This document shows positions 1 to 64,000 of a DNA stretch of 64,000 nt, one piece after another (the first letter of the stretch is position 1; the number at the start of each line of letters is the position of its first letter). The notes beneath the pieces are model-generated. The model had not been told where the DNA came from. It worked only from the letters and a program-made list of their open reading frames with translations, and made no database searches. This DNA is from Eledone cirrhosa (taxonomy: Eukaryota): contig OZ024741.1 in the NCBI GenBank assembly GCA_964016885.1, positions 67,766,001 through 67,830,000 of the forward strand. The letters run 5' to 3'. A program made the translations under genes and the position numbers.

Positions 1-243
1 CTGTGACCTTAACAATATCAGTGTGCCCCGTCAACCTCATTCTGATTAAAACTTATTTTATGCTCTGTGTTTCTATTGCAGAACCTCATGCTAGTGTTCA
101 TTTTATATGTTCTGTTAAGTGTATTTATGATCACACCGTACAATATTAACAGGGAGACTAAATATATTGCATATCGGCTCATAAACGCCTTTATTCTGTA
201 TGATGCTGTCTCATTGCCATTGATAATTTATGATTCAATACAT

Positions 244-291
<48 letters not shown>

Positions 292-292
292 A

Positions 293-342
<50 letters not shown>

Positions 343-514
343 CCTGCATGTAGACCTATGGACCTATGGACTAATTTGTAGAAAACTTATAACGAAACGA
401 TCGTTTGGAAGGAGAGATGTATTTAATTATATCTCATATAAAATAATACAGCCGGCTATCTGTAAAATACAATATAGTTAGCAGCCCAAACATATAAATA
501 GGGTTATACTCAGG

Positions 515-666
515 TATATCCTAATGTTTGTTGAGTGAGACGGAAGTCGGTCGGAGTATTGCTTAAAGCTTTCTCTGTTAATGTATTAAATATATATATC
601 CTAATGTTTGTTGAGTGAGATGGAATTGGTCGCAGTATCGTTTAAGGCTTTCTCTGTTTATGTATA

Positions 667-667
<1 letters not shown>
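515..667. repeat. Two diverged tandem copies of an ~80-bp unit
   Basis: tatatcctaatgtttgttgagtgaga...gctttctctgtt.atgtat occurs at ~515-590 and ~595-667. Confidence 0.8.
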
Positions 668-711
<44 letters not shown>

Positions 712-1324
712 AGGGGTGTATGTATTTGAGTGCGTGTGTGTGTGTGAATGTGTGTGTATATGTGTGTGCGGGTGTGGACGTACGCTTGTGGGTTTGTTTG
801 CGTGACTGTGCCTATACAGCAGAAACACCTTTGACAAACCGTGCTTTGTCACCAATATTACTGTGTTGTGGAAGGGCTACGCTGCATATTAAAAACCTCT
901 TGTCTATATAGTTATTTGTTAACCCACGAATTAATCGGTCTCTCAAACGTTTTTGTCATCGTATCGATGATCTGCCTATTTTCTATTGAAGATTTATGCT
1001 GATGAATTCAGACGAGTTAAGGACCATCTGGTAGTATGTATATATACATTTGACTTTTTATGTAGTTCTTTCTTTAAGAGTGCGATTCAACGCTGTTGCA
1101 AGAGTTTTCACAGACATTATCACAGGAGGGTTATCTGTTTGTCTTTTCTGTCTGATAAATAAAAATAACGTTACTAACTTTGCGTTCCATCCCTACTCAC
1201 TACTTAACACTGGGTGAAAACTAACTGTATGTATGAGAGGATTCTCTCAATTGAAATCAGGAATATTTGTTTGTAAACTTGATTGTTTTCTTTTGCTAGT
1301 TTAATGCCATCAAATATTTAGATA

Positions 1325-1700
1325 TTGGCACATATAAGATTCGATCTGCGGATAATATTTGCTGACAATATTTTCTTACCAATTACCAATGCTTCTCAAA
1401 ACTCGGAGGCTTTGGAGTCAGTCAACAAAACACATTACGCTCCAATAATCAGGTTATCAGCTATGTCCATGAAAGTGAAATACCAACACGTCCGTAGTTT
1501 CCTCCATTCTAATGCTGCACACAATCTGAAGTGAAGACGAGCGGGAGAAGCTGTGATGTTCTGTTCACACGTGTGGCACATTCCCAGTTGCCTGGGAGAT
1601 GGAACCATGGTCTTAATATACTGGCTTATATTCTTGTAGGCGTGAGGATCCATTAGAAGGAGGTATTATATTTGAAGAAGAAGAAAATAAGGTCACACTG
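1325..1700 (+). pseudogene. Heavily decayed RTE-type LINE C-terminal fragment
   Basis: Peptides across frames (LRIIF...NSEAL; CGTFPVAWE...GIIFEEE) loosely resemble the RTE post-RT region; many stops. Confidence 0.35.
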
Positions 1701-1765
1701 GCTAACAATCGAACGCCACAGTTTATGTATGTATGAATTCATATATGTATTTGTATATTTAGGTG

Positions 1766-1859
<94 letters not shown>

Positions 1860-2202
1860 TAAATATATATATATGTATATATGTATATATATATATGTAT
1901 GTATATGTACATATATATATATATACATATATTTCTATGTATGTATATGTATGTAAATTCGTACGTATGTATGCGTGTTTGTATGCCTGTGTGTGTGAAC
2001 GCATGTTTGCATGTATATGCGTGTGTATATGTACGTACGTACATATGTATGTATGTATATATGTATATATAGTGAAAACATCAAACAATCATTTATATCC
2101 TAAAACTTTACAAAGACTGGCTTAATGCCTAAAGATAAAACAAAAAAAAAGCCACATACATTCTTAATAAAACTTTGACTAGTATTCGTCAAAAGAAATA
2201 TT

Positions 2203-3065
2203 TCTTCTTCTTCTTCTTCTTCTTCTTCTTCTTCTTCTTCTTCTTCTTCTTCTTCTTCTTCTTCTTCTTCTTCTTCTTCTTCTTCTTCTTCTTCGCCCAC
2301 TCATTCCTGAGAGGGTCGTGGGGGAAGAGTCCTCAAACACTCCCATCCAACAGGTTCTGTCAGAAGCAACCGCTTCTAAGTGATTCGTGAGATCACCCAA
2401 TCTTATGAATGTTAACGAATCATCTTGCTCGGGGTCTACCCCAGGGTCCCCTGCCGATAAGTTTATCACGTAAAATCTGTCTATCTGGTCTTTCCATTTG
2501 TCCATAGTACCGGAGCTGTGATCTTTCAATTCAGAGCAGTAGCGGCTCTACCTGGAGCGACTGTCTGATCTCCAAGCTACGCACTCTATCGAGTATTCGC
2601 GATCGTAAACTTTCGGTAATTACCCAAGATTCATGACCATAGGTAAAGCTTGGCACAAATATCAAATTGAAGATAGCGCGTTTGGCTTTTACACCTACCT
2701 CTCTTCTTCTGATTAACTAATGCTGAATCTGGCGCATTACTGCATCAGCTTTTGCAATTTTTGAATTTAATTCAGCCTCCTACCTTCCATCTCTCGTGAA
2801 CAAGGCCCCGAGATAATTGCTCTCCTCCACCTGCTTTAGTGGAACTCTATTCGCATGTAGAGTGCACTACCCAGGCTTCCTTGAAAGGACGAGTGTCTCA
2901 GTTTTCACTGATTTTCATTCCAGCCATGCAGCACTCAGCATCAAATAATTCATGTGCATACCGGAGATCACCCTCTATCGAATGAAGTTGACAAGTTGGC
3001 AAATGTAGAATCAGCCGAAGGTTCTACATTTCCAACCCGGCTGCCCATGTCAATCTTGTTCATGA
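2203..3065 (-). mobile_element. RTE-clade LINE 3' fragment with (GAA)n tail
   Basis: Minus-strand LEAVASDRTCW end motif; shares gagggtcgtgggggaag terminus with 51.7 kb copy; abuts (TTC)n 2203-2294. Confidence 0.7.
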
Positions 3066-3144
3066 AAATAAGTACTATTTTTATTACTACTGTTGCTATT
3101 ATTTTCATAGTATTGTTATTGTTGTTGTCGTTGTTATCAATAAC

Positions 3145-3178
<34 letters not shown>

Positions 3179-3573
3179 TCATTATCATCAATTTTATAAG
3201 CATCACTGCCTACAAAATAATCGATATTGTGTCGAATGTTCCGACCAAACATGACAGGCTTGGCGTAGATATTTCCCAAATACCATTTACGCACATAAAT
3301 TTCTTCATTTTTTTTCTATTCTGTCTGTCTTTGAAACTTCATAAAAGGAGACTGGACACTTTGAGGTTTGACTCCAAAATAATTGGATTTTTCGCTAGCG
3401 GTTAGCTGGCGATAAATCATAGAGATTTATATAAGTATACATTTATCTATCAATGTAGGTATGTACGTCTATGTGCATACATACACACGCATATGGTTAA
3501 ATGTACGCGGGCACACACGCACTCTCACTCACACGTATGTGTGTATATACACACATACACACACATATATCTA

Positions 3574-3660
<87 letters not shown>

Positions 3661-4200
3661 GCATATTATATACATATATATATTCTGCATAGACGTACAC
3701 ATACATATATGCCCATATCAATGTATGTATATATATAATTATTATATTACGAGTATATACATCTGTAGACACATAAATATTGAAAATCGTTCATGTATTC
3801 ATGCCTGCATACATATCAAACATAATCTTGTAGAAATCTTGTAGGTTATATCATATAGATAGAAATAAAGAAACACACAAACACATTCTCAATCGTACAG
3901 ACACTCATATGCATAAAATCATACAGGTATATTATTATTATGCGCACACACCTCCCAAGTAAATTATATAGGCGTGCGCCCATTAATGAGTATTTGCAAA
4001 GAACCAACATTATCGGATATATATATACAAACATATATACACACATATATACATATATACGTATATATATGGTGGGGTGTCTGTGCGTGTAATGTATATA
4101 TTGTCGTGATGGCACGGTAAAATTTGGGATTGTTTACCTAGTTTTAAGCTAGAGAAATTATATTCTGTCCTTACTTTACCTATTATAGAAATAAATATAG

Positions 4201-4389
4201 GGCGGTGAATTAGCAGTATCGGTAGAGGGTCGGACGCCATGCTTTCTAGCATAGTTACGTCCCTTTACAGTCTGAGTTCAAATCCCGCCGAGGTTAACTT
4301 TGCCTTTCATCCTTACGGGGTCGATAATATAAAGTACCAGTAATGTACTGCGTAATTGCAGGCCTTGTGCCTAAAGTAGAAACAATTAT
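4201..4389 (+). mobile_element. tRNA-derived SINE, family S1
   Basis: A/B-box-like head (ggcggtgaattagcag...gagttcaaatcc), central ctttgcctttcatccttacggggtcgata, tail ggccttgtgcctaaagtagaaacaatta; more than 12 copies in window. Confidence 0.85.
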
Positions 4390-4747
4390 AGAAATATACG
4401 ATCCACCATGCTGCATCCTTAAGCCAACAGGCACGTTATGAAAGCTTCGCCTCAAACTAAACTGTTTTGGACAATATTGCTTCCTTAACACAAGCAGGGC
4501 GACATTTATACGTATATACATGATGGCTGCAACTCGATTCCGAGTAATGCCATCGCTTGATACTTAAGCATGAGCATCACGGACGTGGATTTTTAGTCCT
4601 GTTAGGGACTTACCTATAGCCAGCAATACCATGCATCGAGGATACACCCAGACGATTACAAAGCTTGTACCTATCTAGAACTCTAACACAGTACTTTTTT
4701 TCTACACTATACTGTTCATTTATGTACGGAATTTCTTTCCACCCACC

Positions 4748-4794
<47 letters not shown>

Positions 4795-5260
4795 GAACGT
4801 GTGAGTACAATTTGGTCCTCAATCCATCTAATCTAGAAGCGTGACAATACGTGTGTATATATGTACATATATATACGACTATGTATGTATATGCATCTGT
4901 TTATTTGCTTTTCTGTACGATTAAAAGAGAGCTATCATGCAGAAATCAGTTTTAGAAATGTGGGCTGTTTTCAACCCACTATGCACAATGAAGAGTTAAG
5001 TTGAATTGGGAGGAATTTGAACGTAGAATGAAATTATTGAGAATGGAATAACACAAAACAGTTCTCTCTGCCACAACTCCTAGTTTTATATAGCAATGAT
5101 CTCGTTGGAATTCTATACGCTCCGATGATGAATATTCCAATATTTCGATCAACCGAACATGAAATTACCGTGTGAATTGCTGGGCATTCCACGTTCTTCT
5201 CAGGGAGATTCAACATAACACAGCGAAAGTCTCTACCATTCGGCCATCATGTGTTATATA

Positions 5261-5468
5261 CCGTATATACTCGAATATAAAGCAATCCGAATATAACCCG
5301 ACCTCTATTTTATGTCTGAGTAATTAGCAAACTTTCAGACTCTGTTTATAAGCCGAGACACCAAATCAACTCATTATGTTTAGATGGTAAATATAAGCCG
5401 ACACCCACCCCGCCATCTAACAGCGATTTTAGTTACATATTTCTCAGTTCATATACGAGTTTATACTG
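5261..5468. mobile_element. Tc1/mariner (pogo-like) MITE
   Basis: Imperfect TIRs ccgtatatactcgaatataa / tcatatacgagtttatactg, flanked by TA on both sides. Confidence 0.6.
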
Positions 5469-5803
5469 TAAGTATATAAAATATGCAGTTTAAATTTCCA
5501 GTTTCTTCATCGTTCAGAAACTAAAATCTCTCCAATATCTTAATAGTTGATTTCTATCGTAATAACCCAAACGTCTATGTAGACAACATCAAACAGATTA
5601 TAATAGTGTCAGACATATATATGCGGTGAGGAGAAACGGATTGAAGAGGTGATATTGAGGGGAACAGAGTGGGTCAGAAATAATCAACGTTGACTATTAC
5701 ATACTTTTTCTGTCACATTTCCCCTCTCTCTCATACACACACACACACAAACACACACTATATATAAATATATATATATACGTATATATATATATATATA
5801 TTT

Positions 5804-5851
<48 letters not shown>

Positions 5852-5853
5852 TT

Positions 5854-5898
<45 letters not shown>

Positions 5899-6061
5899 AT
5901 AGCATATATATAATTACAATAAGATAAGTTGCATAATTCTTCCAGATAAATATGATTTCCACGGACCAAGAACTTTTTAGTTCTTTTGAAATTATCAAGA
6001 ATGTTTGATGATTTCAAACGAATGAAACGAATGAAATTCTTTATACCAGAAACAAATTATA

Positions 6062-6152
<91 letters not shown>

Positions 6153-6173
6153 AAATATATATATATATATATG

Positions 6174-6217
<44 letters not shown>

Positions 6218-6281
6218 TACTGCCAATACTGAAATTGTATAATCAAGACCGTAGCGGTATGTCATATATCAAATCATATAT

Positions 6282-6327
6282 TTTATCTGATGAAATAATA
6301 CACTACCTTTGAAATATATATAATAAA
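6282..6327 (+). ncRNA. Minimal type I hammerhead motif, family C (stem II degenerate)
   Basis: TTTAT-CTGATGA-...-GAAA-TATATA-TA-ATAAA; stem I TTTAT/ATAAA. Confidence 0.55.
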
Positions 6328-6373
6328 GCATATATTTTGATTATGTGAATATCCTTCATTTGTTAATATTTTG

Positions 6374-6438
<65 letters not shown>

Positions 6439-7037
6439 GTTTGTTTGATAACTTCTGGCTGAGTGCTTAATTCGGTTTGTCTAAGGGAATTTCATTCCTT
6501 TGTCTCAAATTTCGAATTCACCGCCAAAACGGGGGTTACCTCCCTTGGAGAAAACCACGTGTCTATAGAGAAAGTTCCTGCTAGAACACACCCGCTGAGG
6601 CTATACAACGCAATACTTGTTGACGAAGTAAACCCTTTGTTCTGTCGTCAGACCCCTGCAAGCGGAATTAGTTGATCTCGGATTTACAGAAACCTAGCGT
6701 GGATGTTGTATGTTATATGTGATGTATATCGTATGCTATACGATATGCATCATGTATTGCTTTTGGTCTCCGCGTGATGGTCCAGGTCATTCAAAATCTT
6801 TTCCTGAGTCCAGTCTTTTTCGTTGCTATGGCAATGCCGCTGGACTGCCGATCGCTATATTTGATTTGCAAAGCTGTCTAAACGTATTTTTATTACTCTG
6901 GGGTATTATTCTCCATCGAGTGCTAAAGCTACTATCCGAATTTGCATGCGTTATCTTAGCCGCAGCCTAAAGCTTCATTAATGGTGTACTAAAATTTATA
7001 TATATATATGTATATATAAATATATATATATATATAA

Positions 7038-7175
7038 GGTAAGTTATTCCGGGTTGAATCGGAGGTAACCACAGTAAATAAGGTACTCAATACATAGCAG
7101 AGTATAAAAGTTTTAATATAGATAAGATTCTACAGGATTAGAACTGTTTCATTCTTGAGAAATCATCAGGAATAT
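7038..7175 (-). mobile_element. PLE-type terminus, family B
   Basis: Near-identical to 15797-15920 and similar to 31095-31160; starts at (TA)n and contains a hammerhead. Confidence 0.75.
7127..7173 (-). ncRNA. Minimal type I hammerhead ribozyme, family B
   Basis: Reverse complement ATTC-CTGATGA-T-TTC(TCAA)GAA-T-GAAA-CAG(TTCTAATC)CTG-TA-GAAT; intact core, GUA cleavage triplet. Confidence 0.8.
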
Positions 7176-7409
7176 ATATTCGCCACTACCATCAAGTCAC
7201 TCTACGGAGCCAAAACCAAAATGTGAATCCTTGTGGGTCGATATAATCGACTATATACATTTTAGACGGTTCCTCGACACGGCCGCCCTCTACCGACAGA
7301 AATGCGTGAAAGAATACGAGTCTAGTTATGTTTCAATTTTAACCCTAAGCTAGAACAGAGAGCTGGGTAACTTGAAAGGCTCCATCTATGTCTTTTTATC
7401 TCCCTATCT

Positions 7410-7504
<95 letters not shown>

Positions 7505-8656
7505 TGTATATATATATATATATATACAGAGAGAGAAAGAGAGAGAGAGAAAGGGAGAGAGAGGAGAGAGAGATAATCGGGATTCAGATCGATTCAGTGC
7601 TAAAGGCATAGATGCCATATATATATATATATATATTAGTGTATGTGTCTGTGATTGTATGGTGTTTATGAGTGCGTATGTGCCTGTATCAGTGTATGTG
7701 TGTCGTTGTGATTGTGTGTGTGTGCGAGAGAGAGAGAGGGGAGCGAGGGTGGCAGGATTTTCAATGATGTCTTCTTTCATTTTTGGCACAAGTTTAGATT
7801 TGCAAAGGAAACAGGAGGAAGCCATAATCAATATAATGCCTTCTAGTATATTTCTGATTTCTGGCAGTCTCGATTTTATCTCTAATCTAGCTTTGTTAGT
7901 ACAAATAATGATAACGACAGTGGTTTATAATAGACGGAAGAGTATGGATTTATTATGATAGTTTATGGGTTGTAGCTGATCTTTGCTGGCGTGGTCCACC
8001 CATCTTAAAAAAATAACGAACAAAACATAAGAACCACAAGAGAGAAACATTATCAAATTATTTATACACTGCGAATGATTAAGGCAAATTTAGATCTTTA
8101 AATCTACTGAATGGTCACAAGAGTATTACAGCGATTTATTTCTATGGTGCTGTAATGTTGATAAACTAAGTTAACAACGAGAGCGTTGATTAATTATTTA
8201 CTAATGACGAATGATTAAGACAAATTTGGACACATTCACTCATACACTCACATACACATACACACCCCCACACGTCTTTACCTTATATCTTTCTTTTCCG
8301 TCATTAGTTGAAGAGGCTGAGAGATGTATATATGTATATATGAGTGTGTATGTGAACATGTATATATGTATATGTGTATAGAGCATTAGTAGAGGTGCAT
8401 ATTAGAGCATATGCGATACGTTTATTAGTAATAAACATATATACGTCTCCTATGAGTGTGTTAAACTTTGATCATGTCCCAGCTATCTCAGTAGCCGTTG
8501 AGATAGCTGTGACATGCTTACACCTTATATCTCTCTAGCTAGAACTATGTATGTATTACGCATATACTTATCGGATATGTCTTCATATTCAGATATATTA
8601 TGTTAGCGCTATTTCTAAAATTTGTATGTACGTATGTATATATGTATGCATATATG

Positions 8657-8730
<74 letters not shown>

Positions 8731-8854
8731 GTAGGAGGTGAGTTTTATTGTAGCACAATAAAGCAATGCAAATATCGGATAAGTAGCACTCAACAATTTA
8801 TAGGACGGGAGTATAAATAATATAAAATGAAAAGATGGTTAAAAGAGTTCCATG

Positions 8855-8925
8855 TATTTTATTATGCGCATTTCAAAAACAAATATCATCATGGGATGAT
8901 ATTTGCGTTCTCATCAGATAAAATA
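8855..8925 (-). ncRNA. Type I hammerhead ribozyme with palindromic stem III
   Basis: Reverse complement TATTTTAT-CTGATGA-GAAC..AAATATCATC(CCAT)GATGATATTTGTT..-GAAA-TGCGCA-TA-ATAAAATA; 8-bp stem I. Confidence 0.85.
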
Positions 8926-9056
8926 GGGAGATATGATATGAAGCTTAAAAAACACTTGCGAGCAGTGAAGTGTTAAATCAACATATGAAAAATAAAATAA
9001 GATGGATATAGGAGATTGGAAAAAAAGTGTTTTTTAAGCTTCATATCATGTCTCCC

Positions 9057-9127
9057 TATTTTATCTGACGAGAACGTAAATATCATTCCATGATGATATT
9101 TGTTTTTGAAATGTGCATAATAAAATA
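9057..9127 (+). ncRNA. Type I hammerhead ribozyme (inverted partner of 8855-8925)
   Basis: TATTTTAT-CTGACGA-long stem II-GAAA-TGTGCA-TA-ATAAAATA. Confidence 0.8.
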
Positions 9128-9162
9128 CATGGAACTCTTTTAACCATCTTTTGATTTTATAT

Positions 9163-9281
<119 letters not shown>

Positions 9282-9442
9282 ATATGTATGGATAGATCGG
9301 GTGTGGATGGATGTATAAATATTATATATCTTCTGACATTAGCCCAACACCATGAAACAGGAGAGAGTAAAGTTGGTTAAAATGTCCACAAAATATTACT
9401 GGTCCTAATTTATTGTTATGTTAATGTGTTAATATACAAACT

Positions 9443-9552
9443 GGCTGAGTGTTCAAAGAATTAAATTCGCAATCGTAAGGTTGTGATTTCGATTCCTAGA
9501 ACGGGCGATGCATTATGTCCTTGAGCAAGATACTTTATTTCATGTTGCTCCT
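9443..9552 (+). mobile_element. tRNA-derived SINE 5' part, family S2
   Basis: ggctgagtg...ttcgattcc head followed by gtccttgagcaagatactttatttcatgttgctcc; homologous to 28.85 kb and 37.08 kb minus copies. Confidence 0.6.
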
Positions 9553-9697
9553 TCTGCCAGGATTTGTGACCTACAGATATTATTAGAAATTGGAAGGACC
9601 AATGGAAACATTGTTTCCTTGGTCCGATTTACCGAGCTCCGCCCCACTCGTTAAACAAGTGAAGACTGGGATCTTGTCGACTGTCAATATATATATA

Positions 9698-9849
9698 GGA
9701 AAAGAGTCGGGACCCCTATGGCTGAGCCGTTTCGACAGCCGTTTCGACAGCTGGATCCGACTCTTTTCCTATTACCCACTCTACTACCTTAAGTATTGAG
9801 TACTCTGGTGCGTTATGGTCCACCTGGTATCTTACCACACCCTCTTTGC

Positions 9850-9885
<36 letters not shown>

Positions 9886-9987
9886 TAGATATATAGGAAC
9901 GAGTAGGACCCCGACGGCTGAGCTCAAGCCGTTTCGACGGCTAATTCTGCGTTATGGTCCACCTGGTTCCTTACCACATTTCCTTCG

Positions 9988-9990
<3 letters not shown>
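9698..9990. mobile_element. Two short PLE-type termini, family A
   Basis: Share gaccccgacggctgagc...ccgtttcgac (inverted arm) and tail gcgttatggtccacctgg...ttaccac with 15.3 kb and 32.2 kb; TA/GA-flanked. Confidence 0.75.
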
Positions 9991-10030
<40 letters not shown>

Positions 10031-10068
10031 GGAAATATATGTTTATACATATGTATATACATACATAG

Positions 10069-10136
<68 letters not shown>

Positions 10137-10476
10137 ATGTGTGTATGTGTGTGTGTGTGTGTATGCATGTATCTATGAATGTATATATATATATATATGT
10201 ATGTATATACATTAGGGTTGCCCTTATTTTTCCACATTCTAGAAGTTCAGCTCTCACCCCTTTATCTTGTTTCAATTAATAAAACACCAATCTATGCACA
10301 ATTTTAGCTCAAGGGGACAGTTAGAAGGCGACCCTCATCGACCGTGAAAGTTTGAAGATTTCACCCGGAAAGTCATTTTATTCAGATAAGAATTTTGTTA
10401 TCTTTTTTATAATTTTCTTTTAAATTAAAAACTTCAGACTTATTCTTGCTCTTAGAAGGATAAGTGACAATAAATA

Positions 10477-10662
10477 TAATTGTTTCTACTTTTTGGCACA
10501 AGGCCAGCAATTACCCAGTGCATTACTGGTACTTTATTTTATCGACCCCGTAAGGATGAAAGGCAAAATTAATCTCGGCGAGATTTGAACTCAGAATGGC
10601 AAGGACCATAACTCCATGCGTCAAAGTATGGCGTCCGACCCCTACCGATACTGCCAATTCGA
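10477..10662 (-). mobile_element. SINE S1 copy
   Basis: Reverse complement of the 4201-4389 consensus. Confidence 0.85.
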
Positions 10663-10669
10663 CAATAAA

Positions 10670-10910
10670 TATAATGGTGAAGGCAGCTTGCAAAGCTGGG
10701 GACAGAGCGCACGTATAGGGCAAACACCTATTTTTCGCTGTGGGAGCAGCAAAGTTTCGGAAAATTACCTATTATAACCACATACATATATATGTATATT
10801 GGGGTGGCCTTTAGCAATAGGTAATTTTCCGAAACTTTGCTGTTCCCACAGCGAAAAATAGGTGTTTGCCCTATACATGCGCTCTGCCCCAGCTTTGCAA
10901 GTTGCCTTCC

Positions 10911-10916
<6 letters not shown>
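10670..10916. mobile_element. Head-to-head pair of an ~120-bp MITE-like unit
   Basis: Arms ~10670-10773 / ~10816-10915; right unit bounded by tattgggg...ccccaata; related piece at ~12220-12265. Confidence 0.6.
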
Positions 10917-10951
<35 letters not shown>

Positions 10952-11114
10952 GGACATTTGGAAACTCTGCTTCGTAGAATCGAGTTGTATCTGAGGACCT
11001 TGCGATTACAGAGTCAGGTTCGATCATTACATCGGTCTCTGGTCGCCAGAGCAACGATTGTAGTATGTCTAATACATTTTATTCGTCGCAACACTGATTC
11101 TCCATTTCTTATGT

Positions 11115-11152
<38 letters not shown>

Positions 11153-11249
11153 TGATATGTGTATATATACTTTCCTTACTATCCTTGCTTTCATATTTCT
11201 CCTCGCCCCTCTTTTCTCACTGTATGTGTATATAAACAAGTACATAGAT

Positions 11250-11582
11250 ACAAGGAGAAAGGGAGAGCAAGGATAAAAGGAGAGTAAGGAGAGCAAGGAA
11301 AGCAAGGAGAGCAATGAGAACAGGAGAGCAATGAGAGCAATGAGGAAAAGAGAGCAAGGATAAAAGGAGGGCGACGATAGCAAGGATAAAAGGAGAGCAA
11401 GGAGAGCAAGGCGAAAAGAAGAACAAGGAGAGCAAGGAGAAAGGGAGAGCAAGGAGAGAAATGATAAAAGGAGAGCAAAGAGAGAAATGATAAAAGGAGA
11501 GCAAGGAGAGAAATGATAAAAGGAGAGCAAGGAGAGAAATGATAACAGGAGAGCAAAGAGAGCAAGGAGAGGAAGGAGAGAA
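11250..11582. repeat. Purine-rich tandem repeat (aaggagagc / aatgataaaaggagagc units)
   Basis: Direct inspection. Confidence 0.85.
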
Positions 11583-11751
11583 AGGGGTGGGGGACATGGA
11601 GCATCGGGAGCTAGCGTAGGAAGTGGATGAGAGGGAGTAGAGGGGGAAGGGGTGGAAATGGAAGTAGGAGATAAAGGATGGGGAGGGTTGAGGTAGAGGA
11701 GAAAGGGGAAGGGGTGGAATTGGATGATGAAGAGATGAGGTGCCTATATAG

Positions 11752-12042
11752 ATATGTGGTTATATATATATACAATGTATATATGTGGTTATATATATAT
11801 ATATATATACAATATATATATGTGGTTATATATATATACAATGTATATATGTGGTTATATATATACAATGTATATATGTGGTTATATATATATACAATGT
11901 ATATATGTGGTTATATATATACAATGTATATATGTGGTTATATATATATACAATGTGTATATGTGGTTATATATATATACAATGTATATATGTGGTTATA
12001 TATACAATGTATATATGTGGTTATATATATATACAATGTATA
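11752..12042. repeat. Minisatellite gtggt(ta)n-caatg-tatatat, about 10 units of 24-36 bp
   Basis: Direct inspection; only the TA run length varies. Confidence 0.9.
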
Positions 12043-12750
12043 CATTATATACATTTGCTGGGGTTGCCTGGATGTGTCCACATAAATTTCTCTAAGAAGA
12101 AGAAAATGAACAGAATTAATCGTTGGATATACTATGTTCCAACTTCAAGGCGTTTTAACAGTTGTCCGATTTAGCTGAAATTTTGCACACCCCGTTTGTT
12201 TGTTGATTGGAATTAGGGGATGGGAGCAGCAAAATTCTAACTTTAGGAAAATTACCTATTGCTAATATACATATATATATATATCACGTTCAGGGAATAA
12301 AAGGGATTTGGTAAAATGCTGCTTAAAACATATATGGATGTAAGGTTATCGTAACCATATATGGATAAAAGGTTATGTATGTAGCTCCTTCTGTATGTGT
12401 TTATGTGTGATTCAGAAAATGACATGTGTGTATTTCTATCTGTGTTTGCGTCCTACGTAATGCGGATTTCATTTTCGAATTATCTTTAAAATATAGAAAA
12501 TAAATTTTAACTGTTGCCCTGCAGACAAAACAAATCTATTGTTGTTTCTGTTTATTAATCACAGGTTTTATTGGAACTCATCTGAACGATAAGATTAATT
12601 AAACTCAGAGATTGAGATAATGAGAATGAGTGCTTCATTTTAATACTGCTTTCTTTCATTCTATCAAGATCGCTTTCTCATTAAATTTTGATATCTTTTG
12701 TTAGCTCATGGTTATTTTTGCTTAGAATACTAACTAGTAGAGTTAAATGA

Positions 12751-12843
<93 letters not shown>

Positions 12844-12949
12844 ATATATATACAATATATATATATATTTATATATATACATGTGTGCGCGTGGGTCTGT
12901 GTGTATGTGTAATAAATATACATAGATATATATATACACACACACACAC

Positions 12950-12991
<42 letters not shown>

Positions 12992-13018
12992 CTGTGTGTG
13001 TGTGGGTAAGAAATATAC

Positions 13019-13057
<39 letters not shown>

Positions 13058-13390
13058 ATGTGTGTGTGTCTGTGAATGTGTGTATGTGTGTGTGCGTTTT
13101 TGCGTGTGTGTGTGTCCCTGTGTGTGTAAGAAATATACATAAATAAATATATATGGGTGCGTGTGAGTGTGTGGCTGTGTGTGTGTTTTTGTATGTGTTT
13201 GTGTATGTATGTGTGTGTGTGTGTGCGTCTGTGTGTACGTGCAGATTTTGCTTAATACTTGTTACATTGCTATACCTGGTTTCTCCATAATGTCATTCTT
13301 CTGCTCATGTTTCTTAAACCATCTTTATATATTGTTCTATACATTCTAGATTCTAGCATAGATTTCTCCTTGTTTAATATTGATTGAATG

Positions 13391-13394
13391 TCTA

Positions 13395-13441
<47 letters not shown>

Positions 13442-14051
13442 TGAGGATATCCGTCTGTGTGTGTGTGTGTGTGAGTTTGAATCCCTAAATCTCGAGAAGT
13501 ACCCAACCGATTTTTGTCAAACTTTACATGTGTTTCAGTTATGTTTCAGGGAGTGTTATGCACATAAATTTTTTGATCCCCTAGTGCCCGCATTGGGTGG
13601 AAAACTGCGTTTTTAAGCTTTTTAGGGGTTTTTTGAGGCGTTGCGTCAGACCGATTTCCTTGAAATTGTAACTATGTATTAGTCAGTCTCTTCTTCATAC
13701 TGTGAGCAAAGAAAACCCAACTTTGTTATGGCCTAGGGCCCGCATTAGGTGAAAAACTTCATATTTTTCAGCTTTTCAGGGCTTTTTTGAGGCGTTATGT
13801 CTAGCCGATTTTCTCAAAATTTCAAGGCATATTATGCACATAAAAGAAATTTCATTTTCTTGATCCCCTACGTGAAAACCTGCATTTTTCCTGCTTCATC
13901 GAGGAAAATCTTAAAGATTATCCAGCCATCAGATTATTCGGTTTACTTTCTTTACATATTGACCAGGCATGCAGGTTTTCCACGATTAGGTCTGTTGGCG
14001 GCCCGCGTTCCAAAATAGCCTATCCCGTGCAACGCCGGGTACCACTGCTAG
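13391..14051 (+). mobile_element. Non-autonomous Helitron-like element
   Basis: 3' hairpin cccgtgcaacgccggg followed by CTAG|T at 14048-14052; 5' tc...tatataaaa and (TG)n; internal ~120-bp subrepeats with ccgattt. Confidence 0.75.
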
Positions 14052-14800
14052 TAATATATAAAGGCTTTTGTGCGCTTGTGTCTTTCATTCTGTCTCTGTG
14101 TGCGTGTATGCATGCATATGTGTGTACATGTTTCTGTATGTGTGTATGTATGAGTGTATGCATACATATGCGTGCACATGTGTGTGCGTGTATGCATGTA
14201 TATGCGTGTACATGTGCGTTTGTGCGTGTGCGTGTATGCATGCATATATGTGTAGATCTGTGTGCGTACATGTGTGTGTCTGTGTCTATCTGCGTGTCTA
14301 TGCCTGCATATATGTGTAGATGTCTATGTGTGTGCGTGTATGCATCCATATATATGTGTAGATGTGTATGTGTACATGTGTGTGTGGCTGTACATGTGTC
14401 TGTCTATGTGTGTGCGTGTATGCACGCATATATGTGTAGATATGTGTGTAGATGTGTGTGTACATGTGTGTGTGTATGTATATGTGTATGTGTGTGTAAT
14501 CATATTCTCTTTGTTTGCCTCGTGTAACTTAGCAAGATTTATACATGCAAATTAGATCCATTGTTTCCATTTAGCTTCTCTGTTATTACATTGCTTCCAA
14601 CGAGGCTTCGCACTTATTTCATTAACGCAATATATTTATTTATATCTTTATTATAATTATTCGTCTTTCTTGTTCACTTTCTCTCCCTTTCTTTCTTCCT
14701 TTCTCATTCTTTGAAGCTCTAGAGCTATAGCTTTCATGCTCTCTCTCTCTTTCTCCCTCTTTCCTTCTCACCCTCTGTCTCCTATTCTTTCCCTCTATCC

Positions 14801-14833
<33 letters not shown>

Positions 14834-15210
14834 CTTCCCTATGTCACCCCATCTCTTTCTTCTTCTTCTTCTTCTTCTTCTTCTTCTTTTTCTTTTTCTT
14901 CTTCTTCTTCTTCTTCTTCTTCTTCTTCTTCTTCTTCTTCTTCTTCTTCTTCTTCTTCTTCTTCTTCTTCTCCTACATCGTAGTCTTCCAACTATCAGTA
15001 AATTTCTACTTCCATCACAATATTCTTTACCGCCTACTCCGACAAATTCTCTAGTGTAATTTCCAAGCACGTTAATTAAGCAACGCCATTAAACGAAATA
15101 CAGTCCTTCCGCCCCTACTTCCTCAATATCACCCCCTCAACTCTACCCTCACACACCACTCAATTTACCTAATAAATTTTCCAACTTGCCCACTCTATCT
15201 AGCTATCTAT

Positions 15211-15274
<64 letters not shown>

Positions 15275-15276
<2 letters not shown>

Positions 15277-15748
15277 CGAAGGAATTGTGGTAAGGAACCA
15301 GATGGGCCTTAACGCACCAAAGTACTCAATACTTAGGGTAGTAGAGTGGGTAATAGTAACAAGTATGACCCCGACGGTAGAGCCCAAGCCGTTTCGACGG
15401 CTATTTCTGGACTAAATAATAATTTTTATCCTGGTAAATAAATAGCCGAACTTCTCAGAGGGTATTTCATTATATGGGAAGATAGTAATTGTCAAGAGGA
15501 TTTGTCGAAAATTTGTTGTAAAAACAGATAAATCTATCATGGCGCCCCTACCTCCCACCAAATGCCATGATAGATTTATCTGTCTTTACATAAATTTTTG
15601 ACCAATCCTCTTGACAATTACTATTTTCCCACATAAGGAAATACCAACTGAGAAGTTCGGTTATTTATTTACCAGGCTAAAAATCCTTATTTAGTCCAGA
15701 AATAGCCGTCGAAACGGCTTGAGCTCTGCCGTCGGGGTCATGCTTGTT

Positions 15749-15752
<4 letters not shown>
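15275..15752. mobile_element. PLE-type asymmetric inverted repeat, family A (arms ~15354-15543 / ~15563-15752; 80-nt tail on left)
   Basis: ~190-bp arms between (TA)n; each arm has hammerhead topology with a CTGAGAA core variant. Confidence 0.8.
15368..15463 (-). ncRNA. Hammerhead-like motif with variant core (CUGAGAA) and extended stem II
   Basis: ACCCT-CTGAGAA-..CGGCTATTT...AAATAGCCG.C-GAAA-CGG...CCG-TC-GGGGT; partner at 15643-15738 (+). Confidence 0.55.
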
Positions 15753-15796
<44 letters not shown>

Positions 15797-15798
<2 letters not shown>

Positions 15799-15980
15799 TT
15801 AGTTATTCCGGGTTGAATCGGAGGTAACCACAGTAAGTAAGGTACTCAATACATAGCAGAGTATAACAGAGTATAAAATAGATGAGATTCTACAGGACTA
15901 GAACTGTTTCATTCTTGATGATTCCTGATGATTTCTCAAGAATGAAACAGTTCTAGTCCTGTAGAATCTCATCTATTTAA
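15797..15980. mobile_element. PLE-type asymmetric inverted repeat, family B
   Basis: Minus copy with tail (15797-15918) then plus-strand arm 15921-15978; (TA)n on both sides. Confidence 0.8.
15921..15967 (+). ncRNA. Minimal type I hammerhead ribozyme, family B
   Basis: ATTC-CTGATGA-T-TTC(TCAA)GAA-T-GAAA-CAG(TTCTAGTC)CTG-TA-GAAT. Confidence 0.85.
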
Positions 15981-15982
15981 AA

Positions 15983-16030
<48 letters not shown>

Positions 16031-16034
16031 TTCT

Positions 16035-16415
16035 ACTTGAGACTAACTAAAGCCCACAAAACTAACAGGTCCAGGGCGACATACAGGATAAAGTGGGAAG
16101 TCTGGACTAGGTCTGCAGACACAATTGCATCCACATTTAGTGAACGCCCTGACCAAACTGAGGACGTTGAAACAGAGTAGAGATTGTTCAGCGCAGCAGT
16201 TTCTGTTTCAGCTGTTAAATGCTGCGGGCGAAAGAGGCCTGGTGTGGCCTCAGATGGCAAGAGAACCCATTGTTTCAACCAAGAGGTCAAAGATGCCATC
16301 TGAGCAAAGATGGAGGCTTATAAATCTTGGCTTGGAAATAACTCCTCCTTCTTGCACTTGCGGTAAAAGCAGGCACGAAGAATCGCAGCAGAGACAGTAA
16401 AGACTTTGAGGGTTA
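16035..16415 (+). pseudogene. RTE LINE internal fragment (between endonuclease and RT)
   Basis: YRIKWE...EDVETE*RLF...RTHCFNQEVKDAI*AKMEAYKSW resembles the RTE TPWW.EVK.A..K..AY..W region. Confidence 0.6.
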
Positions 16416-16676
16416 AGTTGAAAAGTTCATAGGATGACTATCAAGAAGTGATGCTAGCGCTATGAAATCTTGCATGCATTGATTTCGTCTCTTCTTATCA
16501 ATAACTGCATTGTCACTTTCCAAGACTATGTTGAAAAATAAACTTCATTTGGTCATTACATGAGCGTATCTTGGTCAGCCTATGAAGCTTTCAATTTATG
16601 AACATTTCAGCCGACCCTCGTATATTATGTACGGGCTGTATATCTATCTAATGTCTGTCTATCTATCAATCTATCA

Positions 16677-16770
<94 letters not shown>

Positions 16771-17212
16771 TAATCTAGCTGTCGTCTGTTCGATAGCGTA
16801 GACGTAATTCATTTCGCGCAGAAGTTTTGTCCCAATTTATTGCGGAAATTTTGTAAGTTTAATTTTAATTTTGATACTATTGTGTAGCTTGACCCCCCCC
16901 CCCCCGTCTGAACTGTCAGGCGGTGGGTCAGCTCATTTTCGCCCCTCCCAAGGGTGAAAAACCTGTTTTTTTTAATTTTGTTGCATAAAATTTCAATCGT
17001 CTGGGAGAAATGTTAAAGGAAGCTAACGAAAATAGTGGAAGGGGGACAGCGGTAAGAGTTGTAAGCTCGCACGCTTTAGTCCCCCCCCCCATTCCTTCCC
17101 AACTAACGTCATAGAGAAGGAAAGAAAAAATAAAATAAAAACAGACGAATGTGCGGAGAAAAATGTCGACGAAAACACAAATCTGGAGATTGATTCCAAC
17201 AACAACAGAAAT

Positions 17213-18969
17213 TTGAAAGAATTGCATGACAATATTAATACCACAAACAAAGAAACAACAAACACAAAAATAACATTTGAAAACAACAACATCATAACAG
17301 AAAGCAAAACAGACGACAAAGTCAACACCAATAACATCTCATTTGCACAAACAACGAAAAAATATTTAACGTACATACCTGAAAATATTTCAGATGTGGC
17401 ACAAAGAATAAAAAACGCCAAACAATTCATAACTCAAGGGGAAAATGGAGCCTTGTCGGTGAAAATGCCCCAAGAACTCACCAAAGATATTGAAAGTCGG
17501 TGGGTCGTTTTCCGCACCATCAACGACATCTAAAAAAAGCCACAACAACCAACACAGGTAGAAATTAAAGCGGTACTTAGAGAAGTATTTAATGAAGCCA
17601 CTTTCATAAGAGAGACAGGTTGTATGGAAGTCTGGCCATTATTATGAGGAATGAATCGGCGGCGAAAAAATATGCTTTGTCGCCGATTCGTTCGACAAAT
17701 TTTACCTTTTATCCATCTTATATGGGTAAAAGAACTCAGCGCATATGGCTGGATGCGTTGATGCCAGATATGGACTACTGCTGGCTCATAGCTGGTTTCA
17801 TCGATCCAGCGAATGACAACGTGATTTCCATTGGGAAAACCACAGGCAATGCGTTCAGTGGAACAGGTATAGAACTTGTAGTGCAAATGAAGCCTGAACG
17901 CATCGCCCAAATACCCGACAGAATCCTATTAGAGGGTCACGGGTATATAAACATTAGCGTGGATGGGAGAAGGCCGTCCTGTCATATCTGTGCAGGCAGA
18001 GAGCACCTGAAGGCGGCTTGTCCCCAACTCAACAAGAAGAAAACCCTGCTACCAACACCAGCTCCACTACCACCACAACAGATAAACAAACAACAAAACT
18101 CAGTCCCACCCAACCCGTCCCTCAGTAAAACTACACCACCACCACAACACAAACAGACACAACACATTACCCCAAAACAAAACACAGTCCCACCCAACCC
18201 CTCACTCAATAAAACAACACAACCACCGCAGCCACAACACACAACACAGTCTAACATGGTGACATGCATCTCCCCCACAAAGAAAACTAACACGGAAACA
18301 CTACCAGCAAACATACCTCTTCCCTCCAACACTGAAGATAACCCAACGAATTCGAAGGAAGAAACGGAGTCCTTCAGACAGATTAAAAGAAAAAAAAGAA
18401 AACATGTGCAAAACACACAAGGCCAAACAGCCCCTACCCAAATGTCAACACAATCCAACAAAACACAAAACACCCCTCCAGCAACAAACAAAACCAAACC
18501 TTCCCCTCCTCTCTTCGAAACACTCACACCATCCGAAAAAAAGACATTACACTATACTTACATCAACGGAAACAATAATAAATTAAATGAACTCATAAAC
18601 AATAACCTTTCGGTACAAACCGAAGGGGTAAACTTTGTTTTTTCAGAAAACAACCCACAATTAAAATTAATAAAGGTCCCAATGAACCTCTACCAAAAAC
18701 TAAAAAAGGATTTTAAGGAGGACGTAGGACCACCCTTTGTCAAACCCATAAACCGCGTCCTCCTAAAAAGCTTTCCCCCTCCCCTTCCCCTCCCCAACAC
18801 AACTCCAAACACCCCAACCCCGCCACGCACTGACGACCCCACACCACCACAAGACACCCTTCACCCAACACCCCCGACCCCATGGAAGTCGTGCGACCCG
18901 AATCCCGGGAAGCAGAAAGGTAGGTCTCTACACTCTCCTTTGGCTTTGCCGCCCACAAGGATGTGTTAA
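17213..18969 (+). pseudogene. Tx1 ORF1 (gag-like), frameshifted
   Basis: ORFs 17213-17533 and 17620-18969; GRRPSCHICAGREHLKAAC CCHC knuckle followed by a Pro/Thr/Gln-rich tail. Confidence 0.85.
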
Positions 18970-21900
18970 GAGTAGGATGTTTGAATGCACGTGGCCTGGG
19001 CTCAACCTGGAAGCAAGCAAAGCTTCTAAATGACCTCAGGTCACGTGGTATAATGTAATGGTTATCTGTGAGACTCGGATCAGCGTCGTGCGGCAGCTGG
19101 CCCCTACCTTCGATGACTTTGAGGTGCACGCATCTCTCTGTCAACCTGGAGGTGGGGGTGGGGTTGTCGTACTGCTGGAAAAACACCTGGGTCTCGCCGT
19201 ACAGGTTGTTCACTCGGACCCGGAAGGTCGTTTGTTGGTGCTAGACGTTGGCAGTAGTGGAGGTGCGGCCTTGAGACTGGTCGCCGTCTACTCCCCTTTC
19301 GGACCTGAACGACCCGACTTCTTCCAGCGTCTGGAGACTTTTCTGGGAACGTCGCGTTCCCTGCTTCTAGTGGGGGACTGGAATGACATCCTAGATGCAC
19401 GTTGGGACTATGCAGGAGCATGTCCTAATAGAGGGGGGGGTAACAGCCTCAAGGGGTTACTCGACCGTTTAACTTGGTCGATAGATATCGACTAGATTTT
19501 CCAACTGTGCCAACCTGGACTTGGACGAACCACAGTGGTCAATCTAGATCGTACTTAGATAGATTCTTAGTTAGAAGTAAGGATAGGGACATATTAAGCT
19601 GTCCAGAAATGCTCACGGTTGGCTATACAGATCACAAATTAGTGACCTGCGTAGTCAATCTCGAGAGAACACATAGACAGGGTCCCGGTTACTGGAAACT
19701 TAATTTGTCTTTACCGGCAAAAGAGGCTTACAGAGTCCGGAGAGGTTGACGGGTGCAATCGTCAACAACCGATGGTGGGCATCTCTCAAAAGAAAGATTA
19801 GAACAGAATCAATAAGTTATAGCAAGATGTTAGCTGCCGATAGGAATAGGAACGAGAAAGAATTAACAGGTAAATTAGAAGAGGCAATCAAGAGCGAAGA
19901 TGTGGCCAGAGTGCTGGCATCGAGGACGGCCTTGAGCCAGTTTTTCGATGCAAAGCACGAAGGCTGCGTCATTCGAAGTAAAATACGAGCTCTAGGTAAT
20001 GAGGGGGCCAAAGCCGTTGGCTGGGCCCGCGTGACAGAAGCTAAGAGTGGAAATCGATCCACCATCCGGTCCTTGCAAGACGAGGATGGACGGGTGATCC
20101 GGAAGCCTAAGCAGATGTGCGAGGCCTTTCAAAGGCACTGTGCCCGATTGTTCGGGGGAGGCGAGGGTCCGGGCGGGGACGTGGATTTCGGTCCATACCT
20201 CGACGGCCTGCCGTGTCTCTCGAGCGAAGAGGCAGAGTCCTGCGAGGGACCAATCTCGGCTGATGAGATCGGGGATGCGCTGAGCCAATGCCACAGACGC
20301 AAATCTCCAGATCTCGATGGTATACCTTACGAAATTTATTTAGCAATGCCGGTCTTCTTCTCCGAACTCCTCGAAGCAGTCTACTGCAATTGGCAGCAGA
20401 ACAGGAGAATTCCTTGTTCTGTAGCCAAGGGTGTAGTATCGCTGGTGAGGAAGGACGAGAACAAGGGGGATAATAATTTTCGGCCCATAACCCTGCTAAA
20501 CACAGAGTTAAAGATTTTGGCCAAGGTGTTAGCAAAGAGGTTGGCGCTTGTCGTGGGTAGCCTGGTGGGAGATGCGCAGACATGTGTTATCCTATCCAGG
20601 TCCATTCACGACAACCTCCACCTCATGCGATACATCATAGAGAGGGTTGGCAACAAACCCGGCTTTGGTGGGGCCCTGATCAACTTGGATCAGTCTAAGG
20701 CGTTCGATAGGGTCGACCATGGTTACCTGGAATCGGTGCTAGCGGCGGCTGGGTTCGGTCCTGTTTTCAGAGGCTGGATCACTGCCTTACATAGCAACCA
20801 CATCTGTTCTAGGATCAAGGTGAACGGCTACCTTTCGAAGCCGTTCGAAATCACACGATCCATTCGACAGGGGTGCCCTCTTTCCTCCCTTCTGTACGTA
20901 TTGACTCTCGAGCCTTTACTGAGGAAGTTGGAGTTGTTGCAGGGTATCCCCCTGGAACCAGGATTGAGCAAAGCGGTGTCGACCTACGCCGATGACGTAA
21001 CAGTAATGGTATCGACCGACTCGGAGATCGAGGCGATCGGTACCTTATTGGAGGAATACGAAAGGTTGTCAGGAGCGAAACTGAACCGGGAAAAATCCAT
21101 CGGGCTGCAACTCGGAACGTGGAGAGGCAGATCGATGCTTCCCGACGGTGTCGTCGGACACTGGATGGAGGGCCCGGTGAAGTTGCTTGGGGTCTGGTTT
21201 GGACCGGACCTCCAGGTGGAAAAGAACTGGGGCGATGTTACTAGCAAGGTGTTTGCACTGACCCAGAAATGGGCCAAGTGTAAGCTGTCCCTGAAAGGAC
21301 GGGCGGAGGTGACGAACATTTACATAGCGTCCGTCACCTACTATCGCCTGACTGCCGTGCCTTGCCCTAAGGAAACACTCACCACCATGGAACGCATGCT
21401 CTTTCAATTTCTTTGGAAGAAGCGCCCTCCTATGGTGAGAAGATCCATCTGCTGCCAACAACCTTCGAAAGGAGGGCTGGGGACGCCGTGGTTGATGATG
21501 CGTAGGCACGCATTAAGGCTACGGCACCTACAGGTATTCCTCACTGGTCAACCGGTGTGAGCTCCGTTCGTGAGACGAGCCTTTCCGAGACTCGTCTCGC
21601 TCACCGAGCTGCAGTCCTGGGTCAAGCAAAGATCCGGAAAACTGGGCGACTGGCACACTGAGTGTGCCAAGGCGCTCAGGGCTCTCTGGAAAGCGGACCC
21701 GGCCATCGGTGGAGAATCCACCTCGTCATTCTATAGAGGGCTGGTGGCTAGCAGGGGCGATGACACCCTTTGAGAGTCGCTGGACATGGAAGAGGACGAA
21801 CTGGCCAGCCTGTTCGGTAGGACTTTCGGCCCGGGACCAATGGACAACTTCCAGAAGTCACTGGCCTGGCAGTGCTACCGGGGTCTCTACCCGTTCGAGA

Positions 21901-22366
21901 AAAGTTCTACAGACACGGGCGCTCGGGCAGGGATCCCTCGAAAAAGATATGCCCTAGATGCGTGCGTCACGAAGAAACCGTTGCGCACGCATTGGTGCAC
22001 TGTCCGGGCGTGGCTGATCTGTGGGGCTACGCCGAACGACTGCTGTCGCGGGTGGCGCCGATTCGATTGACCGCCGAGTCCGTGATAACAATCAAGCCGC
22101 CTCCTCTCTTCACAAAGGAAGCAAAGGCGGTTTTTCTGTGCGTAATAGCCATGTTGAAAGAGGTTGTTTGGTGGACACGATTGAAAGGTCTGAGGTCAGG
22201 CAACTTCCTCTCTGGCCATAGTCTGGTCTACTTCTTCCGATATCACTTCGGAAGAAGGATAAGAATGGAGAGAGAGGTGCTTGGCCAGAGGCAGTTTTAT
22301 GAAAGGTGGGTGATAGTGGCGAGAATAGCTCATGTAAATGGGCCTTCTCTGTATACCATCCTGTAG
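18966..22366 (+). pseudogene. Tx1 ORF2 (APE endonuclease, reverse transcriptase, zinc knuckle), multiple stops and frameshifts
   Basis: LRVGCLNARGL, ICET, VGDWN, SYLDRF, TDH, GPGYWKLN; NFRPITLLN, LDQSKAFDRV, RQGCPLS, YADD; CPRC..EETVAHALVHC. Confidence 0.93.
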
Positions 22367-22587
22367 GTAAAGAAGTGAAGGAGAGGGGAGCACCTTCTCT
22401 ATGTGCTCCCCGGGCAAAGGATTGCACACTTTTTCGGGGGGGTGTGCAACCCACATCACGTCCCCTCCCTTTTGAGGTTGTTTTTGATTATTTTCATTTT
22501 ATACCCTTTTTACTCGGTTTTATGTAAACTCCCCCTTTGTATTTGTCCCTTCTTTTTATGCCTTTATGGTAAATAAAGAAATATATG

Positions 22588-22658
<71 letters not shown>

Positions 22659-23083
22659 ATATCTATCTATCTGTCTATCTGTCTGTCTGTCTATCTGTCT
22701 CTCTAAGTATCTAACTATATATATATATAATATATCTGTCTAGATATATATCTGTCTATCTCCCTGTATGTCTGCTGTCCAGTTTTCTATTTGTCTTTCT
22801 GACTGTCCGTCTATCTATCTTAATATCAGTCTATCACTCGTTTATCTGGTCAGTCTGCTAGTCTATGCGTATTACCTGTCTAACCATTTATTTACCAAAC
22901 TGACAAACTAGCAAACTCATTATCTAATAATTGACAATACACCACTTATATGTTCGTAAATTCAACTTCTGTCATAATACAACGTATTCTTCAAAGAGCT
23001 GCTCTCTCTGTTTTATTAGTTTGCGTCGCTGTTAAGCTACTACTACTACTGCTGCTTCTGCTGCTGCTGCTAATGATAATAAT

Positions 23084-23299
23084 AACGAATTCTAGTATAG
23101 GCACAAGGTTAGTAATTTTGGGGGAAGGGAAAGTCGATTAAATCGACCCCAGCGCATTACTAGTGCTTTATTTTACTAGTGCTTTATATTAAAGGCAAAG
23201 TTAACCTTGGCGAGATTTGAACTCAGATCATGAAGGGCCATAACTCTATGCTACAAAGCATGGTGTCTGACTCTCTACCGATACTGCCAATCCACCGCT
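23084..23299 (-). mobile_element. SINE S1 copy
   Basis: Reverse complement of the S1 head and core. Confidence 0.75.
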
Positions 23300-23304
23300 T
23301 TGCT

Positions 23305-23361
<57 letters not shown>

Positions 23362-23362
<1 letters not shown>

Positions 23363-23737
23363 TTTTCTTTATTAACCACAAGGGTTTACATAAAGTAGAC
23401 ATTAAGGACAGTACAGGACAATACAGGACGGTACAAATGGGCATTTCTGCGTGTAAAAAAACAGAGGTTGAAATAAAATAACAAAGAAAAATTCCCCAAT
23501 AGGGGGGAGACTTCCGAGGGACATTTGTGGAGAAAGCTCATTAAAAGACCACAGTGGCCCTGACCACCAGGGCAAGTGCCCTCTCCCAGTTTTCCACCTT
23601 TAATTTACAGACACATACTCAGAGAAGGCCCATTCATTCGGGCCATACTTGCTTCTCTCACCCATCTTTCAACAAAATGCTGGGAAGAGAGCACTTCCCT
23701 CTCTACCCTGATTTTCCTTTTCAAATGAAATTTGAAA
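23362..23737 (-). mobile_element. 5'-truncated 3' end of a second Tx1 family, in (AAT)n
   Basis: Minus 23605-23737 encodes FKFHLKRKIRVEREVLSSQHFVERWVREASMARMNGPSLSMCL*, homologous to the ORF2 end at 22.3 kb; ends ccttgtggttaataaagaaaac(att)n. Confidence 0.85.
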
Positions 23738-24385
23738 AATAATAATAATAATAATAAGCTATTAGCACAAAGTCAGCGAAGAGAAAATGAAACATGTGTC
23801 AGTGAAAACGAGGTAAACTGTAACACTTCGAACCCCAGGGTTGGGGCGGAATCACTGGCAACAGAACAAATTAAAGAAAGGATCGAAAAAGTGGAGGGAG
23901 TGCATGCTCAGGATGAAACTCCAAATGAAAATAATGAGATCGTAAATGATAAAGAAATGAATGAGAATGAACTTGCCAACTTGAAGGATGAAATTATGAT
24001 CGATTGGATGAAAATGAAAGAATCTGACATGGGGCAACGAGAGACCCTCCCTAAGATCCAGAACTCCAAACAGAACCAAAAGATAATACACAAGACTTAC
24101 ATAATTCTCAAAAACATTATCATCACAAACAAACTAAACATTACTGATTTAAATCATCTCTATTATGCATCGGCTGAAGTCACCACTCACTTATGTGGAG
24201 TGAAGATGAAAAAACAAAGGAATTCCCACAAGAAATCTACTTGGCAAGAGAACATCAATCGCCAAATAAACCTTCTCCGATCTGACAGAAATTTTAACAA
24301 ACTATAAAGTAGGTGAACATGTTAAACAAACTAAACTTAGAAAATTGAAAAAAAAGTACAGTATAAAATAAAATGTGACATAGAC

Positions 24386-25912
24386 ATGCTGATAGAAATA
24401 ATCAAGCAAAAAGTGTCGGCCAAAGCTGCTCGTATAAGGCGCTTTGAAAAACGATCTAGATTCTATAAGGACAATAATATGTTCAAAAACAACCAAAGAA
24501 ACTTCTACAGAAAAATTGGTAAGTCAACAATAACTGCTAAATCAATACCACCCAAGGAGGAAGTGCAAGAATTCTGGGAAAAGATCTGGGCCGAAGAAAA
24601 AGTTCATAACATACATGCCCCATGGATAGACAGACAAATGAAAGATACAGCTCACCTTGAGGAACAAATATGGGAAAATATAACAGTTGAACAGTTGCGC
24701 TTGGCTCTAAGAAAAACCAGCAAATGGAAATCCCCAGGAAAAGACAAAATACAAAACTTTTGGATAAATGCCTTCATAGAGTCTCATGAGCTGTTAGCCC
24801 AACTTTACAATGAAATAGTTAAGGAGCCAGAAAAGATACCATCATGGCTAGTTAATGGCATTACATTCCTGCTTCCGAAGAATGATGAGACAAACAATCC
24901 CAAAAATTACAGACCGATAACTTGCTTGACCACAATGTATAAAATTTTAACATCAGTCCTAACTGAATACACATATGACCACCTGATAACAAATGACCTA
25001 TTTCCCATTGAGCAGAAAGGGTGTAAACGAGGCTCATATGGCTATAAGGATCAGCTTCTGGTTAACAAAATGATACTGGAAGATTGTCATAATAGACACA
25101 AAAATCTATCGATTGCTTGGATAGATTATAAAAAAGCATTCGATAGTTTGCCACATAGTTGGATTGAAAAATGTTTAGAGATTTTCAAAATATCCCCCGT
25201 TGTCAGGAGGTTTTTGTCATTCAGTATGAAGACATGGAAAACGACACTCCTTTTGAATAGTGAAACAAAATCACTGGAAGCTGGAGAAGTTAATATTAAT
25301 TGTGGAATTTTTCAGGGTGACTCTTTATCACCGCTTTTATTCTGCATCGCACTTATACCATTAAGTAAAATGCTCAATGAAACAAAACATGGATATAAAG
25401 TCTATGACAAAACCATTAATCACTTGTTCTACATGGATGACCTGAAACTATTTGCAAAAAATGATGAACAATTGCAAGGGCTATTATCCACTGTGGAGAA
25501 GTTCAGTGATGACATTAAAATGGAGTTTGGACTAGATAAATGCGCCAAAGCAACGTTCACCAGAGGAAAGCTGCTGAAGAGTTCAGACATTAATCTTGAT
25601 CGGGGGAACGTGATAAGAGAACTTGATCAAGAAAAAACTTACAAATATCTAGGTGTTTGTGAAGGAGACGGAATCAAGCACTCGACAATGAGGGAAAGGA
25701 TAAGGAAGGAATGTTACCGCAGAGTAAGAGCAATCTTAAGAACGGAATTGAAAGCAAGGAATAGGATCGATGCCATAAACACGCTTGCCATACCAGTAGT
25801 AACCTACAGTTACAATGTCATCAACTGGTCAAGCACAGAGATCCGTAGGCTCGATACAAAAATTCGAAAATTCTTAACCATGCACAGAAAATTCTTAACC
25901 ATGCAGATATAG
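24386..25912 (+). pseudogene. R4/Dong reverse transcriptase domain
   Basis: WKSPGKD, NYRPITCL, EQKGC, WIDYKKAFDS, GIFQGDSLSPLLF, HLFYMDDLKL, FGLDKC, YKYLG. Confidence 0.93.
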
Positions 25913-25971
25913 ATAGAATATATCTCCCTAGGAAAGAAGGAGGACGTGGGTTAATCCAGTTAGACATTGCG

Positions 25972-26979
25972 TTGAAAACTGCAACAATTGGATTATCTAC
26001 ATATCTAAGGGAATCACATGATTGGATGATCAAACTCGTTTTGAAACACGAAAGCATCAAAAGATCATATTCCATTACAAAAGATGCACAAAGATACAGT
26101 AATGGACTACAAATTTCAGAAGTCCCATTTACTGCTGAAATGGAAAACACAGAAAAAGCAAAGCAGGTAAAAGTAACTGCAAAGAAAGAACTGCTACAGA
26201 AACTGTCTAAGAAATGGCAAGAAAAGCCTCTGTATGGAAAATACCCAGAGCGAGCTAACAATCCTGATGTTGACAAAACTTTAACCCATCAGTGGTTGGC
26301 ATCCTCTGGACTGAAATCGGAGACTGAAGGACTGATTATATCAGCACAAGATCAATGTCTGCCAACAAAAAATTACCAAGCCAACATAATAAAAAATGGA
26401 TGCAGCCCATTATGCCGTGTATGCAAAAAACAACCAGAGACCATTGACCATATAATTTCAATGTGCAGTCCTATAGCTCCAACCGAATACCTAAACAGGC
26501 ATGACAGAGCTGCACAATACATACATTGGATAATGTGTAAGCATTTTGACCTGCCCCATCAAAAGAATTGGTGGGAACATCAACCACCTGCCATACTTGA
26601 AAAAGATCACATCTCAATCTTGTGGAACTTTAGCATCCAAACAGACCGAAAAATAGATGCAAATAGACCTGATATAATATTGAAGGACTTTAAAAAGAGG
26701 GTATGCCTGCTAATTGATATGTCTGTTCCAATAGACAAGAATGTATCTATAAAAACATTTGAAAAATTGAGCAAGTATAAGGACCTGGAGTTAGAAATTG
26801 GAAAAATGTGGAAATTGAGAACTAAAACAATACCAGTGGTTGTAGGCACTCTGGGAATGATACCTAGGGGGTCTAATGATTACTTATCGCAGATCCCAGG
26901 AAACCCGCGTATAGGAGAAATACAAAAGATAGTACTAATGGGAACTGCCCATATACTAAGGAAGATTCTGTCAATATAA
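25972..26979 (+). pseudogene. R4/Dong C-terminal CCHC knuckle and restriction-like endonuclease
   Basis: ETEG..AQDQ, CRVC...ETIDHIISMC, RHD, RPD...IDMSVP, EKLSKYKDL, PVVVGTLG. Confidence 0.92.
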
Positions 26980-27145
26980 GTACATCACAAGTCTAAACAC
27001 TAAAGATGCATGTGTGAGTATGTATGTTCTTCCTTGAACATGGCGGACCTTGTTGTCTCTTGAGGTCACTGTTTGTGACTTGGTGATAACTCGTATGAAC
27101 ATAAAGCAAGATAAATGCAACTGTAATAATAATAATAATAATAAT

Positions 27146-28449
27146 TAAAAAATGAAGGAATTGATAAGAACTAAATATATTCGGAGAATAAGGAGCGTAT
27201 TAAAGTCACATCTGAACAGTAGGAATGCCATAAGTGCAGTAAATTCCCGAGCTGTGTCTATTATTAGGTACAGTGCAGGAATTCTGAGATGGAATGTTGC
27301 TGAACAAAAAGAAATGGATAGGAAGACTAGGAAGCTATTGACTATCTACAGCATGTTCCACAAGAGGAGTGATATCGATAGACTCTACTTAAGGAGGTCT
27401 GAAGGTGGAAGAGGTCTTATCAACATAGAGGACTGTGTTCAGATGGAGAAAAACAACCTACACAAATACGTGACTGATAGTAAGGAGCCAATGCTCAGAA
27501 CTGTACTGAAGGAGGGGACAATAGGCCAGGGGATGTCCAAGGAGGAAATAACATCAAGGAGAAAGAGCAGCCTTCAGGAAAAATCCCTTCATAGTACCTT
27601 CTTTGAGAAAACTGAATTTAGAGATCCACAGACATGGAACTGGTTGAAAAGAGGAGACCTTAAAAAGGCTACAGAAGGAATGTTAATGGCTGCGCAGGAG
27701 CAGGCCCTCAAACCGAAATGGTTGAAACACCATATTTACAAGGAGGAGGCTAGCCCACTGTGCAGGATCTGTGGAGAGAGAGAGGAGACTGTGGCTCACA
27801 TTGTATCCGAGTGTAAACACCTAGCCCAGACTCACTATAAGGGCTGGAGACATGATGTGATGGGCAGGGTGATCCACTGGCACCTATGCAAAGTAAGCAA
27901 TTTACCACATTCTGAGAAGTGGTATGAGCATATGCGAGAGGCGGTGATAGAAAACGATCAGGTGAAGGTGCTGTGAGGATTTTAGGATACAGACAGACAA
28001 TAAACTGGAACACAATAGACCTGACCTGGTGGTTGTGGACAAAGAAAAAAGATCGTGCCTGATTGTGGATGTGGCCTGCCCATTCGACACGAGAGTGCAA
28101 GAGAAGAAGAGGGAGAAAATTAACCGATACCAGGACTTAAGGTGGGAGGTAAAAAGGATTTGGAACCACCATGAAGTCAAAGTGATCCCGATTGTCATAG
28201 GCGCACTAGGGACTATCTCAAAAAGTTTCCAGGGATGGTTAAAGAAAATTGGCCCCTTCACGCTTTTTGGAACGCTTCAAAAGGCATGCTTGCTGGGAAC
28301 AGCAAGAACCCTCCGATACGTCCTGAATATCTGAGGCTGCAGGTAGTGGCTTGATATTCATTTCAACAAACTTTCCAGTTAACTAACATCAATGACTGAG
28401 ACTCAAAGAGTAATAACAATAATAAAATAATAATAATAATAATAATAAT
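27146..28449 (+). mobile_element. Dong/R4-clade element #2 (different family), 5'-truncated, (TAA)n tail
   Basis: ORFs 27152-27976 and 28029-28334 (IDRLY.RRSEGGRGL, CRIC..EETVAHIVSEC, RHD, RPD, PIVIGALG); one-base insertion at VLW/DF. Confidence 0.9.
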
Positions 28450-28641
28450 TTTGTCTACTTTTGGCACAAAAGTGCCAGCAATTATATATCAGTGCATTAC
28501 TGGTACTTTATTTTATCGACCCCGTAAAGATGAAAAGCAAGTTAACCTCGCGGTGATTTGAACTCATACCGTAAAGGGGCGTAACTCTATGCTGAAAAGC
28601 GTGGCGTCTGACCCTCTACGGATACTGCCAATTCACCGCAC
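28447..28641 (-). mobile_element. SINE S1 copy
   Basis: Reverse complement of the S1 consensus, (AAT)n on both sides. Confidence 0.85.
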
Positions 28642-28689
28642 TCCTAATAATAATAATAATAATAATATTTGCACCTAGAAAATTCCTCA

Positions 28690-28928
28690 TCCGAGGCAAA
28701 CTCCAGATGAGTTTGCTTGTGGAAGACCAGCTGTCACCTATGCATACATGCCTCCCCCTCTCTACATTACGGATGTTGTTCGAAGGAAAGGCTATGGCCG
28801 ATACAGCTTGGCACCAGTTTCTACAACTAAGTAAATTGGAGCAACGCAAAATAACGTGTCTCGCTCAAGGATACAACGCATCGCCTGGTTCGAGAATCGA
28901 ACTCAAAACTCCCTACTAAGCCATGCGC

Positions 28929-28930
<2 letters not shown>
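28690..28930 (-). mobile_element. SINE S2 copy
   Basis: ggagcaacg..aaataacgtgtctcgctcaaggatacaac...gaatcgaactc matches 9.5 kb and 37.1 kb copies. Confidence 0.6.
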
Positions 28931-28984
<54 letters not shown>

Positions 28985-28991
28985 GCTGCTG

Positions 28992-29028
<37 letters not shown>

Positions 29029-29627
29029 CATTACATGTTTATTATATTTGTTTTATTCTCCCTTTGAACACACATTGAGCTCTGTTTTCCTATATGTGTT
29101 CCTGGGAAAGCCTTAATGAACGCATGTGTATAAATGTTAATTATTCTGTTTAGTGTGCTTATGTGTCTCAATATGTCTGCTTTTATATAACTGTGTGCGC
29201 ATGGATACATCCGTGCATGTGAGTGTATGTCTAATAATACGTATGTCTGGCGTATGTGTGCCTATACATGTGTGTGTTTCTGTTTTATTTGAGTAATTGG
29301 ACATAAGAAGTGATGTAACTGTATGTATCATCCTCTGGGGGTGGTTCTATGTACGAGCACTTTATGTGTGCACATGCATGTATGGTTGTATGTGAGAGAT
29401 AAAGAGATAGTGTTTAATGATATTGTTACTGTTGCTATTACATTGGTTTGATACAGATCAATGTCTTCAGATAATTCTGAAACTAATACGACTTTGTTAT
29501 TGCATCCTCTTTATATATATATATATACGGAGAGTGAGAGAGAGAGTAAGAGAGATAGAGAGAGAGAGAAAAAAAAAAGAAAAAGAGTAAGACAGATAGA
29601 CAGATATAAATATATATATGTATATAT

Positions 29628-29817
29628 TAGCTTTCACCGTATTTTTGACTAAAGAAATTTTAGTCTGATAATGGGGTTTAGAACCCTCAGATAAATGGAA
29701 AAAGATGAGTATTGACGTACATGGGAGTCGAACCCACATCTTTGGTTATCCAGATCACTGTGCTACCATTACACCAACACATAAAGTGCTCACTGTTTCA
29801 AAACATACTTACTTGTC
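29628..29817 (-). mobile_element. tRNA-headed SINE-like element with PLE-style inverted insertion
   Basis: tRNA-like cloverleaf 29713-29783 (-), body 29628-29705 (-) homologous to 46077-46162 (+), inverted tail 29788-29817 (+) homologous to 46184-46211; TA-rich flanks. Confidence 0.7.
29713..29783 (-). pseudogene. tRNA-like domain (Pol III A and B boxes), not a functional tRNA
   Basis: TATGTGT-TG-GTGT(AATGGTA)GCAC-A-...-GTGGG(TTCGACT)CCCAT-GTACGTC-A; anticodon stem mispaired. Confidence 0.75.
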
Positions 29818-29848
29818 ATATATATATATATATATATACATATATATG

Positions 29849-29989
<141 letters not shown>

Positions 29990-30496
29990 AGAGAGAGTTA
30001 CAAATATATATATATACACAATTCACAGATATTTACACCCGCATACATACACATATACATATGTGTGTATATGTGCGCCCGTGTTTGTGTGTAGATACAC
30101 AGTCAATGTTTTTGTTCTCTAATGTACGCTAATTTCCCAAACAAGACATTTTGTTTACTATTTGCATTTGCTGTGTAAAGTCAGGTCTATATAATTTCAG
30201 TTGGCTGAAGTTAGTGAATCAACTGTGTATATTATAATCTACGCACATTTGCATACAGACTCTCTCAGAAACGCGTGGTTAACTGACGAAACATGTACTT
30301 AGCCCTTGAGGAAACTTAAATTCCAACTAATTGATTTGTCAGCAAACCGAATTTTATCGTCCGTATTCAACTTCCGATTTTCATTATTTTCTCCTCCGAC
30401 TGTTACTACCCAGAGTGTATGTACACATACGCACAAGCACGCACACATGCATATGAATATGTGTGTATATGCGGGTGTGAGTGTCTGTGTACTGTG

Positions 30497-30566
<70 letters not shown>

Positions 30567-30676
30567 CATATATATGTATATATATACATATATATATACA
30601 TATATATACATATGTCCTAAGGCTCTGATACCATCAACACTATAAACACAGAGCTGGCATATCTAAGAACTGACTA

Positions 30677-30734
30677 ACTGCCTGATGAGGTCATAGCCAT
30701 TCAATGGCTATCATCGAAATATATATATAGCAGT
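30677..30734 (+). ncRNA. Type I hammerhead ribozyme, well preserved
   Basis: ACTGC-CTGATGA-G..ATAGCCAT(TCA)ATGGCTAT..C-GAAA-TATATATA-TA-GCAGT; perfect stem I, in a TA-bounded island 30614-30780. Confidence 0.88.
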
Positions 30735-30775
30735 AAATTAAGGATTATGAGTTCATACAATTGACTTATGTTTCG

Positions 30776-30844
<69 letters not shown>

Positions 30845-30877
30845 CCCTATCTGCCTTTCTTTCTTTCTTTCTTTCTA

Positions 30878-30956
<79 letters not shown>

Positions 30957-31094
30957 CAAGAGGATGCAATAATATAATGCATTAGTTTCACGCATAGTGG
31001 AAGAAGGGTGAACTATATAGTCAACCTATCGAGCAATTGTCTTTCATCGGGAAACACACACACACACACAGATATATATATTTTTATAATTTTT

Positions 31095-31216
31095 TATCCC
31101 GGGTTCAATCGGGGGGAACCAAAGTAAGTAGGGCACTTAATACATAGCAGAGTATAAATATTTGATGATTTCTCCCGAATGAAACAGTTCTAGTCCTGTA
31201 GAATTCATTTCTATAT

Positions 31217-31220
<4 letters not shown>
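31095..31220. mobile_element. PLE-type terminus, family B (minus tail joined to plus arm with a clipped hammerhead at 31161-31204)
   Basis: tgatgatttctcccgaatgaaacagttctagtcctgtagaat; tail homologous to 7038-7105. Confidence 0.7.
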
Positions 31221-31285
<65 letters not shown>

Positions 31286-31612
31286 ATGTACAGTGGAGTG
31301 AAATATATTATACTATACTATCTTTGTACAGCAATTCAAATTCAAAATCAAAATCAAAATCAAAATCAAAATTAAAATACAAATGAAACAATTGTAAGTG
31401 AATAAATGCTTTGAACACAGCTTTGATTCTTGTGAATTATATATAACTGCTCTGTAGAACAACTGTTGTTATTACATTGAGCTATTTATCTTACTGGTAA
31501 TAAGGTGGTAATAAATGACTGACCTTCACTGTTTAGGGTTTAAAATATACATAACTATAAAAAGTTTAAAATATACATAACCATAAATAGTATCCTTAAT
31601 ATATATATATAT

Positions 31613-31885
31613 GGTAAATTTCTTTAAGTCGTTTGGAAGCCTCGACAATGCAGATGGGTAAATCTCCGGGTAACAAGATCCGGTCGTGGAGAGAGAGATG
31701 TAAGTGGGTGTACGTTGAGATGCGTGGCGTGTATAAGACTATAATACACTCACTTACATCTCTCTCTCTCCACCACCAGATCTTGTTACCTGGAGATTTA
31801 CCCATCTGCATTGTCGAGGCTTCCAATAGACTTAAAGAAATTTACCTTATTATTCCACAATGCTTCAAGCAAACTTCAATACTCT

Positions 31886-31889
<4 letters not shown>
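31613..31889. mobile_element. Asymmetric inverted repeat (arms 31613-31712 / 31745-31846, 43-nt tail)
   Basis: Direct inspection; tail cacaatgcttcaag shared with 55273-55287; (TA)n flanks. Confidence 0.75.
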
Positions 31890-31954
<65 letters not shown>

Positions 31955-32029
31955 AAAGTTATATTTAAAATTGTTTATTTATTTATAATTTATCTATTTA
32001 TCTATTTATCTATAAAACTGTTTATATTG

Positions 32030-32095
32030 TATTTTGTCTGATGAAGGCATAGAATATTGTTAATATGATATCCCCGAAATATATATAATGAAATA
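32030..32095 (+). ncRNA. Type I hammerhead motif, family C
   Basis: TATTTTGT-CTGATGA-AGG...CCC-GAAA-TATATA-TA-ATGAAATA; downstream flank near-identical to 39925-39975. Confidence 0.7.
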
Positions 32096-32153
32096 AATAT
32101 GGTTTTATAAATATAGTTTTCCATTTATTTAATATTGTATATATATATATATT

Positions 32154-32359
32154 TAGGAACAAGTAAGACCCCGACGGCTGAGCTCAAGCCGTTTCGACGG
32201 CTAATTCTGTACCGAATTAGGTACAGAATTAGCCGTCGAAACGGCTTGAGCTCAGCCGTCGGGGTCTTACTTGTTCCTATTACCCACTCTACTACCCTAA
32301 GTATTGAGTACTTTGGTGCGTTATGGTCCACCTGGTTCCTTACCACATTTCCTTCGTTA
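32154..32359. mobile_element. PLE-type inverted repeat, family A (perfect ~60-bp arms, 6-nt spacer, 80-nt tail)
   Basis: Arms 32154-32213 / 32220-32279 carry the 3' half of the hammerhead (GAAACGGC-TTGAGCTCA-GCCGTC-GGGGTC). Confidence 0.85.
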
Positions 32360-33268
32360 TATATATATATATATATAATTAAAGAGTGTATATATGTGTA
32401 TGTGCTTGTCTATAAGTGTTTGTGTGTGTGGATGAATTGTGAGTCAACAGGCGTGCGTTTAATAACCATAGCATAGATTATACTCATTGCCAAAATAGAC
32501 CCGAGGTGAAATAGAATTATCTGATTTCGTCTATTTTTGTGATTTTCAAATGATGAGATGAAAAGGAAATCAATGTTGCTGAGATTATAAATAGGATTAC
32601 AACGGGGATTGGTGATGATATTGATAAGGAGTACAAGATGGAGGCATGACTGTAAAAATTGTTAGTGAAAGTATCTGATCGTAAGGATGGTGATCATGAT
32701 GGTGATCCTCATTATATTGTCATTATATACATGATGATGTTTATAATTGTAATGATTATGGTGATGTCATTTAGGCTCTACACTTCACTTTGATCAAAAA
32801 TAATCGAACTATAACCCCGCTGGCAGTTTTTATTTGTAGCAACATTTATTCCCTGACCTACATTGCTAGCATGCCCTTTTGTAAAGGCGATAGAAATGTG
32901 TATTTCTTGTAGAGCCTATTTATAGTAGAGTGCGTAACAACGATGACGACGGAGACAATAGTATTCATGGTGATGATGATGATGATGATGTTCTTTGTTT
33001 ACGGATTGATAAATATAATAAAGTGAGCAAACGGATCATTTCTTCATGAGATTAGCGTCGCTTATTATTATTGCTAGTTGCACTCGGTTTTCCTTAGGGG
33101 CTACAGAAACACACACACATGTTCTTTCAACACGTGTTGACAGACTTGCACTTAAAATTCCTGTGATTTCAACCAAAACTCTTTAGTATGATGACAACTC
33201 TCTCTCTCTCTCTGTCCCTCTCTCTCCCCCCCCCCCTCTCTCTCTCTCCCTATCTCCCTCTATCTCTA

Positions 33269-33309
<41 letters not shown>

Positions 33310-34215
33310 CTATTTATTTATTATTCACACACACACTGTCTCTCTCACTGCATTTCTCTCTCAACAACAGCAACAACCACCAGTCATTATAGTGAAAGTC
33401 TTGGACATAACGAAACACACACACACACAGCAAAAAACTCTTTTAGTTCGTTTTCGCATAGTTTATTAAATTCTTCTTCTTCTTCTTCTTCTTCTTCTTC
33501 TTCTTCTTCTTCTTCTTCTTCTTCTTCTTTTTCTTCTTCTTCTTCTTCTTCTTCTTCTTCTTCTTCTTCTTCTTCTTCTTCTAGGGAGGGTAATGAGGCA
33601 GAGTCTTCAAACACACATTGCTGTGATCACCTAACATGTAAAGCTTTAATAATATTAATGTTCTTCAAATTATAGATCTTTTGTCATGGAAGGCCCTTTA
33701 CGTTTAGTAAAGAACATTACTGAAGAATATACACATAACACTCCTACTTCGTAACACACATTTGTCTGATAGCACTCCTGGCAAAAGGAAAAAAAATGAA
33801 AGTAACGTTATTGGTTTGATGCAATGCATCGCTCACATGTCGATCAAAATAATTGTAGAGAAAAGATATTCTGGTCATTGGCAGACAACTTATCTGAGGA
33901 AACAGCTCTAACCAAACGCCTCCGTACTCTACTTGCAATCATATTTCGTATACACACAACTATTGCTATATTTTCATCGTGATACATATATTCATATACA
34001 TTTATTCATCCATATTCTAGCATACAGACAGACGTATATTACATGATGTAAAGTAAATTGATATCTATCGATTCAACGGTGATAGTTCCAGTTCTTTGAA
34101 CAACGGAAGAGACGGCTCTCGATACTAGCGTGCATATGCGTAACCTTAATGCAGTTCTCTGAGAGATTCAACATGACAAGGTCGGGTAATTCGATTACGG
34201 GTACAATCTCAGAGA

Positions 34216-34300
<85 letters not shown>

Positions 34301-34484
34301 CATACATACATACATAATTGTTTCTACTTTTTGTAAAAGGCCAGCAATTATCCCAGTGTATTACTGGTACTTTATTTTATCGACCCCGTAAGGAAGAAAG
34401 GCAAAGTTACATACATAATAAACTTTATGTGCAACAGTATATGGTTTAGGCAAACACACATATATAAATATACATATATATATA

Positions 34485-34827
34485 TTGTTATACTTTGGGA
34501 GGGTCGTGCTGCCACTAGAAACGCACTCACCTGCTGGTTTTCACTTCAGTTTATTATAAGTTTCCGGTTGGTTGATTGGTTAGTTGGTTCGATAACCAGA
34601 AAGTTGTTTATATATTGTCAAAGCTCTTTCGTTACATATTCTGTGACCTCCTCAGTGACTAGGTTTTTATTTTGTGTCTCTCCTTTGTTCTGTCCTACAC
34701 CAAGATGGTGTGAAATTGAAGGGAAAACCAACCGATGCATGTGTTTTCATTAGCAGCATGACCCTCCCAAAGTATAACAATATCTGTTTCAACACACGAT
34801 TCCAGATAAGAAATCTCGCAAAACAAA
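34485..34827. mobile_element. PLE (Neptune-like) terminus, family D, inverted plus tail
   Basis: ttgttatactttgggagggtc...gaccctcccaaagtataacaa inverted ends; homologous to 38018-38270. Confidence 0.8.
34617..34659 (-). ncRNA. Minimal type I hammerhead ribozyme, family D
   Basis: GTCA-CTGAGGA-G-GTCACA(GAATA)TGTAAC-GAAA-GAGC-TT-TGAC. Confidence 0.75.
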
Positions 34828-34844
34828 TATATAATCCTGATACA

Positions 34845-34893
<49 letters not shown>

Positions 34894-35362
34894 AATAATA
34901 ATAATAATAACCGCACCAATCATATCATTCCGATACAACTAATATATGTACGTGTGTGAGTCAGTGAGTATCTGTAAACTACATTATTGATGTGGATAAT
35001 GTTGATTATAATTATGTTTATAGTAAAGATGATGCGATGATGATGTACAGCAAAACGTTGCTTAACATCATAAACATAGTGAAGATCATTAGGAAGAAAT
35101 AGAGAAGAAAATACATAATTTCCAACTTCAGTAATAACAGCAATATCAATAACATTAAAAAAAATCAACACCACTAACTACTATTACAACAACCATAATA
35201 ACAACAGTAATAGCAAGAATTGACAAGACGGCTGTAAGATTTCTTTCTCAATTTTTAAACAAGACGTAAAGAAATATAATGAGAAATAATTATATTAATG
35301 ATATATGATGATACCAATTTCGATTGAACATTAATATTGAATAAGATTTATACCAGAGAAAT

Positions 35363-35403
<41 letters not shown>

Positions 35404-35426
35404 TATATGTGTGTATGTATATATAT

Positions 35427-35502
<76 letters not shown>

Positions 35503-35656
35503 TATGTATGTATATATATATATGTATATATATATATATGTATATATATATATAGATATGTAGATATATATATATATATATATAAATATATAAATATATA
35601 TATACTATATATAGAGTTATAAACTCAAGCAGTCTTTTACAATTAAATAGCTCAAA

Positions 35657-35687
<31 letters not shown>

Positions 35688-35721
35688 TGTTTGTATATAT
35701 ATGTCTATCTCAAGGTCTCTA

Positions 35722-35797
<76 letters not shown>

Positions 35798-36183
35798 GAG
35801 AGTGAGAAAGAGAGAGTGTGGGAAGATTGAGACACAGAAATGATACATTTTTTTATGTCAAATGTTTTTCTATGTTTCTACGTATTTATTGTCATGTATT
35901 AAGAATCAAATTATTCTCCATTTACTGGATATCTAATTTATAGTAGAAATATAATTACCATGGTGTATAATATATAGAAATATAATTACCATGGTGTATA
36001 TATGATTTACATGTATGAGATCACGTTTGAAACCTAGAGTTAGTTATATCTTAACTGTATCATATTATACATACATTTTATGCATACATACATACACAGG
36101 TACAAACACATACACACAGGCACACTCTCATATATATACATATATTTATATATATATACATATATAGAGAGAGATAGATAAAT

Positions 36184-36348
<165 letters not shown>

Positions 36349-36393
36349 AATACATACATACAAACATATATATATATATATATAAATACATAC

Positions 36394-36463
<70 letters not shown>

Positions 36464-36496
36464 GTGTGTGCGTATGTGTACATATAGATAAATACG

Positions 36497-36556
<60 letters not shown>

Positions 36557-37059
36557 CGCATTTATCTATGTGTACACATGCGCACATACAAAAAAATATA
36601 TATTTGTGTAGTGTATATGTGTATGTGTCTGTGTCTAAGTGTATAAACAAAGTTGTTGACGTAAGAATTATTGGGAACATTTGAAATTTGAAATATTTAT
36701 AAATTCTTGCCTACATATCCGTATCAGTTGCCACATGGATACACGAATGGTATCATATATCCTAGGTAACGGTTTTGATCACATTTTGAAATATAGATAT
36801 TAAAATATATTAAGAACGATTGGGCCTTTTCTACGTTTCCCTTCGTAGATCCTTGACCTAAAAACCAGTCTTTATAATGGTTCTAATCTGTCCTCAAAGG
36901 TTCGCTAAATATCTACGTTCTTTATATACTTATATTATATATTTAGGTTTGTTGAATACCTATCGACAGTCGATCGACTTTTGTCAAATCGGACCGAGGA
37001 AATAATGTTTCCATTGGTTTTTCCAATTGTTAATACTCTCTATCGGTCGCAACTCCGGG

Positions 37060-37138
37060 TAGAAAGAGCAACGTGGAATAAAGTGTCTTGCCCAAGGACA
37101 TAACGTATATCCCGGTCCGGGAATCGAACTCACAACCT
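37060..37138 (-). mobile_element. SINE S2 fragment
   Basis: gagcaacgtggaataaagtgtcttgcccaaggacataac...gggaatcgaactc. Confidence 0.65.
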
Positions 37139-37173
37139 ATATATATATATATTCACATATATTCATATATATT

Positions 37174-37218
<45 letters not shown>

Positions 37219-37616
37219 TCACATAGATTCATATATATTCACATATATTCACATATATTCATATATATTCACATATATATTCACAGATATATATATATCA
37301 TTTACGTGGTTTTGTCTTTGCGTGCAATTGTTCTCCGCGCTCCACATATGACGTATTATCTTCGTTCATTGCCAGAGAACGTCTCTATGAACCACGTAAC
37401 AGAATATTAGTCTACGACTTCTTTTATACCATAAATGTGGTTTTGTTGTTGCGTGTAATTGTTTTTCACCGCCCCAAATAATGACGTATTATATTCGTTT
37501 TTTCCCGTTCTTTGCCAGGGAACGTTTCCACGAACCAAACTATCGTCTTCCTGTCTTCCTGCGGTTGCAACGTTTTTTTTAAATATTCAATTCTGCGTTC
37601 ACAGATTGACTTTGTT

Positions 37617-37667
37617 AGTTTCAGAAGATCCCGTTAAGGGTGAAAGTAGCGATTCTTTGCTTAAACT
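37617..37667 (+). ncRNA. Type I hammerhead topology with U4A core variant, family F
   Basis: AGTTT-CAGAAGA-T-CCC(GTTAA)GGG-T-GAAA-GTAG...TTGC-TT-AAACT; related copies at 45878-46000. Confidence 0.6.
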
Positions 37668-37683
37668 TTAATCTGTTATTTTA

Positions 37684-37802
<119 letters not shown>

Positions 37803-37944
37803 CAAATAACGAAACGAAATTAAATTTCGTTTCGTTTGTAACTCACTTTTGTATGACTGACGCTTAAACAATTAAGTTAAAAATGTACATCTACATATGC
37901 ATACTGAAATACTAGTGTGTATATGAATACATTTTAACTTAATT

Positions 37945-37998
<54 letters not shown>

Positions 37999-38017
37999 GT
38001 ATCTATATATATATATA

Positions 38018-38880
38018 TTGTTATACTTTGGGAGGGTCATGTTGCCAATAAGAAACACACGAACCAGTTGCTTTCACTTAAATTTATTATAAATTAAATT
38101 TATAAATTTAGGAATTTATAAATTTCCGTTTGGTTGGTTGGTTCCACAACCAGACGATTGTTCATATATTGTCAAAGTTCTTTCGTCACACATTCTGTGA
38201 CCTCTCCAGTGTCTGAGGATTCTTTTCTTTGTTTCTGTGCCTCTCCTTTGTTCTGTACTACGCCATCTTGTTTTTGTGTGTGTTGTGTGTTTAGTTTGCG
38301 CATGTGTTACATCCGGGTGTCTGTGTGCGTTTATATTTGTTTATTTATTTGTTTATTTACATGTTACTGGTTGGTTGTTTGTTCTATGTGTGTGTGTGTG
38401 TTTTCATTTTGTCCCTAATTGTAAGTTGTGATGTTGCTATTCCATTCATGTTTTCTATTTAATTTGGTTGGAGTTCATTTATGTTTATTGCCTCTGTGAT
38501 TTGTCTAAACATTGCGTCTTTTCTGTGTGTAGATTCTATTTTTATTTCTATGTTCTCTAATTTACCCTTATGTTCTATTTTAGCATGTTGGTAGAGTACA
38601 GATGATTCTTTACTATCTTGAAGCTCTCGCCAGTGTTCATTTATCCGTTCTCCTATACTACGAGCTGTCTCACCTATGTACACTATATTATTATCTCTAC
38701 ATTGTCCTTCAGTACCTCTTATGCTATATACTACATTTCTAGTTTTACAGTTAATATGGGGGCTTAGTTTACAGATTATACATTTCTTATCTATACAGGG
38801 AGGTCTTTGAAAAGGGTATGTATTGCTAATAATTGTTTTTATGGGGGTACCTGGTCTTGCTAAACAAACTCAGAAACGAC
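38018..38880 (-). mobile_element. 5'-truncated Penelope-like element (Neptune-type): GIY-YIG endonuclease, 3' region with hammerhead, ends in (TA)n
   Basis: GIY-YIG ORF followed by the family D terminus; hammerhead 38171-38213 has a CTGGAGA core. Confidence 0.88.
38437..38870 (-). pseudogene. PLE GIY-YIG endonuclease with upstream Cys-rich linker
   Basis: Frame extends upstream of the called ORF: ...PPCIDKKCIIC...NCKTRNVVYSI...QC...VYIGETARSIGERINEH...LYQH...RQITEAINI; frameshift before LNRKHEW. Confidence 0.88.
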
Positions 38881-38919
38881 ATATATATATATATTTCACA
38901 TATATTCATATATATTCAC

Positions 38920-38968
<49 letters not shown>

Positions 38969-39154
38969 CATATATTCATATATATGTATGACTGTATATC
39001 TGAGTGGATTTATTTGTATCGGTATATCCTCACCGATATATGTGTGTATAATGTGAGTACATTTTTGTGACTGCCTTTTTACACGCGTCTATATCTGGAT
39101 AGGTCTTCATATTTACCTGTATGTGTGCGGGGCCATGTGTGTGGGTGGGCATGC

Positions 39155-39220
<66 letters not shown>

Positions 39221-39681
39221 CTGATACATCTACTGAAAAATCGCATGCTCTCTAATACACAAATAACATATATTATGCAGAGGTGTTCTAATACACACAC
39301 GTGCGACCAAACTCCTACGCCTCAGACACATATACACCCTCACATTTACATTCTTGCAATAAAACATTTAGCACTTAGGTAAGAATTTCCAAAACGAATA
39401 ACCTATTTTCCATCTCAATTACATCGTTCAATTAAGACACGTGTGGAAGTCGTGTGATTTACGTTAATAACGTAATGGTATTTTGAGGCTGTCTTTTTCT
39501 GTAAACACCATTATAGAGTTTGTTATACAGATTGTTGTTGTTGTTGTTCTATCTTGTTAGTTTTGCTCTCATTTGTACATCCCTCATTCTGTACCCATGC
39601 ATACGTGTTTGTATATATATCCTTGCATATAACACACATCAAAATATACATACAAATACACTCACACACACACACACACAT

Positions 39682-39736
<55 letters not shown>

Positions 39737-39867
39737 TATATGTAGAAGTTATATTTAATTTGTTGGGATACAACAAGCAAATATTTTTATAACTGATATA
39801 AAGCACTCAACATGATCGCATTCTTTAAGGGGATGTCAATATTTGTTTATAAAACTGATCTATATTA

Positions 39868-39932
39868 TATTTTATCTGATGAAAGCGCACCATAATTTGC
39901 TTTGGTATCCTTGAAATATGTATAATGAAATA
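39868..39932 (+). ncRNA. Type I hammerhead motif, family C
   Basis: TATTTTAT-CTGATGA-AAG..ACCA...TGGT..CTT-GAAA-TATGTA-TA-ATGAAATA. Confidence 0.7.
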
Positions 39933-40054
39933 AATATGGTTTTATAAATATAATTTCCATTTGTTAATATATTGTATAAATATATATATATATATATATA
40001 GACAGAGAGAGAGGGAGAGAGAGAGAGAGAGAGAAGGAGTGAGAGAGATAGAGA

Positions 40055-40156
<102 letters not shown>

Positions 40157-42013
40157 CTAAAGTTTCTGTTCAACTTCTATTCGTAACTACACATAACAGA
40201 TCTGAGCCTTAATCTGTTACGATCATCTCGACTCTTGGATCGATTTACACATCAGATGAAATGAAGATTAGAACCGGAATATGTTCAGCTCTGTTGCTAT
40301 GTTGAACATATTCCAAGCAAACAGATATCAGTGTTAACACTGAACATGCAATTCACGTAAAAGCATTGAGTGCTGTAACTCGTACTAACTCTAGTAATTA
40401 GAATTTCTTACCAATTGGCATTATATATATGTGTGTGTGTATGTGTATGTGTATGTTTGTGAAAAGGGGTTGAGGGAGAGTGTAAATTGTTAATGTTCCT
40501 GTTTGGACAGGAGAAAGCCACAATTGACAGCAAAGTACTCAATACATGAAATATGACCTTTATATTGCCATTTAAGAAATCTATGACTCTTTCAGGACTT
40601 TTGCTAGTGCTAAATAACTATAAACCACCAGTTCGACCCACATTTCCATATAGTTCAGCGTGATCTTGAAAGATTTGGTCGCTATTTGTAGTATATTCGA
40701 CGACTAGACAGAGACTCTCTCATTGTTGCGTGGGGTTTATTTTCTGGATTGAGTTCAAAGAGGTCCGATAAAATATGTGTCATCTTGAACCCGCGTTTGA
40801 AATCTTGTCACGATGTGTGGATGAATGTTAAACGTTGAATGACCTTAAGAATAGGGCGAAATCGAAGACAAATAGACATAATTGTTAGAGCGTTGGACAG
40901 AATGTCTTTCGGTATTCGTCAGGGCTCCAGGCGCTCTGCAATTTTAGGTGAAATCGGCGTTTCTATGGTGTCTCTTGAGTTAGTTTAATTCAATCATTCG
41001 AATGTACGACAAGTAGGATGTTTCCCAGATAAAAATGACATCCTGCTTTCGATATCTTGACGCTCAAGCGTCATTACTAGGCAATACACCAGTGCTGGCA
41101 CCGTCAAAATGAAAGTAGCTGTAACTAGTCTATTATACTCATCGCTTCAATCATTGGCTACTTAGAAACTTTGTAAACGTATTTCTCCACGCCCTGGTCC
41201 CAAGATTTATAGGGATGCATTTTACACTGGTATAATCGTCTCTTTGCAATAATCGCTATAAACTGTAGAACTATAAAATTAACAGGTTTCATGAATTCTG
41301 CACATACATCGAAAGATGTACTGTGTAGCACTGTCTACGTCTATATAAACTAAATATACATTTGTAGTAGTTATATTTACTTACACGAGAATATGTGTTT
41401 CTGGTCATTTAATTTATTTTGCGCATTTCTTTATATCGTCAGTGTTGTTGTTTAGCTCTAGGTCACATTATATCGAGCAAACATAAGACCTGGATTATGT
41501 ACTCTAATTTGGAGTATTTAGGACTGTAGTGTTTAAAGTGTCGTCTTTTAAGATAGTGGCGTATGGTTTGAGGTAGATTTAGCAAAAACATCTAACAGCT
41601 CATTTGTCGATGTAAACAAAAAATCACTTTGTTGACTTACATACATGCCAAGTCTCCTAATCCACTTCCCATCCCTACAGGATAATATTTTTTCGTATAT
41701 AGGTACAACGCCTCAAACAGGTGTGGTGCGTATAGTTAATCAGATTTATTCTACATCTCAAATAATACCATTTCAATCGATGTTAGAATGAGGAAAGATG
41801 AGTTTTTCCAAATTAGGGTTATAAAATAACTGATCGTAACTAACAGTTCTATTTCAGTACACACCATATGAGTAAAATGTTGGTGTCACGTAGCCAACGG
41901 TTGAACCTTTTTCTAATGCTACCCATCATAGTGTCTACTATACGGATGATTATACAATTTGTATTAAAAAGCCTAACCGTAATGTAAACGTGTTGCTATA
42001 TTTATCCGTATTA

Positions 42014-42148
<135 letters not shown>

Positions 42149-42793
42149 TGTGTGCGTGTCTACAGTCATAGCAAATTTCAGATATAATAGATGAATAAAA
42201 TACAGACAGGTATTTACGGCTACATCTCCATACACAAACAGAAATATACAGTTACATACAGAACCTTCAATTTTAACGGAATTATTAAATGATTAGCAAA
42301 GATTAAGATCAGTTTAGCTGATTAACTTAAACAGAGTTACACAAATTTTATTCAGGCACCTGTTTGTCATTTATTACATTTTTGCTCTGTAAACATTTGT
42401 GAAACCAAATTTACTATTTCTATTCACTATCTACTTATTACCACTCCACTGGCATTCCTGTAAACTCTGTGTAACTGAATGTGAAGAAATTCATCCGATT
42501 TACCAATTTAAAGTGTTTATTGATATTTTTATCTTAATATTTATTTTTCAATTCATATGTAGGGTAGTATGTAATTTTTTAAAGACGTTTATATTGGTAT
42601 TTTTGTAAATTTCTTATTTAAATTTACAATATTATTATTATTAATATTATTAGTTTCTAAATTGGATTTAAATCCATAAATTTTTTATCTTTAATATTTC
42701 TTCTTATTAATATTCATACAGTTTTTGTTTCAATCAAGCAAATATTCAAACGCATTATATAATGTATGCATATATATATACACATATGTGTGT

Positions 42794-42836
<43 letters not shown>

Positions 42837-42917
42837 GGGAGAGAGAGAGAGAGAGAGATGTGTATAAATATATATATATATATATATAAATACATATATA
42901 TATATATATATATATAA

Positions 42918-42998
<81 letters not shown>

Positions 42999-43383
42999 TA
43001 CTGCGAGAGGAAAAGACAGAGGGTCTGTATGTATGCATCTATGTGTGTAAATATTTGTATATGTGCATCCGTATATTTTGTGCTTTCTTAATATTTTCTA
43101 AAACATACACCTATGTATTCTTAGATAATTAGTAATGTTCTGCGGGTGTGTATACCGTAATGTGGACCTACATATGAAACCAATTATAAACTTGTATGTG
43201 TTAGCATGTGGATGTATGCATTTAGTTGTCTGTGTGAGTGAGTAATGCTCTCATACACACACATATATACACACACATATATGTCTCACTCTCTCTGTCT
43301 CTGTTTCTCTTTCTCTCCCTCTCTCTTTCTCTTTCTTACTTTCTCTCTCTCTCTCTTTCTCTTTCTCCCTCTCTCTCTCTCCC

Positions 43384-43577
<194 letters not shown>

Positions 43578-43714
43578 TACACATATATATATATACATAT
43601 ATATATATTTATATATAAGTACCTATGTATATATGTCTATAAGAATATATTTATATATACATGAAAATGCATACATACGCACACACACATATATATGTAT
43701 ATACATATATATAC

Positions 43715-43790
<76 letters not shown>

Positions 43791-44986
43791 ACATATAATG
43801 TATATTTATGGAAACAGTTTGGCGGTGAAGTTAATCTGATTATATTTTCACGAATTAAGATATTGAACGGGCATCAAGGCAGCAATCAATATTTGCTTTG
43901 GAAAGTAAATTGTTTCAGTGAGATGCATAGCAAAATAAGAAAATAAGAGGGGAGAAATATATGATGTATCGATCGCTACTTGAGTAAACAAATAGATATA
44001 TAAATAAATAGAAGACGAAATGTAATTAGAAAAGAAATATGTAATCGAGAAGGAAAAGAGCGAGGGGAGCAAGAGGAGAATGGGGGGGGAAGCAAGAAGA
44101 GGAATAATAATAATAATAATAATAATACGAAGAAGAAGAAGAAGAAGAAGAAGAAGAAGAAGAAGAAGAAGAAGAAGAAGAAGAAGAAGAAGAAGAAGAA
44201 ATCTATCATTATTTTTCTGTCTTATATCTTATCCGCAGTATCGAACAGTTATCACTAGCATAGGAAAAGAATAATAAATCAAATCGAAATTCTATCCATA
44301 ATAAAATAGGTCAGATTTCGTGCCCTTTTTATGACTTCCTTCTGCCTGTTTGCACTATAGGAATATTTGAGAAAGCATTGGCTGTGCTGAGAGATAAAGA
44401 GATTCTAGAGAAGTATAGGATGGGAGTGGGAAAGAGGGAAACATATATGTGTCTGGGTGCGCGCGTTTGTGTGTGTATAGGAATAGTGGAGAGAGAGAGG
44501 GAGGGGGGAGAAAGAAAGAAAGAAAGAAAGAAAGAGAGAAAGAAAGAAAGAGAGAAAGAAAGAGGGAAAGAAAGAAACAAGCAAAGAAAGAGGGAAAGAA
44601 AGAAATAAAGTAACAAAGAAACAAAGAGAAAAATAATAGCCTCCTGTCAGTCTGCATCGGCAAGTAAGACAGAGCTTCAGGTTGTCAGACAGTAAAATAT
44701 AGAGTATGATGTAAGTAAAGGCAAGAGAAGAACAGAGAGCGTGAGTAAGGAGTGTTGATACAAAATAACGATAGATTTTTACGATATAAAAGCGGAATGT
44801 GAAATTTAACACGATTTCATGAATAGAAGTATAGAGAGGGGATGAATTATCGAATGATATAGAAATATAACAGACATTGAAGACAGTGAAAGATAAATTC
44901 CTATGTCATATTGATGTGTGTTTGGGAAAGATAATGGTAATAAAAGAAAGGAAACATTCTGGTTCAGAGAAGACAGAAGAGGAACT

Positions 44987-45033
<47 letters not shown>

Positions 45034-45051
45034 AACAAACACACACACACT

Positions 45052-45120
<69 letters not shown>

Positions 45121-45167
45121 GTATATATATATATAGATATAGATATGTACATATATATATATATATA

Positions 45168-45283
<116 letters not shown>

Positions 45284-45335
45284 TATGTATATATATATAT
45301 AGATATAGATATGTACATATATATATATATATATA

Positions 45336-45409
<74 letters not shown>

Positions 45410-45479
45410 CATATATATATATATACATGTGTGTATATCTATATATATATATATCACATACAGGTCGAGATGGACATAA

Positions 45480-45800
45480 TGAAGTATGTGAATGAGTCAA
45501 GAAGAATAATGATGGAGAGTATGGGGGTCAGAGAATGAGATTAAGAAAGTAAAGAGACGGCATTCAATATATACACCATGTAATAACAAGGAAGCAGACG
45601 AACAAATTCTCAATCAGCGAGTACCTGAGCGGCATCGATTTGCTGACAGAAGCCATAGATTATCACATGAAGATATCAATATTGAAAAGAAGAAGAATTA
45701 CTGCAAATGAATAAGACACGCGAGAAAATACGGGAAGTTTGAAGTAAGAGGAATAATTGTAAATGAAGCACCAGACAAAAGTATGATAATCTAAGAAGAC
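45480..45800 (+). pseudogene. Possible decayed PLE GIY-YIG fragment
   Basis: [13 protein letters not shown] resembles YVGETxRxxxER; later pieces resemble S.ISE..., I.IL and REKIRE across frames. Confidence 0.35.
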
Positions 45801-45877
45801 AACCAAAAACCCCATCTTGTATATATATATTTACTGTGAACACATATATGTATATATATACCACATATATATATATT

Positions 45878-46209
45878 TATTAAAATAACAGATTAAAGTT
45901 TAAGCAAAGAATCCCTGCTTTCACCCGTAACTGAATCTTTCAGAAGATTCCTTTAAGGGCAGCGATTCTTTGCTTAAACTTTAACCTGTTATTTTAATAA
46001 ATATTTTCTCTAGGGTTCTTATATATTTGATATATATTTATCTTTATCGAGCCCTCTTTGGATTTTAGTCTTCAAATTTTCCATTTCACCGAGGGTTCTT
46101 AACCCAACTATCAGGCTAAATAATTTTCTTTAATTTCTTTAGTCGAAATACGGCGAGAGCTTACATTTATAATTTCAAACTCGCTCGCTGTTTCGAAAAT
46201 ATTCTTACT

Positions 46210-46211
<2 letters not shown>
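45878..46211. mobile_element. PLE-type inverted terminus (family F; arms ~45878-45935 / ~45940-46001) followed by a structured 3' region and tail
   Basis: Homology to 37620-37690 and to 29628-29817; ends in (TA)n. Confidence 0.7.
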
Positions 46212-46266
<55 letters not shown>

Positions 46267-46272
<6 letters not shown>

Positions 46273-46560
46273 TAAAAAGGAAAAGAAACACTGACAAATT
46301 TTTCCCAGTGAAAAATAGTTTAATTAGGAATAAGTATAAATTAGTAATAAGTATTAGTTAGTATTCAGTTTTAGTTTTAAGTTTTTACCGGTTGCGCAAC
46401 CGGTAAAAACTTAAAACTAAAACTGAATACTAACTAATACTTATTACTAATTTATACTTATTCCTAATTAAACTATTTTTCACTGGGAAAAATTTGTCAG
46501 CATTTTCTTTTCCTTTTTACTAATATATCACAACTCGTATGTCACACCTCTATTTTTTTT
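46267..46560. repeat. Spacerless ~260-bp palindrome centred at 46395/46396, plus ~30-nt tail
   Basis: ...ttttaccggttgc|gcaaccggtaaaa...; inner ~105 bp of the arms appear perfectly complementary; (TA)n flanks. Confidence 0.9.
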
Positions 46561-46591
46561 AAATATATATATATATATACATATATATGTG

Positions 46592-46674
<83 letters not shown>

Positions 46675-46706
46675 TGTGTGTGTGTATTTATATACATAAA
46701 TACATT

Positions 46707-46770
<64 letters not shown>

Positions 46771-47299
46771 TATACGTATGTTTACATACATTCTTTTATA
46801 TATATAGATATATATATAGAGAGAGAGGGAGAGAGAGGGAGAGAAAGAGAGCGGGGCGGACAATAATAAAGGCGGGATCTCTGAAACGGAAAAAGATATT
46901 GTTATATCCAGAACATCTTTTGTTAACGGATTACTGGATTGGGTACTCCTTAGTGCTACAACAATAACAACTAAAATGTTACTACAAAGTACTACAAAAA
47001 TGATTTCAGAAAGCCTCTGATTATTGGTTATTTTGAACGGATTACTTGTTTTAAAAATGATATAATCATAAAAGTAATTTAAAAAATAGTTTCAAAACAT
47101 AATTGACAACTTTACCAATTCGTGTCTAGAACCTACTTTCTCAGCACGTTGAGTTCTTGCTGCAGAACTGATACATGTTAATTAAAGTCTACAGTGAAAT
47201 TTCAAGTAACTCCACTGGAGTTCTTTTCTGAAGTACTCACTCTGTACACGAAAACACATATACCACACATCTATAGACATTTCTGTGCATATTGAGCAC

Positions 47300-47428
<129 letters not shown>

Positions 47429-48711
47429 GGTGTGTATGATTGTGTATAGAAGATTATATTAATAAAAGGAATTCCAACTTTGTCCTTTAAAATTATAATG
47501 ATATTATAATGGTAGAATATTAAATGTTAAGTGTTAATTGAACAAATACTTTCATGCTTTCGCAATCTTCATGTTCATATTCAGTGGTGACGGGATTTGA
47601 ACTCAAGACGTAAATGGATGTAACTATATGCCACAAAGCATGTTGCCCGATGTTTTACCGATACTGTCAATCTACTGCCCTTTGCAATATTGATAATTGT
47701 TTCTTAATAGATATAAATAAACACATTTTAAAAGTGGTTTATTTGATTATATCAACTCTAAACTGTGAATTAATAGTAAGATGTGTCTCCCTCAGGGGGA
47801 GAAAAAAGATAGTCGAATTTAGGGGCTTTGAAGTCAAAACATAAACGGTCGCAACTATATAATACCTCACAGAAACTTGTCGATACTTCACAGATTCTGG
47901 CCTTCACAAAAACAACAAAAGTCATGAGGCGCTCAACCGGCTAGAATTCTCAACCAAAATCTTCCTCAAATCAAGCCTTATTGTCTTAGAATACGAAACA
48001 TTGGGTAGCCCTAAACATAGGAAAAAGAGGAAATTGTCAGGGCTGGAATGCTTTGGAAGAAAGATCTATTCTCTTAGGACTAACTTGTCTTTTCTAATTC
48101 AATTATGAGCTAGAATTATTAGTCAAATCTTTCAAAATGATACACTGGACAATGTAATCCCTGATAGGGAAGCAACACCACGATGATAATGGCTGCAACA
48201 TATTTGATAATAAAATGTCTATTCAATCACGACTGACATTAAAACAACAATAAAAACAACATTAAAATAACAATAACAACGACTATAATTATATACCACA
48301 CGATTATTCTTTCAGGATTTGCTTGCTGACAAGCCATCAAATTCATCCAGCCTCGATTCAATAATATGGATTTTCAATGCAGTCACTTCAACGTTTTCTA
48401 AACAGTTGACTTATTAACGTTAATCCCCTTTACATTATAATAATCTTGGGATTAATCAAAATCTATTTTTTATTTTCCCCTTCCCCATTGTTATTTTGAG
48501 TTGTTTTCTATTTTCATCTAATAATATTTTTGGTTTATTTAACGTTTTTTCGCTCCTACTTTTTGTGTTTTTTATTAATGAATCGCTTAGAAATTACCAG
48601 AAAGCGTATCAACAAATTATTAATAGCCTTACTTCCAGCAACAGCACTACTACTACTACTACTAGACGTGGGATATATACTGTCGTTGTGCTATTGGTTT
48701 ATTGCTGATAA

Positions 48712-49130
48712 GAGGGCAACGGATTGTCAGCCTCGGTAGAGAGTCGGACGGCTTGCTTTGCAGTAGAGAGTTAGGGCCCTTTATGAACTGAGTTTAAATT
48801 CGGCCGAGGTTAACTTTGCCTTTTATCCTTACGGGGACGATAAAATAAAGTGCACTGGGTCCATTTTAATCGACCCCCCCAAAAAAAAAATTGCTGGCCT
48901 TGTGCCTATATAAGAAACCATTATTGCTGATTAGAGTGTCGGTGGATTGGCAGAATCTATAAAGCGTCAGATAAAATATTTCATAATATTTGTTTACAGC
49001 TATTTCATATCTGAGTTCAAACCATGCCAAGGACAACGTTTCATTTCAGTTTTGTGGTGTCACTAAAATAAAGTATGAGTCAAGAACATTCCCTTCGCCA
49101 CAAATTGCTCACCTTGTGTCTAGATTAGAA
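48712..49130 (+). mobile_element. Two tandem SINE S1 copies
   Basis: 48712-48923 and a degenerate copy 48935-49130. Confidence 0.75.
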
Positions 49131-49296
49131 ATCCTCACTGTTGTTAGTTTTAAAGTAACAGCAATGACTAAAAGAGTTGCAATCTTTAATTATGTTTCTC
49201 TACCTTCTGTTTCAAATCCGATACAAGTCGACTTTGCCTTACATCATACTGGAGTCAAACAAATAACTAATCACGAATCTGCCATTTCTCTCTCTC

Positions 49297-49352
<56 letters not shown>

Positions 49353-49387
49353 AATATTTATGCACATATATATATTTATACACACAC

Positions 49388-49418
<31 letters not shown>

Positions 49419-49869
49419 TACAGACAGAGTGAGAGAGAGGTAGATATAGATGTAAGTTGTGGTTGTGTCTGATTGTGCGGCGTTTATTCACCTAACTACA
49501 TCCAATTTATCCTTCGCAAATCAGCTAGTTAACTATGTTAATTATTACCTTTTTTTTTCTTTTTGTTACCGCCCCAAATTTGGAAAACTGCAGTGTTAAT
49601 GAGATATCCGCCTGCAGATTTAGCAATTTCATATATTGATATCGAATGACTTTCACTCTATGATGCGTTCTCTTTACACATATATGTTTATGTGAGATTG
49701 ACTACGATATTATGAATGCATACATACATTTGTTTAAATGATTGGCCATGGATATATATGTGATGTACTTATGCAAATCTTCACGTTTATACGGATATCC
49801 GTGCATTTCTATATATATATGTGTGACTTGAATACATGGCAACAATAACGCCCCCACACACACACGCAC

Positions 49870-49910
<41 letters not shown>

Positions 49911-50312
49911 AAACGTAAACGGAAACAATGTAGCAAGGAATACAGTATAACGAAGAAATTATATATCAAACACAAATCATATTTCACTGCCTTAGAAATT
50001 GACACATCCGATTAAGTGGTATTGGTTTTCGTGCACATAGGAAAAACAGGTTGGCTAAGATAGAATGTCTTTTAATATATAGGCTGTTGAGCCAGACATC
50101 AGATTAAACAGTAACAACAACGATTTTGGACTGGAAGTATTGCCCCAGTTGCCAAGAAATATTCAATTTATTATTTCATGGTGGAATTTCCACCTTCTGA
50201 TGCCAACAAAAATACCAGTCAGATTCTATAGTTGATCTACTCGACTATAATTCTCATCCTAATTTGTGGCCTTATTTAATAATTGATCATTATTATTAAT
50301 CTATATTAATCA

Positions 50313-50705
50313 AGGGTGGTGGATTGGCAGTATCGGTAGAGGGTCGGGCGTCATGTTTTGCAGCATAGAGTTACGGTCCTTTACGGTCTGAGTTCAAATC
50401 CCACCGAGGTTCATCCTTACGGGGTCGATAAAATAAATTAGCAGTAATGTACTGGGATAATTGCTGGCCTTGTGCCAAAAGTAGGAATAATTATTAATCT
50501 ATATGAGGTTGGTTGATTGGCAGTATTACAGAGTTGGTGAAAATGCTTTGTGGCATTTATTCCCGCTCTTTATATTCTGAGTTCAAATCCCACTAAGGTC
50601 AACTTCGTCTTTCATCCTTATGGATTCAATAAAATGAAATACTAGGGTTAATATAACGACTTTCATCTTCCTTTCCTCTGGTCTTGTGTGCCAATGTTAT
50701 AAAGA
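50313..50705 (+). mobile_element. Two tandem SINE S1 copies
   Basis: 50313-50494 and 50506-50705. Confidence 0.8.
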
Positions 50706-51614
50706 AAGAAGTATTATTCAGTAATAATTTTTCAATTCGTGCTTAGAGCAATTTACCCACGTGTTTATCACTAGTGTGTTTATGAATGACAAAAATATCA
50801 CATCATTTATATGCTCAATGCCTATCAATTTTGGACATTTTCACATGTGAGAAATCAATAGTTTGTTTGGGTGTGACGTACTGTTAAATAATACCTCAAT
50901 TATCAGATTTTCTTTCAAGTATCGATTTTAGAGTTATATCTCTGAGCGTATAGAAATGAAATGAGTTAATGTTATTTTACTGATCTCTTAATAAAAATAT
51001 AATGTTAGCAAGCTAACTAATTTAAAACCGAATAAGAGTATATACATCGTGTACAGAATATCTATTACAAAGCGCATCAACGAATTTATATTTCACTGAT
51101 AATTACCACAGCTATGTATGTAGATATTTTTCAAAATATATTTGAAACTACTGAAGAAATTTATAAACGAGTGCTTAGAGTAGTGAGTCGAGAAACGATG
51201 GACCACGGGTTTCATGGAATTTCCATTTCTTATTAATATTTGGTTAACAAACAAGCGACATTAAATGAATGGCTTTTTTTTATATTAATCCTTCTGTCTT
51301 AGACGTTTGAATCGTTGAGGCCTAATTAACAAAAGAAATATTTTTGAAAAATAAAAAGGGGTAACGATATTAAGAAAGATCTACACCTTCAAAATGTAGT
51401 TCAGTTTAGGCATATTGGATCTACCGTTCTGAAGAATGACAGGATACTCTTGTTATCAATATCAATACAGCCAACACCAATAAAATTCACCATCACGCCG
51501 AGAGAATTGTTTGATGAGCAAGAGAGCTTTTTTAGCTCCTACCAGATAACAGAGCGGGGAAAGCTTGTCAAATGCTCCCTCCGGATATACAAATGGCAGA
51601 TGCCTGTGTATCCC

Positions 51615-51908
51615 CTTCTTCTTCTTCTTCTTCTTCTTCTTCTTCTTCTTCTTCTTCTTCTTCTTCTTCTTCTTCTTCGTGGGAGGGTCGTGGGGGAAGG
51701 GTTCTAAAACAATCCTTCTTGCGGGTCTTGTCAGTAGCAACCGTCTCCAATTTATTCTGCTAGATCTCCAGGCGAGACAAGCCGAGCTCATAGATATTAT
51801 CCAACCGTCTTGTTCGGGATCTACCTCTGTGTTTTCTGCCAGTTGCTTTTGCCTGTAAAATCTGATCAGTGATTCTTTCCTGGGGCATTCTAACCAAATG
51901 CTATATCA
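51615..51908 (-). mobile_element. RTE-clade LINE 3' end with (GAA)n tail
   Basis: Minus strand HLVRMPQERITDQILQAKATGRKHRGRSRTRRLDNI...LETVATDK; same terminus as the 2.3 kb copy. Confidence 0.8.
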
Positions 51909-52194
51909 GTGGTGAAAAATATTAATTCTGTTCTACGTTAATGAAAAACATCACATTAAAATACAAGCTGTTTACATAGCCTTGTATGATCAGGATTTCA
52001 GTATTTACCCGCCTTTGTCCGCAAGACAAAAGTTTCCGACAACTGGATGAGAGAAAAAAAAATGACTATAATTTGATGCAGACTAACTTTGATGGAAAAA
52101 ACATCTCTAGGCATAAAAATAAAATACATATATATTATCCTAACGTGTGTTTATGTATATATATATATATATATTATACTACAGTGTGGTTGTG

Positions 52195-52240
<46 letters not shown>

Positions 52241-52360
52241 GGGGGGGGGTATTACGAATGTGGCATTAAATGACAAATACGATGCGTGAATACGTCATAA
52301 TTCAGAAAAAATTCCGGAATTTCTTAGTCTTCCGAGGCCTTACTAGTATGTATGTATGTG

Positions 52361-52427
<67 letters not shown>

Positions 52428-53181
52428 CCTTCTCAGCAAGGATGAAAAAAAACTTACGTCTTAATTTTAAATCTTTAATTTTTTGTTTTTAATTCTTATT
52501 AGTTCTTTTTAATTGTAATACTCAACATTTGATAAGATGAATGTTAATAATACATCGAAACCAGTAATACTTTTTATACCCTATATACATTATAAAACTC
52601 TTTTTTAAAAGAATTGTCCCTCTCATCTTTTTAATACTGTCAATTTGACGAATCAAAGAAAGGAAAAAAAGAAAAACAAACCCTAAAATATATTTTCCGT
52701 GCTATTTCCATATATATATATATCAACTAGAAATTGATTGACATATATATATCTAAAATAAACATAATATATATATAGAGAGAGAGGGGGGTGGAGGTGA
52801 TTGAGCAGGTTTGAACATAGGTCTATTAGATTATGATTCACCTTCATTTGAACACTAAAGAAATTATCTCTGTGTACGAACGAACCAAGTTACATGTAGA
52901 TGCTCTTTTACAATCCTATCACCAAAGCTAAGTGAAGAACATATCACTAACATCGTGCTAGAGATAAACTGAAAAGACGTGGTTCCTGCTGCTAGATTTA
53001 TATTTAGTAAAAGTCGCCTGAAGCAAGGTTAATCTAGTGCTAAAACAAACAGCACACACATATATACATACATACATGCATACATACATAGATAGAGACA
53101 TACATACATACATACATACATACGTACATACATACATACATACATACATACATACATACATACATACAGATACATATATAT

Positions 53182-53229
<48 letters not shown>

Positions 53230-53233
<4 letters not shown>

Positions 53234-53395
53234 GTTTTTTATATAGGCAAAAGGCCAGCAATTTCTGGGGAGGGGAAAGTCGATCAAATCGACCCTAGTA
53301 CGTTACTGTTACTTTATTTTATCGACCCCGTAAAGATGAGAAGCAGGATTTGAACTCAGACCGCAAAGAGCCATAACTCTATGCTTCAAAATATT
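53230..53395 (-). mobile_element. SINE S1 copy (partial)
   Basis: tactttattttatcgaccccgtaa...ggatttgaactcagacc. Confidence 0.75.
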
Positions 53396-53399
53396 GCGA

Positions 53400-53523
53400 G
53401 AAATAATAATAGAACACACTGTTGTGTTATTATTTCTGGCAAGGCAATACAATAACAATATGACCCTCCCCAAGTATAATAATATTTGTTTCGACACACG
53501 ATTTCATATCAAAAACCTAGAAA

Positions 53524-53527
<4 letters not shown>
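53400..53527 (+). mobile_element. PLE family D terminus with tail
   Basis: atgaccctccccaagtataataatatttgtttcgacacacgatttcatat, then (TA)n. Confidence 0.75.
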
Positions 53528-53571
<44 letters not shown>

Positions 53572-53937
53572 CCCATTGAGTGACACATTGCGGAGCAGTC
53601 TTCTTTTCTGGACACAGCTTCATCAATGCTTTTTCTCATTTATAATATATGTATGTGAACGTGCATATGTGAGTCTGTCTGTATGTATGTGACCGTGCTA
53701 ATGTTGTGTTTATCCTTTTATGTCCTGTAACTTAATGTTTCATCAAATAGAGACTATCAAATAAATAACAACCAGAAATAAATTGTCGGCTTGGTGCCGA
53801 CGAATACACTCTTGAAGACGGTGCCAATGTATGTGGCCGCAGTCCAATAACTAAGATTAGGATTTTATATATATATATATATATAAGTATGTAACAGCCG
53901 TACTTACAGTGAGAAATGAAATTTCGTTTCATTTTTT

Positions 53938-54007
<70 letters not shown>

Positions 54008-54020
54008 GTATACATACATA

Positions 54021-54062
<42 letters not shown>

Positions 54063-54063
54063 T

Positions 54064-54195
<132 letters not shown>

Positions 54196-54374
54196 TGTAT
54201 ATATATATATATATATATATATGCATAGTTGTGTATATATAAATATGAGATGCGAGACAAACGACAAACCCCCCATCTCAATTCTACTTTTGAAAAGCAT
54301 AAGAACTGTGAAACGGATAAAGAAATTAAATAAATATTCGTAAAAAGAGTCCAGTTGCATTTTCAATTTCTCTT

Positions 54375-54515
<141 letters not shown>

Positions 54516-54830
54516 ACACTTCTGAGGAATGGAAATAATCAATAATGCCATTGCTTTTTTTTCCGTATCACGACTAAAGATTGTTGTTTCTCCGAAAACA
54601 AAATTATTCCTGCGTATTTGCACTCAGTATATGTGTGTATACGTTTGTTCGTGTGTTTTTGCATTCTCTGTGTTTTTCATACCATTTTCTTGCATAGTTT
54701 CTTCAGCTTTCCTTTTGTTCTCTGGCGCCCCTTCGCCCTCATTCTCCAAACACACACACTTATACATACAAGCACATACCAAAATACATTCAAACACATC
54801 TATTTCTAAATGATTTTTGTTGTGTTGTGC

Positions 54831-54860
<30 letters not shown>

Positions 54861-54866
<6 letters not shown>

Positions 54867-55307
54867 AATAAAGCCAAAACAATGCAGGTATGGACATAGA
54901 ATAAAGAATGCAAATGCAAAAGATATTGTTGACAATTAGTCTTTTACCTTAGATTTATTTAAATGTCCTTAATTTTCGAGATAATATCTCTTCTTCGGAG
55001 GGAAGTAAAGCGGTTAAACCAGTGTTCTAAATAGCTTGCCATGTCATGCTGACAGGAAATGGCATGACTTGGCAAGCTAATTAGAACACTGTTTTAACCG
55101 CTTTACTTCCCTCCGAAGAAGATATATTATCTCGAAAATTAAGGACATTTAAATAAATCTAAGGTAAAAGACTAATTGTCAACAATATCTTTTGCATTTG
55201 CATTCTTTATTCTATGTCCATACCTGCATTGTTTTTGCTTTATTATACATATACAAACGTTTATACCTCATTACACAATGCTTCAAGTGAACTATAACTT
55301 CCTCCTT
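54861..55307. mobile_element. PLE-type asymmetric inverted repeat, family E (arms ~54861-55050 / ~55062-55251, 55-nt tail)
   Basis: ~190-bp arms, each with CCT-CCGAAGA-AGAGATA(T)TATCTC-GAAA-AT-TA-AGG hammerhead-like motif (54967-55001 minus; 55110-55144 plus, one stem II mismatch). Confidence 0.8.
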
Positions 55308-55342
55308 TATATACATATACATATATATATATACATATATAC

Positions 55343-55984
<642 letters not shown>

Positions 55985-55989
55985 TATAT

Positions 55990-56053
<64 letters not shown>

Positions 56054-56701
56054 ACATTGATATATGTGTGCGTGTATGCATGTATGTGTATGTTCGTCTG
56101 TGTGTGCGTGTATGTGTATCTGTGTGTGTCTGTATCTATGTACATATGCCCTGCCTAAATGTATTCAGTATATATTTCTTTTCTCTCTTCTACACTCTCA
56201 TATTTTTGTTTCTTATTCTTCTCTGTGTTCTTTTTCTTTTATTTCTTTATTTACACTCATCCATATGCAACTTATTATTAGTATGCAGTAGTTATAGTAG
56301 TAATAATATTAAGTTGATTTTATTTTCATATATCTACAAAGAAACTAAACGATCATGTTTGTTTTCATTAAGAGACCACACAGAGTATGAAGTATTGTTG
56401 AATATAGATAACTTATACTTCGTTGCAATACTATTAGTTTTGTTAATTTATATTACAAGCAAATGTGTACGCGTTCGCTCAACCTGAAACAAGTAGCAGC
56501 CAAATATCCCTCATATAAAATCTCAACGTTTAAAATATATGAAGAATATATTGCATAATATAGTTCTAGCCTCCCATACACAAACATATTTGGCTGTGTA
56601 GAACATGGTTTTAATCATGAGTTATATTAAACTGAAGTTGGCCATAGTAGGAGATATATATTCGTAGAAGCAATTATTTGTCGGATCAAACATGTGTATA
56701 T

Positions 56702-57520
56702 TTGGCAGTATCGGTAGAGGGTCGAACGCCCTGCTTTCCAGCATTGTTACGTCCCTTCACAGTCTGAATTCAAATCCCGCCGAGGTTAACTTTGTCTTTC
56801 GTCCTTACGGGGTCGATCAAATAAAGTACCAGTAATATACTTGGTAATTGCTGGCCTTGTGCCAAAATTAGAAACAATTATTATCAGTAGACTTTGACTT
56901 CTGCAACTTAACAATGACGCGGCGGTGAATTGGTAGTATCAGTAGAGCGTCGGACACCATGCTTTGCAGCAAAGAGTTACGGCCCTTTATCGTCTGAGTT
57001 CAAATCCCGTCGAGGTTAATAACTTTGCCTTTCATCCTTACGGAGTCGATAAAATAAAGTACCAGTAATGCACTGGGATAATTACTAGCCTTGTACCAAA
57101 AGTAGAATCAATTATTTGTCGGATGAAACGAGAACTGTTTGCAGGTTGTTAACCCTTTTGTTATCACATTTCTAATAAAATACACTAGTGTTCCAATTAA
57201 TCTTGAAAATAATCTTGAAACGGAATTTTGTAATATAACAATCTTCCTCATTACTAAGACTAGTGTTTGGAACATAACATTGCAATATTTCGTTATCACT
57301 GTCAGAGTAATAAATTGGCAGTATTGGTAGGGCATCGAAGAAAATGCGTTGCGGTATTTAGTTAGGAGTTTCTACTTCCTGAGATCAATTCCCATTGAGG
57401 TCAACTTTGCCTTTCATCCTTCCGGGGCCAATAGAATAAAGTACCAGACAAGTACTGGAGTTGATTTAATGAACGTTTCCCTTACCCCATATTTGCTGAC
57501 TTTGTAACTAAATTAGAAAT
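56702..57520 (+). mobile_element. Cluster of three co-oriented SINE S1 copies
   Basis: 56702-56882, 56920-57114 and 57312-57520. Confidence 0.85.
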
Positions 57521-58561
57521 CAGTACTTATTTACCACCCTCTACGTTCTGGCTTCATTTATATGTGTATAAATATGCACACACGCACATATGTTATCCAC
57601 TGCATGAAGTGTTGGTTTTACATATGGTTGTATTGTGACTGCGATGAATGTAGTTAAATCAAAACTGGTGGAGTGCACAATCATTACACGGTCAAAATAC
57701 GTTGTTTTTATAAGTTATGACTCTTTGTGTTCTAAATTCAAATTCCGCCTCGATACAGGAGTATACATTACAACTTTCTGTGTTCTATATAAAATATACC
57801 CGTCAACTACTATTTCAATGTATTCGATTGTAACCTTCCGCCAATGTAAATTAATTTCTGCCGCTGTTAAACGTCATGCAATAATGCTATATATCCCAGA
57901 GGTTCATCTAAACCTAGAGAATTATTAATTCTTGTAAGTTAAGGCAGTTCAGTGACATGAGTGTTTGACGGAGGCACAAAACCCTACTGAGAAGGACTCA
58001 GATCTTCATATTTCCCAGAACGATTAACAAAAGGTCTATCAAGTACTGGAACGTTTTTAGCAATTGTATATTTTATTTCAAACGTTACATTAGAATCCAC
58101 TATTCCCTGTAAATTAAGGGAAGTAGTGAATATCCTTAAAAGTAAGAGGCTATAGCTTTTCCTCACCAATACTCTATCAGTCTATCTGATCCTAAAAGTT
58201 ACTTACATCCGATAAATTTAACATATGAGGCTACAGAATATAGCCATCTCGGTTGCTATAGAGGCCAGCTCTATTTCAATAATGCAATACATCCCATATA
58301 TAGTGAAATCGCTAGCATATAACATATTATTCTATTCATGGTCCGTAATAGACGCAAATATTTCGTTTTCATAGCAGATTTCCTTATTTTTTTAATCATA
58401 TTTATCTAGTTTTCTTTGAAATAAAAAACTGACGAGAAATTAGTTTTCCCTGAAGAGCAAGTTATTCGTTGCCAGCTTCACCCCACGATAAATAAAGAAA
58501 GGGAGAAACTAAACAGATGTTCATGATAGAAGATAAGCAAATAACAATAAGAATTAAGTAT

Positions 58562-58622
<61 letters not shown>

Positions 58623-61600
58623 TTTGGCTCAATTGTTTTTTTAAATTTAACTTCTTCATTAGATTGTAGTATGATAATCTGCCGTTGAAAGATAATTATT
58701 TCCGCACACTGGTTAGTCAAAAGTGTCACTATCGTTTACAAATTGATAAACAAATGGGCAAGTGTTAAATTATTGACAAGTTGTTGATAAACTAACAGGC
58801 GTCTTAACCGTTCAGATTAAATCTCAATCTCACACATGTCATTAAGATAAAGTATAACTCAAGCATTACTTAAAAGGGAGTAAGAAGCAACAACTGGGCT
58901 TAGATGTCATTTTTATCGTTGGATGAATTAAGATTGAACGATAAATATAATTTTACAAACGTATAAAGCTTAGAGTAGCGTTACCTTTTATTTAGCTTTT
59001 TACGAATACCTCTGAAAATATCATTTAAATTGTAAGCGCATATCAACCTGTGTTCTTATTAAATAGGTTAGGTTTTATAGAGTACTAGTAAGACCTTGGA
59101 AGACTAAGATATCGTGGATCATATTTTCAATTATGACTATTCACTGATGGTACTTGTCATTCAGTGGCACAGTCGTAATGCACACACACATACGAGCGTT
59201 GGTTGAAAGGTTGGTAGGCTGTCCAAGATACTCTCACGGAATGACCAAAGCCGGAGGTGTTTGGGCTACACCAGGTACAAAGGTGCACAAGACACGCTGA
59301 ATGACAGTACAGTTCCCCTACCACTCAATCAGTAGTTACGTCTTCATGCATACAACATAGAAGACGTGGTGAATTCTCAATTATCCGAGGTTTAAAGTGA
59401 TGTAGAACACCATAGTGAGGACAGAATACTCTCGAGAAGGTGAGTTCACGATGATATAGGTCTAGTTAGAAGCTTCTGTGTTCACGTTAGCAATTTATAG
59501 CTCGAGGGAGTGATGAAATATAACGTTTATGTAATATAAAACCTTTGTGCACTGGCAGAAACGTCGGATAAAAGGCCATTGAATATTTGTTCAGACTCTT
59601 TACATTCTGTGTTCAAATCCCGCCAAGGTCAACTTTATCTTTCATCCTTCTATGGTAGATGAAAATTGGTATCAGTCAAATTTGTTTTATCCGTTTGTAT
59701 TTCTTTTTTACTCCGAAAAAGAGAAAGAAACACTCGATTGAAGAAGGAAAATAATGGGATTGTATCCAAAATACTAAAACTCCTAAATCCTAAATCTGGA
59801 ATACATCCAAAAACAGAAATCTTTAAATCCATAAATTAGGAATAGGACGGAAAACAGACGAAAAAATATATTTAAAAAACGCTGTCTTAATGTATTAATC
59901 AATCAGAAACAAAACCCAAATCAAAACTTGCTGCAGTGAAGCCATTTGAGATATTTATGAGAGTCTATTATATTTCATCCTCAATGTATATGTCGTATTT
60001 TGTTTAGTTTTTCTTTTTCGTAGTCTATGTGTAATGTTGAATGAGCAGAAACGGTAGAGCGTTGAACGAAATGCTTTGTGATATTTATTTCAGCTTTTGA
60101 ATTCTGAATTCAAATCCCGTTGATATAAACTTTTTAACTTTCCGAGATTTATAATTAAATTACTTCAAGCGGGATGATATCTAGTGTCTGAGTTCAAATC
60201 TCATCGAGGTTGGTAGACCTTTTCGCCATATTTAACGCTACCTCTTGCCATGGCAAGTATTTGGAACAAGCCTCTTGCTTCATGATGTATATATTCCTCC
60301 CCCATACAGTTTTGGAGGTCATGAAAAGGATCGAATAAATGCTCTTCATCTTGACTATGTGATAAAAATCACTGTTATTGAGCTTGATTTTCTTGATGTT
60401 GTCTAATCGAGGTCTTATGGTCAAAAGGTATTTCAGGCATGATGATCCCATCTTTTTTATAGGAGTGTATCTAAAACTGAATTATTCCATGTATGTTTCA
60501 TTTTGTTAAGACAGTAATATCCAATTTGGGGAGATTTAGCGGCCATTTTTAATATTTCCTACAATAATATAAAGTTTGGCAGATTAGCTCGCGTAGCTCT
60601 GTCAAGCCTTTTAGGTGAACATAAATGGTTAAATGCGACGTAAAAATGTCCGCGTCTTTCCTCATTATTCTAAGTTTATATTCTGATCAAGAGGAGAAGG
60701 GGACAAGTTATCGGCTTCGCGGTTTCATTCCATTGGGGATGTCAATAAACAAAGATAAACGGGTTACCAGTCAATATGAATATAACCTAAATGATATGGT
60801 GGAGAGGATAACCACCGAAGAGAACTAACATTTCAAATTCTATTATCCTCACCATAAAGTGTGTTTGTGATAAGTATCCAATATCGAATACATCGAGTTT
60901 TAAGTAGGTTCTGTTTTAATGAAAGGAGTTATTTTTTAAACTAAACTCCTTTCGACTTTAAGTTGATATAAGAGTATTTCACTTTGCATGTGGGACTGCA
61001 TTTCGAAACCTGATTTAAATGAATTCAAACCTGCCAAACTCTAAAATCCCAAACGGGTGGGGGGTACCATGAAAAAACGTGCCACAAAACGGGGGAAAAT
61101 GAGCCAAAATTAGGAGTTTTTACATATTGAAAGCTATACCCATTTTTACAAGAGAAAACATCTCTCACCCACCCCAAAGTGGGTGGAAGATCTCTCCATC
61201 GGACAGGGAGAAGTAACAGGTCTGTAAATTAAGTACAATGCATGCACTAAGGTTAACTATTTCTTCCAATCCATCGCATCATAACGATATTATACTATCT
61301 TTATAAAACGTATGAGGGAGTGTTAACATAAGTATTAGAGTATTGAATAAAAACCCTTTCTGAACTCAAATATAGCTGTCGTTTGCTTTTCATGCGCCAA
61401 AGGTTCGATACAATCAAGTAAAGAATCGAATTGTTCGAATATATTCTCTGCGATCTGTTGTCACTTGTGTTTACGTAAGTAGGATTTGTTGTGTAATCAC
61501 AAGCTGGCTTTTCAATGCATTTTAGCGAGGTTCGTGTGCGTGCCTATGTAGATATATGTATGTATGTATGTGTGTTTATGTGTATTTGTGTTTCGAAGTC

Positions 61601-62667
61601 ACTGCCACTTTTCTACGTAGAAAATAAATTTCTACATTTTACTCACTCGTATTGAGTGCTCAATCAGTTAATGTTTGAATATTTTAAACACTACGGCATC
61701 TTGAAGAAGCATTCTAACATATGCACATGTGTGTGTGTGTGTGTATTTATGTATGTGTGTGCGTGCAGCGATGTATATGTGCTTATTTGTATGTGTTTGT
61801 ATGTGTGTATATATATATGTATGCATGTATGTGCCTGTGTATGAATGTATTATGTACTTACCTACGTACGTGCATATGTATCTGTGTATATATGCATGTA
61901 TGTATGTGCATGTATGTATGTGCATGTATGTATGTATGTATGTATGTATGTATGTATGTATGTGTCTGTGTATGAATGTATTTATGTACGTACGTATGCA
62001 TGTATGTATATATGTATGTATGTAAGTATGTATGAATGTATGTATGTATATATATATATATTTACTCATTGTTCGTAGAATGTCGCTAGAGAAGTGAATG
62101 CGCTGTTGATATTCATTGAAGTTCTGTAACTGACAACGTTGTGCCTGACCAGTGAGTAAATAAACGGGCAGATAACTCGCGCTAGTCTGTCGTTATATAA
62201 ACAATACAAAACCACTTGAAAATGCCTGATTCCCTACCGACTGTGTTTTTGATACAACCATATAATATTTAGGCATTTACACAACCAGTTTTACATAACA
62301 ACCAAATCTCCTTCAAATAATCACACACACCCTTCAGTCTAAGGAGACAAGAATGTATATTTTGAATAATGTTGTTTTCATAGGATAACGTTTCCATCAT
62401 ACACACTGAGCTAGAACATTTTCAAAAGATTCAAAAGGATTTTAACACCTGATCGTTTGCTCCCAGTCTATAACAGTAACTTTCGAGGTCGATAAATAAA
62501 CGGCCTGTAAAATATTCGGTTCAATTCTTCTTTTATATCTCTTTCTCACTCTCCTTCCCGGGAAGATAGGATGTGCTCCGCTAGTCTTAAAATGTCCAAC
62601 AAACGCCGTATATTATGACGGCGCCACTGTGACTCCATCAGGAGTTACGGGTCCATACGTGTATAAA

Positions 62668-63065
62668 TAATTGTTTCTACTATTGGCACAAGGCCAACAA
62701 TTACCTCAGTACATTACTGGTACTTTATTTTATCCACCCCGTAAGGATGAAAGGCAAAGTGGACCTCGGCGGGATTTGAACTCACACCATAAAGGGGCGT
62801 AACTCTATGCTGCAAAGCATGGCGTCCGACCTTCTACTGATACTGCTAATCCCCCTGTATAAATAATGGTTTCGAATTTAGGCTGAAGGCCAGCAATTTG
62901 TGGGAGGGAAAGTTAAGTCGATTAACTCGACTCCAGTGCATGAGTGATTCTTTATTTTATCCACCCCGTAAGTATGAAAGGCAATGCTAACCTCGGCGGG
63001 ATTTGAACTCAGATGCTACAGATTCATGGTGTCCGATGCTCTACCGATACTGCCAATCTACCGCT
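62668..63065 (-). mobile_element. Two tandem SINE S1 copies
   Basis: 62668-62853 and 62863-63065. Confidence 0.85.
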
Positions 63066-63414
63066 CTTATACATGTATTAATAATGAGTGTAGCATTAGT
63101 ATCAGGACCATGGCTGTTTGTTTGTGTGTGTTGTATGTGGCTGTTATAGGAATTGCCTGTGGTACACGTGGGGTCCTTCATAGTCAGCTACATCTCGTCC
63201 ATGATACAACATTGCGAAATTGGAATTATGCATAGTGAATGAAAATCAATACAATTGTTAGCTACATATAAAATTACTATTTCACGTGTCCTTGTAATAG
63301 AAATTCTAGTGCGCTACTTGTGGGCTTGTCCGTATTGGTGTGGTAGTGGTAGTGGTGGAGTTGTAATATAAGAGTGATAGTAGTGATGTTGATGTGAATA
63401 GACACAATTATCAT

Positions 63415-63665
63415 AGCCATCATCACTATAATAACCACCACCACCACCACCACCACCACCACCACCACTACTACCACCACCGCCACCACCACCATCATCG
63501 TTATCATCATTATTATTATTATCGTTATATCAAAGGAACAATATTATTATTATTATTAGTAGTAGTATTATTATTATTAGTATTATTATTATTAGTATTA
63601 TTATTATTAGTATTATTATTATTATCATTATCATCATCATTATCATCACCATCATCATCATCTAT
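63415..63665. repeat. Compound trinucleotide microsatellite (CAC/CAT/TAT/TAG)
   Basis: Direct inspection. Confidence 0.9.
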
Positions 63666-64000
63666 AACAACACAAGTAACTGCAACACCAATGATATATC
63701 GACACAAGAACTGCAGGCAGTAACAACGACAAGCTCATCTGCAGCAGCCACAACAGCTGTAGCTTCCGCAGAAGGGGCACCAACAGCAGTAGTAGCAAGC
63801 TAGAACGACATCAGCAAGGACAATTTCCACGTTTCAAAACAGCAAGTGTGATAGTAGTTGTAGCATTACATATATAAATATTAACATCATCATCATGACC
63901 AGCAATAACAGTACCATTGATTAGTCCCCCCCCCCCTTCTTCTTTCTCCTGCTCTGCCTTCTCCCTGCTTTATCTACTTCCGCATCATAAATATTATGGC

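What the first reader, a model, noticed from the sequence alone, without database searches (positions are those of the whole stretch)
29628..29817. Candidate SINE mobilised by Penelope-type machinery: complete tRNA-like head fused to a PLE-style 3' end
Seen: on the minus strand a 71-nt cloverleaf with A box (TGGTGTAATGG) and B box (GGTTCGACTCC) runs into ~80 nt that align closely to 46077-46162 (+). The adjacent 30 nt (gctcactgtttcaaaacatacttacttg) match the extreme tail 46184-46211, but in the opposite orientation to the body. This 'tailless inverted body joined to tail, between TA runs' layout is also seen in the PLE termini at 9896-9990 and 31095-31220, and the inversion junction falls at the tRNA 5' end. 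There is no poly(A) or (ATT)n tail. Established: SINEs normally borrow 3' ends from APE or RLE LINEs, although Pol III-type hammerhead repeats are known in schistosomes and newts. Inference: a Pol III transcript retrotransposed by a GIY-YIG PLE, which would be an unusual SINE/partner pairing.
Basis: partly seen in the sequence, partly recalled or inferred. Interest (0 to 1): 0.8.

Follow-up and report, generated by a model that had tools for sequence, protein, structure and literature searches.

The report
tRNA-bearing parasite of Penelope retrotransposons
This is one of an estimated 4,000 copies of a 260-base repeat that carries a tRNA-like gene, shows the insertion pattern of Penelope-type jumping genes, has no self-cutting ribozyme, and likely uses the tRNA as its promoter, an unusual pairing.

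Summary
29628-29817 is one insertion of a family with an estimated ~4,000 loci. The repeat unit is a 260-bp head-to-tail tandem: tRNA-like gene, body, tail, 51-bp linker. Sister units of 270 and ~294 bp exist. Of 84 two-armed insertions, 72 have one tailed and one tail-less inverted end; none has two alike. Ends sit in (TA)n, without target duplication or poly(A). This is the Penelope-like (PLE) signature. No hammerhead is present.

Corrections: 46077-46211 is a sister copy of the same family, not a PLE donor. No autonomous partner shares the 3' module (147 PLE loci). The tRNA is not the usual 5' end. In subfamilies with A58, 43 of 67 copies break off just 3' of the T-loop, against 3 of 23 in the subfamily with T58 (p=2e-5), possibly a methyl-A58 reverse-transcription stop. 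Pol III transcription is inferred only; a T5-6 run follows the tRNA and no RNA data were available.

Verdict: new variant of known kinds (retrozymes, Sm-alpha). Interest 0.6.

The parts
29628..29782 (-). Inverted, tail-less arm: unit positions 2-156 of the 260-bp unit
   Evidence: 98% to family consensus
29713..29783 (-). tRNA-like cloverleaf (unit 1-71; first base replaced in this copy); D-arm like tRNA-Gln; anticodon loop differs between subfamilies, so probably not a decoding tRNA
29766..29776 (-). A box
   Evidence: sequence
29724..29734 (-). B box / T-loop; 29728 is standard position A58 (unit 56), the predicted methylation and RT-stop site
29699..29703 (-). T5 run 10 nt after the tRNA (Pol III terminator-like); part of the trailer that pairs with the linker end
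29783..29786 (.). Four bases at the head-to-head junction that match neither arm of the consensus
29787..29817 (+). Tailed arm: unit positions 179-209, only 31 nt long
29610..29627 (.). Left (TA)n target
29818..29848 (.). Right (TA)n target
46077..46211 (+). 5'-truncated tailed copy of the 270-bp sister unit (positions 83-217); same family, not the partner
45873..46079 (.). Terminus of a Hydra-type PLE (inverted tail-less arm 45873-45930, sense arm 45959-46079) fused to the sister copy; candidate partner family

Best explanation
The stretch is one insertion of a non-coding tandem repeat unit (tRNA-like gene, body, tail, linker) whose copies show the two-ended Penelope-like insertion pattern, so it is likely copied by a borrowed Penelope-type enzyme and likely transcribed from its tRNA promoter. 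Inferred cycle: (1) RNA polymerase III starts a few bases before a tRNA in a tandem copy and sometimes reads through the T5-6 run into body, tail, linker and further units. (2) A PLE protein binds near the tail and linker, cuts (TA)n on both strands, and starts cDNA at two internal sites 36-53 nt apart. (3) The two cDNAs join head-to-head, giving one tailed and one tail-less inverted arm. (4) The linker lies downstream of both start sites, so a monomer insert loses it and only tandem copies would be masters. (5) Copying often stops just 3' of the T-loop, plausibly at host-added methyl-A58. Shown: unit, subfamilies, end pattern, target, absence of a hammerhead, truncation pile-up. Inferred: steps 1-5. 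My odds: PLE mobilisation 0.9, Pol III promoter role 0.65, methyl-A58 stop 0.5.
For: Ends: 72 of 84 two-armed insertions are tailed plus tail-less, 0 tailed+tailed, 0 tail-less+tail-less (123 unique insertions from 139 loci). A TA run follows 84 of 107 tailed and 75 of 84 tail-less ends; background 9-10%. A non-TA direct repeat of 8 nt or more in 4 of 122 (shuffled pairs 14 of 1209); poly(A) at 1 of 244 ends. An autonomous RT+GIY-YIG family in the same genome shows the same two ends: 13 tail-less+TA and 9 tailed+TA of 33. This matches PMC8557442 (30-40 bp tail at one end, inverted 5' copy) and PMC11167929 (two internal RT starts, both strands extended, RNA needed about 55 nt beyond them). The two arms of one insertion share variants (fraction 0.41 and 0.36 against 0.09 and 0.07 for unrelated insertions). 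Promoter: canonical A and B boxes; the first 80 nt are identical between the 260 and 270 consensuses while the rest is about 77% identical. Of 38 arms reaching the tRNA start in the 260 subfamily, 19 end at -9..+2 and only 3 in the next 43 nt; 13 keep a 2-9 nt leader. RT stop: 43 of 67 against 3 of 23, p=2.3e-5, although the old subfamily has the same T-stem and the same palindromes. Methyl-A58 as an RT stop and T-loop target: PMC8599865 abstract, 10.1101/202747 passages.
Against: No autonomous PLE shares the 3' module (147 loci, 785 kb; three termini at z of 1.6 or less), so the partner is unnamed. A T5-6 run sits about 10 nt after the tRNA in all three subfamilies and should end most Pol III transcripts (recalled knowledge). 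The old subfamily spread with T at B-box position 58 (66 of 72 alignments). The pile-up at the tRNA start is weak in the 270 subfamily (2 of 8 insertions that reach it) and could be a stall at the 19-bp trailer/linker stem, which is strongest in the 260 unit. No excess misincorporation at A58 in read-through copies (3 of 123). The A58/T58 contrast rests on three subfamilies, which may also differ in partner enzyme and age. Samples are best-scoring hits, not random draws.
Confidence: 0.6

Rival explanations
1. The element is PLE-mobilised, but the tRNA is not the promoter. Arrays are transcribed by Pol II read-through, and the tRNA fold is either a processing cassette (an RNase P cut standing in for the hammerhead, perhaps followed by circularisation) or a passenger.
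For: T5-6 run right after the tRNA; the old subfamily has a non-canonical B box. All three stem substitutions between old and young consensuses keep pairing (too few to be significant). The trailer pairs with the linker end, bringing a monomer's ends together: -24.8, -15.6, -17.2 kcal/mol, reached by 0, 3, 1 of 500 shuffles. About half of the templates that reach the tRNA start were multimers. Six of 38 arms begin at +2.
Against: 13 of 38 arms keep a templated 2-9 nt leader, which an RNase P product would lack. Leader-trailer pairing should hinder RNase P (recalled). The test for circular templates was inconclusive, and the ~25-unit array has heterogeneous units.
Confidence: 0.22
2. The unit is the pseudo-LTR of an autonomous PLE that captured a tRNA gene, and the short copies are its truncated ends.
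For: PLE termini form the same partial tandems. PLE sampling was incomplete: top hits only, and no Naiad was found. Two loci join the unit directly to PLE coding sequence (L199, L161).
Against: All 26 distinct insertions among the first 30 of 675 linker-motif matches are unit copies. Arrays of 3-25 units contain no ORF. The two coding fusions involve two different PLE families whose own termini are unrelated to the unit.
Confidence: 0.1
3. It is an ordinary LINE-partnered SINE with 5' inversions, or a MITE or Helitron derivative.
For: tRNA head, 5' truncation and several subfamilies are typical of SINEs, and RTE/CR1-like LINEs are present in the window.
Against: No poly(A) or short-repeat tail and no target duplication. 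Both arms start at the 3' end and duplicate each other, unlike twin priming, where the inverted part does not overlap (recalled). Arm lengths vary per copy and are asymmetric, unlike terminal inverted repeats.
Confidence: 0.05

Closest known systems
Animal non-LTR retrozymes (PMC7229834; bioRxiv 10.64898/2026.07.22.740005)
   Same: Non-coding 170-400 nt head-to-tail units, monomers to long arrays, proposed to be non-autonomous PLE derivatives
   Different: Defined by a type I hammerhead, which this unit lacks; it has a tRNA-like gene instead. The passages I read give no end-signature evidence of the kind shown here.
Schistosome Sm-alpha / Sj-alpha (PMC2770079, PMC6765202, PMC8490949; original paper not held)
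   Same: SINE-like, tandem, reported as Pol III-transcribed, linked to tRNA-Gln-derived repeats; only tandem copies propagate
   Different: Sm-alpha carries an active hammerhead; PLE-type tailed/tail-less insertion was not described in the passages read. Sequence homology was not tested.
Non-autonomous Chlamys PLEs such as MRC1 (PMC8557442)
   Same: Non-coding, multicopy head-to-tail, pLTR-forming, in a clade mostly without hammerheads
   Different: They generally share 3' sequence with an autonomous family (none found here); no tRNA is mentioned for them; green algae.
TRIMp3: Helenus, Cassandra, Ajax (PMC10886601)
   Same: A small-RNA gene sits inside the terminal repeat of a non-autonomous retroelement as a likely Pol III promoter; tandem arrays occur
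   Different: LTR machinery with primer-binding site, polypurine tract and 4-5 bp target duplications. This unit would be the PLE counterpart.
tRNA-derived SINEs (SINE2)
   Same: A and B boxes, short, 5'-truncated copies, subfamilies
   Different: No LINE-derived 3' end, simple-repeat tail or target duplication; tandem master and internal RT starts.

Membership tests
PLE-mobilised non-autonomous element | Optional 30-50 bp tail present at one end only | tested here: met
   72 of 84 two-armed insertions tailed plus tail-less, none alike
PLE-mobilised non-autonomous element | Inverted 5'-truncated copy and partial tandems | tested here: met
PLE-mobilised non-autonomous element | (TA)n target without defined target duplication | tested here: met
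PLE-mobilised non-autonomous element | Terminal sequence shared with an autonomous RT+GIY-YIG element | tested here: inconclusive
   none in 147 loci; PLE families incompletely sampled
PLE-mobilised non-autonomous element | Mobilisation in trans by a PLE protein | not testable with these tools
   needs a biochemical or cell assay
Non-LTR retrozyme | Type I hammerhead in each unit | tested here: not met
   Rfam finds only tRNA; no core in three consensuses, while the same scan finds cores in neighbouring families
Non-LTR retrozyme | 170-400 nt head-to-tail units | tested here: met
   260, 270, ~294 bp
Non-LTR retrozyme | Circular RNA intermediate | tested here: inconclusive
   variant-sharing test; no RNA run listed
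SINE2 (tRNA-derived SINE) | tRNA-related region with A and B boxes | tested here: met
SINE2 (tRNA-derived SINE) | Transcription by RNA polymerase III | not testable with these tools
   indirect only
SINE2 (tRNA-derived SINE) | tRNA head at the 5' end of full-length copies | tested here: inconclusive
   19 of 38 arms end at the head, 16 run on
SINE2 (tRNA-derived SINE) | Poly(A) or simple-repeat tail and target duplication from a LINE partner | tested here: not met
TRIMp3 (Helenus-type) | Two LTRs with 4-5 bp target duplication, primer-binding site and polypurine tract | tested here: inconclusive
   anatomy does not fit (inverted tailed/tail-less ends); duplications under 8 nt, primer-binding site and polypurine tract were not scanned for

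The most novel reading that the evidence does not exclude
A ribozyme-free class of Penelope parasites in which a captured whole tRNA gene supplies the promoter and defines the RNA's 5' end in place of the hammerhead, and in which the host tRNA methyltransferase marks A58 and throttles copying. The thousands of truncated copies would then be a fossil RT-stop footprint, with one lineage having avoided the block through T58 at the cost of its B box.
Probability: 0.3. Interest if true: 0.78.

Novelty: new variant of a known kind. Interest (0 to 1): 0.6.

Why it matters
SINE-like elements are normally tied to LINEs, and PLE dependence of short animal repeats has been argued mostly from shared hammerheads. 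Here it can be read from insertion ends, in a family with no hammerhead. A 260-nt natural trans-substrate with two mapped start sites is a minimal template for PLE biochemistry: what is recognised, how two cDNAs are joined, and whether one complex handles two RNAs. If the A58 effect is real, a host tRNA modification limits a retroelement in vivo, and this can be tested directly.

Tried and rejected
Partner hunt: BLAST or nhmmer of the unit against GIY-YIG loci, Neptune-like, Hydra-like and a further C-terminal-EN family gave only unit copies. The PLE ORF beside L037 is separated by (TA)n and has an unrelated 3' UTR. A primer-length Naiad motif had 0 matches, which does not show absence. Six short unit motifs gave only 2 hits, both of one 11-mer, in the PMC8557442 supplement, and three motifs gave none in the PMC13282606 supplement, which was held only as a short text.

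Fusions with other PLE-type families at 5' junctions (36 of 60 junctions not at TA; 12 read) point to several families: Hydra-type twice, family B twice (one tailed+tailed, against the rule), others once or twice. No single partner follows.

Expression: no RNA holder listed. Contigs of one run of unknown kind only confirm presence. Circle versus multimer template: inconclusive. Misincorporation at A58: no signal.

Parent tRNA: only Gln, Thr, Asp and an Ala-like repeat were compared; Gln and the Ala-like repeat score alike. ARAGORN's Ser(GGA) label is rejected because the anticodon loop differs between subfamilies. One search had wrong coordinates for several rows and was not used. One search's simple extension was noisy and was replaced. 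The 270 consensus has a few TA-contaminated positions just after its tail. Earlier scan notes: nothing.

Full report
Observation. The cloverleaf, boxes, body match, oppositely oriented tail and TA flanks are all present. The genome is a 3.0-Gb assembly. A cephalopod host is my inference from recalled repeat types and from a Hydra-type ORF resembling the published octopus one; it was not tested.

The family. A search with the finding gave 957 first-look candidates, with scored full-length hits at 94-99% identity on many contigs. Reading 30 loci showed a 260-bp head-to-tail unit: tRNA (1-71), trailer with a T5 run, body, tail ending at 209, and a 51-bp linker. The window copy has two arms: unit 2-156 inverted and unit 179-209 in sense. 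The stretch at 46077-46211 belongs to a 270-bp sister unit with the same tRNA. The two consensuses are identical over the first 80 nt and about 77% identical elsewhere. An older ~294-bp subfamily turned up through a D-loop pattern. A body motif has 5,648 exact matches against 22 for the reversed control. The first 100 matches fall in 70 loci, which extrapolates to about 3,950 loci, a lower bound. A linker motif has 675 matches. One array has about 25 heterogeneous units bounded by an inverted tail-less arm and a tail.

Insertion anatomy. Among 123 unique insertions from 139 loci, the outer ends were: tailed plus tail-less 72, 5' end plus tailed 26, 5' end plus tail-less 10, classes with an unclassified end 15, two alike 0. 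Two of the four samples were drawn with tail-containing queries, which favours one tailed end but not a tail-less partner. TA runs follow 84 of 107 tailed and 75 of 84 tail-less ends against 9-10% background. Target duplications of 8 nt or more (4 of 122; shuffled 14 of 1209) and poly(A) (1 of 244 ends) are essentially absent. An RT+GIY-YIG family in this genome shows the same two ends in (TA)n. This is the signature described in PMC8557442 (passages) and explained by two internal RT start sites in PMC11167929 (parts 1-2 of 4). In that system the RNA must extend about 55 nt past the start sites, which fits the 51-bp linker (inference). The two arms of an insertion share private variants four to five times more than unrelated insertions, as expected from one RNA or one source locus.

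No ribozyme. Rfam finds only tRNA in an array. A hammerhead core scan is negative on all three consensuses and positive on copies of the 31095 family and at 30610-30790.

The tRNA. The head shares 44-47 aligned bases of 71 with genomic tRNA-Gln (z 6.0-7.6), against 34-35 for Asp and Thr; an Ala-like repeat scores 45, so Gln is tentative and rests on the D-arm. In the old subfamily 9 of 15 D-loops have the Gln-type extra T. Stems stay paired across subfamilies while both loops change. A T5-6 run about 10 nt downstream is kept in all three, as in the real tRNA genes, so a whole tRNA gene with its terminator was probably captured. The same trailer pairs with the linker end. Of 38 arms of the 260 subfamily that reach the tRNA start, 6 lack the first base, 13 carry 2-9 nt of leader, 3 carry 13-41 nt and 16 run on. 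This suggests a start site a few bases upstream, plus multimeric templates. The pile-up is weak in the 270 subfamily, and stalling at the trailer/linker stem is an alternative.

Truncation at the T-arm. In samples drawn by the 3' end, the tailed arm ends at unit 57-70 in 29 of 38 (270) and 14 of 29 (260) insertions, but in 3 of 23 of the old subfamily (combined p=2.3e-5; 1, 4 and 5 insertions that ended before unit 70 were left out). At arm level the counts are 66 of 117 against 5 of 31. A positional sample gave 14 of 22, with four loci seen before. The old subfamily has the same T-stem, acceptor 3' strand and palindromes, but T instead of A at standard position 58. Methyl-A58 stops retroviral RT (PMC8599865, abstract), and the enzyme also modifies T-loop-like GUUCRA hairpins in other RNAs (10.1101/202747, passages). 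Against this reading: no misincorporation excess (3 of 123), and only three subfamilies are contrasted.

Partner. Nothing in 147 PLE loci (785 kb) matches the 3' module except unit copies, and three PLE termini score no better than shuffles. Composites exist in which one outer end belongs to another family. In the window's 45873-46211 and in L161, a tail-less Hydra-type arm pairs with a tailed unit arm. In L199 the other family is family B; L252 breaks the rule with two tailed ends. Template switching in one complex and later insertion with deletion both fit, so the partner stays open.

Comparison. Closest are animal retrozymes (PMC7229834 passages; bioRxiv 10.64898/2026.07.22.740005 part 1 of 5 and passages), Sm-alpha (passages of PMC6765202, PMC2770079, PMC4209133 and PMC8490949; the original paper was not held), non-autonomous Chlamys elements and Helenus-type TRIMs (PMC10886601 passages). 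It works like a retrozyme or Sm-alpha but fails retrozyme membership (no hammerhead) and the LINE-tail criterion for ordinary SINEs. Ten searches (mostly listings only) showed no description of a tRNA-bearing, hammerhead-less element with PLE ends. The library lacks most subscription papers, bioRxiv supplements were closed, and Dfam/Repbase could not be searched. An octopus annotation lists 893 recently active unclassified SINE families (PMC13282606, part 1 of 3), so the sequence may already be catalogued without this reading. PMC8557442's supplement was seen as search hits and one part; 10.1101/596502 as passages, not relevant. The octopus OK/OR SINEs are recalled only and were not compared.

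Verdict. A real, young, abundant family. PLE-type mobilisation is well supported from DNA alone; Pol III drive and the A58 stop are plausible and untested; the partner is unknown. New variant of a known kind, interest 0.6.

Noticed in passing
L173, L175-L183 (around 1500-1573): A dispersed long repeat carries an intact, high-scoring (53-72 bits) tRNA-Ala(GGC)-like gene with near-identical flanks of over 250 bp on both sides, in 10 of 16 Rfam hits; probably a larger mobile element bearing a tRNA.
   Followed up: no
L091-L120, L187-L196: Very young (99% identical) Hydra-type PLE family with a ~810-aa ORF and more than 2.5 kb of shared sequence after the ORF, longer than the under-3-kb elements described; 1,909 first-look candidates.
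   Followed up: partly
L208-L236, L386-L395; window 38462-38869: PLE family B: C-terminal GIY-YIG but a long insertion in the RT fingers region, a hammerhead-like core in the 3' UTR, and a ~55-nt tail overlapping the ORF start; clade not determined.
   Followed up: partly
L343 (about 1230-1500, minus strand): Tandem ~89-bp repeats made of only the tRNA plus trailer of the old subfamily, ending at the T run, as expected of short terminated transcripts or local slippage.
   Followed up: no
L289 1912-8830: ~25-unit array with recurring variant sets at lag 3, suggesting satellite-like local expansion.
   Followed up: partly
window 30610-30790; 7030-7190; 15200-16000; 31095-31220: Other short PLE-type families with hammerhead cores; the 9896-9990 family shows the same two-arm layout. 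Attachment to coding PLEs was not shown.
   Followed up: partly
window 46270-46525: Near-perfect ~250-bp palindrome right after the sister copy, by eye another two-arm insertion.
   Followed up: no
L129 about 5750-6900; L281: Another non-coding tandem unit of about 460 bp with inverted arms in (TA)n, once fused to the tRNA unit.
   Followed up: no
window 17036-22363 and 23729-28331: LINE-like coding fragments (a Tx1-like element, and two others with RT and C-terminal nuclease-like regions), labelled by eye from translations.
   Followed up: no
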